Source of the DNA: Candidatus Heimdallarchaeota archaeon
Lineage (GTDB): Archaea > Asgardarchaeota > Heimdallarchaeia > Hodarchaeales > Hodarchaeaceae
Direction of reading: 5' to 3'
Assembly (NCBI GenBank): GCA_020353515.1
Contig: CP070695.1
Location: 441,173-505,172, forward strand
Length of the DNA stretch: 64,000 nucleotides
Position numbers and translations under genes: made by a program. The notes below the pieces were generated by a model, which worked only from the letters and a program-made list of their open reading frames with translations, made no database searches and was not told the DNA's origin. How positions within the stretch are numbered: the first letter of the stretch is position 1; each line of letters begins with the position of its first letter. Shown piece by piece: positions 1 to 64,000 of the stretch.

Positions 1-2323
1 GAATGGAACAGCCTACAATTGTATTATCTGTTCCATCAGATATAAAGAATCCTATCCCATTTTGTTGTGAAATACAGTTTTCAATTGTATTGAGGGAACC
101 AGGAACTGAAAATCCTATATATCCACCACCAGTTGCATTATTGTTTAGTACCTGATTTCTCATTCCACCTATTGTAAATAATGGAGGAGTACCACGAGGA
201 TATAATTCCCATGCTTGGAAGAGAACTGAATTTGATTGAATAATTGAATAATTGCAGGAAAGAAGGTAGATGTACCCGTCTCTTAAATTGTTATTTAATA
301 CTTTATCATTTAGATTGTAAAATAACCCAATCCCTCCATTGGAAAAATCATTATTTATAATCAAGTTACTGGTGCTGGATCCTATGAGTATTTCACTATT
401 ATTAAAAACACTATTTTTAATTTCAATTGATTGACATCCATGAAGATATATCCGCGATGATTCAAAATGTTGATTCGAAATATCTATATCACTACAATTA
501 ATCAAGATAACTTGGCCTGTATCTGTTGGAATTGTTATATCATCAACATTCTTCAGAAGAAGAATTTTTTTTCCATTTATGGTATTATTTTCTATTTCTT
601 CTTGGTTAAATTCTTCAGGAAATGAAATTCCTTGTAGAGAATAATGATGAAATTCCCAATAGAAATGCGGAGGAAAGCTTTCAATTACATGGCTTTTGAA
701 AGTCAATCCTCGATCTGTTAAAACATTTCTATTTATAGTATTCATTGGTTTTAAGATCGTTATAGACTGTACCAGATTATCGGTAATTCTGGAATAATTA
801 GACAAAATGTAGATTATACCATCAACTTTATTGTTTATAATGTGGTTATTACAACCACTCAATGTAATATCACCATCAACTTCATTGTTTATAATCTGGT
901 TATCATAACCATTCAATTGAAATGAATCAAGAAAAGTATTATTTCCAATGATATTATAACTAGTTTGATCATGAGAGAATAAAAAATTGATGGAATTATT
1001 ATTTACCTTATTACTTGTACTTTCTTTGAAAAAATTAATATGAATTGCAGAATTGTTATAGATGCTATTATTCTGTGATGATTCAAAAAGAACATAGATT
1101 CCTGTGTTATTCTTTACCTGAATATTGTCAGACTTTCTAAAAGTAACATCTGGACAATAATTCGGATGGTCGGTATACCAAGGAATGTCGTCACTGTCTT
1201 TGAAATTTACGATTTTCTTATCACTTGAACAATTCTGAATGGTAAGATTAGAACAGTAGTATCCAAATATGTCTCCATTGATGGTTCCATTTTCATTAAA
1301 GAAATCAATCTCCCTTACATTATTTTCTGAAAAATGTGTGTTTTGAATTGTGACTAAACTGGAATTAATTAAGAAAAAATCGCCATAATCTTCATCAGGA
1401 GATAAAGAAATAGAGCTATTGAAAAGGTTCTGTTTGAAAACAATTGGTTTTCCACCTCTACTATTATTAACTACTTCATATTGGATAAAATCCTCAACCG
1501 TGTCTCCAGTTATTTTCATATGGGCAATTCTAGCTGCTGAATATTCTTCATAATTCCCAGAAGGTGGTTCAGGCTTCTCTAGATGATTTAATATGAGAGA
1601 ATTATTCCTACTATTGAATAATTCAATGTCATAAACTGTATTATTGTATAAATAATTAGTATTACTTTCAGACAGAAATAAACTTGCATGATTATCAATT
1701 ATTGCATTATAATGACTATTTCGTAAATCAACACCTGAATTTCGTCTAATCCACCCACCAAAGTTAATCCAACTAAAAGCTTCAACAGCAGTGGTTATAT
1801 TGTTATTAGAAATAACATTTCTCTGACAGTTTTCTAATCTTATTTCACCGTCTTCTGAACCCCAGTAGCCTTCTAGAACAATATTATTAATCTCACAATT
1901 TTGAACATTTTTCAATATAATAAAAGATTCTATATAAGTCCCATATGGAAAAGGATTGACATCCCTATACCGACTGATTTTTGAGTCTTTAAAGTGCAAA
2001 TGAAGATCTGTATTCGAAATTGATAGCCCAGGGAAACTGCGGTTATAAACAGTGATATCCTCATTCTCAATTACATACGGATTCGTTTTACTCCCATCAC
2101 CTGGCCAAGAATTTAGACTTGCTTGGGATATGAGATCAGCATTACCATCGATAAAAATGGATTCATTAGGGGTAAAGACTGGATCTTCATCAAGTATCGA
2201 GTAGCTGGAGTGGACTTTCCAAGCTTTTTCTTCATTTTCGGTAAATCTGTTAATTGGAAATGAAGATAATATACCTAAACTAAGTATCATAAGAAAAAAT
2301 ATTAGTAATCCAGTTTTTTTCAT
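1..2323 (-). CDS. Secreted right-handed parallel beta-helix (NosD/CASH-like) surface protein, runs off the window's left edge
   Basis: Absent from ORF track. ATG at 2323 gives MKKTGLLIFFLMILSLGILSS (signal peptide), then IFIDGNADL...WPGDGSKTNPYVIEN typical of archaeal NosD-like proteins, then Asn/Ile-rich repeats. Confidence 0.8.
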   Translation of the reverse strand, partial: MKKTGLLIFFLMILSLGILSSFPINRFTENEEKAWKVHSSYSILDEDPVFTPNESIFIDGNADLISQASLNSWPGDGSKTNPYVIENEDITVYNRSFPGLSISNTDLHLHFKDSKISRYRDVNPFPYGTYIESFIILKNVQNCEINNIVLEGYWGSEDGEIRLENCQRNVISNNNITTAVEAFSWINFGGWIRRNSGVDLRNSHYNAIIDNHASLFLSESNTNYLYNNTVYDIELFNSRNNSLILNHLEKPEPPSGNYEEYSAARIAHMKITGDTVEDFIQYEVVNNSRGGKPIVFKQNLFNSSISLSPDEDYGDFFLINSSLVTIQNTHFSENNVREIDFFNENGTINGDIFGYYCSNLTIQNCSSDKKIVNFKDSDDIPWYTDHPNYCPDVTFRKSDNIQVKNNTGIYVLFESSQNNSIYNNSAIHINFFKESTSNKVNNNSINFLFSHDQTSYNIIGNNTFLDSFQLNGYDNQIINNEVDGDITLSGCNNHIINNKVDGIIYILSNYSRITDNLVQSITILKPMNTINRNVLTDRGLTFKSHVIESFPPHFYWEFHHYSLQGISFPEEFNQEEIENNTINGKKILLLKNVDDITIPTDTGQVILINCSDIDISNQHFESSRIYLHGCQSIEIKNSVFNNSEILIGSSTSNLIINNDFSNGGIGLFYNLNDKVLNNNLRDGYIYLLSCNYSIIQSNSVLFQAWELYPRGTPPLFTIGGMRNQVLNNNATGGGYIGFSVPGSLNTIENCISQQNGIGFFISDGTDNTIVGCSI
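818..917. repeat. Imperfect 54-bp tandem duplication (one 18-aa beta-helix coil)
   Basis: accatcaactttattgtttataatgtggttatt at 818 recurs as accatcaacttcattgtttataatctggttatc at 872. Confidence 0.75.
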
Positions 2324-2808
2324 ATAATCATCTTCCTCAGATATCTGTGATTTATTAATGTTGCTTTAGATTGTCTCTGTTTATTTCGAGAATCTGGAAT
2401 GCAAGTAAAGCTCTCCAGAAATCTATAAATTCAAAAAAATAGTATTTGTTACAACTTAAGTGTTAATTGTTGATTCAAAGTGTTATCACTGTTTTATGCC
2501 GATGATTTGATGTTCTTTTGGTATTGATGTTATAATTGTCCAATTTGGACAATCCTATTATTCATTTCTTAAGGAGTATGACACTAATCTTACCTGTTCT
2601 CTAAAAATTCGTATCTAATTTCATCTTTGTCTAATAAATGTTTCATTCTCTTTAAAAAAAAGAGAAAACGGCCTTCATGTTTTAGCTAAGCTATAGTATA
2701 AAACCTTAATAATACCAACTACACCAGCAAAATAGTAAAGCACAATAGTACCTTCTTTTAGGGAGTAAAGGAAGTTGAAGCGAGTATTTATGTCATTGGA
2801 GTTACTTC

Positions 2809-4464
2809 GTGATGTCTGAAGAACTACAAACCCTTTTTGAGACTGGAAAGTACCAAGAGGTCTTAGACCAGTTCACACAGAAAGAAGACCAAAACGAATG
2901 GGGTGCCTTATCCGAAGAGGAACAAATAGCATGTATTTATTACAAAAGTCGCTCTTTGGAAGGGGTGGGGAGGTACGAAGAAGCCCTTCAAACCGCTACA
3001 ATGGCACGCGCAACCTATCCATCTCCCAAGAATCCAAGTTATCTCCTGGCCTTACTAGCAGCTCAATTTCATATTTTTTATATTATAGGCCAATCGCGGC
3101 TAGAACAGGCTCAATCGGTCTTGGCGGAAGGAGAAGCCATTATGGAAACCCTAACGGATACAGAACGTCAGATTGGGGCGATTTGGATAGCTGTATTTGA
3201 ACACGTAAAAGGTCTTCATTATTACGCTAAGAATGAGTTAGACATGTCCTTAAAGCATTATCACAAAGCATTAAAATCATTTGAGGCCCTAAACAATCGC
3301 CATGGTATCGCTTCATGCCTTTTTTGGAAAGCCTATTCACACACCTTTAAAGGCGAACCAGACACTGCGTTGGAGTACTATCAACGGAGTTTATCCCTTT
3401 ACGAGGCGTTAGGTAACAAACGAGGAATTGGGGAATGCCTCCACGATATTGGTCTTGTGAATGCTGGTCGAGGTGAGTCAGACACGGCGTTAGAATACTT
3501 TCAACGGAGTCTAAGCCTCAGCGAGGCGAGTGGCAATCCTGAGTACATTTTCTTCGGATTAACCCATATTGGTTTAATATACTCTCATAAAGGCGATCCT
3601 GATAAAGCATTAGATTTTTTTCGACAGAGTCTGGCCGTAGCGGAGCCGCTAGGAGTCGATTGGATGATTGCTTACAACTTTAACTTCATTGGGATGGCTT
3701 ATCACCAAAAAAGTGCGTTGGATATCGCGTTACCGTTTTTTCAAAGTAGTTTAGCAAAGTATGAGACAACAAAATCGGATTATAATGTAGTACGTGTATT
3801 ATTTCGTCTCGTTCTTCTGAATTTAGACCAAAAGGAGCTTGAACATGCCCAAAAGTATCTGATTAAGCTACAAAAAGTTGCTGCTCATATTCCTGAGGAA
3901 GCACAAGGTGCCCATCTTCGAAAAAGTATAGCTGAAGCGCTGGTCTTAAAGCAGAATCCACGTATGACCGAAAAAGTTCGTGCTCAAGCATTGTTAAGGC
4001 AAATTGTGAGTGAAGTAGAGATGCATGCATTTACTATGATTGCAATAGTCGCTCTCTGTGATCTCTTACTTCTTGAACTGAAGGCCACTGGTGAACAAGA
4101 GGTGTGGGAAGAAGCGAAAACACTTATTCACCAATTCCATACCAAAGCACAAGATTCTCAAGACTTCAATATGGTTGTCAACGCTTTACTCCTAAGAGCG
4201 AAGTTTGCAACTGTAGAAGGAGAGCTAGATCAAACTCAAGAATACCTCACTCAAGCTAGGATGATTATTAAAGAAAAAAATCTTAATCAATTGATGAAGA
4301 AGGTGGAAATAGAGCAGAACGAACTCGAAAATGATTTCCACAAATGGCAGGACTTGATCCAGCAACATACTTCTCTCCAGGAACGCTTAATCCACGCTCA
4401 GCTTACAGAATATCTCCAAGAAGCTCAGAGAATTGTGCAGCGAAGCCCCCTGAAGGATGATTAA
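2809..4464 (+). CDS. Tetratricopeptide-repeat protein
   Basis: Repeated IG..Y..KG..D.ALEYFQRSL units; helical C-terminus paralogous to 15726-17312. Confidence 0.9.
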   Translation: MMSEELQTLFETGKYQEVLDQFTQKEDQNEWGALSEEEQIACIYYKSRSLEGVGRYEEALQTATMARATYPSPKNPSYLLALLAAQFHIFYIIGQSRLEQAQSVLAEGEAIMETLTDTERQIGAIWIAVFEHVKGLHYYAKNELDMSLKHYHKALKSFEALNNRHGIASCLFWKAYSHTFKGEPDTALEYYQRSLSLYEALGNKRGIGECLHDIGLVNAGRGESDTALEYFQRSLSLSEASGNPEYIFFGLTHIGLIYSHKGDPDKALDFFRQSLAVAEPLGVDWMIAYNFNFIGMAYHQKSALDIALPFFQSSLAKYETTKSDYNVVRVLFRLVLLNLDQKELEHAQKYLIKLQKVAAHIPEEAQGAHLRKSIAEALVLKQNPRMTEKVRAQALLRQIVSEVEMHAFTMIAIVALCDLLLLELKATGEQEVWEEAKTLIHQFHTKAQDSQDFNMVVNALLLRAKFATVEGELDQTQEYLTQARMIIKEKNLNQLMKKVEIEQNELENDFHKWQDLIQQHTSLQERLIHAQLTEYLQEAQRIVQRSPLKDD

Positions 4465-4542
4465 TCATTTTTAAGTAAAAACTACTATCCCAGATATGAA
4501 TTCCTAAATCAAAAAAAAAGAAGAAAGGGGAGATTAGCTAGA

Positions 4543-5463
4543 TTAATTGCTACCAACAGAGAACTCCTTAACAGCAGAACGAACTTCAAGGTTTCCATAG
4601 ATACTCTCAACTTCAATATCTACAACATAAAATCCATTAGCTAAAATTCCAAAGTCTGCAGTAAATACTCCACTTTGTTCATTAAGTTCAAAGGAATCAA
4701 TCAGTGTTTTCTCATCAGAAGCAAAGGAAGAAAGGTTAATACTCATTCTCCTAACAATGTGTTTGTCTGAAGACTCGACTCGTATGGCATAATTCCAACC
4801 TTGTTCTTCCTTTTCAAACGAAATATCTACTGTAAGATTATAGGAATACCCCATAGCATTCGCAATAGCATAGGAGAATTCTTCGTAGTTTGGAGAAGTC
4901 GCAGTAATAATATTCCCATCAGTAACTACAGATGCTCCATCGATATAGATCCCACCTGCTGTTGTAAGATTAGCAACAATAGAGCTATGGCTGGTGAATT
5001 TTTTCCCGTTGATTAAATCCGCCTGGAGAAGTGTTCCATTACCTATTCCTGCAATTACCAAGCCGAGATCGTTTGCATCAGTTAGAAGACGTCCTATATT
5101 CTGATTTGAATAAAGAGTTGAAGCAAACTCTCCCCCAGGGATAATTATTGCATCAATGAGAGCTATCTCATGAATATCAGAAATAAGGATATCCGTTGTG
5201 ATCGTACCTTCAGTGGTCGAATGGTTTTCAGATAATCCTGCAACAATCACACTTCCCTGCCAGTCATCGAAATATTCCTTCACGCCTTGAAAATCACTTT
5301 CAGAGTACCCATCAGCAACAAAGAAGACAATATCCGCTCCTCTGATAGACATCCCTTGATTGTAAGCGGAGCGCATTTCGCTGAAGTAAAAGAAAAAGAT
5401 TAATTGAGCAAAGAAGGTTAAAGTAAAAAAGCCAACTAAGATGATTCTTAACTTTTTATTCAT
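4543..5463 (-). CDS. Membrane-anchored DJ-1/PfpI-family protein with C-terminal beta-rich domain, probably catalytically inactive
   Basis: N-terminal TM; DAIIIPGG and VVTDGNIITA motifs; nucleophile elbow reads AGIGNG rather than AAICHG. Confidence 0.8.
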   Translation of the reverse strand: MNKKLRIILVGFFTLTFFAQLIFFFYFSEMRSAYNQGMSIRGADIVFFVADGYSESDFQGVKEYFDDWQGSVIVAGLSENHSTTEGTITTDILISDIHEIALIDAIIIPGGEFASTLYSNQNIGRLLTDANDLGLVIAGIGNGTLLQADLINGKKFTSHSSIVANLTTAGGIYIDGASVVTDGNIITATSPNYEEFSYAIANAMGYSYNLTVDISFEKEEQGWNYAIRVESSDKHIVRRMSINLSSFASDEKTLIDSFELNEQSGVFTADFGILANGFYVVDIEVESIYGNLEVRSAVKEFSVGSN

Positions 5464-5504
5464 AAAATTTCACCATTTTTTGTAAAAAAAGAGAAGAGGG
5501 GGAT

Positions 5505-7121
5505 CTACTCCATGTTACTGAGTTTTCTTGCTCCAACCGATAAGATAACCATTCCTATGATTAACTGTAAAGCACTATAGATTACTGCCACAGGATAGAG
5601 AGCATCAGCGATAGCAAATAGATCCCAAAGAATCTGATCCAGGGAGATTAACAAGACAAATAATGGAATGATAACTCCAAACACACAGATCTGGATATTG
5701 ATCATAAATTCACCACTCTTATCATGAAATGCGGGATTTACTAGAAACAGACCGATAGTGAAGATTATAGCTGCTGAAGCAATGATAAGAGTCAAGGTAA
5801 CATTAAGAAGGAGTGTTTCCAAGGTTATGTCAGGAACAAGTAAGTTCACTGTGGTTTCAACAACTAGAACAATTGGGAGAATAGTTACAAGATATTGAAA
5901 TAGCTTCATTCTTAGGTATCTGCTTGTACTTGTCGGAGTCTGTTTATAGAGTAGCAAGTTTTCTTTTCCCTGAAGACTGATGTCGGAGGTTACAAACGCT
6001 GCCAAGAGAGGCCCTATGAATAAAGACATAATAAAAGCACTCTCAGGTTCATCAGGTTGAGCCAGAAAGACATTCATTACTAAAATTAAGCCGACACCAT
6101 AAATTATCCAGGCAACATTCTTTGCTTTACGGAAGTAAGTCTTGAATCCTGTAGCCAAAAGAAGACCTGATGATCCACCACCACCAAGCTTTCTGATGGA
6201 ATTATAGAACAAACTATTAGGATTAGAGGTAGCTGCAGAAAAGGAGGTTGGTTCAAGGTTGTATACACGATTCGCTAAAAACCCACCAATTAAGAGAGAG
6301 CCGCCCAAGAAAGCTAGTAAGGCACTGAACTGCAGGATCGTTGAGAACTCAGTAAGTAAGATATCTCCAGGGTTTTGTGCGAACGCAACAATGATTTCTG
6401 AACCCCATCCCCAGGGAAAGAACGCAAAAAGATCCTTTACAAGTTTAGCATTTTGAGGGTCTTTAAGGACCTCATAATACCCACCTATCAATAGATATAT
6501 GACAGCGATTAACGGTAGGATCACTATTATTGCTAATCCTTTTCCAATGTCTCTTCCTCGAGCTGATTTCATGAGAACTGATCGTAGGAGAACAGCTATC
6601 ATTGTTCCTACCCAAGTGGCGGATAAAAAGATAATTATGAAAACAGTTACGATAATAAAAATTTGAAAGATGTCTAAACCAAGTGGGAAGAGCGCTGCAG
6701 TAAAGGTTCCCCCAATGATAGCTGCAAATACTGCATAAAAGGGGATTTTCCCTAGGAATTCACCAATCAAAATGTCGCTCGGTTGAACTGGGGATGAAAG
6801 ATAGATCTCTAAGTGTTCGGTTTTAATGTCGGCGATAGTCGAGGATATTGGAAAAGAAGCAAACATGACAAATAATACGAAAAAGAGGACATTAATGATA
6901 GCTACTGCTACTGCGCTTAGTAATAATTCATGTAATTCATCAACAAATGCGTCGATAATGGAGGGGGCAATGAATAGTGTATAGATTGTTAATCCCCCAA
7001 TTAAAAGATAAGGGAGGTAGGATCGAATCTCACGAATTCGACTGGTTGTCACACGATATTCTGTCTTTGCTATTGATAACCAGGTAGGGTTTCGAAGAGA
7101 AATCAACTGTGGTTCCTCCAA
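5505..7121 (-). CDS. ABC-2 exporter permease (two-module, about 12 TM)
   Basis: Polytopic; LSSPVQPSDILIGEFL motif; overlaps the ABC ATPase gene. Confidence 0.85.
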   Translation of the reverse strand: MEEPQLISLRNPTWLSIAKTEYRVTTSRIREIRSYLPYLLIGGLTIYTLFIAPSIIDAFVDELHELLLSAVAVAIINVLFFVLFVMFASFPISSTIADIKTEHLEIYLSSPVQPSDILIGEFLGKIPFYAVFAAIIGGTFTAALFPLGLDIFQIFIIVTVFIIIFLSATWVGTMIAVLLRSVLMKSARGRDIGKGLAIIVILPLIAVIYLLIGGYYEVLKDPQNAKLVKDLFAFFPWGWGSEIIVAFAQNPGDILLTEFSTILQFSALLAFLGGSLLIGGFLANRVYNLEPTSFSAATSNPNSLFYNSIRKLGGGGSSGLLLATGFKTYFRKAKNVAWIIYGVGLILVMNVFLAQPDEPESAFIMSLFIGPLLAAFVTSDISLQGKENLLLYKQTPTSTSRYLRMKLFQYLVTILPIVLVVETTVNLLVPDITLETLLLNVTLTLIIASAAIIFTIGLFLVNPAFHDKSGEFMINIQICVFGVIIPLFVLLISLDQILWDLFAIADALYPVAVIYSALQLIIGMVILSVGARKLSNME

Positions 7122-7912
7122 GCTAGGAGCTCTTTTTCATCAACCCCACCAGTTAAGGTGATAAAGGCTTCTTCTAATGTTTTAGTCCCTGCTTGAGTAA
7201 TGATCTCATCAATTGTGCCCACTGCAACAAGCCTACCTTGGTTAATTATACCGATTCGATCACAAAGCTCCTCTACTAGGGGAAGAATATGGCTACATAC
7301 AACAATAGTCCTTCCTAGTTGATCTGCTAAGCCTTTTATCAAATCTTTAACCATATGAGCTGCTCGGGGATCCAGAGCTGCTGTAGGTTCATCGAAGTAG
7401 ATGATTGTAGGATCATGGATTAACGCCGCGGCAATTAATACCTTTTGCTTCATTCCTGAACTGAACCCTTCAAGGAGATGATCCTTTCTATCAGTCAGAC
7501 CGAATAGCTTTAGAAGTTCCTCAATACGTTCTTTCAAGATTGTCCCTTTGATGTTGTAGAGGGCTCCTATGAATTCGAGAAACTCGTATGCACTTAGCTT
7601 TTCATATAGTCCAGGTGACTCTGCTAATAGACCCGTGATGGTTTTAACCTGTGTGGAGTCTTTAGAAATGTCATGGCCATTCACATCAGCAGTACCACTG
7701 GTTGGTTTCAGAATACAGTTCAAGAGGCGAACAGTAGTGGTTTTTCCCGCACCATTAGGACCCAGAAGGCCAAAAGTCTCACCCTCATAAATTTCAAGAT
7801 TAAGCTCATCAACAGCTTTGATATCTTTCCCATAATACTTTGAAAGGTTATCCGTACGGATAAGAACCTTTTTTCTTTGTTTTGTTTCTGTTATAATTTC
7901 TTGTATTTGCAT
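7103..7912 (-). CDS. ABC transporter ATP-binding protein
   Basis: GPNGAGKT, FSSGMKQK, FDEPT, H-loop. Confidence 0.95.
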   Translation of the reverse strand: MQIQEIITETKQRKKVLIRTDNLSKYYGKDIKAVDELNLEIYEGETFGLLGPNGAGKTTTVRLLNCILKPTSGTADVNGHDISKDSTQVKTITGLLAESPGLYEKLSAYEFLEFIGALYNIKGTILKERIEELLKLFGLTDRKDHLLEGFSSGMKQKVLIAAALIHDPTIIYFDEPTAALDPRAAHMVKDLIKGLADQLGRTIVVCSHILPLVEELCDRIGIINQGRLVAVGTIDEIITQAGTKTLEEAFITLTGGVDEKELLAWRNHS

Positions 7913-7934
7913 CTTTTACACCCTTAATTTGATT

Positions 7935-8393
7935 TTAATTTATCCTCCATCCACAGGAAGCACAGAATCGATCATCAGATTCTAAGCTATTTCCGCAATT
8001 TGTACAGAAAAATGAGGACGACTTAGGTTTTGGTTCCCAATATTGGTCATCATTTCTGGAATAGAATGGCTTTGGTCTAGGCTTTGCATGATAGGAAGTT
8101 CTGTCTCTCTCATATCTATTAGAAGAGTCATCAAGTGTTTCACTTTCATCCAAAGTTTCAGTGAAACCAGCTGCGACTAATACAATTACTCCAATCATGA
8201 TGATAAACATGAATATTAACGGGAAAATTGTCATTGAAATGTCACCATGCATTCCGAGGATTATTAATAGAGGTACAAACAGTCCTATTACGAGGCTGAA
8301 GATAGTAATCAAGAACACAAATTTACTGGGTTTTTTGCGCCTTCTTCCATCTTGAGCACAAGCTGCAGCGGCGACTCCACCTATCCAAGCCAT
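7935..8393 (-). CDS. Two-TM membrane protein with C-terminal zinc ribbon
   Basis: Two hydrophobic helices; CTNCG...FCASCG. Confidence 0.85.
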   Translation of the reverse strand: MAWIGGVAAAACAQDGRRRKKPSKFVFLITIFSLVIGLFVPLLIILGMHGDISMTIFPLIFMFIIMIGVIVLVAAGFTETLDESETLDDSSNRYERDRTSYHAKPRPKPFYSRNDDQYWEPKPKSSSFFCTNCGNSLESDDRFCASCGWRIN

Positions 8394-8593
8394 TATGCTA
8401 GTCCTCCTTGATTCGAAATCTTCTTAAATTGTACTACAGAGGTGGCTAAGAACACCAATCCTAGTATAAAAAACACTGGATTAGTGGCTCCTAAACAGAG
8501 CCAAATAATTCCTAAAGCACGAAGAGCTTGAATCTGATCAAGGTTTTCTTCCTTTTTCATTTGATTTTTTTCGTTTATTTCTTGATTAAGCAA
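8393..8593 (-). CDS. Small membrane protein
   Basis: GGAG upstream of TTG; hydrophobic hairpin; TAATG overlap with the next gene. Confidence 0.7.
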   Translation of the reverse strand: MLNQEINEKNQMKKEENLDQIQALRALGIIWLCLGATNPVFFILGLVFLATSVVQFKKISNQGGLA

Positions 8594-8614
8594 TTTTTCT
8601 GCTCCTTTTTGAAC

Positions 8615-8677
8615 TTCGGTGATTGGATTGGTTTTCGCAATTACCGAATTTGTTCATTACTAAAAATGGTAATTACC
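8615..8677. promoter_or_regulatory. Candidate operator(s) in divergent promoter region
   Basis: Inverted repeat TTCGGTGATTG-N12-CAATTACCGAA (8615-8648) and palindrome GGTAATTACC (8668-8677). Confidence 0.45.
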
Positions 8678-8876
8678 TTTATAAATGCATTGTTTTAGGA
8701 AAAACACATCAGTAAACTACCAAAAAAAAATTATACTATCTGAAATAAAAGTCAATTAAAAGGTCAATATCTTTATATGAGAATGTAAATGCTTTATTTG
8801 TGAAGAACACTTAGCCCTGTCGAAACGAAAAGTTTAAAAGAATAGTCACTAATTTTAGTAATGAATAATTAAGGTA

Positions 8877-9461
8877 ATGGAAAGTCGAAAAGTGACTCCT
8901 TTGTTATCAGATTCAGAGAATGTGGTCATAAGAGAACTTTTCAAGACCCCCAAAGTTGAGATTGAAGTCATCAAAGATGTTTTAATTAAAGAGAGGAGAG
9001 AGTGGGAGCGTATAGTGGAGGATGGACGCTTACAAAAGGAAGTTGATGTACGCTCAATATCTAAATTTAAATCTCTAGCCTTAAAAAAGATCAAAAAAGC
9101 ACTTACGGAGTTCTCAGATAACTTCAGGTTAGATAGGTCAGTTCAGGGCCGCACGAAACAAGAACGCGAAGAAGATGAAAAAAAGATAAATATCCTCCTA
9201 AAAAATGGCGTTCTAATTGGGTATGACTTTCGAGATGATAGACCAGTCTATCTATTTTATAACATAAATAAACGTGCTATAATCCCATGGCAGGATCATT
9301 CTTGTCATGAAAATTGCCAGGAACAATGTTTTTCCATTCTTACAACATTTAGAAACGAGCATGGTCTTGATGACCCAAATCAAAATATTCCCATTCGAAA
9401 GCAATTTGAAGCTAGTATAGAGGAAATCATCAAGAAAAATAAGGATCGAAAAGAAGAATGA
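8877..9461 (+). CDS. Putative HTH transcriptional regulator with C-terminal His/Cys metal-binding motif
   Basis: Basic helix RSISKFKSLALKKIKK; GVLIGYD; WQDHSCHENCQEQC; divergent from the ABC operon. Confidence 0.55.
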   Translation: MESRKVTPLLSDSENVVIRELFKTPKVEIEVIKDVLIKERREWERIVEDGRLQKEVDVRSISKFKSLALKKIKKALTEFSDNFRLDRSVQGRTKQEREEDEKKINILLKNGVLIGYDFRDDRPVYLFYNINKRAIIPWQDHSCHENCQEQCFSILTTFRNEHGLDDPNQNIPIRKQFEASIEEIIKKNKDRKEE

Positions 9462-10207
9462 ATGAAGTCAAAATTATCAAGGGGTCTGACATCCCTCCTC
9501 CCCCTGGAAAACCGAGAATTATTCGTCCCAGTAGGAATCTCCTCTGGAAAAATTATTTGTTGTATATTTTAGTATTCATCATTTTCACCGCCGTATTGTT
9601 GATCATCTTTGCGCTTTTTGGATTCTGGTTGGGATCTGAACTTCCAGAACCACAAACGAGGGTATTATATGAGGCTTTTTTCTGGATGGGGGTCATTTAC
9701 ATGGCAATTTGGTTTGGAATCACTATTGCTTATCTTGTAGGGATGCGTCTATACGTAAAATCTATGTTATTCATCGTTCACGGTCATGAAATCGTGGTTC
9801 ACAAAGGAATAATTAATAAATCCGAGAAACATGTTCCCTATAGAACAGTAACGAATATCAACATGAAAACTGGTCCTTTCGACCGATTATTTGGTATAGG
9901 TACAATTGAAATCCAAACTGCTGGGGGTAAAGGTTATTCTCTTGATGAGACTGCAGAAGAGAAATTAGAAGGGATTAAAGTTTACCGTGAAGTAAGAGAC
10001 TATATATTGACTCAATTAAGACAATTCCAAGCAGCTTATGGAACAGTTGTTACGAAAGAAGAGGAAGCACCTATACAACCTATTCCTGACCAAATGCTCC
10101 TAGAATTGAAAGAAATTAAAAATGTTTTAACTACTCGATTAGAAAGAATGGAAGCAAAATTGGAAGAAATGAATAAACAATTAGAAAAGAATCAAAAACC
10201 CTATTAA
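9458..10207 (+). CDS. Membrane protein with bacterial PH domain (bPH_2/YdbS-like) and C-terminal coiled coil
   Basis: Two TMs then KGIINKSEKHVPYRTVTNI..GPFDRLFGIGTIEIQTAG. Confidence 0.9.
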   Translation: MNEVKIIKGSDIPPPPGKPRIIRPSRNLLWKNYLLYILVFIIFTAVLLIIFALFGFWLGSELPEPQTRVLYEAFFWMGVIYMAIWFGITIAYLVGMRLYVKSMLFIVHGHEIVVHKGIINKSEKHVPYRTVTNINMKTGPFDRLFGIGTIEIQTAGGKGYSLDETAEEKLEGIKVYREVRDYILTQLRQFQAAYGTVVTKEEEAPIQPIPDQMLLELKEIKNVLTTRLERMEAKLEEMNKQLEKNQKPY

Positions 10208-10238
10208 GCAGCCATTTTATTACTATTTGGTGGAATTA

Positions 10239-10340
10239 ATGGACATCTGGCTACAAATAATGCTGATAGTGTTTGGATTATTCATCATTGGATTATTTGT
10301 AGTATTTTTTATGAGATTTATTAAATGGATAACAAAATAG
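10239..10340 (+). CDS. 33-aa single-TM micropeptide A (MDIWLQIMLIVFGLFIIGLFVVFFMRFIKWITK)
   Basis: GGTGG 5 nt upstream of ATG; paralogous to the next ORF. Confidence 0.7.
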   Translation: MDIWLQIMLIVFGLFIIGLFVVFFMRFIKWITK

Positions 10341-10361
10341 TTTGAACCTGTTGGTAGAAAC

Positions 10362-10463
10362 ATGTTAGAACCATTTCCAATCATTCTAATCGTAGCTCTT
10401 TTAGGATTATTGTTATTGTTTATTGCCCTTTTCATTAGATTTCTTAAGAAAGTTACGAGCTAG
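10362..10463 (+). CDS. 33-aa single-TM micropeptide B (MLEPFPIILIVALLGLLLLFIALFIRFLKKVTS)
   Basis: GGTAG upstream; same length and C-terminal motif as peptide A. Confidence 0.7.
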   Translation: MLEPFPIILIVALLGLLLLFIALFIRFLKKVTS

Positions 10464-10688
10464 TGATCTTACTAGGTAACATAATGGAGTTAATTTCAGG
10501 GAGCGAAACACCAGAATAAAGACTCAACTTAACTTCAATCAATAACATCAAAGAAACAGTTGATTTTGCGTCTATTGCAAGTTTGATGTCTAAATTCACG
10601 GTTATAAAAGGTGTAATCTCACTTTTAACCAATAATGGGAGAAATATGATGAAAATGTTGTACTCCACAATCAAACTTATTATAACGA

Positions 10689-11642
10689 TTGTTGTTCAGG
10701 CAAAATTTCTTCAGCTATCGAATCATTAATATAAATTCACAAGCAATCTTTCCTCTGATGATATTGCAACATAAATTATTCATTCTCTTCCTTATAATCT
10801 TCTTTTACCCAAGCGTTATTCCTTGTATTAGTCAAAATAATGACCAAGGTCCCACATCTTTGAGATGGCATGAAAATCTCAAAATAGATACTATTTTAGG
10901 TTGGAAAATCACAGAATTAACTCTCCTAGATGTTCCTCATTTTAAAATTGGAGAGATGAAGATTTATCCTTATGATGTAGTTCAAATTGGGCTTGTTAGA
11001 GATCCACCAGTTGAAGCAAAAGATTTTTTTGGACTTGAATACCTAATCTATAATTACAATCCGCCAATTTGGATTAATTTCTTCGTAGAATCTATCCGAA
11101 TTGATCTAGAACTCGCACAAGTTGACCTTGAAATAGGTAAAAAAACAGAATTTACCTTTTTGCAGTTGTTCGCTCTACCAATTGAATATGTTTTTGAAAA
11201 TGGGAGTTCATCCTCTCTTGACTATTTCTTGGATGTCTTCGGGACAGTTATATTTGACTTGCAAGATTATTCTGTAACTCAAGATAATAGGTCATTTATT
11301 GTTGAATGGAATACTGGTATAGATACCAATAAAACGAGTTATTCTTATACAATTTCTCGAACAACTGGAGTCACAACACGATTTTCTTGGAATACATCTG
11401 AGTTTAGAATGGTTTGGGATTATTTTTTTGAAGCGACTAATCTCAATCTCGACGGTGAGCTTAAAAATCTTGATGATCGTTATTCTGTTCAACTGATATA
11501 CCCAGTAACAACTCCATGGGAATTAGTAATATTTGCTTTTCTGATAATAGTTCCACTAGCGCTTCTAGTGATAATAAAAACAATAAAACGATTTGAGAAG
11601 AAGTTTCCTTACGAAGATCTCGTTGATTCTGAAATAGAGTAA
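10689..11642 (+). CDS. Cell-surface protein with signal peptide and C-terminal TM anchor (likely start ATG 10758)
   Basis: Hydrophobic N-terminus; several N-x-S/T sequons; TTPWE + TM + basic tail. Confidence 0.75.
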   Translation: MLFRQNFFSYRIININSQAIFPLMILQHKLFILFLIIFFYPSVIPCISQNNDQGPTSLRWHENLKIDTILGWKITELTLLDVPHFKIGEMKIYPYDVVQIGLVRDPPVEAKDFFGLEYLIYNYNPPIWINFFVESIRIDLELAQVDLEIGKKTEFTFLQLFALPIEYVFENGSSSSLDYFLDVFGTVIFDLQDYSVTQDNRSFIVEWNTGIDTNKTSYSYTISRTTGVTTRFSWNTSEFRMVWDYFFEATNLNLDGELKNLDDRYSVQLIYPVTTPWELVIFAFLIIVPLALLVIIKTIKRFEKKFPYEDLVDSEIE

Positions 11643-11765
11643 ATAATTTCCAATACCGAGGAGTCCAGCTTACCTTCACAAATCTCACCATTCCTAATAT
11701 TGGCCATTTTATAATCCGACAATTTCTCTAACAAGTTGTGCTTATGTCTTCAGAATAGGATATTA

Positions 11766-12821
11766 CTAGGTAAAAATTGCTTTAGAACGGAAATCATTCT
11801 TACAGGGACTTCCAGCACATACTTCCAGCTCATCATTTCCTAATATAGCAATCCAGGAATACAATGTGCTTACTAAATCTTCTTCTTTACGATCTCCATT
11901 CTCGGTATAGATAACTCCCTTAATGTGATCGCAAACCCCATATTTGTGGTCTCTTAAAATCGATTTAATTGAATCTATAGATATTGGCTTTTTCTGGCTT
12001 TTGTACCAATTTGATATTCCTTCAAGGCGTGTAAGAGTGGTATGGGCATTGGCGTCTGTTATTTGATTCTCTAAATCCTTCATTTCCTCTGATTGAAAAT
12101 GATTAGTTGCGATGAGAAATTCATCTTGAGCAAAAGTAGTAAAAACCTTGTAAGGAGTTGCTTCAACCCGTGCACTCATTCCACTTCTGTCTGCGAGAAG
12201 ATAGATATTCCCTTCACAGAGTGGAACTTTTTCAAGAAATTTTACTGCTTTTTCTACATTTTTAAAACTATCAAGTATCCATCTTATTGCCATACTTAAC
12301 ATAATTCCAGGTTTAAGATCCCCATTATAATACGCAGCAGTAGCACATCCACACGCTAATCCTGTTTCGTTAACACCCCCAAAACCACCAACATAATGAT
12401 CAGTAAATAACACATTTCTCATTTTATTTTGAGGAGAAATATAATGCATAGTAAAATATTCCTTGACTTCTGTTGACCAATCATAATTTCTAGCCATCAC
12501 AGGTTTTCCACTCTCAGAGTGTTTCCCAGGAACAGTAAACACTGTACAATGCTGATCTGAGGCAGTAGAAAAGCTCTTTATGTATGACTGATCATAGAGA
12601 ATAATTGCATTAAGTCGAGCCTTATCAAGATTAGCTGCGTCGGAAATACCTTGAAGTTCTTCTAACAACCCTGGCGTAAATTCCTCCATTGCATCCTCAC
12701 AACCAGCTGCCCATTCCAATTTTTTGGCGTCAGCTTCTGGAAGATGGAGTTTTCCTTGAATCATCTTACCTAAATGGGTCCCCAATTCATAGTAAGAACC
12801 CGCTAATTTTACATTTTTCAT
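11766..12821 (-). CDS. Peptidase C45 / Ntn-hydrolase (acyl-CoA:6-APA acyltransferase family)
   Basis: GSYYELG, H|CT autoprocessing site, ARNYDW, GVNETGL, TNHF. Confidence 0.9.
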   Translation of the reverse strand: MKNVKLAGSYYELGTHLGKMIQGKLHLPEADAKKLEWAAGCEDAMEEFTPGLLEELQGISDAANLDKARLNAIILYDQSYIKSFSTASDQHCTVFTVPGKHSESGKPVMARNYDWSTEVKEYFTMHYISPQNKMRNVLFTDHYVGGFGGVNETGLACGCATAAYYNGDLKPGIMLSMAIRWILDSFKNVEKAVKFLEKVPLCEGNIYLLADRSGMSARVEATPYKVFTTFAQDEFLIATNHFQSEEMKDLENQITDANAHTTLTRLEGISNWYKSQKKPISIDSIKSILRDHKYGVCDHIKGVIYTENGDRKEEDLVSTLYSWIAILGNDELEVCAGSPCKNDFRSKAIFT

Positions 12822-13258
12822 GAATAATTTACTCCTACGTCTTGATTTCTATTTAACTTCCGTAAATTTCTTTAATAGAGATTATATATATGAATTAAGT
12901 TTTTTTATGGTCTTGTTGCGAATTAGTATTCCTATCACATTAATAACGGTGGGAAAAATTAATGAGAGGAATGATTACAATGGGGATTGACTTAGATTAA
13001 TAAATATTTCTCTAGTGGCAATAAATTGAATATAGAAGCAAATAAAAAGATTCTCTCTGTAAGCTATTGAACGGGGTTCTTATTCAAAATAAAATAAGCA
13101 TGTAGCTCTATTAAAAAGATTTGGAATGTTAATGATTATAGTATGAATATATTACGATTTAAATATGTACGAATTATAACTAGAATGTAGTTACGTCTTT
13201 TTAAAACCTCAAAAAAATTTAAGGAGAAGTGACTAAACAAAAAAAACAAGGATTAGAT

Positions 13259-14011
13259 TTAAGATTCATTTAGTTCAAAGTTGAGATGCAGGCAAATCTT
13301 ATTCATGTATACTGGCCCAAAGATGATATAAATACAAAAAAATGAAAAAACACACAATACAGTCCAAAAATTTGACAAGATAAAGAAAGAACCTATTATT
13401 AAGTAGCCAATCCCACGAAGGAATTTAAAAAAGGAAGAATAGGAAATATGGGAGGGATACTTAAGGTGTGTTATCATTAACAGACTAATTGCTATTATAA
13501 TAAGCACGATAATAATTCTGTTGTTGAAAAGAAAGCTTAATTCCGAAGGGGTCGTCATTATAAGGACGATCAAAGAGCCAACGACCAATGCTGCTATAGA
13601 TGTTGGTAATCCTTCAAAGTAGGTTTTTGGGGAATTTCTTACAAAACGGATGAGCCGATAACTACCACAGATCATATAGAATAACGAAACCAGAAGAATA
13701 AATCCATCCATCCATTGTGGATCTGATGGACTATTTTGCTCTGAAAAAATTAAGAAAAATGAAGGTACACATACGTAAGTAATGGCATCAGCAATACTGT
13801 CCATATATGCTCCATAAAGAGAGTATTGTTGAGATCTTTTCGCAAAGTACCCATCCAAGAAGTCAAATCCAGCTCCTATTATTATCATCTTAAGAGGCCA
13901 AAAAATGTCCCCAATAATAGCATAATAGATACCCAGAATTCCAGCAATGCCATTTAAACAGGTAAATGCGAATGAAATGTATTTATAGACCCTTTTTTGG
14001 CTTCTGGACAT
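13259..14011 (-). CDS. CDP-alcohol phosphatidyltransferase, PssA/archaetidylserine synthase-like
   Basis: DFLDGYFAK...GAYMDSIAD signature; RLIRF and FEGLPT motifs of PssA. Confidence 0.85.
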   Translation of the reverse strand: MSRSQKRVYKYISFAFTCLNGIAGILGIYYAIIGDIFWPLKMIIIGAGFDFLDGYFAKRSQQYSLYGAYMDSIADAITYVCVPSFFLIFSEQNSPSDPQWMDGFILLVSLFYMICGSYRLIRFVRNSPKTYFEGLPTSIAALVVGSLIVLIMTTPSELSFLFNNRIIIVLIIIAISLLMITHLKYPSHISYSSFFKFLRGIGYLIIGSFFILSNFWTVLCVFSFFCIYIIFGPVYMNKICLHLNFELNES

Positions 14012-14025
14012 TTGAAAAAACCAGT

Positions 14026-15003
14026 TTATCCTTTATCATCGTTTAATAGAATAAATGAAGAGTGAAAATCTAAATTGTTCTGAATCAAGTCAGGATCATT
14101 TGTCGTGGAGTACAAGATAAACTTTCGCAGAAAAAAAAGGAACTTTGGAAAGCCTAGGAATTGTGATAAAAGACTTGGACTCAAAGTAAAAACAAGTGTG
14201 TTGATTTGTGGATAAGTATGAAACAAAGTAGTAAAAATAGATCGAGTAATTGAAGGTTGTACTTCTCGCTCATCAAAAGGAATCGATAAATATCGTATTT
14301 GCAGAGTTTTTAGTAAAATTGGGAATTTGTGAATAAATCTCCCCTGTGTTGGATGTATTGGTCGTGAAACTTGAAGTATGCAAATCAACTGTTTTCTAAA
14401 GTAAAATGAGAACCATTCTGGAGAAGTATCCCATGAAAAATGGGGTACCCAATATTTCTTATGTTTTTTCACATGATATCTCAATAGTTTTGGAATTGTA
14501 TGAGATTTTACAATTTCCAGAGGTTTAGGCTTTTTAATTCTTGGAAAAGTGAAGTATCGGAAAAGAACAGCCCCAGATACGTTTACACCTGGAAATAGCT
14601 TCAGTTTGTTTGCTAATAGTCTCATTCTTGTATTCTTAGACTCAATTAAGAAAAAACGATGGACTTCTTCAGAAAGAAGTTTCTTCCTATAATATTCCTC
14701 AATTTGTCTGAAAATTCCTTTATTTTGCCATGATGGATGAACCTTTATGTTATGAACCCAGAAAAATCGTTGTTTTAATAATACACCGTTTTGGAAGATT
14801 TTTATAGGATGGGCCCACATTTGACCTATTATTTCTTTATTACTACGAGCCACAACAGCCTTTACGCCATCTGTTAATATCCATCGTTTATACTCGTTAC
14901 TAGAGATAATGGGAGCCACTTTTTTGCGGTAGATGGAATAATCATTGTACTGAAGAGCAGGAATATCGGTAACTGAAATGTCTGATGTTATTTTTACCGT
15001 CAT
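14026..15003 (-). CDS. GNAT-fold acyltransferase-like protein
   Basis: Acyl-CoA motif VHPSWQNKGIF. Confidence 0.7.
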   Translation of the reverse strand: MTVKITSDISVTDIPALQYNDYSIYRKKVAPIISSNEYKRWILTDGVKAVVARSNKEIIGQMWAHPIKIFQNGVLLKQRFFWVHNIKVHPSWQNKGIFRQIEEYYRKKLLSEEVHRFFLIESKNTRMRLLANKLKLFPGVNVSGAVLFRYFTFPRIKKPKPLEIVKSHTIPKLLRYHVKKHKKYWVPHFSWDTSPEWFSFYFRKQLICILQVSRPIHPTQGRFIHKFPILLKTLQIRYLSIPFDEREVQPSITRSIFTTLFHTYPQINTLVFTLSPSLLSQFLGFPKFLFFLRKFILYSTTNDPDLIQNNLDFHSSFILLNDDKG

Positions 15004-15113
15004 TGAGCGTCCCCTCTGAATTATCCTTTATTTTCCATCATAATAACTTTTTCTACCTTAACGACCTTCTCTTTCACTTAAAATTAATTATTTAAGTAAT
15101 TAATTCCGAACTT

Positions 15114-15689
15114 ATGTATCCTCAGTTTAAGTCAAGGAACCGAAAAATGAATACTTCTCAGAAAATAAAAATTGCTCTGGGCTGCTTTTTCCTAATTTTA
15201 ATATATTTTTCAGCAATGAATTTAATTTATTTCGCTCCTATTCCTTATTCAACAACGGAAGGAAGCTTTTCATTAGCAGCCACGGAAGATTTAATCATCT
15301 ATGAAAAATGGGCGAGAAAAGTTACTGTAGAAATCGAATTGGTTTCAGGAGGCCCATTACTACTGATCCATACTGTAATAAGTGATGATATTACAGACGA
15401 AATCGCTAAAGAAGGAAAATTTCAGGATCAATTTCAGACGTGGAGGATTACACTTAGTACCTGGGGAACTACCGCTATAAATGCCACTGGTACTTACAAA
15501 ATTATTGATCATACTTCCCCTCTCCTACCAAAACCAAAAAATAATTATGTTTCAACAATTGAGATATACCTTCAATTTATGTTTCTTGCATCAATTATGT
15601 TGATGGGATTCTTGTTAGTTATTTCTACAATAATTGGGCTTTTCCACATACTTAAAGAGAAACATAATATTAATTCGATGAAGAAATAG
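15114..15689 (+). CDS. Hypothetical membrane protein (N- and C-terminal TM)
   Basis: Open ORF with two TMs flanking a beta-rich domain. Confidence 0.7.
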   Translation: MYPQFKSRNRKMNTSQKIKIALGCFFLILIYFSAMNLIYFAPIPYSTTEGSFSLAATEDLIIYEKWARKVTVEIELVSGGPLLLIHTVISDDITDEIAKEGKFQDQFQTWRITLSTWGTTAINATGTYKIIDHTSPLLPKPKNNYVSTIEIYLQFMFLASIMLMGFLLVISTIIGLFHILKEKHNINSMKK

Positions 15690-15725
15690 TTGAAATTTTG
15701 ATTATTTACTCACATATCTAATTAA

Positions 15726-17312
15726 TTAGGGTCTTGTGTTTTGGGTTAAATCTCTTATTTTGATAGCTTCTCGCAAATATTCTTTAATTTCAATAAAAGC
15801 GATGCGTTCCTGTAAGGAAGCATTTCTATCAACTAAAGCTTGCCATTTATTTAATTCTTTTTTTAAAGTTAATTGTTCAGATTTGACCTGATTAATCAAA
15901 TTTATAAGTTTTTTTTCTTCAGCAATCTCATGAGCTTGTTCTAATAGTTCCAAGGCGCTGTTAATATCACCCTCAATTGTGGCAAGTTTTGCCTGTAAAA
16001 CTAAAGTCTTTATGAGGTCAGGAGTGAATTGCCAAGTATGTGTCAACTTAATGAGCTTCTTTGATAAAGTAAGTACTTCTTGAAGAAGTGCCTCATCTTC
16101 AAATGTTTTTACTTCCTGTAATAACAAGTCGCAGAGATGAAGCATAGCTAAGAACCGTGTCCGCTGACTTGCACTATTATCTTCAAAGACTTCTTTCAAT
16201 AAGTCTTGTGCTTGAGCCTTTTCTTTAAAGCGTTTACTAGTTTTAAGAATCAGAGCTTTGGCTAATAGATATTTTGATCTGATGTCTGGACTTTTATCAA
16301 TTTGAATTTGAGTTTGAAGTTGAGCTAGATATTTACGCGCTTGATCAATCTTGTTTAAATCAAGATGGAGGAGGCATAAATTCCACAAAATTGCTGAAAG
16401 ATCTGAGAATACAATTATTTGCATTTCTCTAGCAACTGCTAAGCTTTGCGAGTAATAGTCTAATGCTTTTTCAAACTCCCCCTTACTATGATAAATAGAT
16501 CCTATTCCTGTTAATCCTCGTGTAATCCCTAAGACAGCATTAATTTTCTGAGCAATTTCTAACCCTTCCTGCATATACTTTAGAGCTAGATTTAAATCTC
16601 CCTGGATATGATAAATATTCCCTAGCTTAATTAGAGGGTATACTTGGGGATTTCTATTCCCTAAGTTTCTCCCAATCGCCAATGCTTTATTATGACAATC
16701 TATAGCTTGAGACCATTCGCCTAATCTCTCATAAACAACACTCATGTCATTGTAGAGAAGAAGCGCAAGAAGCTTTGTAGGAAACCATGGCTTCAAAGCC
16801 ACATCCAAACTTTGAGAATATAACTGTAAGACTAAGGGAAATGCTTCATACCCTCTACTGAAATGGAGATAAGCCTTTACTGTCCATAACCAAGCTTGAA
16901 AATATTGCGTTTTGATTTTTCTATCTTTAGATAATTCCTCTAGTGATGGATAGATGAGTTCCAGTTCATCCCATGCCTTCTGAGCAAGTTCCAGTTCCTC
17001 CAATGCTTCCTCGTGTTTTGCCTGGCTCTCCAAAATATATGCTTTTGTAGTTCGAGCAAAACTGTGATATAAAGGATTTTTTTGAGTCTTAATTATGATT
17101 TGTTCGATAAGAGGTTTAAATTGCTCGTAATCCCCAGAAGCCTGCCCAATTAGAAGAGCTCTAATCAATTCTCCCTCAAGCATGTCTTCGCCTTGCAGCG
17201 TTTCAATAGTAAGAAACGCTTCCTGGGACTTGCCATGATCAATGAGGCGGTAAAATGTCTTTAATCCCATATACTTATCCTCTAACTTGAGAAAATGAAT
17301 TTTTTGTTCCAA
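15726..17312 (-). CDS. Tetratricopeptide-repeat protein
   Basis: TPR units (IGSIYHSKGEFEKALDYYSQSL); AGGAG before TTG; paralogue of 2809-4464. Confidence 0.9.
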   Translation of the reverse strand: MEQKIHFLKLEDKYMGLKTFYRLIDHGKSQEAFLTIETLQGEDMLEGELIRALLIGQASGDYEQFKPLIEQIIIKTQKNPLYHSFARTTKAYILESQAKHEEALEELELAQKAWDELELIYPSLEELSKDRKIKTQYFQAWLWTVKAYLHFSRGYEAFPLVLQLYSQSLDVALKPWFPTKLLALLLYNDMSVVYERLGEWSQAIDCHNKALAIGRNLGNRNPQVYPLIKLGNIYHIQGDLNLALKYMQEGLEIAQKINAVLGITRGLTGIGSIYHSKGEFEKALDYYSQSLAVAREMQIIVFSDLSAILWNLCLLHLDLNKIDQARKYLAQLQTQIQIDKSPDIRSKYLLAKALILKTSKRFKEKAQAQDLLKEVFEDNSASQRTRFLAMLHLCDLLLQEVKTFEDEALLQEVLTLSKKLIKLTHTWQFTPDLIKTLVLQAKLATIEGDINSALELLEQAHEIAEEKKLINLINQVKSEQLTLKKELNKWQALVDRNASLQERIAFIEIKEYLREAIKIRDLTQNTRP

Positions 17313-17423
17313 ATTCTCCTATGTTTTTTTCTCCTTCTTGAGTTCTATCCACATCCAAAAAAAGGGAATTAAAAATATATCTTCTATAAAAATGATACCT
17401 CTAAAGGAAGATTTATAATATCG

Positions 17424-17459
17424 ATGTAAAGGAACCTTTACGTAAAGGTTCCTTAACAT
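17424..17459. promoter_or_regulatory. Double palindromic operator upstream of the DUF2178-like/XRE/sortase operon
   Basis: 36-bp dyad with one mismatched pair, made of GTAAAGGAACCTTTAC followed by GTAAAGGTTCCTTAAC. Confidence 0.8.
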
Positions 17460-17500
17460 TTCATCATAAAACTCTATAAAATCACTGGTAGGAACGATCA

Positions 17501-17899
17501 ATGGCGTTTACTAAACGATGGAAGGCAGAATTAGGCATTTCTTTATTAATTTTCATTGAGTTTTTGGGAATCACACTGTGGGCTCTTTTAACAGATAGAA
17601 ATGATATCTTTTTTTCATGTGCTATACTCATGGGAATTGGATTAATCTTCACGTTAGTTAAGATATATGAGGCAAAATTCCAGAGTAGACGAGTGGATGA
17701 CGAAAGAATTGAAATGCTAACTGAGCAGGCTTATTTGATTTCCGCTATTGCTGGAATGATTATGCTTCCACAAATTGCTATTTACGAGATTTTTACTGGA
17801 ATTACCGTTAGTGCCCTGGACACATTTGTTATCGTAGCAAATACCTGCGTGATTGTTTTTCTTGTTGTTGAACTATTTCAGCAGTACTGGTTATCATAA
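17501..17899 (+). CDS. Four-TM membrane protein, DUF2178-like
   Basis: DER...A motif after TM2; typical partner of a small XRE regulator. Confidence 0.75.
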   Translation: MAFTKRWKAELGISLLIFIEFLGITLWALLTDRNDIFFSCAILMGIGLIFTLVKIYEAKFQSRRVDDERIEMLTEQAYLISAIAGMIMLPQIAIYEIFTGITVSALDTFVIVANTCVIVFLVVELFQQYWLS

Positions 17900-17907
17900 T
17901 AATCTCG

Positions 17908-18114
17908 GTGATGAGAATTAAAAACCGATTGAAAGAGTTGCGAAAAGAATACAACTTAACTCAAGAAGAGTTGGCGAACAAACTGAAAATCACCAGACAA
18001 ACCGTTATTGCTATTGAAAAAGGAAGATATAATCCTTCTCTTGGTCTTGCATTTAAGATCGCTCAACTATTCAAGTGTAAAATAGAAGATATATTCATTT
18101 TTGAAGAAAAATGA
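17908..18114 (+). CDS. XRE/Cro-family HTH transcriptional regulator
   Basis: LTQEELA...ITRQTVIAIEKGRYNPSL. Confidence 0.95.
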   Translation: MMRIKNRLKELRKEYNLTQEELANKLKITRQTVIAIEKGRYNPSLGLAFKIAQLFKCKIEDIFIFEEK

Positions 18115-18127
18115 TGAGGATAGGATA

Positions 18128-18850
18128 ATGTCAAGAGTTAACGATGCGCAGACTGCGTCAGAAGAGGAAAAAAACCAAATCAAGAATCAATCATCAAAAA
18201 GACATGAAAATGACAAAATAATGATTTTCACTATTGTTCTCGCTTCAGTTATGACCTTTCTACTTTATACCATTCCTGATTGGGTATTTCTTGAATATCC
18301 AATCAGAGATCTTGTTCAATTCATTCTCTCATTACTAGGTATTGTTAGTGAGCCTATACCCCAGAATGGACAATTCATAATACCAATAGAACTTCGTGGA
18401 GGTTCATTCCCCTTTCTAGAGGCAACAGAACAAACTCCAGGGGTACTGATTCCAGTCACCCAAGGACGTTATTATATCACAAAAACTTGTACTGCGATGC
18501 AGGCTGGCTCATTCCTGATAGGAATAATCGCTGTAACTGAAACCTCAAGAAGTTCAAAATTAAAAGCTATTTTATTAACCTTTATTACATTATTCTTTAT
18601 GAATGTTCTCAGGATAACGTTTCATTTCTGGTCTGTAACATTATTAGTTCAACATTTCCATCTAGACCACGAAACTGCTTTCTTTTGGGGACATGACATC
18701 TCTTCAAAAATACTGGGATTTATAGGAACAATTCTACTTGCGTTGTTAGTTGAACAAATGGATGTCCCAATTATTGACCAATTTGCAGATTGGTTAGATT
18801 ATTTCTGGTGGCGTGGAAATACTTTAATCGCGAAACTTATTAGAAACTGA
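18128..18850 (+). CDS. Archaeosortase/exosortase-family transpeptidase
   Basis: Polytopic with Cys (ITKTCTAM), Arg (MNVLRI) and His (GHD) triad; ATG 18128 preferred to TTG 18101. Confidence 0.85.
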   Translation: MSRVNDAQTASEEEKNQIKNQSSKRHENDKIMIFTIVLASVMTFLLYTIPDWVFLEYPIRDLVQFILSLLGIVSEPIPQNGQFIIPIELRGGSFPFLEATEQTPGVLIPVTQGRYYITKTCTAMQAGSFLIGIIAVTETSRSSKLKAILLTFITLFFMNVLRITFHFWSVTLLVQHFHLDHETAFFWGHDISSKILGFIGTILLALLVEQMDVPIIDQFADWLDYFWWRGNTLIAKLIRN

Positions 18851-19047
18851 GAATTTGTATTATGTTGGGTAACAATAAATTTCAGAATTCAAGTTAAATT
18901 TAATTTTAAATTGAAGAATATGTAAGTGTTTCCGATAAAAATCCTCGTTACTAAAAATACGGATCCTTGTCAGTGTTTAAGACGTAGGATTTACAAAGGT
19001 TTATAATAACACATTGAGCTTTCATCATTAACCTTTGGTGTTTTTTC

Positions 19048-20514
19048 GTGCAATTTAATCTGATTCTTGAGTTTATTAATGTCATCAATATGACATTGTG
19101 TTCAATTTTCATGGCAGTTATTATTATCTATTTGATAGAAAATCCAAATCTACGTACAAGAAAGAATATTGCTTTTATTCTGACTTTCTTTTCACTCTCC
19201 ATTTTCTTCTTTAGTAATTATCTCTATTATTCTTTTGAGAGCCACCAAATATTTGATTATCCTTTAGTTGAAGGATTCTTAGATTTTCTTCTTAGCGCAT
19301 CTGTCTTTCTCTGTTTGATTTGGTACAGTCTTTTTTTATTTCTTGAATCAGATGAACGAATATATTATTTTATACTGAGCTTTTTCGTAATTGGGTTAAG
19401 CATATTGGGAGTGATAGTAGTGGGATTGATATTAATAACAACAGGAGATGAAGAAATATTTCTTTATAACGTACTTGCCATTGGAGGGACTATTGTGGGC
19501 TCAATTCTTGGCTCCATTACTTTATTAAAAGCAGGTCGCGAAAAACTCTTTCCTGTACAAGATCGATTATTAATGAGACGAAGAAATATAAGATACGTGG
19601 GAGTGGGAGTCATTTTTGTTAGTATAGGATCGTACTTACAGCTTTCAATCCCTGCTATGCCTGAATTACTTATTATAATTGTCATTGTGATGTGTATCGC
19701 AGTCATATTGTTTTTCATTGGAATAACAAAAACACGTGAACATCTGAGAGAAATATCAGTACGTATCATTGAGAACCAATTGGATGAATTGAGGGAAATA
19801 GATAGATTAAAATCTCAAATTATTGATGTTTCGTCTCATGAAATGCGGACACCAATCGCAGTGATTAAAGGTCACTTCGATCTATTAATAGCTGATGAAA
19901 ACAATCATCATATGGCACTAGAAGCACGAGAGAAAAGCTTTAAAGCAATTAACAGAAATATCGATCGAATAGAACGGTCTTTAGCAAACATCTACGACTT
20001 TTCATCTATTAGAAGAGAGCTTTTTGATTTCCAGTTTGAAAATTCTAATCTAATTCCCGTATTAAATAGCACAATTAATGATATGAGCAGTCTAGCTGAA
20101 CAAAAAGGATTAACTATTTCATTCACTAATGAAATCACTTTAGAACCTTCTTTTGTAAGGATTGACCCAGTTCGTATCTCACAAGTCCTTCGTAACTTAC
20201 TTGAGAATGCTATCAAGTACTCATCAGAAGGAGAAATAAAGGTTCATCTTGAAGAGACGAACTCTGAATATGTTGTTTCTGTCATTGATCCAGGTGTTGG
20301 GATTGATAAGGATAGCATGGAAACTATTTTTGATCCGTTTAAAGGGAAGAATCAATCCGCAATTGATGTCAAAGGATTAGGTTTGGGTTTATTTATTTGT
20401 AAAAATATTATCGAAGGACATCATGGGAGGATTTGGGCAACTTCCGAAGGAAAAGGAAGTCAGTTTTATTTTTCACTTCCTAAAGAGGGGAATGAACAGA
20501 GAGTAATGAAATAG
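19048..20514 (+). CDS. Membrane (about 7 TM) sensor histidine kinase
   Basis: SHEMRTP H-box, NLLENAIKY, DPGVG, GLGLGL. Confidence 0.95.
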   Translation: MQFNLILEFINVINMTLCSIFMAVIIIYLIENPNLRTRKNIAFILTFFSLSIFFFSNYLYYSFESHQIFDYPLVEGFLDFLLSASVFLCLIWYSLFLFLESDERIYYFILSFFVIGLSILGVIVVGLILITTGDEEIFLYNVLAIGGTIVGSILGSITLLKAGREKLFPVQDRLLMRRRNIRYVGVGVIFVSIGSYLQLSIPAMPELLIIIVIVMCIAVILFFIGITKTREHLREISVRIIENQLDELREIDRLKSQIIDVSSHEMRTPIAVIKGHFDLLIADENNHHMALEAREKSFKAINRNIDRIERSLANIYDFSSIRRELFDFQFENSNLIPVLNSTINDMSSLAEQKGLTISFTNEITLEPSFVRIDPVRISQVLRNLLENAIKYSSEGEIKVHLEETNSEYVVSVIDPGVGIDKDSMETIFDPFKGKNQSAIDVKGLGLGLFICKNIIEGHHGRIWATSEGKGSQFYFSLPKEGNEQRVMK

Positions 20515-20537
20515 CCAATCATTTCAATAGATCATTC

Positions 20538-22289
20538 TTAGACAAACATTCTTTTTGTGATTACTTCTAGCAAAGTAATGAAAATCAGCCCAATCAAGAC
20601 AATAGAAACTATCTCCCAACTTTGGTAGAAAAATCCTGACTTAATCTCTGTAAGCTTAAAATATCCAAAAATTATACTATTTAAGCCTATAAAGATTCCT
20701 AGCCATTTACGAATTTGATTTTCAACATTCTCAACTGTAAAAGTATAACGGTTATTTATCTTACCAAAGAAGAAGGCATATAAAATGAGGAATACATACA
20801 CGGCGATGATATTTGCAAAGAAGATTTTAATGTATGTATAGAACATACCTAGTGTCATAAATCCCTGAAGAAGAAGGAAAATGATTAGAATTGGGAATAA
20901 ACAGGCAGTTGTTATGATTAACTGCTTAGATCGAAAAAGATCTCTTTCTTCAAAAGGTAAAGCCGAAAGTAATCCTCCAAGATTCCTTTCAGATAATCTT
21001 ATGCTATTATAAAAGATGAATATCAGAAATCCTGTTAAAAAAGCTAACATTGTTGTGATAAACCAAGCATGCCCACCTCCGCCACCAATGTATCTTTCTG
21101 GCATCGTAGATGCATAAAATAAGATAATAGTTGGCATTAACAATCCTACAACAAATAATGTAAGAGCGCCATAATCACGAAAGACCATTTTCAAGGTTTT
21201 TTTCATGAAAGTAATAACTGGATTTGAAGTTTTTACTTGTACGACGATATCCTTTTCTGAGATTCCTCTATATCCACTAACAGCTGGTTCAAATGCCAAC
21301 CTTTGTATGAGTGAACTTCCTTTCTTTAAAGCAATTGTGATGATTCCCAAAAGAACAATAACACCTGAGCTAGAAACCAATGTTAGTAGTAAGGATATTG
21401 AACTTGAGGGGAACAACAAGGCTAAAGTCGTCAAGTAACTACTAGAAAAGGGAAATGGAACTATAGCAAGAATAAAATTGATTTCTGGTGTTATTTTTCC
21501 TGTGATAAGATTAGAATTGAATAGTTCATTAATTATATGATACAAGGATGACGTAAGAAAAAATATTGGAATAACTGTTATAATATATATCACTATTGTA
21601 AGAACTGTTAAAATCGGTCCCATTGGAGACCTTTCTGTTGTATTAAAAACTTTTTGAGCTAATATCCAAGCCGTTATCACTAGGACTGGAACAATGAATC
21701 CTAGATTAACGAGATTATTTAGGAGAAGGATGATGAAAGTTAATAGAGAAGAAGTTAGAATTAGCCCTACTACTGGAAGAAAAAATAGAATAAATGTTAA
21801 CTGGATCGCATTCATACGAAAGAATACAAAAAAGGTCAATTGGGTCATATCACGCGAGCTTAGGGGAAGATGACGTAGGAATCTGAAATAATCTCCTCTC
21901 ATAAAGGTTACATAATTCATTAAACCTGCCATAAATAGAATAAATAGAATATACACATTATAAATTGACAATATTGCGCTATTTGCAAATACAACTGCAG
22001 TGAAGTTGCTAGAAGTAATATCTACTGAGAACAATTGTATTAAACCTATTATTGGTAAAATAGTAACAACTCCCAAAATATAACAAATAAACAATCCTCC
22101 AAGAAGTGCGAATCTCCTCTGAGATTTCATATTCTTTTTATATTTTTCAATTGTTTCAACTTTAGTGGATATTCCTGTTGCTAATTGTGTTTGAAAGTGG
22201 ATTTCTTCATGAATTTTTTTTGAAAAATGCCAGAGTTCACTACACGATAAGTTTGACAAGTGCATAACCTTCCTAAGTTTTTCCCTCAA
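20538..22289 (-). CDS. ABC-2 exporter permease
   Basis: Two-module polytopic protein with LRHLPLS and LSALPF motifs; follows the ATPase gene. Confidence 0.85.
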   Translation of the reverse strand: MREKLRKVMHLSNLSCSELWHFSKKIHEEIHFQTQLATGISTKVETIEKYKKNMKSQRRFALLGGLFICYILGVVTILPIIGLIQLFSVDITSSNFTAVVFANSAILSIYNVYILFILFMAGLMNYVTFMRGDYFRFLRHLPLSSRDMTQLTFFVFFRMNAIQLTFILFFLPVVGLILTSSLLTFIILLLNNLVNLGFIVPVLVITAWILAQKVFNTTERSPMGPILTVLTIVIYIITVIPIFFLTSSLYHIINELFNSNLITGKITPEINFILAIVPFPFSSSYLTTLALLFPSSSISLLLTLVSSSGVIVLLGIITIALKKGSSLIQRLAFEPAVSGYRGISEKDIVVQVKTSNPVITFMKKTLKMVFRDYGALTLFVVGLLMPTIILFYASTMPERYIGGGGGHAWFITTMLAFLTGFLIFIFYNSIRLSERNLGGLLSALPFEERDLFRSKQLIITTACLFPILIIFLLLQGFMTLGMFYTYIKIFFANIIAVYVFLILYAFFFGKINNRYTFTVENVENQIRKWLGIFIGLNSIIFGYFKLTEIKSGFFYQSWEIVSIVLIGLIFITLLEVITKRMFV

Positions 22290-23058
22290 GTCGTTTTAAA
22301 TTCGCAATGATCCCATTGGTTACCTCATCCTGATCAGTTAATTTCAGGAAGACTTCTTCAAGCGTAGCTCCTGCAGATTGGGCAAGATCTTGGAGTTCTT
22401 CAAACGTTCCTTCAGCAACCAGCTTCCCTTGGTTAATTATTCCAATCCTGGTGCATAAGACCTGTGCTTGTTCCATAATATGAGTTGAAAAGAGGATAGA
22501 CCCACCATTCTCAATGTGAATGCGAAATAACTCCTTTAATATAGCTGAAGAGCGAGCATCCAATCCAGAGAGCGGTTCATCGAGAATTAATAATTTAGGC
22601 TTATGAAGTAAGGCGCAAATGATTTGAATCTTCTGTTTATTTCCCTGACTAAGGCTAGCTATTAACGAATCATAGTACTTCTTTGCATTTAGTGATTTAA
22701 GCAGTTCCTCAGCATCTAGCGAAGTTATTTGGGGATTTAATCCACGTAACGAAGCAACAAAATTCAATAATTCAGCAACAGTCATGGATTCATATAATGA
22801 AAGCTCCTCTGGAACGTAACCAATGTTTTTCTTAACTTTTGTGGGTGTTCTGATTGGATCGTCACCAAAAACGGAAATACTTCCAGAATTAATTTCAAGT
22901 AACCCGAGGATTGATTTAATAGTGGTTGATTTACCAGCTCCATTAGGGCCAAGTAATCCATAAATCTCACCAGGCTTGACGTTGAAAGAGAGCCCATCAA
23001 CCGCTTTTACAGAACCAAAGTACTTCTTCAGATTATTTACAACTAAAACTACTTTCAT
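22273..23058 (-). CDS. ABC transporter ATP-binding protein
   Basis: GPNGAGKST, LSQGNKQK, LDEP, STH. Confidence 0.95.
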   Translation of the reverse strand: MKVVLVVNNLKKYFGSVKAVDGLSFNVKPGEIYGLLGPNGAGKSTTIKSILGLLEINSGSISVFGDDPIRTPTKVKKNIGYVPEELSLYESMTVAELLNFVASLRGLNPQITSLDAEELLKSLNAKKYYDSLIASLSQGNKQKIQIICALLHKPKLLILDEPLSGLDARSSAILKELFRIHIENGGSILFSTHIMEQAQVLCTRIGIINQGKLVAEGTFEELQDLAQSAGATLEEVFLKLTDQDEVTNGIIANLKRLEGKT

Positions 23059-23065
23059 GATAAGA

Positions 23066-23395
23066 TCACTCCTGAAAGACGTTCATTATGAATTTTTTAT
23101 ATTTCTCAAAAGCACTACGACCTTGTTCAGTAATTTCCAATACAGTAGCAGGTTTCTTACCCCGAAAAATCTTATCGATTTTAATATAACCAGCATCCTC
23201 TAGTTTAGATGCATGGGAAGAAAGATTTCCCCAAGAAAGGTTTGTTTTTCTTTTGAAAAAGATAAGATCTGCATTCTCCACAGAATAGAGATGAGACATT
23301 ATTATGAGCCGAGAGGGTTCATGGATTAACTTATCAATGACAGAAGGTTCAGGAACATCAAAATCATCGTTAATATTTGTCTGTTTATTAGTCAG
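23066..23395 (-). CDS. Winged-helix transcriptional regulator (ArsR/MarR-like), probable CTG start
   Basis: Conserved IDKLIHEPSRLIIMS lies upstream of the first ATG; LSWGNLSSHASKLEDAGYI. Confidence 0.85.
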   Translation of the reverse strand: MTNKQTNINDDFDVPEPSVIDKLIHEPSRLIIMSHLYSVENADLIFFKRKTNLSWGNLSSHASKLEDAGYIKIDKIFRGKKPATVLEITEQGRSAFEKYKKFIMNVFQE

Positions 23396-24039
23396 GATTC
23401 TTCCTCCTCCATCTGAATCACTGGATATGTTTGGATAAACCTGATGTATCTTATTATGCCAAGAATAATTGCTAGAACACCTAAAGTAAAGAAATAGAAG
23501 TATAATCCAAGCTTTTCATCTGGAAAATCAATGACAGAAAAGAAAAAACCAAGTAGTGTTGAGAATGTCCCAAGAATGTAATAACGTTGTTGTCCAGTTT
23601 TATCTACAAGGTAAAGACTAGGACCGAACATTATCAATCCGAAAAGAAATGGAAGCCATTTGTAAATCAAAGTTAATTCGAATTTACCCTCAATTAGAAT
23701 CATTGTAGTAAGTGCTATAGCAAAAACACCTAGAATGAAAGCTAAAAATTCAAGCAGAGACTTCTTTACTGAATATCCTTCTCTTTCAGCTTCTCGTTTA
23801 AATTCCACTCTCCCTAGACGAGGATACGTTGTACGTTCACGTATCAACTCAATGAAAGGGGTACCGAAAAAGAGGAGAAAAGGGACAAATACCACAAAGA
23901 CTGGAATGGTGAAAAGTAAAGGCATAAATATTAATACAATTCCTAAAAGTATCTCTGTAATTCCATCAGTCATAAATTCATGGAATGTTTGCTGTTCAAT
24001 TTTTTTTATATCGATTTTTTCGTTCATAAAACACACCAT
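23392..24039 (-). CDS. Membrane protein co-transcribed with the wHTH regulator
   Basis: DGITE and TYPRLG motifs; about 6 TM. Confidence 0.8.
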   Translation of the reverse strand: MVCFMNEKIDIKKIEQQTFHEFMTDGITEILLGIVLIFMPLLFTIPVFVVFVPFLLFFGTPFIELIRERTTYPRLGRVEFKREAEREGYSVKKSLLEFLAFILGVFAIALTTMILIEGKFELTLIYKWLPFLFGLIMFGPSLYLVDKTGQQRYYILGTFSTLLGFFFSVIDFPDEKLGLYFYFFTLGVLAIILGIIRYIRFIQTYPVIQMEEEES

Positions 24040-24076
24040 ATTGTCTGATTAAGTACACACTTCACTCATATAAATA

Positions 24077-24108
24077 ACTTTGTATTGCAGAGTGCTTCAT
24101 TCTGAGGT
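24077..24108. promoter_or_regulatory. Candidate wHTH operator
   Basis: ACTTTG-N5-CAGAGT dyad followed by weaker GCTTCA-N3-TGAGGT, just upstream of the operon. Confidence 0.5.
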
Positions 24109-24223
24109 GTACTTTATCTAATTTTTTTTAGTGATTAAAACTGTTTTTGCTAAAATAAAACTCAATAAGGGGATAAAATCGCATTCATTCTAAAAGGGAT
24201 GTGGATATAAAGAGGATAATATT

Positions 24224-26326
24224 TCATTGAATGTTTTCATCAGATTGTGTTAGGTAGTAATCAATTTCCGTCCCACTTGTCAAAGGGAGAGAGCAAGTGA
24301 AGTTTCTACAGATAAAAGTAGTCCCATTAAACCAATCCTGGTAATTTGGTGAGTTAAGTCTCTGCTCCAGTAGCGGAAGATGGCGTAGATCATTGAGTGT
24401 ACTAGGTTTTACATGAATGAAAACTGATTGAGGTAAATATACAGACCGAAGGTATTTCCCTGTCGAATCCACCTCATCTACCTTCCTATCATCAAAATAT
24501 ATGACTTCAACAGGTTTATAATGAAACATGTCAAAGGCAATTAAAGAATCACCACTAATATATCCACTCTCTTGAAACCAACCAATTAAAAACTGGGCCT
24601 GCTTCTCTGCTCGTTCTAAATAAGTGATATTACCTGAATAATGGTACAATCGAAGAAGATTCTCAAGACTCACTGCGTTTGCACTTGGAAGAGAAAAAGT
24701 GACCATAGGTTTTTCACGAATAGCTATATCTTTTTGCCAGCTTCCAATAAAGAAGTATCCAAAGTGGTCTGGATCCCAGAATTCCTTATCAAAAATGGTT
24801 TGCAGATGGATTGCTTCATCAAGATAGTATTTTTTCCCTGATACCGAAAAAATTTCTAACAACGCAGTAATCATTAAGGCATAATCCTCTGCAAACGCGA
24901 GTGATTTCACTTTTCCACGAAAATTCCGATAGAGTTTTCCCTCCTTATCCCGTAATCGTCCTAAAATGAAGTTAATAGCTTTTTCAGCTGAAGATAAATA
25001 TTCAGGTTCATTTAAGATAAATGAAGCCTTAGCTAATGCATGTATGGTCAATGCATTCCACGCTACAATGATATTATCATTTAAAAAAGGCTTAACACGT
25101 TTTTCACGATATGAAAAAAGCTTCTGCTTAAAGTGTTTGATTTCATCCTTTGAAATCTCCTTCCCAAGCTTTGTTGTTTCATGGAGGATTGAATATCCGT
25201 CCTCAAAGTTACCATCTTGTGTTACATCGTATAAATCAGCAAACTTTTTTCCATTTTTCTCTCCTAAAACCTTTTGTATTTCCTCTGGCTTCCAGATAAA
25301 GAATTTCCCCTCAACTCCCTCAGAGTCAGCATCCTGGGAGGAGTAAAATCCCCCATATTCTGGATGAGTCATTTCCCTGGAGAGATATTCAATGATTTCT
25401 CTAACAATTTCTGCATATCTGGGACGTTTAGTGACTTGATAAGCCTCTAAATATAGAAGAATAAGTTGAGCATTATCATAAAGCATTTTCTCGAAATGAG
25501 GAACCAACCATTTCCTGTCGACAGAGTATCTGTGAAACCCATATCCTAAGTGGTCGTAGATCCCTCCAGCAGCCATATTATCAAGAGTTAAAGTGATCTG
25601 CTTTAGTATTTCACGATTTTGACGTCGAGTATAGGATAATAATAGGAACCGTAAGTCACTTACTTGAGGAAATTTAGGTTGGAATCCAAATCCACCAAAT
25701 ATATCATCAATTTGGTCTAATAAATGGATCATTGACGCGTCGAGAACATCATTTAGAGTTGATAAATCTGGTGTACCAGTTGAAGTGGCTTGATTTTCCA
25801 GAGCTAGAAGGACCTTTTGTGTGAGTTCTTTTATTTGTTGATTGTTATTCTGATATTCAGTCGATACACTTGTTAAGACTTGTTTGAAACTCGGTAGTCC
25901 ATATGTGGCTTTTTTAGGAAAATAAGTTCCACCTGCAAATGCCTCACCAGTCGGAGTCGCAAAAACAGTGAGTGGCCATCCTCCAGCTCTTCTAGTTAGA
26001 AGGGACACTGCTTTCTGATACAATGAGTCTAAATCAGGTCTTTCCTCACGATCAACCTTAATATTGATAAAAAGGTCATTCATAAGTGCTGCGGTCTCAG
26101 GATCTTCGAATGATTCTTCCTCCATTACGTGACACCAATGACATGCCGCATAGCCTATTGAGATAAGCAGAGGTTTATTCAGTTCTTTTGCTTTTGTTAA
26201 ACCTTCTTCCCAAGGATACCATTCCACTGGATTATACATATGTTGACGAAGATAAGGACTAGTTTCATTAGTTAATTGATTTGTTTCTCGGTTCTGACCC
26301 ATAGAATATCCAATCCACTGATTCAA
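24224..26326 (-). CDS. Thioredoxin-domain protein, YyaL/SSP411 (SPATA20) family
   Basis: [39 protein letters not shown]. Confidence 0.95.
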
Positions 26327-26436
26327 CCATTTCTAGTCAAAAGTAATAAGCGAACCGCTCTTTATATCGAAAATTTGTAACAGAAGCTATTATTAGAAAA
26401 AGTGGACTGGCATAAGGTAATGATTTTCTTCTGTTA

Positions 26437-27222
26437 TTAAGGTAGAGGCAATGATATCAATGACCAATCATGTGAAGATACTAGAAGGGGAGTCATAAGT
26501 ATAAATACAATGATAGTTGTAAGAGGAACCGTTATGTTATCTAATTCCCCTGGTGACAAGGCTTCAACGATTGTAGCTATCCCTACAATTACAAGAGTAA
26601 GAAGAGCCATAGATATGAAATCATAACCAAAAATAGCAAGAAAGGCGAGGCAAGCAGCGAATGAGGAAAGGAACATTGCAGCTGAGCCGGGAATGGATTT
26701 CTCAACCAGAATTGTGAATTTAAACCGATCCACCTTACGTCCAATGATATCAGCGAGACCATCTCCAACTGCCAGTATTGAAATAATAAAAATGGAGAGA
26801 GGACTATACCATGACATAGAAGGGTAGGATGTCCATCCAATAATACAAACGATGATTACAACAACTAGATAATAAGCAATACCTCGAAGAAGCTCTCTAG
26901 GGTCTCCTGAACGACTCATTGTCGTGGTTAACTGACTTAATTTTACAATCTCCAAATTTATTAAAAGAATGGCAATAAAGTAAACTACAGGAATGGTAAC
27001 AGCTATCCATGGACTGAACCACTCTCCAGAATAAAATAAAAATGTAAATAAGAAGATTGGTGCCAAAGCAAGATGTATCAATTTGCGAGTGAAGTATTGG
27101 GAGGCGATTTTTTTCTTTTTTATCCAATCAGTGAAATAGAAGAACAAAATACTAATGATAAACGAAAGTATCATGACAATGATGTCTTGAATGAGAGATA
27201 GTTCACTAGGAAGGATTTTCAT
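26437..27222 (-). CDS. Polyprenol/phytol kinase (SEC59/VTE5/DGK1 family)
   Basis: RKLIH, GDGLADIIG, KSIPGS, EALS..LDNITVP. Confidence 0.9.
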   Translation of the reverse strand: MKILPSELSLIQDIIVMILSFIISILFFYFTDWIKKKKIASQYFTRKLIHLALAPIFLFTFLFYSGEWFSPWIAVTIPVVYFIAILLINLEIVKLSQLTTTMSRSGDPRELLRGIAYYLVVVIIVCIIGWTSYPSMSWYSPLSIFIISILAVGDGLADIIGRKVDRFKFTILVEKSIPGSAAMFLSSFAACLAFLAIFGYDFISMALLTLVIVGIATIVEALSPGELDNITVPLTTIIVFILMTPLLVSSHDWSLISLPLP

Positions 27223-27301
27223 TGGTTTATCAAGCTCTTTTCAAGTATAGTCTACAACAGAAGCTTTAGAATGATTCTAATTATTTGTTGTTAATAATGT
27301 T

Positions 27302-28402
27302 TCAGTTAAGTATACATTCTAAGGTACTATTCACTATAGAATAATAACAAGAATTACAGCTTTCACAAAGTGCAGGGGAGTGATCACCACTCTTCCAGCG
27401 TTTAGCAAGATCTGGTTCACAAATTAGCGGTCTACTCATTGATATAAAATCAGTAATCCCTTTTTGGATAAATCTTTCTGCTGATAATGGATTTCTAATT
27501 CCACCCATAAGTATAAGTGGACAGTCATCTGTTAGTGTACGTATTGCTTTCACGGTCTGTAAAAAATAATTTTCCTCTTCAGAGGAGTTAATGGCAACAC
27601 TAGGAAGCAGCAGGTCAGTTCCTATCAGATCCCCTCCTCCTCCACTTGGTTCGATTGCATCAAATCCTGTTTCATAGACAATTTTTGTAATTTCTAGTCC
27701 CTCATCTAATTTCAACCCCCCTTGGAGATCACCATCCTGAGTTTGTAATTTTATAATTATGGGAAACTCCTTCCCTACTTCATCTCTGAGACTGTGATAA
27801 ATATCTATCAAGATTTTTGTTCGATTGAAGGTACTTCCTCCAAATTCATCAGTCCGTTGATTTGTATAGGGTGTCAGAAAACTACCCAATAGATATCCAT
27901 GAGCTGCGTGTAATTGTACCATATCATAACCACTTTCATAAGCTCTCCAACCTGCCTCGACGAATGCAGGAATGATAATTTCTCTTATTTCTGCTGTTGA
28001 TAATGCTCTGGGGACTCTACCAGTTTGAGGGTAGAGGATTGCAGAGGGGGCAACTGCTTCATATCTCCTATTCGAACTCTGTCGACCTGTGTGACCAATT
28101 TGAGCCGCTATTTTTGTATCATAACTATGGATACTTTTTACAAGTTTTCTATGACTGGAAATAAACCCATCACTATGCAAACTGGTACCTTTCTTTGAGA
28201 AGGTGCTGGAAGGATCCACTGCTATCCCTCCTGTGATAATTAAGCCAACTTCTCCTTTCGCCAACTCTGTATAGAGGTCAATAAGCTGATCATTGGGGTG
28301 TCCCTCGTCAGCCATATTTTCAGCTGTTGCTGATCTTACGATTCTGTTCTTAATTGGAACATTACCAATTTTATGAGGACTGAATAAATTGTGTAATTCC
28401 AT
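27302..28402 (-). CDS. NADH:flavin oxidoreductase (Old Yellow Enzyme family)
   Basis: NRIVRSAT, QLHAAHGYL, NQRTDEFGGS. Confidence 0.95.
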   Translation of the reverse strand: MELHNLFSPHKIGNVPIKNRIVRSATAENMADEGHPNDQLIDLYTELAKGEVGLIITGGIAVDPSSTFSKKGTSLHSDGFISSHRKLVKSIHSYDTKIAAQIGHTGRQSSNRRYEAVAPSAILYPQTGRVPRALSTAEIREIIIPAFVEAGWRAYESGYDMVQLHAAHGYLLGSFLTPYTNQRTDEFGGSTFNRTKILIDIYHSLRDEVGKEFPIIIKLQTQDGDLQGGLKLDEGLEITKIVYETGFDAIEPSGGGGDLIGTDLLLPSVAINSSEEENYFLQTVKAIRTLTDDCPLILMGGIRNPLSAERFIQKGITDFISMSRPLICEPDLAKRWKSGDHSPALCESCNSCYYSIVNSTLECILN

Positions 28403-28494
28403 TCTCTGTTATCTTCCTGAATAAAAGATATTTTTGCATTAAATTCTTAAATGAAAATTGAGTTTTCAACATTTTGAATATTAAGGCGATTTAA

Positions 28495-29670
28495 ATGAGA
28501 AAAGTGAATAATATCGTTGTAGTTGGTGTGGGGCAAATGGGTAAGGGTATTGCTCAAGTTTGTTTGATGGCTGGATATAATGTCACCTTGATGGACATTC
28601 AAGAGGATATTATCAAAAACGCAGTTAATTACATCAAGAATGGTTTAAACAAGCTTGAATCAAAAGGCCAATTACTTGGAGGATTAACAACTACTGGCAT
28701 TTTGAAGAATTTGAATACAACAACTAATTTGATTGATGCTGTAAACGATGCAGATTATATTATTGAAGCAATAATTGAAAAATTAGATATTAAACAAAAA
28801 GTCTGCAAAGGAGCTCTTGACAATTCTCCTGATCATTGCATATTTGCTTCAAACACTTCTAGCATTCGGATTACAGATATTGCAAAAACTAGTAAAAAAC
28901 CAGCTAATGTCATTGGAATGCACTTTTTCAATCCTGCACCCTTAATGCGTTTGATTGAAATTATAGCAGGAGAAAAAAGCTCAAAAGAAGCGATAGATAT
29001 TGGAGTGGAAGTCGGAGAAAGCTTACCATGCCTGAGAGGAGAGCGATATGTCCCTCAAGTGTTGAAGGATCGTCCTGGTTTTATTGTCAATCGTGTATTA
29101 GCTCCTGGAAGGATTTACTCTGATTACATTTATGATCTTGCATATAAAAAAGGAATTCCTTGGGAACAAGTTGATGCAGATGTATCAAATCCAAAAGCGC
29201 CGATGAGTCAATTAGTTGTAGCAGATTTTGTTGGCCGAGATGTGTCACTTCACACAGCAGAATATTATGCAGAAACTCTCTCATCTGATTTCGCACCTGG
29301 GGAATTCGTGAGAAAACAAGTTGCAGAAGGAAATTTAGGTCAAAAAACTGGACGTGGTTTCTATGATTGGTCTAAGGGTCGGCCTAAACCTGACTTATCA
29401 AAGAAAGCAGGGATTGTAAACCCCATGGTTTATACCGCAATACAAGCCAATGAAGGATGTCGAATTTTAGAAGAAGGTGTTTGTCAAAGCTGGAAAGTGA
29501 TTGATGAGGCTATACTTGCAGGAATGAATTTTCCTGGCCCAATGAAATCAGCCACAGAAAATTACAAACAAATGGTTGAACTTCTTGAGGAATATTCCGA
29601 AAAATTGAAGAAATCGTACATCAAACCTGTTGAACTACTAAGATCAGGGGAATTTGTTGATATGGTATGA
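28495..29670 (+). CDS. 3-hydroxyacyl-CoA dehydrogenase
   Basis: GVGQMGKG, SNTSS, GMHFFNP, GFIVNR, LGQKTGRGFY. Confidence 0.95.
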   Translation: MRKVNNIVVVGVGQMGKGIAQVCLMAGYNVTLMDIQEDIIKNAVNYIKNGLNKLESKGQLLGGLTTTGILKNLNTTTNLIDAVNDADYIIEAIIEKLDIKQKVCKGALDNSPDHCIFASNTSSIRITDIAKTSKKPANVIGMHFFNPAPLMRLIEIIAGEKSSKEAIDIGVEVGESLPCLRGERYVPQVLKDRPGFIVNRVLAPGRIYSDYIYDLAYKKGIPWEQVDADVSNPKAPMSQLVVADFVGRDVSLHTAEYYAETLSSDFAPGEFVRKQVAEGNLGQKTGRGFYDWSKGRPKPDLSKKAGIVNPMVYTAIQANEGCRILEEGVCQSWKVIDEAILAGMNFPGPMKSATENYKQMVELLEEYSEKLKKSYIKPVELLRSGEFVDMV

Positions 29671-29686
29671 ATTCTGTGTCTCATAG

Positions 29687-30274
29687 CTAAATGATTCTAA
29701 TCATATCACACTTTGTAATAGTAACATTTCTTCTCGTCCCTGGAGCATTTACTAGATGCCAGACAGTATATTGTTCTGCATAGGGCTCAGTCGCAGATAT
29801 TCCGTCGATAGGTACAATTATTTTTAACTGTCTCTGTGCTGCACCTGTAGCTGTATGTAGTACTGCTCCATGTGCCGAGGTTCCAACGATAATAACCTTA
29901 GAAATCCCATTTGTTGTCAAGATATTTTCTAGGTCTGTCTTGTAAAACTTATCCACTCCTGATTTTACAATTGGTTCATTTCCTAGAGGTTTAACCTCAT
30001 CTCGAATATCTTCAAGAGGAGAGGACCTTATCAAAGCATATACAACAAAAAGGTTCTTTTCTCTTACTTTTGAAAGCAATTTTTGTACCTTTAGTAAACT
30101 CGCTACACATCTAGGTCTTCTTTCTTGATTACAGTTCATGTACTGAAAATCCAAAACGATTAAAGCGGTTGATGTCGACTTAACTGACACTTCCTCAAGT
30201 TCAGGAGGTGTTGGAGGCAGAATTTCCTCCCATTCTTCGAGTATTGTTTGATTATGTACCATATGCATCCCCAA
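29687..30274 (-). CDS. Isochorismatase-fold protein lacking the catalytic Cys
   Basis: ALIVLDFQ, VKSGVDKF; GTSAHGAVLHT. Confidence 0.85.
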   Translation of the reverse strand: MGMHMVHNQTILEEWEEILPPTPPELEEVSVKSTSTALIVLDFQYMNCNQERRPRCVASLLKVQKLLSKVREKNLFVVYALIRSSPLEDIRDEVKPLGNEPIVKSGVDKFYKTDLENILTTNGISKVIIVGTSAHGAVLHTATGAAQRQLKIIVPIDGISATEPYAEQYTVWHLVNAPGTRRNVTITKCDMIRII

Positions 30275-30348
30275 TCAGATCTTTTTAAATAGGTTAAGCA
30301 GATTGAAAAATAAGTATCAAAATCTTTACTTTCTTATTTTCATGTCTT

Positions 30349-31326
30349 ATGGTGTGCATTATGAGTGATGATGCGTACGTCAGGGATTTCAAGTTTCGTC
30401 CATTCGAAGGCACTTATCGAGGGAGAATCTGGCGTATATGGACAGTTGCATGGTTCAACATGACCCATCAATGGCATCGTTCACGAGTTTTCAAGATACT
30501 CATCATTTTCACTATATTTATCTTAATCCTTCCCAATATGTTTCTTTTTTCTGGAATAGAAGAGTTATTGAAGATAAAAACTGCAAATGAAATAGTAGAG
30601 GATCATTTATGGGACACGGTTCGTGATTTCGCCCGTTTCCAAGTGATGATCACCTCAATTGATGAAACAGATCCAATTTTTGACACTGGGTACTCAATTA
30701 TTATGTTAATTGGTGTCGTCATGATGGGGGCAGGCCTAATCTCAGATGATCTAAAGTATAAAGTGTCAGAGATTTATGACTCTAAAATAGATAGATATGA
30801 ATATTTATTAGGAAAATACGGCTCCCTCCTTATATTTGGTAACCTATTCTATACTTTTCCATGTGTTTTGGAATGGATCTTATTAATTGTAGGAATTGGG
30901 GGTAGTGTTGACCTTCTGGCAGCTCTCCCAGTCTTGTGTGGGGTGATATTGTTTACTGAAATCTTAACTTTGGTTCTTTCAAGTATCATTCTTGTTTTTT
31001 CAAGTTTAACACAAAGACGATTATATGCTGGGCTTTTTGCATTCATGTTTTTCCTATCGAGTACAATTGTTGTACAATCCCTCACTGGACAAACAGAAGC
31101 TTTTCACCCAATTATGTATCTAGATTTCTTCACTGTCCTCTCTGTTTTCTCTTACATATTAGCGGGTGAAATAAGTGTCCTATATTATGCTAATGCACCC
31201 GAAGGTATCATTTTTGATCTCACGGGACTAGCTGGAACCCTAGTGATCCCAACAATTTTATTATTTATCGTAGGAGGACTCTTGATATCTAGTTATCGAG
31301 TAATTTGGCGAAATTCTCATATATAA
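30349..31326 (+). CDS. ABC-2 type permease with no adjacent ATPase
   Basis: GAGLISDDL...YLLGK; about 6 TM. Confidence 0.75.
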   Translation: MVCIMSDDAYVRDFKFRPFEGTYRGRIWRIWTVAWFNMTHQWHRSRVFKILIIFTIFILILPNMFLFSGIEELLKIKTANEIVEDHLWDTVRDFARFQVMITSIDETDPIFDTGYSIIMLIGVVMMGAGLISDDLKYKVSEIYDSKIDRYEYLLGKYGSLLIFGNLFYTFPCVLEWILLIVGIGGSVDLLAALPVLCGVILFTEILTLVLSSIILVFSSLTQRRLYAGLFAFMFFLSSTIVVQSLTGQTEAFHPIMYLDFFTVLSVFSYILAGEISVLYYANAPEGIIFDLTGLAGTLVIPTILLFIVGGLLISSYRVIWRNSHI

Positions 31327-31540
31327 AAAATCTACTAGAGCTCCCACAACTATTCTATTACACCTGGTTTCGAATATTTACCTTTGATGAAGAGATTAAA
31401 GTGCCTTATAACATTCTCATACTCCAGCTAGATCTAAAAATTGCCTCATTTTTGGCTTTGTTTTTACAATATTGGGATTTAGTTTTGTTATTATCAAATT
31501 TATAGATTAATTTTGTCTGATTTTCCCTCGTAATGAATTT

Positions 31541-31978
31541 TTAGCCCTTTCTCTCTTCAGAATACCTTTGAATATTTCTCTTCAAAGAAGCATCATCTAT
31601 TAATTTCAACGCTTCCTCAGGAAAAACCCAACGATAATCATCATGTTCTGATGAGAGAGTTATTTCATCAGATGTGGTTTTACACCAGTAAGTAATTACA
31701 ATCATTTCATTATATGCAATCTTGGCTCCTCGGAAGTAATGTGAGACATCTATTGGCTTAATAATAGTTAAATCTGTTATGCCTGTTTCCTCTTTTACCT
31801 CCCTGTTTAATGTTTCCTCTGGGGTTTCAAACTGGCACATACGTCCTCCAACATCGTCCCACTGGTCACCAGCAAAATCCATTGATGGATTTCTATGGAG
31901 AAGAAGGATCTTTCCAGATCTAGAATTTTCAATAATAGCCCCAATTCCAATCATAAACTTTCCTTCTTGATTAGACAT
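31541..31978 (-). CDS. NUDIX hydrolase
   Basis: Nudix box GG...ETPEETLNREVKEETG; LSSEH. Confidence 0.95.
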   Translation of the reverse strand: MSNQEGKFMIGIGAIIENSRSGKILLLHRNPSMDFAGDQWDDVGGRMCQFETPEETLNREVKEETGITDLTIIKPIDVSHYFRGAKIAYNEMIVITYWCKTTSDEITLSSEHDDYRWVFPEEALKLIDDASLKRNIQRYSEERKG

Positions 31979-32078
31979 TATTAATCACTTTTTTCGACAA
32001 AATAATCTCTTCTATGCTCAAATATAAATACAATAGGACTGCAAATATGATTTAATAAAGATAGATTTATATTGCTAA

Positions 32079-33011
32079 TTGACTGAAATGAAACATTTGA
32101 TACCCATCGATGAGAATTTACCAAATTTCTTCCTTGTACTAGGTGAAAATGGTGGAACATACCCTTATTCTCACTCCTTACTCGTTAAAACCAATGAAAA
32201 AAAAGCAATTTTGTTTGACTCTGGATTTGGACATGATCGTGTTAGAAAAGTCTTAACTGAATTGAAAATCACTAAGGTTTTCCTATCACACTGGCATGAA
32301 GATCACATATCAGGGAATTTTTTATTAAGAAAAGAACAAGCCAAATTCTACAGTCATCCTTTGGATGCACGATTATTAAATGATATTAGCCAATTCCAAA
32401 CCTTTTACGATACAGTGGGGTCATCTATGGAGGATTTTTTCCAAGAAATTATTATTTCTATGAACCTAGAGAATTTAACTGAAATTGATGAAGTGATTGA
32501 CAACCAGATGATCGAAATCGGAGATACTCTCACGATAAAGGTTATTCATACTCCTGGGCATTCTGCAGGACATTGTTGCTACTATGAACCAAATCTCCAT
32601 TTAGTTTTCTTAGCTGATATTGACTTATCAGGATTAGGTCCTTGGTATGGATGTCTTGATTCTAACCTGGAAGATTTCATAGAATCAATCAAGAGATTAA
32701 TGCAAATAGATATTGAATACGCCATATCCAGTCATAAAGGAATTTTTATCAGTAGTAAGGAAATTAAAAGGCAACTCTTGAAATTCCTTAATATTATCGA
32801 TCTGAGAGACAATAAGATTCTAGAGGAGTTATCAGAGGATAAGCCAAGATCAATTGAGGACCTAATAGGAAAGGGGATTATCTATAGGAATTATAAACAG
32901 ATGAAAGAATATCTGTTTATTGCGGAAAGACAAATGATTTCTAAACATTTATTACAGCTTGTCAAAAGGGAATTAATCCTTAAAAATCAGGATAAGTTTC
33001 TTCTTGCATGA
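32079..33011 (+). CDS. Metallo-beta-lactamase-fold hydrolase
   Basis: SHWHEDH, TPGHSAGH, D, SH. Confidence 0.92.
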   Translation: MTEMKHLIPIDENLPNFFLVLGENGGTYPYSHSLLVKTNEKKAILFDSGFGHDRVRKVLTELKITKVFLSHWHEDHISGNFLLRKEQAKFYSHPLDARLLNDISQFQTFYDTVGSSMEDFFQEIIISMNLENLTEIDEVIDNQMIEIGDTLTIKVIHTPGHSAGHCCYYEPNLHLVFLADIDLSGLGPWYGCLDSNLEDFIESIKRLMQIDIEYAISSHKGIFISSKEIKRQLLKFLNIIDLRDNKILEELSEDKPRSIEDLIGKGIIYRNYKQMKEYLFIAERQMISKHLLQLVKRELILKNQDKFLLA

Positions 33012-33024
33012 ATTAGAACAGAAC

Positions 33025-33794
33025 TTATGACTTGTTACTTCCATCAACATTAACTACAACGAACACTGATTTATAATGTAATGTACCATACAGAAGTAAG
33101 AATAATCCTGAAAGGAAAAAAGAAATCATAAGAGGGAATATTGATTTATGAATTTGTATTTCTCCGACTGAAAACATCTGGATCTTTAAAGGTTGAAAAA
33201 TTAGATTAAAAAGGCAAGCTAGTTGAATGAAAAAGAATCCAAAAAAAAAGAATCTAGAAAATCTGTATTTATTATAGTTAGACTGTCTTTGTGTCTTCTT
33301 TAGCATTATATTATTGATTGTTACCGCAAGAACGAAAGAAAAGGTGATTAAAACTAGAAGGAATCCCCCGAATACCGAAAGTATAAGAATTCTTTCAATA
33401 ACATCATATTCTTTCAACGAAAGAATTTCTATTAACGTAAAAGTGCGCCCATGAACAACAATATCAAACCAATACTTGGAATCCTCATGATCTGGTAGAA
33501 AATTCAATATAATTCGAGATACACCTGGAAGGAAAAAAGAATCATTATCTCCTGATAGTGATGCAGGAGGAAGAAAAAAATGTTTTTGTATTCCAAAATC
33601 AAGGATCCAGTGTGTTAATGTAAAATTTAGGGTGCCTGTATTATCGATTGCAGCTGTAATATTTACCTGAAGAAGAATAGGTAAATTGAAGCTGTTCCTC
33701 CTAATTCATGTCCAATTCCACCACCAATGATTATTATAATGGCAACAAGTATCGGAGGGATTACTTTCCAATGTTGAGTCAGTTTTAAAATCAT
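33025..33794 (-). pseudogene. Membrane protein gene split by a one-base frameshift near 33665-33705
   Basis: ATG 33794 overlaps the MTase stop and gives a 43-aa signal/TM ORF; the downstream frame stays open about 200 nt upstream of the tracked TTG 33507. Confidence 0.6.
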
Positions 33795-34912
33795 TCGGAA
33801 GACCCTTGCTTTAGTTTCTCATTATAATCTAAGAACTCCATCATATAGTGGTCTTTAAATGTAGCATCCTCAATTCTACTCTGGATTTGTTGAACGTTTT
33901 CATGGAGAATCTCACTTACAATAAAACTTCTACCACATTCAATTGCGGCTTTTGCCACTGTGCCTGTTCCTGCTAGGGGATCATAAACACGCCCTGAAAT
34001 GGCATTATTTGAATCTAAAGCTGTACTACAATTGCATAGAACTTTAAGTGTGGTTCTAGGATAATATTTCTCAACTAAAGGATCAAAAATTGGCTTCCCA
34101 CATTCATTGCATACTTTTCTGGGACATGTAGCAGTTAACACACGATGTACTAATTTGAGGGGAAAAGGGGCAAAATGCTTCCCTGAGTATCCTGTAGTAT
34201 TTATTGTCCAAATTGTAGGGTAGATTACAAATGGTACATCTTCAGAATGAACCTCAATAGGCCATACACTCCGCATCAGTTTTCCTAAAGGGTGATATCT
34301 TTTTGTACGAGGCTTTCCTCGCAAACTCAATACTTCATGCATACCTGTGCTTTCTTTTCCCTCAGCAAGCTCTGCTTTGCTGGATTTACCTATCAAAGCT
34401 AGGTTATCTTTCTCAATCCACTCATGAGGGAGACGTTGGGTAACAAAATAATAGTGAGGATTCTTTATGAACCAGAAAAGGCGTTCATAATCAACTCCAA
34501 AGCGACTGGAGACTCCCCCACTAGGTCTAGCGTTTGGTTTATACCAGATAATGTCATTACGGCAAATCCACCGGTTATTATAAATCATGGTGGATTTTAG
34601 AAGTTCAGGAATAGCAGCAAGACTTAAAGAATGCCCTTCTTTTGTTTTGTTACTAATATAATTGTCAGCCACATTGACCCAGAGTGATCCATGATCCTTG
34701 AGCTTGGATTTTATTTTGTTGAAGAGAAGACAAATTTTCTCTATATATTCTTGTGGAGAACGCTCCTGACCTAATTCATTTTCAGATTCGCTATATCTTA
34801 CTTGACGCCAGTAAGGTGGACTTGTGATTACCGTATCAATCGAGTTATTAGGGAATTTTTCGATAAGTTTGAATGCATCTCCATGAAGAATTTGGTCTTG
34901 AATTTTAGAGAT
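33791..34912 (-). CDS. Beta-class N4/N6 DNA methyltransferase with Cys-rich insertion, probable ATC start
   Basis: Catalytic ITSPPYW lies upstream of the tracked start; HFAPFP, DPLAGTGT; CNECG...CNC. Confidence 0.85.
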   Translation of the reverse strand: MSKIQDQILHGDAFKLIEKFPNNSIDTVITSPPYWRQVRYSESENELGQERSPQEYIEKICLLFNKIKSKLKDHGSLWVNVADNYISNKTKEGHSLSLAAIPELLKSTMIYNNRWICRNDIIWYKPNARPSGGVSSRFGVDYERLFWFIKNPHYYFVTQRLPHEWIEKDNLALIGKSSKAELAEGKESTGMHEVLSLRGKPRTKRYHPLGKLMRSVWPIEVHSEDVPFVIYPTIWTINTTGYSGKHFAPFPLKLVHRVLTATCPRKVCNECGKPIFDPLVEKYYPRTTLKVLCNCSTALDSNNAISGRVYDPLAGTGTVAKAAIECGRSFIVSEILHENVQQIQSRIEDATFKDHYMMEFLDYNEKLKQGSSE

Positions 34913-34932
34913 GGTAAACCACCTTGTTCAGG

Positions 34933-35340
34933 TTATTGGAATCCCTGTTTTAATTTTAATACAAACTCAGGATCTTCTTTAAGTCGTTCCCTTTGTGCTC
35001 CAAAAACAATTTTATCATCGAACCACCGTGGTAGAATATGAAAGTGGGTATGATAGATCTCCTGTAAAGCAGCTTTTTCATTTCCTTGGAAAATATTAAT
35101 TCCATCACACTGGAGAACTTTTTTTAATACATTAGCTACACGACTAACTGTTATTCCAACTGCAGACATGTCATCCTCTTGGATGTCAAATAGATTCCTT
35201 GAATGGACCTTAGGAATAACAAGTGTGTGTCCTTTCGCTATAGGGTAAATATCAAGAATAGCAACGGTCTTTTTATCTTCGTAAATGCGAGTACCAGGTT
35301 TTGTTCCATTGATAATTTCACAGAATATACAGTCTGTCAT
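34933..35340 (-). CDS. HIT-family nucleotide hydrolase
   Basis: CIFC, GHTLVIPK, HTHFHILPR. Confidence 0.95.
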   Translation of the reverse strand: MTDCIFCEIINGTKPGTRIYEDKKTVAILDIYPIAKGHTLVIPKVHSRNLFDIQEDDMSAVGITVSRVANVLKKVLQCDGINIFQGNEKAALQEIYHTHFHILPRWFDDKIVFGAQRERLKEDPEFVLKLKQGFQ

Positions 35341-35557
35341 ATGTATTCCCTTTTATCAATTATGAGATTGGTTTTTCTTTTTTTGTTTCTTGAGATTTTC
35401 TAGCATTTTCGCAATCTTTGGTGTCCAAATATGTTCATATTGGACTTCAAATGGATCCATATCTACGGATACTTTGATTGAACCTTATGCTGTTTAATCT
35501 TATTGAACTCTTCTTTAATTTCCATGAAAGCAATTTCTCCTACTGTATAACCATATT

Positions 35558-37603
35558 CTAATCTAATTCAATGGTTGCCCATACCGCAGGATGATCTGAT
35601 TCTTTACTCACAATAAAATTACATTCAGAAACAGATATTCCAGATGAAACGAATATATGATCTATTCTATGGCTAATGTTATACTCAAGATCATCCAAGA
35701 AATCAGTGTTTGTCTTTCCAGCAAGTAACCATGAGTCATTTAGAGTGATAGTTGTCAAATTATATTGTTCAGTATTTGGTCTGAAATTAAAATCACCTAT
35801 AAGTACCACATTAGGTTTTCCATTCAGTTCGTCCATAATAGCCTCTTGTTGAACAATGGGGCCACCATTACCAAGATGTGTCACAAATATATTAAATGAT
35901 TTTGTACCAGCTTCAATCTGGGCTTTTATCGTTGCTGTCTGCTCTCCCTTACTGTACATGAAAAATGTCCTAGGATTTTGAATTGGATATTTCGAAAGCA
36001 ATGCAATACCAAAAGTACCTGTAACGGTCTTTGGACCATAATAGGAATACATTTTTAGGTTGTTAGCAAAATATCTAACAACGTCCATATTTCCATTGGC
36101 AATCCTGGCGGTATCGCATTCCTGTAATCCAATAATATCAGGATTAATAGATTTAACCAGCTTTAGTTGACCATTAAGGTTTTTGATACCATCTTCATTA
36201 TATCCTTGCTGGATATTATAAGTCATAACCGTTATAGAGTTTGTTGTTTCGGGAGTGGTGGGTATAGGGGTAGTTAAAAAGGCTGCTAAGACAGTTCCAA
36301 TTGTAATCAATATAATTCCTATAGATGTAATTCTGGATCCTAATGTCAATGATGGTTTCCTGAACACTAAATTTCTTTTTGTTATAAATAATGCTGGTAA
36401 CCCAACACTTACTCCTACTATTAAGTACACAAACCAAAACATGTCTCGGAAAAGAGGGCCTACAATATCGATGTAGTCATATACGGTTGTAAATACATGT
36501 GCAAAAATCATTACGACAATAAATAGTGATGCTAGAGTAAAACTACCTGCAAGTTTAACTATTGAAGGCTTACAATTATATAACTCACGAGAAATAAGTG
36601 TAAAGTCAACAAAGAGTATTGGGAAAAAAATTAACATTATTATTAACAGTATCAGATGTATTAGTGTTGTTGGAGGAGTAGTAATTGGATAACTTCCAGC
36701 TGAGGAAGGAAATTGGATTTGATTGAAGAAAATTGTAAGAACTAAGGTAAGGATAAAGACTGCATTCGCAAGCCAAATCATCCAAGGTTGTAATTTAACA
36801 AGTAAATCACGTCTAAATGTCATAAATATAACAAAAAAAGTAAGCATTAAGATTAGTAAAAGGATTATAAAGAAGTAATCTCCTTCAGTCCATCTAGAAA
36901 TGACCGTTGGACTGGCAAATGAATAATAAATCATCATTAATATTCCTATTATTCCAAAAGAGAAGCCTATCATTTTTAAAGAACTAATTGATTCTTTTTG
37001 ACTTGCAGAGCCCTCAAGATCCATTTTCTGTTCTGTTACAAACATACCAAGAATCATGATAGCCATAATTGCTGCGAGAATCCATCCAATTACTTGAAAC
37101 AAGCTGTATGTGGTAATATCAATCGTTGAACCAAGAGTTCTAAAGAGAATTGACATAGCAGCACCGATAGCTAATCCTAATCCGAGATTTACTCCATTTA
37201 GTTCTTCATCACCCATATACTTTTGTTGAAGAAATAGTGGAAAGAATATCAGAAAACAACCGACCCCAATTCCAGATGTAATCATTTTAATTTGTGTGTT
37301 TTGGACTACTAAAGGGGTTAGAATTCTACATACAACCATTAACTCCCCAACAATAACCAGAGCTTTATCAGAATTTCTCTTTTTAAAGAAAAATAATAAT
37401 AATGGAGAAAAGAAGAATAAAATGCTAAGAACATTTTCATTCAGAGACAGAGTTAGGAGACAAAGGGCATAAATTGCCTCTATGAAATCAGAAACCAATT
37501 CCAAGAAGAAGAAAAAGAGGATAGAAACTAATAATAGGTCGGAATAGTATTGTTCTAAGAATTTTTTCAATGAATGGATTGTTGACATAACTTTGGTAGA
37601 CAT
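35558..37603 (-). CDS. Polytopic membrane protein with C-terminal EEP domain (CWH43/PGAP2IP-like)
   Basis: More than 10 TM; MTYNI, GLQE, GDFN, IDHI, SDH. Confidence 0.85.
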   Translation of the reverse strand: MSTKVMSTIHSLKKFLEQYYSDLLLVSILFFFFLELVSDFIEAIYALCLLTLSLNENVLSILFFFSPLLLFFFKKRNSDKALVIVGELMVVCRILTPLVVQNTQIKMITSGIGVGCFLIFFPLFLQQKYMGDEELNGVNLGLGLAIGAAMSILFRTLGSTIDITTYSLFQVIGWILAAIMAIMILGMFVTEQKMDLEGSASQKESISSLKMIGFSFGIIGILMMIYYSFASPTVISRWTEGDYFFIILLLILMLTFFVIFMTFRRDLLVKLQPWMIWLANAVFILTLVLTIFFNQIQFPSSAGSYPITTPPTTLIHLILLIIMLIFFPILFVDFTLISRELYNCKPSIVKLAGSFTLASLFIVVMIFAHVFTTVYDYIDIVGPLFRDMFWFVYLIVGVSVGLPALFITKRNLVFRKPSLTLGSRITSIGIILITIGTVLAAFLTTPIPTTPETTNSITVMTYNIQQGYNEDGIKNLNGQLKLVKSINPDIIGLQECDTARIANGNMDVVRYFANNLKMYSYYGPKTVTGTFGIALLSKYPIQNPRTFFMYSKGEQTATIKAQIEAGTKSFNIFVTHLGNGGPIVQQEAIMDELNGKPNVVLIGDFNFRPNTEQYNLTTITLNDSWLLAGKTNTDFLDDLEYNISHRIDHIFVSSGISVSECNFIVSKESDHPAVWATIELD

Positions 37604-37693
37604 CTTTCTGTCTTAAAAAGGTTTTTATGAATAATTATTGGAGATCACAGCCTGTAGAATCATGATTTTTTTGTTTGTGCTTATACCCAAGTT

Positions 37694-38563
37694 TTACTCA
37701 CTGATCCAAGAGATATAATATTCTAAATGCGGAGGAATAGTGATACTAGGCCGTAAAAAATCCCAATCTCCTTTCAATCCTAATTCTTGAGCAGTTAAGT
37801 TGAAGTGACAAATAGCAATTCCTAAATCCACTCGTGGAAAATCAGGCCACGAGAGAAAGCGACTATACCAACTCCTTTTCCGAATAATGAAGAAATGGTA
37901 AGTATGAGTATCATTCTCCTTTATTATTCGCCAAGGCTGACGATTGGACGCTGAAGGGGCAAGTCGAATCATTTCTAAGGGTGTTTCGTATTGATCAGCT
38001 CTCTCTCGAGTAAGTGGATGATCGCAATCAACCTCAAAGAAGAGTGTCTGCCATGGATGACGATTTTTAGATCGAGCAGCCCAACGTGCAACTCTATCCA
38101 CCTTGCTTTGGCTTTTTGCTGCATAACCAACAGGAGTGATGGCTGGGACAACTTCATCATCGGTTATGTTGATTTGCGCTGCAAACCTACTGCGTTTAAG
38201 AGTTCCCCCTACCCAGCAAGTTCCCAAACCCAAATCGGTCGCATATAATACTAGCTCCTCCATGATGTAACCAAAATTTTCTAAATCATGTTCTGATTTC
38301 TTTGTTGCTCCAACCACAAAATTTTGAGCACCTTGGATGAACCCATACGTACCAAGCTGCCTTTTTACTTTAGGATTTAGTTCTGACATTTCTATTAATT
38401 CAAAACGGGTTTCTCCCTCTAAAGGGCTAGTACTGTCTCCTTGGAGAAATTCTTTCAGAAATCTCTTAGTTTTGTTATCAAGTAACTGGATTTCATATTT
38501 TCTACAAGAATAGCGCCGTTGAATGATTTCCACAATGGAAGTGGAAAAAGTCATTCTACTCAT
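37694..38563 (-). CDS. Two-domain nitroreductase-family protein
   Basis: RRYSCRKY, LGTCWVG, APSASNRQPW. Confidence 0.92.
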   Translation of the reverse strand: MSRMTFSTSIVEIIQRRYSCRKYEIQLLDNKTKRFLKEFLQGDSTSPLEGETRFELIEMSELNPKVKRQLGTYGFIQGAQNFVVGATKKSEHDLENFGYIMEELVLYATDLGLGTCWVGGTLKRSRFAAQINITDDEVVPAITPVGYAAKSQSKVDRVARWAARSKNRHPWQTLFFEVDCDHPLTRERADQYETPLEMIRLAPSASNRQPWRIIKENDTHTYHFFIIRKRSWYSRFLSWPDFPRVDLGIAICHFNLTAQELGLKGDWDFLRPSITIPPHLEYYISWISE

Positions 38564-38591
38564 TCCTCAAATCTTCTTGTATTAAGCCCTT

Positions 38592-40532
38592 TCATCCAAG
38601 AACTAGTTCAGTATAAACAGCCCGATGATCAGATACTCTTGGTGACCCAAAAATTGCACAATTAAGAACTGTCCAACTTCCTTTCAACCAAACATAGTCA
38701 ATCCGTTTTACAGCAAATCCAGAATTATTATAGGACGTCCCACTATCAGAAGTATTTCCAGATAATATCCAAGTATCTGAAAAAGTTGAATTAAGAAGCA
38801 CAAATGCTTGATCTGTCACATCTGGACGAGTATTAAAATCACCAAGGATGATAGAATTAGTAAAATCCTCTGTAATATCAAGGATTTTTACAGCCTGATT
38901 ATATCTATCAATTGTATACTTACCTGTTTGAAAATGGGTTACTACAATAGGTAATTCCCCCGCTATCTCACCAGTATCAATTTCTACCACAATCGCTACT
39001 CGTTCGATGGATTGATATGCTGGTAAGTCCTCATAATAAGCAGATAATATTGGAAATCTTGAAAGAAGAGATACTCCGTAAATTTGAGCAGAAGTTGGAG
39101 GCCCATAATAATAATAATTCATCCCAGTCTGATGAGCGAGCCATTGCACACCATTCATACTTGATGATGTAATTCGGGCACCTTCTGATTCTTGTAATCC
39201 AACAACATCTGCTCCAGATTCTAGTATGACATCCCTTACTTGTTCAAGGTTATAAAGACCTGTTTGTCCAATTGAGAAGTACTGATGAATATTGAAAGTC
39301 ATGACCTTAAGTTTACTTGTGTCTGGACTCTTTTGAACCTTAAGAAGATCATTAGTAACCACACCCAACATTGAAATAATGATTGCAGACAGGAAGATAA
39401 TACGTACAGAATTTAATACCTGTTGAGGTTTCTTTTTGAAGTTAAGAGGTATTTCAAATCTTAAGCTAGCTAAGGGGAGAAGTAATCCTGCTACAAATAT
39501 AGTAGTTGCAGCATGCCCACGAGTAAAGGCTAAAATTGAGGGCATAAACGCCCAATTCCCAGCGCTTACGTGTAAGATCAGGATGAATACCATTAAAAAT
39601 TGAAATACAGTCATTCTTAATCCAACAACCCTGGGTGATCTAATCGAGTTCTTACTCAAACCCATGTAAAGGATAACACAAATTGAAACCTGTACAGTAA
39701 AGTAAGTGATAAAGGGCATGAGATTTATCCAGAGAAGATCTATTAAGGAGAAAAGAAACAAGATTACCCACCCGAACTCCAATTTGTTTTGGGTAAGATG
39801 ACCCCCTTTTTCAAAAGTTAATAAACCACCTAGTACAAGACCAAAGATTCCAGTAAATGATATAAGTATGTAATTCCTGAAAAACCATGTAGATACGACA
39901 TTAGGAAAACCTAGGAATAAAATTTGAATAAAGAGGAAACCTATAACTGGAGGCACCCCAGTAAACGTTGATTGTGAAGATTCTATTAATCGAGGATCAT
40001 ATCTGATATTGAAAAACCAGAGTAGAATTCCTAAGCTTATCCAGAAAAGGAATAGAATCGTTCCAATAATGGTAGCATAATAAGAAGCTGTTCCGAGCCA
40101 TGAACGCAAAATAATCTGGAGTACGACTCCTAAGATTATGCTCAAAGAAAACTGTTCTTTCTCAAGTTGAATTCGGTTTACGAGCACCGGAGTAATGAAT
40201 ATCATAGCAAAAATGGCAGCAAGAGTAGCAATTAGTGTGACTGGAATAAAGCTTAATACGACCATAATTGTTGCTCCAAGGATGCAGACTGACAGAGTTC
40301 TCATCGAATGAGGATATGGTAGAATCACTTCCACAAGTCCAGTCAATAGAAAAAGAACTAAAAGAATAGTCACATTTGGTCCTGCAGTAGAAAAGTTTAG
40401 CACAAAGATCATTGTTAAAAAACGTTCTAGCTGTGTGAAGAAAAGAAAAACTATAATTGTTCCAAAAATTAATTGGAAAAGGAAATTTAATAATTCTTGA
40501 GAAAGAATCGGTTTTTTTTCCACGTTTATCAA
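38592..40532 (-). CDS. Second polytopic membrane EEP protein (CWH43/PGAP2IP-like)
   Basis: MTFNIHQ, GLQE, GDFN, IDYV, SDH; paralogue of 35558-37603. Confidence 0.85.
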   Translation of the reverse strand: MINVEKKPILSQELLNFLFQLIFGTIIVFLFFTQLERFLTMIFVLNFSTAGPNVTILLVLFLLTGLVEVILPYPHSMRTLSVCILGATIMVVLSFIPVTLIATLAAIFAMIFITPVLVNRIQLEKEQFSLSIILGVVLQIILRSWLGTASYYATIIGTILFLFWISLGILLWFFNIRYDPRLIESSQSTFTGVPPVIGFLFIQILFLGFPNVVSTWFFRNYILISFTGIFGLVLGGLLTFEKGGHLTQNKLEFGWVILFLFSLIDLLWINLMPFITYFTVQVSICVILYMGLSKNSIRSPRVVGLRMTVFQFLMVFILILHVSAGNWAFMPSILAFTRGHAATTIFVAGLLLPLASLRFEIPLNFKKKPQQVLNSVRIIFLSAIIISMLGVVTNDLLKVQKSPDTSKLKVMTFNIHQYFSIGQTGLYNLEQVRDVILESGADVVGLQESEGARITSSSMNGVQWLAHQTGMNYYYYGPPTSAQIYGVSLLSRFPILSAYYEDLPAYQSIERVAIVVEIDTGEIAGELPIVVTHFQTGKYTIDRYNQAVKILDITEDFTNSIILGDFNTRPDVTDQAFVLLNSTFSDTWILSGNTSDSGTSYNNSGFAVKRIDYVWLKGSWTVLNCAIFGSPRVSDHRAVYTELVLG

Positions 40533-40669
40533 CTCAAGTAAGAACTTTAACTAGAGTATCTTAATAAAAAGCGAATGTATTAGAGCGTTAAATAAAGTCT
40601 TTGGCATCGATAACAAAAATTAAAGAGTACAAAGATCCTACTCACTATAGTAATCAGTGGTAAGAGAAA

Positions 40670-41527
40670 ATGCCTGAAGGCCCTGAAGTAGAAACTGTAA
40701 GACTTGAACTCCTCCAACTTATTTCAAAAAAGGTTGATTCAATTCAATTAACTCCATTATCTCAAAAATACCCTAAATATGAAGGAAAACAACCATTTTT
40801 TAATCAGTTTTCTAGGAAAACAATCCACAGCATAGACCGTTTTGGAAAATTTTTGGTTTGGCGTTTTACTAATGTTGAAGCAGTTATTCTTAATCACCTC
40901 GGAATGACTGGTAGATGGTGTCTCTACAAGGATCTCAAGAAGTTACCTACGACTACAAAACACATTAAAGTAATCATCCATATGAAAAGCCCACCTAATG
41001 CCCTATTCAACGATATACGAAATTTTGGTCAATTCAAGGTGTTTCAATCGTTTGAGGAAGTCCAACAATACACCCCTATTCGGTCTCTAGGCGTTGATGG
41101 ACTTACCACTCCTTTTCCACTTAATGAGTTCTTGACTCGGTTAGCAAAAAAGAATTTTAAGGATAAACCTATTGGGGAAGTCCTCTTGAATCAACGTCTT
41201 GTGGCTGGAGTTGGGAATATCTATAAAACAGAATCCTTGTTTCATGCAAAGATCAATCCACTGAAAAAGGTAAAAAAACTCTCAAACACGGAAAGAGAGG
41301 AATTAGGTCTCGCTATCGGAAAAATTTTACAAAAAGCCTTGCACGATAAAGGGAGTACAATGGAGTTTCAGCCCTATGAGCTGCCCTCAGGAACAACTGG
41401 GAATGCACAAAAATGGCATAAGGTATACAAGCGTGAAGGGAAACCTTGTTTGGAATGTGGAACTCCTATAACGCGAATGATTCAGAAAGACAGAAGCACT
41501 TTTTATTGTTTACAATGTCAAAAATAA
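40670..41527 (+). CDS. mutM: Fpg/Nei-family DNA glycosylase/AP lyase
   Basis: N-terminal PEGPEV, HLGMTG, GVGNIYKTE, C-terminal Cys4 finger. Confidence 0.88.
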   Translation: MPEGPEVETVRLELLQLISKKVDSIQLTPLSQKYPKYEGKQPFFNQFSRKTIHSIDRFGKFLVWRFTNVEAVILNHLGMTGRWCLYKDLKKLPTTTKHIKVIIHMKSPPNALFNDIRNFGQFKVFQSFEEVQQYTPIRSLGVDGLTTPFPLNEFLTRLAKKNFKDKPIGEVLLNQRLVAGVGNIYKTESLFHAKINPLKKVKKLSNTEREELGLAIGKILQKALHDKGSTMEFQPYELPSGTTGNAQKWHKVYKREGKPCLECGTPITRMIQKDRSTFYCLQCQK

Positions 41528-41532
41528 TGAGA

Positions 41533-43263
41533 TTAGTTTTCTTGTTGATAATTACTCCGTAATTGAGTGAACATTGGAACATATAGGATAGGTACCCATC
41601 CTTTCGGAGCAGGACGCCAACGACCGATAACAGCTTTTACTTCTTCTCCTTCAGTGAAATTACAGATCCTGGGATTGTAATTAAATCCTCTAACCATTTT
41701 TTGGTCAAACATTGCCCAGTAAGGATTCTCAGGATGACCAGCTGCTTTCTTTGAGGGATTATAATAATGCACCTGTTTAATTTTAGCTCGTTTCGGGATC
41801 TTTAACACTTGCAATTTCGTTCCGCATATTCTTTTAGCGTCACCAGTTGTGTTCTCAATCCCACGTAAACAACGATCTTCCAATTCGCCAAATTTCTCTG
41901 GAGGAGCAAAATCTGGGAAGTTAGCTTTGGTCCAACTGTCCCCAAAATAGACGGCACCGCATTTTGGGCACCCCTCTACTTGATAATATTCTTTTGATAG
42001 TGGATCTACTTCCAATAAGGCGATATGCCGAGCAGCTTGATCAGGAGTATCACGAAACTTAAAATAATCCTCAACCGTGATTTTCTGTTTGTATTCTATT
42101 TGTTCCTGAACAGTTGGAACGCCATTATTAGCAACTTGTGAACCATCAGCTTTCACTTTAATACTAATGACATCGGAACCAGCACCTGATCCATAAAGAA
42201 CAGTCATAATCTCATCGCCAGGTTCAGCAGTTTCCATCGCATTGCATAAAGCAGTTGGAACAGTCGCAGAATAACCATTGGCAATAACTGGGGCTAAATT
42301 AGATACTTTAACCCTCGGTTCGATACCAAGCATCTTACCGTCGTCATCAAACATCTTTTCAGCTAAGGGGACGCCAAAATGATTACCAATGTCGATTAAA
42401 GCCTCATTAGGAAATGATCCATTTGGAGAGTGAATCACCCAAGTTTTAGTTTGAAGACAGTCAGGACTGATGTCGGAATAATTCACAAGGTGTTTCTTCA
42501 GGGTTGAAAGAATCATTCCACGGAAGGCCAGTGAAGTACCTTGACCCTCATGCTCTGGGAATGCTTCCCCATCTTTTCTAATAAAATCTGAGAAGTCATA
42601 GTTGATTGAGGTTCGTCCTTTTATTTCTGCAATCCCTTTCTCTTTCCCAAGAATGATGCTAGTGGAATAGAAGGAAGCAGAAAACTCTAGGTCATCTCCA
42701 GGAGCCCCTTGACTCGCATCAGTTGCAGTAACCGCAACATAACGACATCTTCCAGAATCAATTAGGGCGGCTGCAATGTCAAGAAATTCACCAAAGGGCT
42801 TACAGGCAAACTCTCCTCGCACACCATATTTCAGATCAGTTAAACCAGCCTTTCCAGCAATAGCTGTACTTGATTTTACAGCATAGGGATAAGATTCTGA
42901 AACAACGAATAACGCATCAATTTCTTCAGGTTTGATTCCAGCACGGCGAATAGCATAACTCAAAGATTGGATCCCTGCAGTCAATGCATCTTCGTTTGGA
43001 CCAGGAACAACCTTTTCTCGAAGCATTAATCGTTGATGGTAAACCCATCTCACACTACTCAAGGCCTTTCCTCGAAAACGATTGACAGTTCTCTTAAGTT
43101 TTCTCAAAGCAACCTTATAATTAAGTGTGGACAAACTATGGTAATTATCCACGAGTTCTTGAATTTCAAGACGATTTTGAGGTATAAAAGACGCTATTGC
43201 CTTAATATCTGCCATATAAATAACCATCGCGTAGGTTTTGTGATGTTTCTTTGGTGTAACCAA
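41533..43263 (-). CDS. Archaeal HMG-CoA synthase fused to a DUF35-like Zn-ribbon/OB domain
   Basis: ESYPYAVK, EFACK, HSPNG, ANGYS, YGSGAGSD; C-terminal CPKCG...C...CG plus OB-like strands. Confidence 0.85.
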   Translation of the reverse strand: MVTPKKHHKTYAMVIYMADIKAIASFIPQNRLEIQELVDNYHSLSTLNYKVALRKLKRTVNRFRGKALSSVRWVYHQRLMLREKVVPGPNEDALTAGIQSLSYAIRRAGIKPEEIDALFVVSESYPYAVKSSTAIAGKAGLTDLKYGVRGEFACKPFGEFLDIAAALIDSGRCRYVAVTATDASQGAPGDDLEFSASFYSTSIILGKEKGIAEIKGRTSINYDFSDFIRKDGEAFPEHEGQGTSLAFRGMILSTLKKHLVNYSDISPDCLQTKTWVIHSPNGSFPNEALIDIGNHFGVPLAEKMFDDDGKMLGIEPRVKVSNLAPVIANGYSATVPTALCNAMETAEPGDEIMTVLYGSGAGSDVISIKVKADGSQVANNGVPTVQEQIEYKQKITVEDYFKFRDTPDQAARHIALLEVDPLSKEYYQVEGCPKCGAVYFGDSWTKANFPDFAPPEKFGELEDRCLRGIENTTGDAKRICGTKLQVLKIPKRAKIKQVHYYNPSKKAAGHPENPYWAMFDQKMVRGFNYNPRICNFTEGEEVKAVIGRWRPAPKGWVPILYVPMFTQLRSNYQQEN

Positions 43264-43680
43264 TGTAATACTACTTGTCGTAAAGAATAGCCGTTCTTCT
43301 TACCTGTGAAGATGCCAATTGTTTAAGTCAGAGGACTAAAACATTTAAGCTCTCGAAAAGTTACCCATTAGTAAGGGGTTTATATGTGTTAGCTCATACA
43401 TACGGCTCATAGGGGTAATTTTTAAAAAATTTTAAGGTAATATGGGTTCATCATATGGGTGATTCCCCCTTTGCCTTTTTTCCTTATCTATGATCATTAC
43501 TAAAAATTATAATTGGAGAGATTATTTAACTTTTATTTTATTTTTTTTAGAATTTTTTTATCAGATTAACTAACTGGTTAAGTCATTTTTGTACCAATAA
43601 AAAGGTAAGGAGAATAAAGGTAACATATTTCTAAGAGAATATTTATACTGCTTATCAACAGATCCTAGAAACCTATTACA

Positions 43681-44298
43681 ATGAGGACGATCAAATTGAA
43701 ATCTTTCATCGTATTATATGGGCCACGACTTCCTGAAGCAAGTAATTGCCTGTTAAAGCTCTCACAAAAGCTGGGTGATCTTCCTATCTCTGGAGGGGAA
43801 AGAGCTTATGGAACTCATGATTTTGTGTTTAATTGGATCAAACCACCCCAACCAGAACCATTATTAGAACTAGTACGCAGGATTGATGAGTGTTTAATGG
43901 GATTACCAACGAAATACGCTATCACGACTGAAAGCCACAAAACAAGTCGTGTAACTGTTGAGATCGGTAAACGAGTTATGGCTACTATTTTTTCTCTGAT
44001 CCGGATTCAGGGCCCCAGTATTTCCAAAGCACTAACCGCTATTGAACAGGTTATTCAAGAAGTCGAAACAACAAACACCTTTGATACAGTAAAATCTTCG
44101 ATTCTTATGGGAGAGTATGATTATGCCTTTGAGTGGGATCATTGGCCATCCTTTGAGGAGATCCATGACTTATTATCACGTTTAGATGAAAAAATTGAAC
44201 CAACAGGAGCTTTATACACACTAACGACTAAAAAAGTCTATCGCACAGAAGACCACATTGATGACTATTCTAGTGATAATCTTATGGCATTTCTTTGA
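43681..44298 (+). CDS. Hypothetical protein with two tandem homologous domains
   Basis: GP...G.[HY]D[FY].F.W..P...R.DE...Y..TT occurs twice. Confidence 0.8.
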   Translation: MRTIKLKSFIVLYGPRLPEASNCLLKLSQKLGDLPISGGERAYGTHDFVFNWIKPPQPEPLLELVRRIDECLMGLPTKYAITTESHKTSRVTVEIGKRVMATIFSLIRIQGPSISKALTAIEQVIQEVETTNTFDTVKSSILMGEYDYAFEWDHWPSFEEIHDLLSRLDEKIEPTGALYTLTTKKVYRTEDHIDDYSSDNLMAFL

Positions 44299-44377
44299 AT
44301 TTAATTATATTTTTGCTTAGCTTTTTCCTTCTATTCATTGATTTTTATGGTAACTTACTAAAGATTTAATTATCCAT

Positions 44378-45418
44378 TTAAGTAATGGGAAATAGCACAA
44401 GTAGAATAAGTAGTTCGAAAGGTAGTATTATTAATGCTAGTAGCGTTAAGCTAGTAATTAATAAACTGATTTCATCCTCTTTAAGGTTGAAAAATTTTCC
44501 ATACATGATATTGATAACTGCTGGGGGTGCCATTCCTTGAATTATAAGAGTAATCGCAACTGCTGGTTCACGAACTTGTAGTATGATTAACATCACTAAT
44601 ACGACTAGTGGAGCTATAAGGAAGCGCACTGAACTTACACGGAAGACCTCTTTCGAAAATAGACTTCTCGGATGAAGTTGCTCAATATCCCGAAATGAAA
44701 CCCCTACAAGGATGAGTGCTCCATAAAGTGAAATAGGTTTGACGATACTTAAGCCAGGGAGGGCAAAAAGGTCACCTATCGCGCTAGGCCCCACTATTGC
44801 ATGGAGGATAAACCCAGCAATTACAGCTAGCAGTGGTGGAAATTTTAACAGGTTGATTGATATCTTCTTTATATCTGTGAAAGGAGAATTCGGTTTGCTT
44901 TCATCAGTGTTTACATGTTCAGGGGTATACATAACTCCCAACAATACTCCAAGGCTATTCCGTAGTATCATAGCCACAAACACAAATATTGATGCGTAAA
45001 TCAGAGCGGAAGATCCTAAGATCGCTAAAATTATTGGAAATGGGTATAACAATGAATTAGGAAACGTACTACATAGTACTCGCGCACCGACTTCTTCTGG
45101 TGGTTTACTTCTTGAGATCAGGTGAATGGAAAGAAAACTAGCGATATGTACAATAACTGCAACAACAGTTACAATGATAATCATTTCTCCTGCAAAAGAC
45201 TCAATTGAAGCAAAGGAGGAGATAATATTAACAGGAAAAAAAAACCAAATCGTTATTGTATTAATCCATTTACCATATTTAGGTTTATAATATCTCGAAA
45301 AACGCCAGATAATACCAATAATGATCATAATATAAACTATCAAGAGGTCTGTGAGTAAGCCAAGTAAGCCTTCAATCAGGACAGAAAGTACCTGCGTGAG
45401 TGTGTCGAAAAATGCCAT
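44378..45418 (-). CDS. AEC (auxin efflux carrier) family transporter
   Basis: FFP..I, FPNS...FP, PPLLA, MAPPA; about 10 TM. Confidence 0.88.
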   Translation of the reverse strand: MAFFDTLTQVLSVLIEGLLGLLTDLLIVYIMIIIGIIWRFSRYYKPKYGKWINTITIWFFFPVNIISSFASIESFAGEMIIIVTVVAVIVHIASFLSIHLISRSKPPEEVGARVLCSTFPNSLLYPFPIILAILGSSALIYASIFVFVAMILRNSLGVLLGVMYTPEHVNTDESKPNSPFTDIKKISINLLKFPPLLAVIAGFILHAIVGPSAIGDLFALPGLSIVKPISLYGALILVGVSFRDIEQLHPRSLFSKEVFRVSSVRFLIAPLVVLVMLIILQVREPAVAITLIIQGMAPPAVINIMYGKFFNLKEDEISLLITSLTLLALIILPFELLILLVLFPIT

Positions 45419-45464
45419 GTATCAGTCGCCGTTACACTTAGTGTTAAGTATGTTATTTCGTCGT

Positions 45465-46700
45465 TTACTTGATAAGAATGAATTTCTTTTGAGGAGGGAC
45501 TAGAAATTCACACCCATCTTTTGTTATAACGATGTTTTCTTCTAGCGATACTGTACCAAAATTTTTAGTTTTGACATTCAATTCCAATGTAAAAATATTG
45601 CTTTCTTCTACGAAACCCTTTGGTGTATCACCATATCTTTCCCATAGAGGACCTAGGATGACACCACCATCATGAGCTTTTGTACCTACTTGATGGCCTA
45701 AGGCATGTGCGTACTCTTCATACCCTCTCGATTTTACATATTCTCGGGCGATATTATCTACAGAATACCCCGTGACACCTGGTTTGATGTAATCAGCAGC
45801 TTTGAGAATTGCGTCTCGTACTGTTTCAAATGCATGGATTAATTCTGTTGGTGGTTCCGTACCGAAGAACCACATTCTTTGGAGGTCAGAACAGTATCCA
45901 CGCAATTTGATACCAAAATCATTATGCAATGTGTGGCCTTTTTGAGTCGTAAATTGGGGAGAGGGACCTATGTGACCCAGTTCCTTATCAGGTCCAGCAT
46001 CAACAGCTGGACAAGATGCTCTTTGCCAAGCTTCAACTACTCCTAAACGATCCATTTCTTGATGAAACAACCTTTGAATTTCTGGTTCAGACAGTCCTAC
46101 CTTTAATTTCGAAGTGATAGTCCGATTTATTTCTTCAGTTAATTTACAGGTGTTTGTAATCAGTTTGATTTCAGTTTTAGTTTTTCTTCCTCTAATAGCC
46201 TGAATTATTGGCGCAGCTGAAATAAATCGCTCTTTTTTATCTTTTAAGATGTTTGATATCTTTAGAAACATACCATGAGAAAGGCCATCGGATACTACAT
46301 CATCTTCGGAATAATTCAGGGCAATATTATGCGGATTAATTTTGTCTAAATATTTTCTCAGAGGTTCGGCAATACCTTCTTTGTAGGGTATAACTTCATC
46401 CCATATCCCTTTTTCTCTCTCGGCTGGTGCGTCAAAATTTCCTACAATTGCGCCCTTAGAAAATATATTTTTATTACTATTGAATATAAACGCTGATTCC
46501 CATACAACATCACCCCCAATAACAAGATCCATGATTGGGTCTGGATTAGCTTCAGTTTCCCTGATAAAAATCAGCCAACACTCAATTCCGTTCTCCTTCA
46601 TGATTGAAGGTATTTGGTTATGTTTTTCCCTAATTATTTCTAGATGATTTTCTCTTGAAAGTTTTGCTTGACTCAATAATAAATCCCTTCTTAAAGTCAT
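45465..46700 (-). CDS. M24 Xaa-Pro peptidase-family protein
   Basis: DFG..GYCSDLQR, HALGHQVG..AHD, E...LEE. Confidence 0.92.
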   Translation of the reverse strand: MTLRRDLLLSQAKLSRENHLEIIREKHNQIPSIMKENGIECWLIFIRETEANPDPIMDLVIGGDVVWESAFIFNSNKNIFSKGAIVGNFDAPAEREKGIWDEVIPYKEGIAEPLRKYLDKINPHNIALNYSEDDVVSDGLSHGMFLKISNILKDKKERFISAAPIIQAIRGRKTKTEIKLITNTCKLTEEINRTITSKLKVGLSEPEIQRLFHQEMDRLGVVEAWQRASCPAVDAGPDKELGHIGPSPQFTTQKGHTLHNDFGIKLRGYCSDLQRMWFFGTEPPTELIHAFETVRDAILKAADYIKPGVTGYSVDNIAREYVKSRGYEEYAHALGHQVGTKAHDGGVILGPLWERYGDTPKGFVEESNIFTLELNVKTKNFGTVSLEENIVITKDGCEFLVPPQKKFILIK

Positions 46701-47425
46701 TACCTTGAATGAATTTTTAAAAGATGGCCAAAACGTTGTTTTTTTGTTTGCATATAATTTAGACTGTATTCTGTTGGAGGGAGATCCAGGGGTACTCGTT
46801 CGATAATCTCTATATGCTCTCCAACCTGTTTAATTTTCTCAGGATTATTTGTTATCAGTCTAATAGATCCGACACCAAGCTTCTCGAGCATTGCTCCAGC
46901 GACTTCATAGTTTCGTTGATCTGCTCCGAATCCAAGAGCGACATTTGCATCATAGGTATCGAAACCATTGTCCTGTAAGGCATATGCACGGAGTTTATTC
47001 AACAAACCTATTCCTCTTCCCTCTTGCTGCATATATAAGATGACTCCTGCTCCTTCTTCCTCAATCATTTTTAATGAGTGATCCAATTGTGGGCCACAAT
47101 CACATCTTAGGGATCCTAACGCATCACCAGTCAAACATGATGAATGTAAACGCGTGAGTAGCTTAGTTTTACCTATTATATCGCCTTTAACTATTGCTAT
47201 ATGTTCCTCTCGATCTTTGTTATTTACAAAACCCACTATATGAAAATGTCCGAATTGACTTGGAAAATCCGCGATTGCTACAATCATAACACAGGTTTGT
47301 TTTTCACAAGTTTCACACTCATGTTGATTGGAACAATTCTTGAATTCCAACAAATCTTGGTTAATTATGGTTTCTAGGGATAGTTTCTGCATTTTATAGA
47401 CCCGAATAAGTGACTTTACTAGCAT
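46700..47425 (-). CDS. ribA: GTP cyclohydrolase II (likely start ATG 47392)
   Basis: RLHSSCLTGDALGSLRCDCG, QEGRGIGL, TNNPEK. Confidence 0.95.
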   Translation of the reverse strand: MLVKSLIRVYKMQKLSLETIINQDLLEFKNCSNQHECETCEKQTCVMIVAIADFPSQFGHFHIVGFVNNKDREEHIAIVKGDIIGKTKLLTRLHSSCLTGDALGSLRCDCGPQLDHSLKMIEEEGAGVILYMQQEGRGIGLLNKLRAYALQDNGFDTYDANVALGFGADQRNYEVAGAMLEKLGVGSIRLITNNPEKIKQVGEHIEIIERVPLDLPPTEYSLNYMQTKKQRFGHLLKIHSR

Positions 47426-47580
47426 TAGAAAGAAAATGATGAGTAATTAATAAAATTTGTAATCTCAGATCTATATTCATTTCATAGATAGACTACAACT
47501 ATTTCTTAGGTTACTAGTTAAATTGATTAAGCAAATGAATCTTTAATGTTTATAGAAAAAAAGGTAATTCGTGACATCTC

Positions 47581-49317
47581 ATGAATCTTGAGAACATCGT
47601 AGACAAGTTTGTTTACGAAAATGCTTTGAAACACGGTCAAGCGAAGACTGGTTCGGTATTGGGAGCAATTATTGCTGCTCACCCAGAATTAAAGGAACAA
47701 GCAAAAGAAATAGCAAGTCAGGTTTCGGCCAAAATAGACTTAGTAAACAAAATGGGTTCTGAGAAGATTGAAAGGTGGTGTAGAGACAATTATCCAGAAT
47801 TTTTCGAGAAAGAGGAGAAAATTAAGAGAAAAAAGACTTCTTTACCTCCTCTCGAAGGAGGAGTTGATGGAGAAGTATGTACAAGATTACCTCCAGAACC
47901 TAGTGGGTATCTTCACATTGGACATGGGTATGCAGGTTTCATCAATTATTATTATGCTAAGCATTATAATGGAAAGTTAATTCTACGTTTTGAGGATACA
48001 AATCCCAGAAAGGTTGAACTTAAGTATTATGAGAAAATCCGTGATGATTTCCGATATATGGGGATTTACTGGGATGAGGAAATAAATGAATCTGATAGGA
48101 TACCAATGTATTATGATTATGCCCAACAATTAATTGAAGAAGGTAATGGATATGTATGTGGCTGCTCTGTGGATATCATTAGAGACTACAGGCATAAGGG
48201 AAAGGAATGTGAACATCGCAATCGTTCATCTAATGAAAATTTGGAATATTGGGAACAGATGCTAGAAGACAGCCCAGAAGGAAAACTATCATTGAGATTG
48301 AAGGTTGACATGTCTCATACAAATGCTGCGTTACGTGATCCTTCTATAATGCGGGTAATAGAAGCTTCTCATTGCCTCCAAGGCGATAAATATCGTGTTT
48401 GGCCTCTTTATGACTTTGCTGTAGCAATAGAAGATTCAGTTCTCGGGATCACGCATGTTTTAAGATCAGAAGAGTTTGTCCAGAAAGTACCTTTACAAAA
48501 TCATATCAGAGACATTTTAGGGTTGAGATCACCAAGGTTTGTTCATTTTTCAAGGTTAAGATTGTCTGACGTACCAGTACAAAAAAGACTTATTCGAGAG
48601 CTTATTAAAAAAGGCATCATTGACAATTGGAATGATTTTCGACTAAGTACCATTTCAGGAATGCGTTCTAGAGGAATAGTTCCTGAAACTATTAAACAAA
48701 TCGCTTTTGATATGCAACTAAGTACAGGTCAATCAGAATTGGATTTGTCAATCTTGTTGGCAATAAATAGAAAGATTGTAGATGATATTGCAAGGAGGAT
48801 ATTTGCAGTCATTAACCCGATCACATTATATGTTGATAATTTGCCTGAAGATACAATTGAAGTTCCATATCATCCAAAAAAGGATCTGGGGCATAGAAAA
48901 ATTCCGTATACTCATGTTTTTTATGTGAATCATAGAGATCTTGAAATATTAAAACCTGGAGAGACTATTAGGCTGAAAGATCTAGTAAACATTACAATTA
49001 CCGAAATCAAATTACTTAACAACAACAAGATTGTTGTAACATCTAATTTCGAAGACGATCCTTCATTAAACTTTACAAAAATTCAATGGGTGCCAAAGAA
49101 CTACTGTTTGGAACTGATGGTTAATATACCTGGTCCATTATATATTAATGGGGAAATAAATCCAAGCTCGTTAAGAATTGAGAATGGATTCATAGAAAAG
49201 TCGGTTCTGGAACTTCAGAAAGGTGATTTGATACAACTTGAACGTATCGGTTTCGGAAAAATTGTTGATCTTAACCAGAAAAGAATCGAACTCAACCTGA
49301 CTGAATCACTTCAATGA
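47581..49317 (+). CDS. gltX: Glutamate--tRNA ligase, archaeal type
   Basis: PEPSGYLHIGH, RFEDTNP, ITHVLR, QLERIGF. Confidence 0.95.
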   Translation: MNLENIVDKFVYENALKHGQAKTGSVLGAIIAAHPELKEQAKEIASQVSAKIDLVNKMGSEKIERWCRDNYPEFFEKEEKIKRKKTSLPPLEGGVDGEVCTRLPPEPSGYLHIGHGYAGFINYYYAKHYNGKLILRFEDTNPRKVELKYYEKIRDDFRYMGIYWDEEINESDRIPMYYDYAQQLIEEGNGYVCGCSVDIIRDYRHKGKECEHRNRSSNENLEYWEQMLEDSPEGKLSLRLKVDMSHTNAALRDPSIMRVIEASHCLQGDKYRVWPLYDFAVAIEDSVLGITHVLRSEEFVQKVPLQNHIRDILGLRSPRFVHFSRLRLSDVPVQKRLIRELIKKGIIDNWNDFRLSTISGMRSRGIVPETIKQIAFDMQLSTGQSELDLSILLAINRKIVDDIARRIFAVINPITLYVDNLPEDTIEVPYHPKKDLGHRKIPYTHVFYVNHRDLEILKPGETIRLKDLVNITITEIKLLNNNKIVVTSNFEDDPSLNFTKIQWVPKNYCLELMVNIPGPLYINGEINPSSLRIENGFIEKSVLELQKGDLIQLERIGFGKIVDLNQKRIELNLTESLQ

Positions 49318-49329
49318 GGAGGTCTTTTT

Positions 49330-50316
49330 ATGATTAAGTACAATAAAATCTATAATAAAGACTTTCTAGATTTTTCTAAAAAGATTCCAGAGGAAACAAT
49401 TGACTTAATTGTCACTTCCCCACCTTACGGAATAGGAAAGGAATATGAAAAGAAGATACCTTTAGAGGATTATCTGAGTTGGTCTACAAAAGTATTTACA
49501 GAATTTAGAAGGATCCTTAAAGATACTGGTTCTCTTTTCTACCAAGTTGGAACTTACGTCGGTGAAAAAGGAGTACACTATCCTTGGGATATAATGCTCT
49601 TCCCACTCTTTGTTAATCTAGAATTTATTTCAAGAAATCGTATAATATGGATTCGGCAACATGGAACTCATGCAAAACACAAATTTTCTAATCGTCATGA
49701 ATCTATACTCTGGTTTACAAAATCTCATAACTATAAATTCAATCTAGATGGTATTCGTGTTCCTCAAAAGTATCCAAACAAGAAAGGTTATAGAAAAGGG
49801 AAACTTTATGGAAAATTCACATCAGATCCTAGGGGTAAGAATCCAGGTGACGTTTGGGCCTTTAGAAATGTTAAGCATAATCATGAAGAACAAACTGTAC
49901 ATCCATGTCAATTTCCAGAGGATATGATTACAAGGATCATTCTAGCAACTACAGATCCAAAAGATATTGTATTTGATCCCTTTATTGGTTCAGGAACGAC
50001 CGCTGTGGTAGCTAAACACTATAATAGAAGGTTTTTAGGATGTGAAATCGTGGAAGAATATGTTAACATTGCAAATCATCGTCTAAAAGGAGAACCAGAC
50101 AAAAATAACAATTTTCCAAACCTTAAAACTCTAAGACATTATGTTGACTTGACTGGAGAAGATATTGCTAAATTTACTTACTCACGACAAGTTGGAAAAG
50201 TCCCTACTCCCTCAAAAAATTCAAGAATCTTCTCTGAGAATTACCATCTAGAAAAAACAATAGAGAGAATTACCTACGAAGCGGAGAATCCACGATTTAA
50301 AGGTGAATGTAAATAA
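49330..50316 (+). CDS. Beta-class N4-cytosine DNA methyltransferase, M.BglII-like
   Basis: TSPPY, KNPGDVWAFRNVKHNHEE, HPCQFP, DPFIGSGTT. Confidence 0.9.
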   Translation: MIKYNKIYNKDFLDFSKKIPEETIDLIVTSPPYGIGKEYEKKIPLEDYLSWSTKVFTEFRRILKDTGSLFYQVGTYVGEKGVHYPWDIMLFPLFVNLEFISRNRIIWIRQHGTHAKHKFSNRHESILWFTKSHNYKFNLDGIRVPQKYPNKKGYRKGKLYGKFTSDPRGKNPGDVWAFRNVKHNHEEQTVHPCQFPEDMITRIILATTDPKDIVFDPFIGSGTTAVVAKHYNRRFLGCEIVEEYVNIANHRLKGEPDKNNNFPNLKTLRHYVDLTGEDIAKFTYSRQVGKVPTPSKNSRIFSENYHLEKTIERITYEAENPRFKGECK

Positions 50317-50385
50317 GGTAATAGAATGAATAAAGGAACTAATTATTATTTATCTAAGACTTTTAAGACTCAAATGGAATAAAAA

Positions 50386-50802
50386 ATGACTGAAACACAC
50401 TATTCAAAAACGATTTCAATTTATGAAGACATTTCTGTAGTTCTATTTGTTAGTTTAAGCCTTTTTGCAGTAGCAGAAATGTTTGGATTAATCACATCAA
50501 TTATCACGTCTTTTGTATATCCTGTTTCAGAAATCATTCCCATTTCAATGATCTTTTTCAGCACTCTAGGATTTTTGGGATTTTTAACTGATTCAAAAAT
50601 GAACATCATATTGGCTTTATTGGCTGCATTAGTAGAGCTATTAATCTTAAGTATAGCAATTCTAGTCAACCCAGCGGAATCCTTTCTCATCCCAACGATC
50701 ACTATTCAAATTCTATTGGCTTTTATTCTGTTTTTTGGGGTAATAACTATTCATTACCAACGGTTTATTTCTTGGAATTGGACTGGGATATGTTATGAAT
50801 GA
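50386..50802 (+). CDS. Hypothetical four-TM membrane protein
   Basis: Hydrophobic ORF with no recognised motif. Confidence 0.65.
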   Translation: MTETHYSKTISIYEDISVVLFVSLSLFAVAEMFGLITSIITSFVYPVSEIIPISMIFFSTLGFLGFLTDSKMNIILALLAALVELLILSIAILVNPAESFLIPTITIQILLAFILFFGVITIHYQRFISWNWTGICYE

Positions 50803-50977
50803 ACTTGTGGCAGCCGGAGCGCCTAGTGGAGAAAATTGGAGAATGAATCCGATTTTTGAACCCCATATTTTTGCTTTTACTTGGGTTCTTTCTGTTGTTC
50901 TCTCAATGGCAGCGGGATTTTATCCTGCCTGGAGAGCTGCTGAGCTGGATCCTGTAGTTGCCTTAAGAAAAGAATAA
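50795..50977 (+). pseudogene. C-terminal remnant of a MacB/FtsX-family ABC permease
   Basis: AGFYPAWRAAELDPVVALR only; the rest of the gene is absent. Confidence 0.75.
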
Positions 50978-50995
50978 AGAAAGGTGAAAAGTTTG

Positions 50996-51763
50996 TTACT
51001 TTTCTTGAGCATTCTCATGTAAAGTGGAAATCAAGGATCGAATTGTGTCATCTACTCCTTCTCCAGTCTTCATCGAGGTTTCATAATATAAATATTCTTC
51101 TGTTGCACCAATCATATGACGAACGCTTTCAAGGCCAATATAACATCCACGTTCAATTAGGTCTTTTTTATTTAAAAGAATGAAAATTGGTATCCTGATT
51201 TGACCATCACTAGCTCTATATTCCTCTTCCCGAGTTAATTCTAGAAAATATGAGACTTTTTCGATGCTAGCCATATTGGTACCATCAGCTAGCACAATCA
51301 CAGCATCTGCGCCTCTCATTGTAATTTGAGGCATGAAATCAAATCGTTCTTGACCGGCATTATCAAAGAAAACAAACTGCCAAATCTCTTCAATATCGTC
51401 ACGAAGGAGTAATTCATCTACTTTTTTGACTGGGTGAAACTCGATCGAGTTGAAGAGAGTGCGTACAAGTAATATCCCAACTGTATTTAGGGAAACAGTA
51501 GTGGTAGATTCCTCTCTTTTCTTACCAATTCGAAACCAGGTATGGGTTGCATCCACCACATTCTCAGTTTTAGCACGGCGTTGAGATTCTGTAGTGGGTT
51601 TAAAAAGATCACCGAGTAGGCATCGTAAGAACTCTGTTTTCCCAGCTCCTGTTGAGCCGACAATATTGATCTTATAGACTCCCCTAAAACCTTGTGGTAG
51701 GGCTTGTTTCAAAACCCGAGTAACTCGTCCTGTTGCTCTAATAGTCATTAATAGCTTCTCCAC
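50996..51763 (-). CDS. Ras-superfamily small GTPase with a long switch-region insertion
   Basis: GSTGAGKT, DNAGQERF, NKKD, TSMK. Confidence 0.9.
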   Translation of the reverse strand: MEKLLMTIRATGRVTRVLKQALPQGFRGVYKINIVGSTGAGKTEFLRCLLGDLFKPTTESQRRAKTENVVDATHTWFRIGKKREESTTTVSLNTVGILLVRTLFNSIEFHPVKKVDELLLRDDIEEIWQFVFFDNAGQERFDFMPQITMRGADAVIVLADGTNMASIEKVSYFLELTREEEYRASDGQIRIPIFILLNKKDLIERGCYIGLESVRHMIGATEEYLYYETSMKTGEGVDDTIRSLISTLHENAQEK

Positions 51764-51846
51764 TATTCATACAATTGAGCTTATCTGGTAACACATTAAA
51801 GATAGTTTGATATTGTTAAACAAAGCGTTTTTAATATATTTTACTA

Positions 51847-52716
51847 GTGAAATTGTCAGCACTACCAAGTAGAAAATTATTCTTGAAGGAAACAAAATTA
51901 AAAGTTAGGGTGACAACTATCATGGCTCCAACTGGTGTTCATGGTTTATTAGGATTATTAATCGCTAGTAAACTAGACCGAAAACATAGCTATACCAGAA
52001 TGGGGCTGGTGACTGGTTCTGTTATGCCTGATCTAGACCTTCTTGGTAGTGTTTTAATATTCATAATGACTGCGGATACAGAGTTAACTTTAGCATTCCA
52101 TCGTTCAGTAACCCATAGCCTTATTGTGATTGGATTGATTCTTCTTATTGGTTTTCTTGGTAACCTCAAGTATGAATCAGTTAGTTCAATTTATTTCCCA
52201 TTTATTCTTGGATTCGTTGTAGGAGTGTTGTTACATATTACCCTAGATTTAATTTATTTTGATGGAGTTACGCTTTTTTGGCCTCTCCAACCTCTTGATG
52301 ATCGAATCTATATCCTTCCATTCACCTACAACGATCTTTCTCCTAATTATAATTCTTTGTCTGCAAAAATCATAGGTACAATTGATGGACATGCTGAACT
52401 CTTATTTTATATCGTATTTGCATATCTAGCAAATAGATACCATACTAATCAAGAGATTACTTTGGGGTGGTCTTCTAGGAGGTTCAAGATCTATAATTGG
52501 CCAAAAAAATTAACTTGGTTCTCAATTTTCTTAATCTTTGAGATGTTATTCTTCCTAGGTTTAGCTATTTTTTCGATCACATGGCCTAGTCTTGACCGAG
52601 ATGCTTTTTTTATTCTTCTCTATATCCCTCTTACCCCTGTATATCTCTTGAGTGGTTTACTCCCCCTAATAATGCGCGAGACAATCTTTCATCTTGGAAC
52701 TGATAAAGGTCAATAG
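51847..52716 (+). CDS. Membrane metal-dependent hydrolase (YdjM-like), likely starting at MAPTGVH
   Basis: H, PDLD, HRSVTHS, HITLD. Confidence 0.88.
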   Translation: MKLSALPSRKLFLKETKLKVRVTTIMAPTGVHGLLGLLIASKLDRKHSYTRMGLVTGSVMPDLDLLGSVLIFIMTADTELTLAFHRSVTHSLIVIGLILLIGFLGNLKYESVSSIYFPFILGFVVGVLLHITLDLIYFDGVTLFWPLQPLDDRIYILPFTYNDLSPNYNSLSAKIIGTIDGHAELLFYIVFAYLANRYHTNQEITLGWSSRRFKIYNWPKKLTWFSIFLIFEMLFFLGLAIFSITWPSLDRDAFFILLYIPLTPVYLLSGLLPLIMRETIFHLGTDKGQ

Positions 52717-52988
52717 CGAACAATATGTACTGAACAGGTGTCGATACGATTATATTCATTACTTAGTAATTGTAGAGAGAATAAAAGGATTGATTAAAAA
52801 TTACTCAAAAAAGACCTTAAGATAATATGTAAGTGATGTCCTTAGAAAGCTCTATAATTGGAGAGAAAGTAATAGTTACCTTTTTAATGTAATCTACAAT
52901 TGTTATAGTAATGCTTGGATACTGTTCTAAATCAAATATTAAATCCTGATTCGAATATTATTTAATTTTACATTAAGAGGCAAAATAC

Positions 52989-53573
52989 ATGAGTATGAGG
53001 GAATATAAAGACCAAGTGAGGAATATACGCAAGTCATCACTCGCCTTAATACTTGCCTCGAATAAAATTCAGAGAATACTTTCTCATTTCAATTTACCTC
53101 CGATTTCATACCAAGAGAAAGTTCTACGGGCAAAAAAAAATCTTAATATCATTTATCTTACTTCCACTCAAAGAGGGATCATTGAAGAAATTTCCAAGGA
53201 GATGTCTTCGCTTCTTCCTTTTCATGATTTTGTAATTAGAGGCTTTCTTTGGCGCTCAATTAGACAGTGGCAACGAAAACATAACCAACCTATCATATTA
53301 GTTGCTGGAATGGATCGAGTAAGGCAGTTCAGGGTAGGAATAGAGATATTAAACTTCACAAGACAATATTTAAATCGAGCAATGTATGTTCCAAATAAAA
53401 AGCTGAAAAAACGGTTTCTAAATGATGTCTTTCGAAAAATAAGTGAATATTATGAGGAACTCCTCGCAGTACGAGCATTTATTAATGATCCTGACAATGA
53501 AGAGATATTACTGGATTATGAGATAGAAACATGGTTAGAAAATAATGCTGCCCTGTTTCCTCTCAAGAAATAA
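52989..53573 (+). CDS. Hypothetical basic, helical protein
   Basis: 194-aa ORF with GAGG upstream. Confidence 0.7.
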   Translation: MSMREYKDQVRNIRKSSLALILASNKIQRILSHFNLPPISYQEKVLRAKKNLNIIYLTSTQRGIIEEISKEMSSLLPFHDFVIRGFLWRSIRQWQRKHNQPIILVAGMDRVRQFRVGIEILNFTRQYLNRAMYVPNKKLKKRFLNDVFRKISEYYEELLAVRAFINDPDNEEILLDYEIETWLENNAALFPLKK

Positions 53574-53643
53574 CATTCTTTCTTTATTAATGACTTATTT
53601 TCGCTTTTAATAAATCCATGAAAGACATTAAAGAACAAATTAG

Positions 53644-54936
53644 ATGTGCTTCTTTGAACATACAATGAATCTTTATACAAGGAGAGATATCCTCAACACA
53701 ATAAAATCATTGAATTACAATGTGAAACTAGTATTTACGTTTAGTATCCTCCAGTCAATCGGCCGTGGCATTTGGATGGGAAATATTCTTAGTTCATACA
53801 TTTTTCTCATTGCTAACGAATCAAATGAACTGCTAGGACTAACGTCAGCTATCACAGGTTTAGCAATGACAATGACTGTTCTACCTGCAGGATACTTCTC
53901 TGACCGTTTCCCCCGAGATAGGATCCTAAGGGGAGCCTCCATAGTAGGGTTTATCGGACTTGTTTGTGCGCTTTTAGCTACTGATATTATAATGATCTTT
54001 GTTGCTTTACTCTTTTGGGGATTATTTCAAGGAATGAATAGGCCTAGTTTAGAAGCCATCTTTGCAGATAGTGTAGAATCAGGTAATAGATCTAGAATCT
54101 ATGCCTGGAACCATTTATCAAGACAGATAGCAATGGCAAGTGGGCCATTTGTAAATATAATACTCTTTTTATTTTTAGGAGACGTTTGGGAAATTCAAAT
54201 ACTAAAAATAGTCATGATTTCTGGTCTACTAATTTCTATGTCATCACTAGCTGTGATGAATCTTTTCGATGACAAAAAAAGTCTGGGAAAGGCAAGTGAA
54301 CATTTAGATATTGTACCTACATCAGAATTTAACTCTAATGATGACAATAACATGTTTCGCGGGAGTCTTCTAATTACGATAATTTTATTGATTTCTAACT
54401 TGATCATCGGATTTGGAGCAGGTATGACAATCAAGTTTTTTCCAATTTTTTTCATGAAACAATATAATTTGACTCCCATCCCTGTCCAACTAATAATGGG
54501 GACTACTTCAATAATAACAGGATTTACAAGCATATTCGCTCAAAGATCCTCTCTAAAAAGAGGAAGAGCGGAGATGATATTTATTGTTCAAGGAATAGCA
54601 ACAGTTTGTTTGTTTGTAATTTCCTTTTATCCCCCAATAATCATACTTGTACCAATCTTTCTTGCCAGAGGGTCTCTTATGAACGCATCACAACCTCTTA
54701 GTCGTTCTATTTTGATGGATGTAGTTCCAAAAAGAAATAGAGGAAAAGTAAATTCTTTACAGGCCCTTGCTTGGGGAATGTTTTGGAATTTCTCTGCTGC
54801 TATTGGAGGGTTTCTGATAGGACCAAGTAATAATTTTAGATCGTGCTTTATAGTTACAACAAGTCTTTATGTTATAGGTACCCTTCTGATTCTCGTTATA
54901 ATCCCGTTTGTTGCAAAAGAAAAACATGCAACCTAA
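53644..54936 (+). CDS. MFS transporter
   Basis: GYFSDRFPR motif A; 12 TM. Confidence 0.92.
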   Translation: MCFFEHTMNLYTRRDILNTIKSLNYNVKLVFTFSILQSIGRGIWMGNILSSYIFLIANESNELLGLTSAITGLAMTMTVLPAGYFSDRFPRDRILRGASIVGFIGLVCALLATDIIMIFVALLFWGLFQGMNRPSLEAIFADSVESGNRSRIYAWNHLSRQIAMASGPFVNIILFLFLGDVWEIQILKIVMISGLLISMSSLAVMNLFDDKKSLGKASEHLDIVPTSEFNSNDDNNMFRGSLLITIILLISNLIIGFGAGMTIKFFPIFFMKQYNLTPIPVQLIMGTTSIITGFTSIFAQRSSLKRGRAEMIFIVQGIATVCLFVISFYPPIIILVPIFLARGSLMNASQPLSRSILMDVVPKRNRGKVNSLQALAWGMFWNFSAAIGGFLIGPSNNFRSCFIVTTSLYVIGTLLILVIIPFVAKEKHAT

Positions 54937-54955
54937 TATTTCTTTATTTTTTCCT

Positions 54956-55774
54956 CTATTTTTGATGTGCTAAGCGCCATTTGATCACATCAACATATTT
55001 TGGGTTTATTTCACACGCTACATATGATAATGAATGATTTAAAGCAGAAACCAGAGTAGTTCCTGCTCCTGCAAACCAATCTGCAATAATGTCTCCAGGT
55101 TGAGCTGTAATTTCAATACATCGATCAATTAAACGGAGAGGTTTTTGGGATTTAATCCAATAAGATGGATCAGGATATGCCTCTCGGTAAGCCAATTCAT
55201 CTTTCCCTTTATTATTAGGAATATCCCAAACTGATCGGAGTTGTTTATTCGCTTCTTTTAACCTGTCGAAAGAATAGCTTAATTTTTTTATAGTATTATA
55301 ATTATAATTCCATAGATCACTTTTACCTATCCATAGAATATTTTCATGAGACGCAGTGAGGCATTTTTGGGATAAATTGGGGAATGCGTTCCTTTTAAAC
55401 CATATTATCTCATTTATAATATTGAAATTTGCAGAAAGCGCAAAATAATTAATAATACCAATATTGTGATAGGTACCACAAATAAACATGGTTCCTGTTT
55501 GTTTTAAAACACGATAACTTTCCTGCAGCATTTTTTTAATTAAAATACAATAATCATCAAACGAAAAAGTATCCCATTCTTCATTTATTATCTGCCAATC
55601 CCCCCCAAATCCTTCTTGTTTCTTGATATTTTTCATAGATAAAGGTTTTTTACTGCCTGATGATATTGCATAAGGGGGATCCGTTATAATAAGATCGATG
55701 GATTCATCAGGAAGCAATGGAAGGAATTTTAAACAATCTTCGTTGATGATTGAATTAATGGGGATATTTTTCAT
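54956..55774 (-). CDS. Beta-class DNA methyltransferase
   Basis: ITDPPY, IIWFKRNAFPN, QKP, WFAGAGTT. Confidence 0.9.
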   Translation of the reverse strand: MKNIPINSIINEDCLKFLPLLPDESIDLIITDPPYAISSGSKKPLSMKNIKKQEGFGGDWQIINEEWDTFSFDDYCILIKKMLQESYRVLKQTGTMFICGTYHNIGIINYFALSANFNIINEIIWFKRNAFPNLSQKCLTASHENILWIGKSDLWNYNYNTIKKLSYSFDRLKEANKQLRSVWDIPNNKGKDELAYREAYPDPSYWIKSQKPLRLIDRCIEITAQPGDIIADWFAGAGTTLVSALNHSLSYVACEINPKYVDVIKWRLAHQK

Positions 55775-55926
55775 ATCTATTTCATTAGCAAATATTTTCT
55801 TAAATTATTATTTTTTTTTTCTTAATCGTTCAAAAAACTAATTAGCAAGAAAAAAACTGAGCTAGCTGAAGTTTTTTGACTTTTTAGTACACAATATTGA
55901 TTGTATTGCCTATCTCTACCGAATAA

Positions 55927-56379
55927 ATGAGAATATTTACCATGATAAATCCTGAAGCTAAGAATTTTGATGTGAAAGCAACAGCTATATGGGAAGAGGA
56001 AAAAAGAGGGCATTTTGTTACTACTGAATGGAAAACGCCTCTCCCGTTTAGTTGTCCCTCTTCATTCGGAGGAATAGATCTTCCTTCTCCCGAAGATTTA
56101 TTCCTCGCGTCTGTTGCTACTTGCACATTAGCTACAATTCTTCAAATATGTGATAGATTACATACGAAGCCAGAATCCCTAAGTGTTGCCACAACTTCTA
56201 CAGTTCAGTTTAATGAATCAAAAAGCGATTATGAATTCTCTTCAATCAAGTGTATAATAAATATCAGTGGTGATAAGTTTCTCTTAGAACGAGCATGTGA
56301 TCTTATACACAAATATTGCCTTATAGGAAAGAATATCAAACCAACGATCACCTACGACATAAACATCGATCAAGTGTAA
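55927..56379 (+). CDS. OsmC/Ohr-family protein
   Basis: FGG...SPEDLFLASVATC ... KYCLI. Confidence 0.9.
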   Translation: MRIFTMINPEAKNFDVKATAIWEEEKRGHFVTTEWKTPLPFSCPSSFGGIDLPSPEDLFLASVATCTLATILQICDRLHTKPESLSVATTSTVQFNESKSDYEFSSIKCIINISGDKFLLERACDLIHKYCLIGKNIKPTITYDINIDQV

Positions 56380-56493
56380 GGTTGATACAGTTGAACTCCT
56401 GCATTCTATTAGATGGGACATTAATCTTGCACTCTTTTTGATTTTATATTCCCAGTTCTAAAGGATTTTATATTATGATTTTTACAATAATGA

Positions 56494-57411
56494 TTGATTA
56501 ACGTGAAAATAAAGTCAAATCTCTTTAAAAGAGTTAAGTTCTGCTATAGTTTGTTGCTAATCCTCCTTTTCCTAGGGGTCAACTGGTCTAGTGCCTCCAG
56601 CAACCTCTCTGAAGTCCAACCTGATGATTCCTGGGACTTTGAAATACAAAAAGCCTATATGGTCTTCACCTATTCTCCAGGACCTTTTAATTTTAGATCC
56701 TCAACCCAAGGCTATCGGCTAGGAAACACCATTGTTCCTGTACAGGAAGAAATTGCTGTGACAGTGATTTCCATTGAAACAAGTCCTCAACCCACTATTA
56801 TTTACCAGATTACTTGGAAAAATACGTCGGTGGTGGTTAATACATCCTCTTTATTGGTTGAAAATGGACTCCAAGAATCACTAGGTCGTGGAGTGCTGGG
56901 TTCTGGTTTTGATTTCTTATTTAGTGATTCAGGGGTCACTGTAGGAGATTGGGTTTTTATAGTGCCTATTGATAAATTATCGTCTTCTCCTATACACGTC
57001 TGGAACCAATCAACTTTACCAGGTGCAATAGAAGGAATGGAGACAATTCTAGATTTAGGAGATGAGGAGAATGAGAAGGATTATCACATGTGGATAAAGT
57101 ATGAGGGGAAAATGGACAACGACAGCTTAGAGATAAATTTTCAATTCACCTTTGAAACATCGTTTCGTTGGGAAAAGAACACAGGTGTACTTTTAGCTTA
57201 TGAAATATTTGCTTCTATGGAGGGCGAATACCAAAGTTACGCTGCTAATTTCAATCTTGAGTTAAAGCTAGAACGGACAGATAATGCTGAATTTTTTGGG
57301 AATAATGTTTCTGGATTTGATCTACTCATCCTGATGACTGGATTTATGATGATAATTTTCATTAGAAAATTCCTTCGTTATTCCAAATTTAAAACTTTCA
57401 AGCAAGGATGA
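56494..57411 (+). CDS. Secreted surface protein with PGF-like C-terminal sorting signal
   Basis: Signal peptide; W..NTGVLL; C-terminal VSGF + TM + IRKFLR. Confidence 0.8.
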   Translation: MINVKIKSNLFKRVKFCYSLLLILLFLGVNWSSASSNLSEVQPDDSWDFEIQKAYMVFTYSPGPFNFRSSTQGYRLGNTIVPVQEEIAVTVISIETSPQPTIIYQITWKNTSVVVNTSSLLVENGLQESLGRGVLGSGFDFLFSDSGVTVGDWVFIVPIDKLSSSPIHVWNQSTLPGAIEGMETILDLGDEENEKDYHMWIKYEGKMDNDSLEINFQFTFETSFRWEKNTGVLLAYEIFASMEGEYQSYAANFNLELKLERTDNAEFFGNNVSGFDLLILMTGFMMIIFIRKFLRYSKFKTFKQG

Positions 57412-57513
57412 CTTAAGTGACAACTAAGGAAAAATCAAAGTAGTACAAGTCCCAATATTTTATTTTTATTGGTTTCGCCTTAAGGTATTACATTTCCTTC
57501 TTGATTATTTCTC

Positions 57514-57576
57514 TGTAAAAAATATTTGATTTGATGTAAAAAGTATTTTACTGGATGTAAAAAAGTTTTGACACTT
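57514..57576. promoter_or_regulatory. Three 21-bp-phased operator repeats (GTAAA-N6-TTTAC-like)
   Basis: TGTAAAAA at 57514, 57535 and 57556. Confidence 0.7.
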
Positions 57577-57682
57577 TATTCCGAACTGTTCGAGTCTATA
57601 GATTTATATCAATATCAGGATCCCTTATCAAACGGATTTTACGCTAATATACAGACAGTTGATACAATAAGGGTGTGTAAAA

Positions 57683-57940
57683 ATGTATATGGATCTCATA
57701 GATTTCCAAAATATGATTTGGGTAATATTACCTTTACTGGTCATCCAACTATCTTTGATGATCATTGCTCTAAGGGATTGGTATGAAAACCGGATGATAT
57801 TAAGTCAAAATCGGAGCATATGGCTTATAATAATTCTTTTTTTTAGTATGATAGGGCCAATCATCTACCTATTATTTAGTCAAAGATTAATCAAGAAAAA
57901 TACACTTGTAGATAAAAGTATGGATGATTGGAGCGTGTAA
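57683..57940 (+). CDS. PLDc_N-domain small membrane protein
   Basis: ALRD...IWLIIILFFSMIGPIIYL. Confidence 0.88.
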   Translation: MYMDLIDFQNMIWVILPLLVIQLSLMIIALRDWYENRMILSQNRSIWLIIILFFSMIGPIIYLLFSQRLIKKNTLVDKSMDDWSV

Positions 57941-58872
57941 TCATTTCAGCCATTGAAATCCAAGATTTATCTAAGAATTATGGTTCAATACGAGCATTAG
58001 ATTCTATTCAGATCAATGTAACTACTGGATCAATTTATGGATACTTAGGGCCCAACGGAGCTGGAAAAACAACAACGATGAAAATTCTAGTAGGACTTCT
58101 TCATTATCAATCAGGATCCGTCAAAATATTTGGTCAAGAAGTCAAGAAAGCCCCAAATGAGATACGGAATTATGTGGGATTCCTTCCAGATGCTGAATTG
58201 CCCCAAAATAGTTCTATTGAAAGATTCCTTACTTTAACTGCAAAAATGAATAATCTAACAGGAAGAAAGAATTGCATTTCAGAAGTTTTGAATAAATTGG
58301 GCCTTTCGAAACTTAGAAATCGGAAAATTAGTAATTTATCAAGAGGACAAAAACAAAGAGTAGGACTTGCAAACGCTTTATTGACTGATCCCCCATTATT
58401 GATTCTTGATGAACCCAATAGGGGGCTAGATCCAATAGCTCGGATGAAAGTCCTTGCTCTTTTAAAGAATTTAGCTAAAGAAGGAATAACTATATTTTTA
58501 TCGTCCCATATAATTGGAGAAATAGAAAAAATTGCTACTGATATAGCAATAATTCATCAAGGAAAAATAATTGAGCAAGGTAAAAGATCAGAGCTACAAG
58601 GACAGATTTTAGAGCATAAAAGATATCTTATCACTGGAGAATTGGATATAAAGAAAGTAGCTAATTTTAATTATATTTCATCCTGTAAAATCGATTGTCT
58701 TGGACGATACAATATTGTTGCGTCTGGAAATGTAACTGAAGAACAATTATTGTTGGATTTAATCCAGGAAGCTAATTCTCGTATTAAATCCTTTTCCTCT
58801 GCGGAAACTAGCTTGGAAGATTTGTTTCTGGGAAGTATTAATGAGAAAATCAAGGAAGGTGTTGTGATATGA
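57928..58872 (+). CDS. ABC transporter ATP-binding protein
   Basis: GPNGAGKT, LSRGQKQR, LDEP, SSH. Confidence 0.95.
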   Translation: MERVIISAIEIQDLSKNYGSIRALDSIQINVTTGSIYGYLGPNGAGKTTTMKILVGLLHYQSGSVKIFGQEVKKAPNEIRNYVGFLPDAELPQNSSIERFLTLTAKMNNLTGRKNCISEVLNKLGLSKLRNRKISNLSRGQKQRVGLANALLTDPPLLILDEPNRGLDPIARMKVLALLKNLAKEGITIFLSSHIIGEIEKIATDIAIIHQGKIIEQGKRSELQGQILEHKRYLITGELDIKKVANFNYISSCKIDCLGRYNIVASGNVTEEQLLLDLIQEANSRIKSFSSAETSLEDLFLGSINEKIKEGVVI

Positions 58873-59624
58873 ATATCAACGTATTTTTCATTCAATTGAA
58901 AAGCAGTTTGTGGGATGAACGATACAAATTCATGATACTGCTGATTATATTTGTTTTTCAAGTTCTTTCGAGTATTATTTCAATTTTTTATATGGAAGAA
59001 TTACTCGCTCTTTTTGAATTCGATTTTATAAATCCAATACCTCCTACAGGGGAAGCTGCATTTCAAGATTTCTTTGGAGACCAATTTTTCTTTGGTATAA
59101 TCATAATGACACTAGGTACTATGACTATATTTGCCAGTGATATTGAGAATGGTTCAATTAGTTTCTCGCTTTCAAGACCAATTAGTCGAACTCATTATGC
59201 TTCCGCAAAAATGATCGCTAGAATCAGCGCTCTCGTTACCCCTTTCATTATCGCCTCTTTGGTGGGATGGGTATATATGGGAATTACTTTTGAAATATTT
59301 CCTTTTGAAAGGTTTTTATGGGCCCTTCTTCCTTTAGGATTATTTTTCATCTACTTGGGGGTAACAACAAGCGCTTTAAGTACGCGAACTTCAACATTAA
59401 CAGCTGGGTTGGTTGCAATTGGAATTTTTATTATTCAGTTCACTATATCTGCTTTCGAACCACTTGAACTCCTCTCTCCATTTACTTTTTCGAATCTTTG
59501 GGTGGAAACATTAAGTAATTCCAACATCACCCAAGAGATAATAGCAAAAATTTGTCTACTTATAGGATGGATATTAATACCGACAGGATTAACACTATTT
59601 TCTTTTAAAACAAGAGATCTTTAA
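58869..59624 (+). CDS. ABC-2 permease
   Basis: DIENGSISFSLSRPISR; 6 TM. Confidence 0.9.
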   Translation: MNINVFFIQLKSSLWDERYKFMILLIIFVFQVLSSIISIFYMEELLALFEFDFINPIPPTGEAAFQDFFGDQFFFGIIIMTLGTMTIFASDIENGSISFSLSRPISRTHYASAKMIARISALVTPFIIASLVGWVYMGITFEIFPFERFLWALLPLGLFFIYLGVTTSALSTRTSTLTAGLVAIGIFIIQFTISAFEPLELLSPFTFSNLWVETLSNSNITQEIIAKICLLIGWILIPTGLTLFSFKTRDL

Positions 59625-59637
59625 GTAATGAAAAAGA

Positions 59638-60396
59638 TCATGTCTTACCATCTTCTTTCTTTCCCTTAAAAACTTCCATAAACTTCCCACCAAAAGAAAG
59701 ATACAGATAGATTAAAGATAGGAGGAGGCTAGTACTAACAAGGAGTATTCCGATAAGAAATCCATTTGAAAATGCTAAATCAAGATCCATTTCAGGGAAC
59801 ATAAGTAAAAATCCAATCAGATTTGTAAGAAATACTGCAAATAATAATAATCGATTTCCTGGAGCAAAATAAATCCAAAGAAAATTGTTTATTAAAAATA
59901 ATGACCAAATAACTCTAGTTCTGTATACAAACAAAAAAATACTAACTCCAGCTAGACTGAAAAAGAATAATCCAATTAGAAATGTTGGGGGAGAAGAAGT
60001 AAAGACCACACCTAAGAACAAGAAAAAGATCCACCAAGATCCCAAAACTGTTTCATATGGGGTTAATTGAGAAAAACCTAAATAGAGATCGGAGAAAGGA
60101 GAAGGTTTAGATTCACTTGCTAAATCCAAAAGAAGAGCGGATCGTTTTCCTAAATGAGTCAATGAATACTTCCCTTCTTGATCTTTTTCAACCATACGGG
60201 CTTTATTCAGTAACAAAAGATGATATGCGACGTTACTAGAAGCAGGTAGATTCAATAAATTAAGGAAAACAGAATATGCGATAGGTTCGCGTTTATTATG
60301 TAACATTCGCAGAATCTGTCTTCGAATTTCATGATTTAATGCTTTAAGAACGTCTGTAATGTCACCTTCTGTATTGTCCATTCTCACATTTTCCAT
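59638..60396 (-). CDS. ArsR-type HTH regulator fused to a multi-TM domain
   Basis: LKALNHEIRRQIL...VAYHL...YSLTHLG, then about 5 TMs. Confidence 0.85.
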   Translation of the reverse strand: MENVRMDNTEGDITDVLKALNHEIRRQILRMLHNKREPIAYSVFLNLLNLPASSNVAYHLLLLNKARMVEKDQEGKYSLTHLGKRSALLLDLASESKPSPFSDLYLGFSQLTPYETVLGSWWIFFLFLGVVFTSSPPTFLIGLFFFSLAGVSIFLFVYRTRVIWSLFLINNFLWIYFAPGNRLLLFAVFLTNLIGFLLMFPEMDLDLAFSNGFLIGILLVSTSLLLSLIYLYLSFGGKFMEVFKGKKEDGKT

Positions 60397-60578
60397 CTTA
60401 AGTGATTAGAAGTATTACTATATCACAAGTCCTTTGAAAGAATTTAGAGTTTTTTCACAATAATGAACTATTGTACTCAAATATTTTTCTTATATACTAA
60501 TTAAACCAAAAATTCTTTTTCACATAAGTTTTTTTTAACTCTGACTAGAACTCCACAATTTGACAAATTAAAGATAAT

Positions 60579-61985
60579 GTGATGCTGATGGATTCAGATG
60601 AGTGCATAACTGCAGTCATGATTGGTGCTGGAAATCGCGGCAAAGATGTGTATGGACAATACGCTCTAGATCATCCTCATGAACTGAAGTTCATTGCTGT
60701 TGCTGAACCTCATTCTGTCAGGAGAAATCAATTTGCCCGAGCTCACTTTATTCCTTCTTCAGGTCAATACGAAACCTGGGAGGATTTATTACAATCAAAG
60801 ATCGCTGAGGCAGCATTTATTTGTACTCAGGATCGGAAGCACACAGCACCAGCTTTAAAAGCGTTAAATCTTGGATATAATGTGTTATTAGAAAAACCTA
60901 TGGCTACTAAAATTGATGAATGTATTCTCTTAACGAAAAAAGCAGAGGAAGTGAAAAAACAACTTCGAATTGCCCATGTATTACGATATACTCCCTTCTT
61001 TCAGAAAATTTACGAAATTATTCAATCTGGTCAAATAGGAGACGTAATTACAATTGATCATCGTGAAAATGTCTCTTACTGGCACATGGCACACTCATTT
61101 GTAAGAGGACATTGGGCTAAAGAAAAATCTTCAAGTCCGATGATCCTTGCAAAATCATGTCATGATTTAGACATTCTTTACTGGCTTGTAGGAAGCTCTC
61201 CGCGAATCATAAGCTCTTTTGGTAGCTTAACTCATTTCAAACCCGATAATGCACCTTCTGGGGCAACAAAACGGTGTCTAGATGGTTGCAATTCTATTGA
61301 CTCCTGTAAATATTATGCACCCCGAATTTACATAGATATTATTCCCCTCCTTCGTATTGCGCAAATCGGGGGATCCAGAAAAGTGCACTTTATAGCAAAT
61401 TTAGCTTTAAAACACCCACGAATCTTCTCAAAGCTGAAAGGTCTCCCCCTTTTCCGTCAAGTTGATGCTTATCAAGGATGGCCAGTTTCAACAATAACAG
61501 AGGATTTATCAATCGAAGGTAAATGGAATGCCTTGAGAAACAGTCCTTACGGATCTTGTGTTTATTTCGCTGATAGCGATGTTGTAGATCATCAAGTAAC
61601 GATTATTGAATTTGAGAATAGTGTAACTGCTACTTTTACCATGCACGGACATTCCCATCTGGAGGGAAGAACAATTCGTATAGATGGCACAAAAGGAACT
61701 TTGATTGGAGAATTTCTTGCCTCTGGGGAAAGAATTATCTTCTATAATCACCTTAAAGAGACAGAAGACATCATCTTTAATAAAAAAATGCAATCCAGGA
61801 GTGGCCATGGAGGAGGAGATCTTGGTTTGGTTGAATCATTTATTAAATCATTACACGAAGAAACTAAGGAACCTTTAACTAGTGCTTCTGCTTCATTAGA
61901 AAGCCATATAATGGCCTTTGCAGCAGAAGAAGCTCGGTTAACGGATAATACTATCAAGATGGACGAATTTAAGAACCGTTTTTAG
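60579..61985 (+). CDS. Gfo/Idh/MocA oxidoreductase
   Basis: GAGNRG, EKP, AKSCHDLD, GHGGGD. Confidence 0.93.
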   Translation: MMLMDSDECITAVMIGAGNRGKDVYGQYALDHPHELKFIAVAEPHSVRRNQFARAHFIPSSGQYETWEDLLQSKIAEAAFICTQDRKHTAPALKALNLGYNVLLEKPMATKIDECILLTKKAEEVKKQLRIAHVLRYTPFFQKIYEIIQSGQIGDVITIDHRENVSYWHMAHSFVRGHWAKEKSSSPMILAKSCHDLDILYWLVGSSPRIISSFGSLTHFKPDNAPSGATKRCLDGCNSIDSCKYYAPRIYIDIIPLLRIAQIGGSRKVHFIANLALKHPRIFSKLKGLPLFRQVDAYQGWPVSTITEDLSIEGKWNALRNSPYGSCVYFADSDVVDHQVTIIEFENSVTATFTMHGHSHLEGRTIRIDGTKGTLIGEFLASGERIIFYNHLKETEDIIFNKKMQSRSGHGGGDLGLVESFIKSLHEETKEPLTSASASLESHIMAFAAEEARLTDNTIKMDEFKNRF

Positions 61986-62058
61986 AATAATTCTTGAGAA
62001 TGAGGAATTACAATTTTTTCTCAATATATAGAAAAATTTTGAATACTCTAAAGGAATA

Positions 62059-62075
62059 GTGAAGTTTACCTTCAC
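62059..62075. promoter_or_regulatory. Candidate operator of the methyltransferase operon
   Basis: GTGAAG-N5-CTTCAC dyad about 50 bp upstream. Confidence 0.45.
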
Positions 62076-62123
62076 CATACAATAAAATTCGAAAAAGCTT
62101 ATTTTAACTCTTTCTCAAAAATC

Positions 62124-62780
62124 ATGGTGTTTATTATGGAACCAATTTATGAAGAAATGGCAACAAGTGTCGTAGAACTCGACATGGAGAAAGCAAAAAC
62201 CCTTGCACAGAAAGCAATTGATGATAATCTTTCCCTGTTAGAAGTAATAGAAAAAGGCTATGGTACTGGTATTAAAAGAGTGGGAGATTTATGGGATCAG
62301 GGTGAATTCTTTCTTCCAGAGCTCATGAGAGGTGCACAGATAATGCAAGAGGCTGTTGATATTATTACACCTCATCTCGAGGATTCTAGAGCAAGAGAGA
62401 CAAAAGGGAAGGTTATAATGGCAACCATTGAGGGAGATATTCATACGATTGGTAAAACAATCGTTGCAACCCTCCTGAAGGCAAATGGATTTGAAGTTAT
62501 CGACTTGGGAGCAGATGTGAAAGCAGAAACTATTGTAGCTGAGGCTGAAAAACATCAAGCTGATCTTATCGGTGTGTCTGCATTATTAACAACCACAATG
62601 ATGGGACAGAAGAAAGTCATCGAAATACTCGAGCAACAGGGTATAAGAGAAAATTTCAAAGTCATGCTTGGTGGTGCTCCTGTCACCTCGAAATGGGTAG
62701 AAGAGTGTAAAGCAGATGGATACGCTGAAAATGCAGTTTCTGCAGTGACTATTGCCATGAAATTACTCGGCCTCTCTTGA
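62124..62780 (+). CDS. Corrinoid (B12-binding) methyl-carrier protein, MttC/MtbC-like
   Basis: FFLPEL cap; GDIHTIGK, SALLTTT, GGAP. Confidence 0.93.
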   Translation: MVFIMEPIYEEMATSVVELDMEKAKTLAQKAIDDNLSLLEVIEKGYGTGIKRVGDLWDQGEFFLPELMRGAQIMQEAVDIITPHLEDSRARETKGKVIMATIEGDIHTIGKTIVATLLKANGFEVIDLGADVKAETIVAEAEKHQADLIGVSALLTTTMMGQKKVIEILEQQGIRENFKVMLGGAPVTSKWVEECKADGYAENAVSAVTIAMKLLGLS

Positions 62781-62805
62781 AAAAGGAAAGAGGATTAGAT
62801 TCACA

Positions 62806-63693
62806 ATGGAGTTTCTCTCTCTATTACAGAAAAAGGAGATTTTACTGTTTGATGGAGCTTTGGGAACCGAACTAATGCTGAGAGGTTTAAAACCTAGAGA
62901 TGTTCCTGATAAATGGAATTTAGATCGTCCAGAGGTTATTAAAGAAGTTTTTGAGCAATACTATAATGCTGGTAGCGATATAGTACAAACTGCGACATTT
63001 AGAGCAAATGGTGTTGCTCTAGAAAAATATGGCATCGAGAACCTGATTGAGGATATAAATAAAAGCTCCGGGGAAATATTAAGAAGCGTATGTCCCCCAG
63101 ACAAATGTGTAATAGGTGATATAGGGCCTTCTGGGGAGTTCCTAGAACCAGTTGGTAAAGCATCGATCAATGACCTAAAAAAAGGCTTTCAAAAACAAGC
63201 TAAAGCACTAGCTCCATTTGTTGATGCTTGGCACCTCGAGACATTTTCTGATATAAGAGAAATGAAAGCAGCAATTCTAGCTGTTCAAATTGAATCGAAT
63301 AAACCAATCATAGCTAGTATGACATACCAAAGGACACCTAAAGGATACTTCACTATAATGGGTAATACTCTTATTGATTGTGTTTCGGAACTTCTTAATT
63401 CAGGAGTCGCTATTATTGGATCAAATTGCACTCTTAGTAGTAATGATTTTTTTGATCTTATGAAAACTATGAGAGCTGTAGCTCCAAAGATTCCTCTTTC
63501 AATTAAACCAAACGCAGGTAACCCAGAACTAGAAAATGGAAAGTCAATCTACAAACAACCGCCAGAAGACTTTGCAAAAGATATTAAAAAAATCCTTGAA
63601 CACGACGGCCAGATAGTAGGAGGCTGTTGTGGCACAGGACCTACTCATATTAAGTTACTTCGAAAAATAATTGATGAACTCCGAGGAGGATAA
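62806..63693 (+). CDS. Stand-alone homocysteine S-methyltransferase domain (split MetH type)
   Basis: DGALGT, GSNC, PNAG, GGCCGT. Confidence 0.93.
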   Translation: MEFLSLLQKKEILLFDGALGTELMLRGLKPRDVPDKWNLDRPEVIKEVFEQYYNAGSDIVQTATFRANGVALEKYGIENLIEDINKSSGEILRSVCPPDKCVIGDIGPSGEFLEPVGKASINDLKKGFQKQAKALAPFVDAWHLETFSDIREMKAAILAVQIESNKPIIASMTYQRTPKGYFTIMGNTLIDCVSELLNSGVAIIGSNCTLSSNDFFDLMKTMRAVAPKIPLSIKPNAGNPELENGKSIYKQPPEDFAKDIKKILEHDGQIVGGCCGTGPTHIKLLRKIIDELRGG

Positions 63694-63699
63694 TGTTTA

Positions 63700-64000
63700 T
63701 TGACCGTAATACGCCCAAAAATTGAATTATTAACAAATGAATACAAAGAAAAGATATATCAAGAAGCAAAAGCCATTCTTCGTACTCAAGGCGTCGAAAT
63801 AGAAAATCCTGAAGCACGAAGTCTATTAAATGAGGAAGGAGTTGAAAATGAGGCAGACAGATACTTCATCCCAGGGGATTTAGTTGACAAGTTACGGGCT
63901 TATGCTCCTTCAGAAATTAAATTATTTGATAGAGAAGGAAAAGAAGTAATAAAACTCTCACAAGACAACATTCATTTTGATCCTGGATCAGCAGCAATTT
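63700..64000 (+). CDS. MttB-superfamily (trimethylamine/quaternary amine) methyltransferase, 5' part only
   Basis: Absent from ORF track. GGAGG then TTG; MTVIRPKIELL...IYQEAKAILRTQGV...APSEIKLFDREG...HFDPGSAAI. Confidence 0.8.
   Translation, partial: MTVIRPKIELLTNEYKEKIYQEAKAILRTQGVEIENPEARSLLNEEGVENEADRYFIPGDLVDKLRAYAPSEIKLFDREGKEVIKLSQDNIHFDPGSAAI

What the first reader, a model, noticed from the sequence alone, without database searches (positions are those of the whole stretch)
10239..10463. Unannotated twin 33-aa membrane micropeptides
Seen: two consecutive ORFs of exactly 102 nt, 21 nt apart, each with an SD-like site. MDIWLQIMLIVFGLFIIGLFVVFFMRFIKWITK and MLEPFPIILIVALLGLLLLFIALFIRFLKKVTS align without gaps (I.LIV...LF...F.RF.K.[IV]T) despite diverged DNA, which suggests selection on the protein. 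They end the regulator + bPH_2 operon. Inference: a heterodimeric membrane modulator, signal, or toxin-like peptide pair.
Basis: partly seen in the sequence, partly recalled or inferred. Interest (0 to 1): 0.75.

Follow-up and report, generated by a model that had tools for sequence, protein, structure and literature searches.

The report
Conserved twin membrane micropeptides in Hodarchaeales
Two unannotated 33-residue genes at the end of a PH-domain membrane-protein operon in an Asgard (Hodarchaeales) archaeon are real, selected single-pass membrane micropeptides of a new, clade-restricted family, sitting in a locus built like bacterial leaderless-bacteriocin export loci; their function is untested.

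Summary
They are genes, not AT-rich noise.

- **Conservation:** all nine species of one clade of a Hodarchaeales genus keep a peptide gene after the orthologous bPH_2 gene; both genes are seen in all eight loci with enough sequence. Frame is preserved, dS is mostly above 1, and dN/dS is about 0.1-0.5.
- **Specificity:** a family profile finds only three members among 134,487 six-frame ORFs of this genome. It finds none outside that clade in 400 Asgard genomes, and only 3 hits among 1.84 billion protein representatives.
- **Family features:** acidic N-terminus, one transmembrane helix, and a basic C-terminal tail [RK]F[LI][RK][KR][IV]T-x. This predicts N-out/C-in topology.
- **Annotation:** the neighbouring proteins are in the public protein collection but the peptides are not.
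- **Locus:** an HTH-like regulator, bPH_2 and the peptides face an ABC exporter across a shared promoter element. This mirrors leaderless-bacteriocin loci such as enterocin DD14.
- **Parallel case:** Thorarchaeota carry the same module with unrelated micropeptides. This scan had already noted that version on other DNA.

My best reading is accessory membrane subunits of the bPH_2/ABC module (about 0.45). The main rival is exported peptide cargo (about 0.2). Function is inferred, not shown.

The parts
10239..10340 (+). pepA, a 33-aa single-pass membrane micropeptide (acidic N-terminus, TM helix, basic C-terminal tail ending T-x)
   Evidence: ORF. Orthologues in 9 species. Family HMM E 1.2e-15 in the own-genome six-frame search. 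Kyte-Doolittle 19-residue maximum 3.1, N-terminal charge -1, C-terminal charge +3.
10362..10463 (+). pepB, the paralogous 33-aa single-pass membrane micropeptide
   Evidence: HMM E 6e-15. The start codon at the same aligned position is ATG, GTG or TTG in different species. Identical protein in the closest relative despite 3 synonymous changes.
10229..10233 (+). SD-like GGTGG, 5 nt before the pepA start codon
   Evidence: Sequence. A G-rich GGTG-like patch is kept at this position in orthologues while the rest of the spacer diverges.
10353..10357 (+). Weaker SD-like GGTAG before pepB
   Evidence: It is imperfect in this genome; the equivalent sites are GGTGG or AGGTGG in some relatives.
9458..10207 (+). 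bPH_2 (YdbS-like) membrane protein: basic N-terminus, TM hairpin, PH domain, C-terminal helical tail
   Evidence: Pfam PF03703 E 4.8e-14. Orthologues across the genus. Topology is inferred from charge distribution in the sequence.
8877..9461 (+). 194-aa regulator-like protein: N-terminal HTH-like domain plus invariant W..H.C...C...C
   Evidence: No Pfam hit. Paralogue of a protein with a weak GerE hit. The family is shared with Thorarchaeota. AF2 pLDDT 84. Residues 2-78 match HTH domains at Z about 5, and Foldseek finds no whole-fold match.
8640..8685 (.). Left arm of the inverted repeat in the divergent promoter region (TATA 8678-8685, shared 13-mer 12 nt beyond it)
8833..8878 (.). Right arm of the inverted repeat (TATA-like 8833-8840, TTTTAGTAATGAA at 8853-8865, start codon at 8877)
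8393..8593 (-). 66-aa small membrane protein, first gene of the facing operon
7935..8393 (-). Membrane protein with a C-terminal zinc ribbon
   Evidence: Pfam zinc-ribbon families E about 4e-6. Conserved genus-wide.
7103..7912 (-). ABC transporter ATPase
   Evidence: PF00005 E 1.9e-28.
5505..7121 (-). ABC-2-type permease
   Evidence: PF01061 E 3.6e-6.
4543..5463 (-). Membrane-anchored DJ-1/PfpI-family protein, last gene of the facing operon
   Evidence: PF01965 E 2.6e-20.

Best explanation
pepA and pepB are genuine protein-coding genes. They are tandem paralogues of a new micropeptide family found only in one clade of a Hodarchaeales (Asgard) genus. Each product is a 32-36-residue single-pass membrane peptide. 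It has a short acidic N-terminus outside, a helix of about 22 residues in the membrane, and an eight-residue basic tail [RK]-F-[LI]-[RK]-[KR]-[IV]-T-x-COOH in the cytoplasm.

The two genes are most likely read from the same transcript as the upstream HTH-like regulator and the bPH_2 membrane protein, each from its own SD-like site. That operon shares a promoter-proximal element with a facing operon for an ABC exporter.

I infer that the two peptides stay in the producer's membrane as small accessory subunits. In this model their conserved cytoplasmic tails dock at the membrane-cytoplasm interface, where the PH domain of the bPH_2 protein sits. They would tune assembly or activity of a bPH_2/ABC 'membrane-peptide handling or envelope-stress' module, as AcrZ, KdpF or sarcolipin tune their partners.

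Shown: reality of the genes, conservation, family limits, predicted topology, and locus architecture. Inferred: co-transcription, physical partnership, and the direction of the effect.
For: Gene reality:
- A peptide gene follows the orthologous bPH_2 gene in all nine loci with bPH_2 identity of 65% or more. Both genes are seen in all eight loci with enough downstream sequence; the ninth contig ends inside pepB.
- Lengths differ only by whole codons, while the spacer between the genes varies from 21 to 39 nt.
- dN/dS for A+B is 0.10-0.53, mostly with dS above 1.
- Peptide-bearing loci form one group on the bPH_2 tree (1 change, support 80/78).

Not a composition artefact:
- The family HMM hits only 3 of 134,487 six-frame ORFs in this genome; the next hit has E 0.17.
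- Only 9 of 400 Asgard genomes have credible hits, all in that clade.
- Only 3 of 1.84e9 protein representatives match.

Membrane retention and topology:
- The Kyte-Doolittle 19-residue maximum is about 3.0-3.7, and the longest run without charged or amide residues is 19-24 in 17 of 18 members (13 in one).
- N-terminal charge is -1 or -2 in 17 of 18 members (0 in one) and C-terminal charge is +3 to +5.
- Thr at -2 is invariant and Phe at -7 is present in 22 of 23 distinct sequences. All sequences align without gaps from the C-terminus.

Linkage to the module:
- The spacer after bPH_2 is 31-50 nt with an SD-like patch and no conserved TATA.
- The downstream gene is not syntenic, whereas the regulator-bPH_2 / ABC divergent cluster is conserved genus-wide.
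- The two divergent promoters share a 13-mer at identical spacing from their TATA boxes.
- In Thorarchaeota the homologous regulator-bPH_2(x4) / ABC module also carries two conserved micropeptides of about 30 aa. They have no detectable homology to this family (hhalign probability 3.8%), so the association recurs.
Against: - There is no expression, translation or interaction data of any kind.
- The third family member (pepC, G000 C1:429541-429645, minus strand, 11.5 kb before the window) is not next to a bPH_2 or ABC gene. It pairs with a different micropeptide upstream of a SAM methyltransferase, so the family is not strictly tied to bPH_2.
- Sister species keep the whole module without these peptides, so the peptides are dispensable add-ons.
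- Conservation within the helix shows no significant one-face periodicity (P=0.12).
- Complex prediction could not be run.
- The locus architecture fits the cargo hypothesis equally well.
Confidence: 0.45

Rival explanations
1. The peptides are the cargo. They would be leaderless, unmodified, membrane-active peptides (an archaeocin-like two-peptide system) that the bPH_2 protein and the facing ABC transporter export and/or protect the producer against, as DdE/DdF and DdGHIJ do for enterocin DD14.
For: - In Firmicutes, twin leaderless peptide genes sit with YdbS/YdbT-type PHb2 membrane proteins and an ABC transporter. The PH-domain proteins are required for export (PMC8657885; PMC10376788).
- Here the locus has tandem paralogous leaderless peptides, a bPH_2 protein and an ABC exporter.
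- Distribution is clade-restricted and tandem copy number varies from 2 to 3.
- The peptides are net cationic, +1 to +3.
- They evolve 2-3 times faster than bPH_2 at non-synonymous sites.
- The export/immunity-like module is present without peptides in sister species, like orphan immunity loci.
Against: - Known leaderless bacteriocins are highly cationic amphipathic helices, either saposin-like or one helix plus a disordered tail (PMC6131525). These peptides instead have an uninterrupted hydrophobic span typical of a membrane anchor, GRAVY 1.2-2.0, and a positive-inside charge pattern.
- They sit at the 3' end of the operon rather than in their own strongly expressed unit.
- The third copy is unlinked to any exporter.
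- They match no bacteriocin family in Pfam or NCBIfam.
Confidence: 0.2
2. They are type-I-toxin-like or holin-like membrane-depolarising peptides whose expression is kept low. They would act in growth arrest or stress dormancy.
For: Their size, single hydrophobic helix and charged tail resemble Fst/Ldr/TisB-type toxins (my own knowledge of those families; features). There are three copies per genome.
Against: - No RNA family was detected on either strand.
- Flanking non-coding sequence is not conserved between species, so no conserved antisense partner is visible.
- The genes follow a larger gene at 31 nt with no conserved promoter of their own.
- They have been retained as a pair in every species of the clade, under purifying selection.
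Confidence: 0.08
3. They are chance ORFs: T-rich, AT-rich DNA readily yields short hydrophobic reading frames with no function.
For: The genome is 35.8% GC and the local region is about 28-31% GC. BLASTP of the pair alone is barely significant.
Against: - Frames, lengths, start position and stop are kept in nine species at saturated synonymous divergence.
- The profile hits only three ORFs in the genome.
- The C-terminal motif is essentially invariant.
Confidence: 0.03

Closest known systems
Leaderless (class IId) bacteriocin loci of Firmicutes: enterocin DD14/L50 (ddAB + ddEF + ddGHIJ), aureocin A53 (orf7/orf8), lacticin Q (lnqCD + lnqEF)
   Same: Tandem paralogous peptide genes without leader sequences lie in one locus with YdbS/YdbT-type bPH_2 (PHb2) membrane proteins and an ABC transporter, and a regulator is nearby. 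The PH-domain proteins are needed to get the peptides out of the cytoplasm (PMC8657885, PMC10376788).
   Different: - The host is an archaeon (Hodarchaeales).
- There is one single-domain bPH_2 protein instead of a YdbS + YdbT pair.
- The peptides are transmembrane-anchor-like (GRAVY 1.2-2.0, positive-inside), not amphipathic, highly cationic and soluble.
- They lie at the 3' end of the bPH_2 operon.
- There is no sequence similarity to any bacteriocin family.
Small single-pass membrane proteins that act as accessory subunits or regulators of larger membrane machines (AcrZ-AcrB, KdpF-KdpABC, CydX-CydAB, MgtS-MgtA; sarcolipin/phospholamban-SERCA). This comparison rests on my own knowledge of these systems.
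   Same: They are under 50 residues with one helix. Several are encoded in the operon of their partner, are missed by annotation, and are restricted to narrow lineages.
   Different: No partner has been demonstrated here. Two parallel paralogues occur together. The defining feature is a conserved C-terminal cytoplasmic octapeptide that has no counterpart in those families.
Thorarchaeota regulator-bPH_2(x4)/ABC module with micropeptides of about 30 aa
   Same: The regulator family is homologous (alignment A4). Both have bPH_2 genes, a facing ABC ATPase, and two conserved single-helix micropeptide genes inside the bPH_2 operon.
   Different: The Thor peptides have a basic N-terminus and no basic tail, so their predicted orientation is the opposite. 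They show no detectable homology to this family. Thor has four bPH_2 genes where this locus has one.
Bacillus subtilis ydbS-ydbT (sigma-W envelope-stress regulon)
   Same: These are bPH_2 membrane proteins under an envelope-stress regulator (PMC3498285). That supports a membrane-stress or peptide-resistance context for the module.
   Different: No micropeptide genes are described in that operon, and the regulator type is different.

Membership tests
Leaderless bacteriocin locus (EntDD14/L50, aureocin A53, lacticin Q type) | Small peptide gene(s) translated without a leader, often tandem paralogues | tested here: met
   Two (three in G012) tandem paralogous ORFs of 32-36 aa. The conserved hydrophobic core begins 2-8 residues after the start, leaving no room for a leader.
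Leaderless bacteriocin locus (EntDD14/L50, aureocin A53, lacticin Q type) | YdbS/YdbT-like PHb2 (bPH_2) membrane proteins encoded in the locus | tested here: met
   PF03703 E 4.8e-14 for the gene immediately upstream. It is a single one-domain protein, not a YdbS + YdbT pair.
Leaderless bacteriocin locus (EntDD14/L50, aureocin A53, lacticin Q type) | ABC transporter in the locus | tested here: met
   An ABC ATPase (PF00005 E 1.9e-28) and an ABC-2 permease lie in the facing operon, which shares a promoter element.
Leaderless bacteriocin locus (EntDD14/L50, aureocin A53, lacticin Q type) | Peptides are highly cationic, amphipathic helices (saposin-like or LsbB-like) and soluble | tested here: not met
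   Net charge is only +1 to +3, GRAVY is 1.2-2.0, and 17 of 18 members have an uncharged run of 19-24 residues. The criterion is taken from PMC6131525.
Leaderless bacteriocin locus (EntDD14/L50, aureocin A53, lacticin Q type) | Export from the producer and antimicrobial activity | not testable with these tools
   This needs expression, fractionation and inhibition assays.
Accessory single-pass membrane micropeptides (AcrZ/KdpF/CydX/sarcolipin kind) | Under 50 aa with one transmembrane helix | tested here: met
   32-36 aa, with a Kyte-Doolittle 19-residue window of 3.0-3.7.
Accessory single-pass membrane micropeptides (AcrZ/KdpF/CydX/sarcolipin kind) | Genetic linkage to a membrane-protein partner, conserved across species | tested here: met
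   A peptide gene is always directly 3' of the bPH_2 gene in nine species, while the next gene varies. The third paralogue is not linked in this way.
Accessory single-pass membrane micropeptides (AcrZ/KdpF/CydX/sarcolipin kind) | Physical binding to the partner and modulation of it | not testable with these tools
   Only single-chain structure prediction is offered, and no interaction data exist.
Type I toxin-antitoxin toxins | Overlapping or adjacent antisense RNA antitoxin and an own promoter | tested here: inconclusive
   No Rfam hit. The flanks are not conserved. There is no conserved TATA in the 31-50-nt spacer. Transcript data are lacking.
Archaeosortase/PGF-CTERM-type C-terminal sorting signals | Signature motif + TM helix + basic cluster at the C-terminus of a larger secreted protein | tested here: not met
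   The peptides have no cargo domain and no conserved PGF-like motif. There is no NCBIfam hit. No larger ORF in the genome carries this helix-plus-tail.

The most novel reading that the evidence does not exclude
Asgard archaea carry a peptide-handling system analogous to the leaderless-bacteriocin machinery. It is built from a dedicated HTH/Cys-His regulator, bPH_2 membrane proteins and an ABC exporter. In this reading the lineage-specific micropeptides (this family in Hodarchaeales, an unrelated one in Thorarchaeota) are the handled substrates: membrane-active peptides delivered to the cell surface, to vesicles or to neighbouring cells. That would be the first ribosomal peptide antagonism or signalling system described in the closest archaeal relatives of eukaryotes.
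Probability: 0.2. Interest if true: 0.75.

Novelty: new variant of a known kind. Interest (0 to 1): 0.5.

Why it matters
Small membrane proteins are systematically missed in genome annotation. Almost nothing is known about them in Asgard archaea, the closest archaeal relatives of eukaryotes.

This work gives a clean, statistically solid case of a young micropeptide family. It was gained once, duplicated, and then retained in every descendant examined. It sits inside a conserved regulator/PH-domain/ABC module whose only studied relatives are bacterial leaderless-bacteriocin export systems and a Bacillus envelope-stress operon.

The family offers a concrete handle: a defined tail motif and a defined candidate partner. 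With these one can test what prokaryotic PH-domain membrane proteins do. One can also test whether Asgard archaea make and handle membrane-active peptides.

Tried and rejected
- **Known families:** Pfam, NCBIfam and ESM Atlas searches of the peptides found nothing (the best Atlas score of 0.80 is within noise).
- **Searches that could not run:** The search for homologous proteins refuses queries under 40 aa. I therefore did not search metagenome contigs for the family.
- **Read-through fusion of pepA and pepB:** rejected. They share a frame across a single TAG in this genome, but the frames differ in two species (spacers of 26 and 31 nt). The pepA stop is TAG, TGA or TAA in different species.
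- **Homology between the Hod family and the Thor micropeptides:** rejected (hhalign probability 3.8%). The comparison of pepD with the Thor peptides is inconclusive (probability 39%).
- **Helical-face conservation as a sign of helix packing:** not significant (P=0.12).
- **Remnants of the peptide genes in the nearest peptide-less species:** none. A different gene follows bPH_2 there.
- **Archaeosortase sorting-signal idea:** rejected (see the membership test).
- **16S 3' end:** I could not locate it by pattern to confirm the anti-SD.
- **Bacterial-type promoter/terminator scan:** uninformative for an archaeon and no better than shuffles.
- **Whole-fold match for the regulator:** none with Foldseek. 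Only the N-terminal HTH-like part matches, weakly.

Full report
**1. The observation**

The window carries two ORFs of exactly 102 nt, at 10239-10340 and 10362-10463 on the plus strand. They are 21 nt apart, and the first starts 31 nt after the stop of a gene at 9458-10207. That upstream gene encodes a bPH_2 protein (Pfam PF03703, E 4.8e-14).

The two 33-residue products align without gaps at 13/33 identity. This is far above a composition-preserving shuffle (P<1e-5) and above a segment-wise shuffle that keeps the hydrophobic core and tail apart (P=1.3e-4). The DNA is only 50/99 identical, with 10/33 matches at third codon positions. BLASTP with composition correction sees only the C-terminal eight residues (E 0.036). 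So the pair by itself would not be convincing in a 36%-GC genome, where T-rich frames often read as hydrophobic peptides.

**2. Are they genes?**

The genome is a single 4.94-Mb contig. Record titles of the orthologous loci place it in Hodarchaeota/Hodarchaeales, within the Asgard class Heimdallarchaeia.

Conservation in relatives:
- I searched 41 related genomes with the bPH_2 protein and examined the DNA after each orthologue.
- Every locus with bPH_2 identity of 65-96% (nine species including this one) has a peptide ORF in the same place and order. Both ORFs are seen in all eight loci with enough downstream sequence; in the ninth (G009) the contig ends inside pepB.
- The ATG of pepA is kept in all nine. 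The pepB start is ATG, GTG or TTG at the same aligned position.
- ORF lengths differ only by whole codons: pepA is 102 or 111 nt, and pepB is 99, 102 or 108 nt. The spacer between them varies freely (21, 26, 27, 30, 31, 39 nt), and the surrounding non-coding DNA is unalignable.
- Nei-Gojobori dN/dS for the two genes together is 0.10-0.53 (mostly 0.13-0.35), at dS mostly above 1. The bPH_2 gene gives 0.02-0.11 in the same pairs.
- In the closest relative, pepB differs by three synonymous and no non-synonymous changes.

Specificity of the family profile:
- It hits only three of 134,487 six-frame ORFs in this genome: pepA, pepB and a third copy. The next hit has E 0.17.
- Among 83 genomes of the class and 400 of the phylum, it gives credible hits only in the same nine genomes of one genus. 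The two hits near E 7e-4 in other genera lie in a 212-aa frame or contain a stop, and are what 400 searches would give by chance.
- Among 1.84 billion protein-cluster representatives it finds three proteins, all obvious members of the same family.

On a tree of the bPH_2 orthologues, the peptide-bearing loci form one group (one change, support 80/78). The family was therefore gained once and kept in every sampled descendant.

The regulator and bPH_2 proteins of this very contig are in the 15-billion-protein collection. pepA, pepB and the third copy are not. This supports 'unannotated'.

**3. The family**

Twenty-three distinct members align without gaps from the C-terminus. The shared features are:
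- A short N-terminus carrying one or two acidic residues (net -1 or -2 in 17 of the 18 operon copies measured).
- A hydrophobic span, uninterrupted for 19-24 residues in 17 of those 18, with a Kyte-Doolittle 19-residue window of 3.0-3.7.
- A tail [RK]-F-[LI]-[RK]-[KR]-[IV]-T-x that always ends one residue after an invariant Thr. Phe at -7 is present in 22 of 23, and the tail charge is +3 to +5.

By the positive-inside rule, this predicts N-out/C-in orientation for both peptides, so they would be a parallel pair.

An SD-like G-rich patch precedes most members (12 of 18, against a 23% background). In this window it is GGTGG before pepA but only GGTAG before pepB.

No Pfam, NCBIfam or Atlas family matches.

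**4. The third copy**

The third copy (pepC) lies at G000 C1:429541-429645 on the minus strand, 11.5 kb before the window. It is conserved in at least six species. In four of them it is followed by a different conserved micropeptide (pepD, with a basic N-terminus and so probably the opposite orientation), and in three of those four also by a SAM-dependent methyltransferase gene.

One species has its third copy in tandem after pepB instead. The family is therefore not strictly bound to bPH_2.

**5. The locus**

Upstream of bPH_2, and overlapping it by 4 nt, is a 194-aa protein with no Pfam hit.
- It is a paralogue (27% identity, E 6e-14) of a protein with a weak GerE/LuxR helix-turn-helix hit. 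That protein heads a second module in this genome, made of three bPH_2 genes plus an ABC ATPase and permease (C1:413-418 kb, with no micropeptides).
- Its family extends to Thorarchaeota and has an invariant W..H.C...C...C signature.
- An AlphaFold model is confident (pLDDT 84).
- Its first ~75 residues match sigma-region-4, LuxR and Lrp helix-turn-helix domains at Z about 5.
- The whole fold has no Foldseek match.

'Regulator' is therefore plausible but only weakly supported.

Facing this operon is a second one:
- a 66-aa membrane protein;
- a zinc-ribbon membrane protein;
- an ABC ATPase;
- an ABC-2 permease;
- a membrane-anchored DJ-1/PfpI protein.

The two promoters share TTTTAGTAATGAA, starting 12 nt beyond each TATA-like box. 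This confirms an earlier first-reader note and argues for common control.

The divergent cluster is conserved across the genus, including in the species that lack the peptides. The gene after pepB is not conserved. In the nearest peptide-less species another gene follows bPH_2, and there is no remnant of the peptide genes.

**6. A recurring theme**

In Thorarchaeota the homologous module is a facing ABC ATPase, the same regulator family, and four bPH_2 genes. It carries two conserved single-helix ORFs of 30-33 aa, one after the first bPH_2 gene and one at the operon end. I found them in 11 of 14 loci examined. They have a basic N-terminus, no basic tail, and no detectable homology to the Hodarchaeales family (hhalign probability 3.8%).

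Unrelated micropeptides have therefore been recruited to the same module at least twice. That is the strongest indirect argument that the peptides work with it. This scan had already described the Thorarchaeota version on other DNA (e1-5477062, e1-2887975). I re-derived it from the sequences before reading those notes.

**7. Comparison with known systems**

The only studied systems that combine bPH_2 membrane proteins, an ABC transporter and tandem small peptide genes are the leaderless-bacteriocin loci of Firmicutes.
- In enterocin DD14, the twin peptides DdA/DdB need the YdbS/YdbT-like proteins DdE/DdF for export, assisted by the ABC transporter DdGHIJ.
- Homologous pairs occur in the aureocin A53 and lacticin Q loci (PMC8657885, PMC10376788).
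- B. subtilis ydbST belongs to the sigma-W envelope-stress regulon (PMC3498285).

The architecture here matches those loci on three counts: leaderless tandem peptides, a bPH_2 protein and an ABC transporter. The peptides fail the physicochemical definition. Leaderless bacteriocins are highly cationic, amphipathic and soluble (PMC6131525). These peptides are membrane anchors with a positive-inside pattern.

**8. Mechanism and odds**

- **Accessory subunits (about 0.45).** I think it most likely that pepA and pepB remain in the producer's membrane as small accessory subunits of the bPH_2/ABC module, with their conserved tails acting at the cytoplasmic face beside the PH domain.
- **Exported or handled cargo (about 0.2).** This is the main rival, and the more novel one.
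- **Type-I-toxin-like role (about 0.08).** No RNA family was found, the flanks are not conserved, and the genes have no promoter of their own.
- **Chance ORFs (about 0.03).** This is effectively excluded.
- **Other (about 0.24).** The remaining probability covers functions I have not thought of. One example is a role tied to the invariant Thr in a [RK][RK]x[T] context, which resembles a basophilic kinase site. That last point is my own speculation and is untested.

**9. Verdict**

The functional reading remains open.

This is a new, narrowly distributed micropeptide family. It is also an archaeal variant of a known locus type. It is of moderate interest in itself, and of higher interest if the cargo reading proves right.

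Noticed in passing
G000 C1:429541-429645 (-) = L021:5539-5646 (-), 11.5 kb before the window start; pepD at L021:5401-5496 (-): A third member of the family (pepC) is conserved in at least six species. In four of them a different conserved micropeptide of 31-37 aa follows directly (pepD, consensus start MDKxIRRL then a TM helix), and in three of those four a SAM methyltransferase gene follows as well. This second micropeptide pair is probably antiparallel.
   Followed up: partly
L061-L072 (Thorarchaeota loci), e.g. L065:1912-2010 and L065:4489-4581: The homologous Thorarchaeota module (facing ABC ATPase, same regulator family, four bPH_2 genes) carries two conserved 30-33-aa single-helix ORFs. 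They are paralogous to each other but show no detectable homology to the Hodarchaeales family.
   Followed up: partly
window 8393-8593 (-); L056:1968-1840 (-); L058:1950-1846 (-): The facing operon also begins with a small membrane protein. It is 66 aa here. In the peptide-less sister species it is a 34-42-aa one-helix peptide with an LERKRK tail, and its helix resembles the C-terminal helix of the 66-aa protein.
   Followed up: partly
window 8877-9461 (+): The regulator-like protein belongs to an undescribed family shared by Hodarchaeales and Thorarchaeota. It has an N-terminal HTH-like domain (Z about 5 to sigma-4/LuxR/Lrp) plus an invariant W..H.C...C...C, possibly a metal or redox sensor. 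The AF2 model is confident (pLDDT 84), and Foldseek finds no match in the PDB.
   Followed up: partly
window 8640-8685 and 8833-8878: The divergent promoters share TTTTAGTAATGAA starting 12 nt beyond each TATA-like box. This is a candidate common operator over both transcription start regions.
   Followed up: partly
G000 C1:413064-417943 (-) = L075: A second, paralogous module lies in the same genome: a regulator paralogue (weak GerE hit), three tandem bPH_2 genes, an ABC ATPase and a permease, all co-directional. It has no micropeptide ORFs.
   Followed up: partly
window 4543-5463 (-): A membrane-anchored DJ-1/PfpI-family protein ends the ABC operon. The Thorarchaeota version of the module is reported by an earlier finding to carry a C39-like peptidase at that place.
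   Followed up: no
L008:2702-2812 (G012): One species has three tandem family members after bPH_2, and no separate pepC locus was found there (genome 83% complete). This hints that pepC arose from a tandem copy that later moved.
   Followed up: no
P0003 (ENA metagenome protein, 73 aa): A gene caller merged an out-of-frame stretch over pepA with the pepB frame into one 73-aa 'protein'. This is an example of how these genes get mis-called when they are called at all.
   Followed up: no

Follow-up and report, generated by a model that had tools for sequence, protein, structure and literature searches.

Two putative membrane-bound EEP phosphodiesterases of a Heimdallarchaeial genome, side-branch relatives of Cwh43/PGAP2IP

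Introduction

Of the enzymes that mature GPI anchors, Cwh43/PGAP2IP is among the least understood. On GPI, Cwh43 replaces DAG or PA with ceramide (PMC4962981), and the role of the EEP domain of Cwh43/PGAP2IP is still described as vague (PMC10704324). A recent study traced the synthesis of GPI anchors in general back to the Asgard archaea (PMC12872458, 2026); the paper and two of its supplements contain no mention of CWH43 or PGAP2IP. In the present study, we analysed a 64,000-nucleotide stretch of a Candidatus Heimdallarchaeota archaeon genome (hereafter the window), where a model that read the letters alone had proposed two active archaeal relatives of this enzyme, possibly its ancestors. Are these genes truly kin of Cwh43/PGAP2IP, do they stand on the line that led to the eukaryotic enzyme, and on what might they act?

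Results

The locus

The features of the locus, in window coordinates, are as follows.

35558..37603, minus strand: family-1 gene P0001, 681 aa (open reading frame and translation)
36254..37603, minus strand: membrane part of P0001, residues 1-450, modelled as TM1-12 in a 6+6 MFS-like fold and then TM13
35558..36241, minus strand: EEP phosphodiesterase domain of P0001, residues 455-681 (Pfam, Foldseek, full catalytic set)
37694..38563, minus strand: TM1586-type nitroreductase P0003, 289 aa (PF14512, 133.8 bits; PF00881, 62.4 bits)
38592..40532, minus strand: family-2 gene P0002, 646 aa, architecture as in P0001, anciently diverged
40533..40669, minus strand: AT-rich intergenic stretch with TATA-like runs, possibly an archaeal promoter, judged from the letters

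P0001 and P0002 are co-directional and lie on either side of the nitroreductase gene, exactly where the sequence-only reading had put them, and all the motifs that it quoted were recovered (DIIGLQECDTARIANGNMDVVRYF..., GIALLSKYPI and AHVFTTVYDYI..VGPLFR in P0001; LHVSAGNWAFMP..FTR in P0002). The probable start of P0002 is the GTG at 40523, three codons downstream, and the database version of the protein has 643 aa. The AT-rich stretch is upstream of the family-2 gene and shared with a divergent Fpg gene; another TATA-like run can be read in the 90-nt gap ahead of P0001.

The genes around the pair in the window are unrelated housekeeping genes, and an archaeosortase candidate at 18101-18850 matched no Pfam family at E<=0.01. 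When the neighbourhoods of 80 family-1 loci were compared, no functionally informative neighbourhood proved to be kept, and nothing recurred consistently other than the clade-specific nitroreductase, whose gene immediately precedes family 1 in just seven related loci (L003-L006, L010, L023 and L026). An ABC ATPase is present in 13 of the 80. Weak hints from context are an MFS_2 gene directly upstream of family 1 in 9/80 loci and a GDPD gene adjoining the family-2 gene in Haloarchaeobius.

An EEP domain with a canonical active site

Both proteins pass the curated 27-bit cut-off of Pfam PF23226, the model of the PGAP2IP-type EEP domain (P0001, 84.5 bits; P0002, 63.6 bits), which all 32 family-1 and all 19 family-2 members match as well, and both match the EEP superfamily model PF03372 (66 and 64.7 bits, respectively). 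The fold of the P0001 domain was matched by Foldseek at probability 1.00 to many EEP structures in the PDB, among them 4ruw, Tdp2 and the neutral sphingomyelinase 8j2f, and thus Mg-dependent phosphodiesterases. Matches to NCBIfam xth were weak (E 4e-6; 26.5 bits, far under the 99-bit cut-off).

The catalytic motifs, which the initial reading had called intact, are so in both proteins, with all eight canonical EEP residues in place. In P0001 they comprise N463, Q494-E495, H576, G603-D-F-N606, D648 and S669-D-H671, with equivalents in P0002; the full set (N463, E495, H576, D604, N606, D648, D670 and H671) is invariant in 32/32 family-1 members, and the NEHDNDDH signature holds throughout families 1 and 2. 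Judged by these residues, the EEP domains are apparently active phosphodiesterases. The mainstream eukaryotic Cwh43/PGAP2IP proteins, by which we mean protist, algal and amoebozoan sequences scoring 190-371 bits on PF23226, carry T/A-E-H-Y-T-E/Q-D-T, in which five of the eight catalytic residues are replaced.

A membrane domain with a predicted transporter fold

More than ten TM helices had been claimed for each protein in addition to the EEP domain, and this agrees with the 13 of P0001 in its full-length AlphaFold2 model (pLDDT 85.2, pTM 0.88) and a similar count for P0002 by hydropathy. For the TM-only model of P0001 (pLDDT 83.1, pTM 0.88), the top 50 VIA-align matches in the PDB were all MFS transporters (Z 18.8-12.4), aligned over 314-380 residues and spanning positions 14-413 of the model; the best ESM Atlas clusters were also MFS (TM 0.55-0.59). 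According to this predicted structure, TM1-12 of P0001, the one protein that the assignment covers, is an MFS fold of two six-helix bundles, at about 10% sequence identity to its matches. Lipid carriers are found among the top 50 (Spns1-LPC, SPNS2 and LtaA; 9boi_A at Z 16.9, 6s7v_A at Z 13.8), but MFS transporters with other cargoes reach equal or better scores, and therefore the fold gives no indication of cargo.

Other comparisons recovered little of this. P0001 matched no MFS model of Pfam, and one of its 32 relatives matched MFS_1 (E 2.9e-4); a search for an internal repeat between the two six-helix halves gave no signal (E 0.29); the full P0001 model retrieved generic EEP structures from the PDB by Foldseek and none for the TM part; and phmmer against the PDB gave no match at E<=0.01.

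With regard to topology, the count of lysine plus arginine over 32 sequences is 11.0 on the N-terminal side of the membrane but 3.7 on the side of the EEP domain; by this positive-inside count the EEP domain faces outward and the N-terminus is inside. The strongly conserved loop motifs are all on the EEP side of the membrane (in P0001, D162, SPTVISRWT at 231-239 and YDYIxxVGPxFRD at 375-387), and the TM2-TM3 loop is only two residues long.

Homology to Cwh43-C/PGAP2IP over both parts

The resemblance to Cwh43/PGAP2IP had been proposed to go beyond generic EEP motifs, and a profile comparison over both parts had been suggested as the check. Besides the PF23226 matches, full-length hhalign to the eukaryotic proteins gave a collinear alignment of 612 columns (E 2.8e-48). 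With the TM regions alone, family 1 aligned to the eukaryotic TM region at 96.9% probability (E 2e-10, 376 collinear columns) and family 2 at 89.4% (E 2e-6), against E 0.14-1 for reversed and shuffled controls. A family-1 TM HMM, searched against a set of 158 sequences, also gave a collinear match to a Papus protein of the Cwh43 type (E 2.7e-7). The PGAP2IP TM models PF23022 and PF23021 found no match in P0001 or P0002 at E<=1 by hmmscan; among the family-1 relatives, PF23021 was matched by 3/32 (best E 2.3e-4) and PF23022 by 1/32 (E 0.022). The RW and ..G..FR motifs, pointed out in the earlier reading, are indeed conserved in eukaryotes: R237, W238 and R386 are kept across all groups, including every eukaryotic sequence examined. 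On the strength of these profiles, the homology to Cwh43-C/PGAP2IP is real over both the TM and the EEP parts.

The two proteins had further been called paralogues. Related they are, with a TM-only hhalign between families 1 and 2 at E 8e-12, but the duplication is ancient, because BLAST aligns the EEP domains alone (32% identity) and it takes a profile comparison to relate the TM parts.

Phylogeny and distribution

The IQ-TREE phylogeny (LG+C20+F+G4) separates families 1 and 2 from eukaryotes plus family 3 with an SH-aLRT of 100, and FastTree finds the identical split (support 96). AU tests, run under LG+G4 on 34 rows with groups named after the tree was seen, reject eukaryotes with family 1 (p 1.8e-24) and eukaryotes with family 2 (p 1.5e-18). 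On these trees neither gene is a direct ancestor of the lineage to which eukaryotic Cwh43/PGAP2IP belongs; both are old out-paralogues of it, and the suggestion of an ancestral position fails. The phylogeny that the sequence-only reading had called for instead groups the eukaryotes with family 3, a different Heimdallarchaeial family.

Family 3, exemplified by P0179 from a Hodarchaeota MAG and by loci L088-L092 in Heimdallarchaeia genomes, is like P0001 and P0002 in its architecture, its intact NEHDNDDH set and its archaeal class. Unlike them, it passes each of the three Pfam models for PGAP2IP (116.8, 109.5 and 52.6 bits). In a set of 400 Asgard genomes it is rare, with five clear orthologues (E<=1e-128) and a single fragmentary match, and it is absent from the genome of the window. 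One basal family-3 member comes from a bacterial contig that also carries a PBP1 gene.

Family-1 orthologues (E<=1e-100) occur in 138/400 Asgard genomes and also in Chloroflexota, while family 2 is small and comprises Hodarchaeales/Heimdall-type MAGs plus haloarchaea. A search for longer fused forms returned only one PGAP2IP-like protein and a few proteins from bacteria that are extended by further domains at the C-terminus.

Discussion

Taken as a whole, we lean towards reading both genes as encoding an ecto-EEP phosphodiesterase whose MFS-fold domain helps it to act on lipid or glycolipid head groups, a side-branch kin of Cwh43/PGAP2IP; we hold this to be somewhat probable. Each gene would specify a single-chain membrane ecto-enzyme, with an N-in 12-helix MFS-fold domain, a thirteenth helix and an outer metal-dependent EEP domain. 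The transporter-like domain may take up, or flip, a membrane lipid or lipid-linked glycan, whose phosphodiester head group could be offered to the EEP site by the outer-loop residues R237-W238 and D376/Y377...G382...R386; the EEP site would then cleave the head group in the manner of a phospholipase C, a sphingomyelinase or a GlcNAc-phosphodiesterase, or else transfer it. In this organism the substrate is probably not a GPI anchor but the head group of an ordinary archaeal phospholipid or glycolipid, or else a phospho-substituent carried by a surface glycoconjugate; we infer its lipid nature from a homologue that is distant and has a remodelled EEP site itself. It should be mentioned that the only assayed members of the EEP subgroup strip PC or PE from GlcNAc, that its nearest neighbours are sphingomyelinases, and that an uncharacterised "Asgard/Chloroflexus group" was already noted in the EEP cluster beside Cwh43p and PGAP2IP (PMC10704324).

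Could the likeness to Cwh43/PGAP2IP stop at generic EEP motifs, with a polytopic anchor of unrelated origin attached to them? The silence of the PGAP2IP TM models on the window's proteins would fit, as would the BLAST alignment of P0001 to a PGAP2IP-like protein, in which only about 100 EEP residues align significantly. The TM-only profile comparison with its reversed and shuffled templates refutes it, however, and the PF23021 matches among relatives, the collinear Papus match and the arginines and tryptophan kept in all groups point the same way, so that we give this explanation almost no weight. Nutrient scavenging is the more serious alternative, albeit an unlikely one: the outer EEP domain would hydrolyse a soluble phosphodiester outside the cell, be it nucleic acid, a glycerophosphodiester or a phospho-sugar, and the MFS domain would import a product. 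A predicted MFS fold that appears genuine speaks for it, as do the nucleases and phosphatases found in the EEP superfamily, the weak xth match and the GDPD neighbour in one haloarchaeon. Against this, conservation is strongest in the outer loops by the EEP domain and not in a canonical MFS cytoplasmic motif; the TM2-TM3 loop is very short; the xth scores fall far below their cut-off; the closest EEP kin are the sugar-phosphodiesterase/Cwh43 group and the sphingomyelinases, not nucleases (PMC10704324); and the sole characterised full-length homologue, Cwh43, acts on a membrane lipid (PMC4962981).

A further idea is that the two proteins are functional equivalents of Cwh43, exchanging the lipid moiety (transphosphatidylation) of lipid-anchored proteins at the surface or of a GPI-like glycolipid, which would make them an archaeal precursor of GPI lipid remodelling. 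Full-length homology, an EEP domain on the outer, lumen-equivalent side and the general Asgard ancestry of GPI-anchor synthesis (PMC12872458) all speak for it. Nevertheless, a profile search of the 96%-complete genome gave no match to PF10277, PF06423, PF01650, PF08288 or PF07994, covering myo-inositol-phosphate synthase, PIG-A, GWT1, Frag1/PGAP2 and the C13 (GPI8-type) peptidase, although the Frag1 and GWT1 absences (PF10277, PF06423) are weak since their controls matched in no control genome; generic PIG-L-family deacetylases were the only such match. A GPI or archaetidylinositol substrate finds no support in such a genome. Moreover, both families are out-paralogues by the trees and the AU tests, family 1 is just as much a Chloroflexota family, the active-site signature is unlike that of the mainstream eukaryotic proteins, and the Asgard study with its two supplements is silent on CWH43/PGAP2IP. 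We consider this equivalence decidedly improbable. Just as little credence is given to a bolder version, in which the Asgard MFS-fold ecto-EEP proteins would be flippase-coupled head-group transferases that remodel surface glycolipids or the lipids of lipid-anchored proteins, the three-family set of Heimdallarchaeia would record a pre-eukaryotic diversification yielding the GPI lipid remodelase, and eukaryotes would later have rebuilt the EEP site as hydrolysis gave way to lipid exchange.

Returning to the side-branch ecto-phosphodiesterase that we prefer, its significance lies in the presence in prokaryotes of the whole Cwh43/PGAP2IP core, a transporter-fold 12-TM domain plus EEP, with a fully canonical active site. 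The prokaryotic members, including family 2 in cultured haloarchaea, offer tractable models of membrane-substrate handling and a concrete test of the claim of Asgard-derived GPI machinery (PMC12872458). For P0001 and P0002 that story is tempered, since they are side branches whose families extend to Chloroflexota and haloarchaea, in a genome where no GPI pathway was found.

Comparison with known systems

The closest known system is mammalian PGAP2IP (gene CWH43), together with the C-terminal two-thirds of Cwh43 from fungi and protists, with the Pfam architecture PF23022 + PF23021 + PF23226. The window's proteins have their parts in the same order (6TM + 6TM + linker TM + C-terminal non-cytoplasmic EEP) and share with it an RW motif that follows TM7 and a G..FR motif that follows TM11. 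Unlike it, P0001 and P0002 lie beyond the deepest split with support in the tree, have TM parts below the Pfam thresholds, keep all the EEP residues of which the mainstream eukaryotic type has lost most, and come without a Frag1/PGAP2 module or partner in the host genome. The GlcNAc-PDase group is placed in the same EEP subcluster as the window's proteins (PMC10704324) and likewise represents a metal-dependent phosphodiesterase with conserved metal ligands; its enzymes are soluble, secreted, single-domain proteins of 219-357 aa, specific for GlcNAc-6-PC/PE, whereas P0001 and P0002 carry 13 TM helices. Human neutral sphingomyelinase (8j2f) resembles the predicted EEP domain of P0001 in fold, and the MFS lipid carriers Spns1/SPNS2 and LtaA resemble its predicted TM part, though at a sequence identity of about 7-10%. 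None of the known MFS transporters in the solved set has a fused EEP domain.

The locus and its genes

Three co-directional genes, separated by gaps of 28 and 90 nt, make up the locus:

40532-38592, minus strand: P0002, the family-2 protein; ORF of 646 aa, three codons shorter in the database copy, which begins at a GTG (643 aa)
38563-37694, minus strand: P0003, a TM1586-type nitroreductase; ORF of 289 aa (PF14512, 133.8 bits)
37603-35558, minus strand: P0001, the family-1 protein; ORF of 681 aa

P0001 and P0002 each consist of a long hydrophobic N-terminal region and a C-terminal EEP (phosphodiesterase) domain. The sequence-only reading, that two genes with EEP domains flank a nitroreductase gene, was thus borne out by the ORFs and by Pfam, and all of the motifs that it quoted were found in the translated proteins. 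The catalytic motifs it called intact are so: the eight canonical EEP residues (N463, E495, H576, D604, N606, D648, D670 and H671 in P0001) are present in both proteins and invariant across both families. The two are paralogues, as had been proposed, and old ones, the BLAST alignment being limited to the EEP domains (32% identity) and the kinship of the membrane parts being visible at the profile level only (hhalign 97.5%, E 8e-12, 380 columns).

Three related genomes (L003, L005 and L006) share the three-gene arrangement of family 2, nitroreductase and family 1, and four further related genomes have the nitroreductase-family 1 pair; among the loci compared outside this nitroreductase-bearing clade, the family-1 gene has no conserved neighbour. 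The surrounding genes of the window are housekeeping genes unrelated to the MFS+EEP (major facilitator superfamily plus EEP) genes. Two further ORFs of the window were inspected. For the ORF at 41533-43263 (minus, 576 aa), Pfam gave nothing at E<=0.001; a homologue in L004 matched ACP_syn_III_C weakly (E 3e-5), as would fit a diverged condensing enzyme of the thiolase or HMG-CoA-synthase-like kind. An archaeosortase-family candidate at 18101-18850 (plus) matched no Pfam family at E<=0.01.

Distribution of the families

The window's genome, a single contig of 4.94 Mb and 96% complete, carries exactly two genes matching PF23226, the PGAP2IP-specific EEP model, and the closest protein matches to the window bear Hodarchaeota, Heimdallarchaeota or Promethearchaeota MAG labels, which marks the source as an Asgard archaeon of Heimdallarchaeia/Hodarchaeales type. 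Family 1 is large (more than 1,100 database matches; 257 loci among species-representative genomes), and 138 of 400 Asgard genomes hold an orthologue at E<=1e-100. Outside the Asgard archaea it is frequent in Chloroflexota (Anaerolineae, Chloroflexia) and turns up occasionally in Nitrospiraceae and Bacillota. Family 2 is small, comprising Hodarchaeales/Heimdall-type MAGs and haloarchaea such as Haloarchaeobius and Halorarius, whose members align over the full length at about 30% identity. Both genes are thus unexceptional representatives of families widespread among prokaryotes, and it is the family rather than this locus that is of interest.

Several family-1 genes of four Asgard genomes contain one to three in-frame stops (G148, 2 TAG; G238, 2 TGA; G218, 2 TAA; G059, 1 TAG and 2 TAA), for which pseudogenes, assembly errors or recoding are possible explanations. 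In nine loci, mostly Loki-type with one Chloroflexia MAG (L030, L011-L013, L015-L017, L042 and L076), a gene for an MFS_2 (sugar/lipid-type) transporter lies near the family-1 gene, directly upstream of it in L030 (4542-5912), a weak hint of a role on lipid or glycolipid head groups. A glycerophosphodiester phosphodiesterase (GDPD) gene (6174-6839, minus) adjoins the divergent family-2 gene (7001-8911) in Haloarchaeobius sp. (L101), weakly hinting at phospholipid head-group catabolism; in Halorarius (L102) the family-2 gene has no adjacent GDPD gene.

Homology to Cwh43/PGAP2IP

The EEP domain of P0001 scored 84.5 bits with PF23226 versus 66 bits with the generic EEP model, and that of P0002 scored 63.6 versus 64.7 bits. 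For comparison, a eukaryotic set was assembled by a length-restricted search and then an exhaustive phmmer search; its members are eukaryotic by source name (Papus, Gefionella, Chlorokybus, Artemidia, Phalansterium, Polysphondylium, Riccia, Achlya, Acrasis, Willaertia and Naegleria), and several show the full Cwh43 architecture of Frag1, 6TM_1st, 6TM_2nd and EEP_PGAP2IP, with up to 371 bits. Against this set, full-length family 1 aligned over 612 collinear columns (hhalign, E 2.8e-48). When only the TM part was compared, family 1 still matched at 96.9% probability (E 2e-10, 376 columns) and family 2 at 89.4% (E 2e-6), versus E 0.14-1 for reversed or column-shuffled templates. Furthermore, R237-W238, after TM7, is conserved in the named eukaryotes (both residues in 11/11), as is R386, after TM11 (10/11), so that the motifs noted as Cwh43/PGAP2IP-like are truly shared. 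Therefore, the possibility that the likeness is confined to generic EEP motifs, on which the sequence-only reading would have fallen, is rejected, and the resemblance that it noticed is real over the whole length, TM and EEP parts alike.

Membrane fold and topology

An AlphaFold2 model of full-length P0001, built on a 32-sequence alignment (pLDDT 85.2, pTM 0.88), shows 13 TM helices arranged as 6+6+1, followed by the EEP domain. When residues 1-450 were modelled alone (pLDDT 83.1, pTM 0.88) and compared with 48,161 solved chains, the best 50 were all MFS transporters (Z 18.8 to 12.4; 314-380 aligned residues, covering model residues 14-413), including the lipid carriers Spns1 with LPC (Z 16.9), SPNS2 and LtaA (Z 13.8); a search of the ESM Atlas likewise returned MFS clusters (TM 0.55-0.59). 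These matches argue that, at least in this prokaryotic family, what is described for PGAP2IP-type proteins as "two 6-TM domains" is an MFS-like fold, for which we found no statement in the literature on CWH43.

According to the positive-inside rule (mean K+R 11.0 versus 3.7 over 32 sequences), the N-terminus is inside and the EEP domain outside, and in the model (pTM 0.88) the latter packs against the outer side of the MFS-fold domain. In the same 32 sequences, the strongly conserved loop motifs all lie on the EEP side of the membrane:

P0001 residues around 162: DISTY
P0001 residues 231-239: SPTVISRWT
P0001 residues 295-306: QIxFP..YP
P0001 residues 375-387: YDYIxxVGPxFRD

Phylogeny

Both trees (FastTree, 158 sequences; IQ-TREE LG+C20+F+G4, 64 sequences), which are unrooted and have long branches, recovered the same deep split (FastTree support 96; SH-aLRT 100). 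It separates families 1 and 2, together with several further clades of prokaryotes, from all eukaryotes, two clades of metagenomic sequences and family 3, a third prokaryotic MFS+EEP family. In AU tests (LG+G4, 34 rows, the groups being named after the tree was seen), joining the eukaryotes to family 1 (delta lnL 206.6, p 1.8e-24) or to family 2 (delta lnL 90.1, p 1.5e-18) was rejected, and family 3 as sister to all else on the eukaryotic side was not (p 0.054). The idea that the two window genes might be ancestral to the eukaryotic enzyme thus fails; they are out-paralogues of its lineage.

On these trees, the nearest Asgard relative of Cwh43/PGAP2IP is family 3, not the P0001 and P0002 genes. 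Loci of this family are L087:301-2172, L088-L092, L085:8001-9815 and L086:7879-9813. Among 400 Asgard genomes we found five clear orthologues (E<=1e-128) and one fragmentary match, hosted by Heimdallarchaeia that share class and order with the window's genome, from which family 3 is absent. The family is recognised by each of the three Pfam models for PGAP2IP (116.8, 109.5 and 52.6 bits) and includes an NCBI Hodarchaeota MAG protein; its contigs carry Asgard-typical genes, e.g., an Arf/Ras/Roc GTPase, but one basal member lies on a bacterial contig, with a PBP1 gene. As for the metagenomic clades, the PGAP2IP-like protein P0184 groups with one of them (the P0170 clade) in FastTree, and its contig, L100, bears a Popeye-domain gene as well as a CoA-transferase gene split into numerous short segments; because such a contig, with its fragmented genes, looks eukaryotic, the P0170 clade probably comes from microbial eukaryotes.

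Catalytic site and possible function

At the eight catalytic positions families 1, 2 and 3 all read N-E-H-D-N-D-D-H, whereas the widespread eukaryotic type (Papus, Gefionella, Artemidia, Chlorokybus, Phalansterium and Polysphondylium; P0193, P0194, P0244, P0293, P0311 and P0198) has exchanged five of them and reads T/A-E-H-Y-T-E/Q-D-T, in agreement with the hhalign alignment of family 1 to eukaryotes; fewer canonical residues have been lost in Heterolobosea, Riccia and Achlya. The archaeal proteins look like ordinary active phosphodiesterases, and the site of the eukaryotic remodelase is a rebuilt one.

Our results show P0001-type proteins to have an outward, catalytically complete EEP domain on an MFS-fold domain, with homology to a lipid remodelase along the entire protein. 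We lean, with moderate confidence, towards a lipid or glycoconjugate head-group phosphodiesterase, in which the MFS-like domain would take up or flip a lipid of the membrane, or a glycan linked to a lipid, and offer the phosphodiester head group to the EEP site for hydrolysis or possibly transfer. In this EEP subgroup, to which the sphingomyelinases are neighbours, the sole assayed members strip GlcNAc of phosphocholine or phosphoethanolamine (PMC10704324). A hydrolase that scavenges phosphodiesters and is coupled to import seems rather unlikely. On GPI anchors, Cwh43 itself replaces diacylglycerol or phosphatidic acid with ceramide (PMC4962981); such true lipid exchange, for all the full-length homology, is quite improbable here. 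The rebuilt eukaryotic site versus the canonical archaeal one weakens a direct transfer of function. As to the GPI context, searches of the genome for myo-inositol-phosphate synthase (PF07994; controls positive in inositol-lipid archaea), PIG-A and the C13 peptidase of GPI transamidase came back empty, as did those for GWT1 and Frag1/PGAP2, whose controls were positive nowhere, hence weak absences; its PIG-L relatives are generic PIG-L-family deacetylases only.

Comparison with known systems

In the literature we found nothing on the full-length (TM plus EEP) homology of the prokaryotic families, on the three-family structure in Heimdallarchaeia or on the catalytic contrast with eukaryotes. 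A 2026 study describes GPI synthesis in general as of Asgard ancestry, CWH43 and PGAP2IP not being named (PMC12872458). What is already known is that Pfam tags the EEP domain and that a 2023 paper noticed the cluster, listing it, uncharacterised, as the "Asgard/Chloroflexus group" (PMC10704324).
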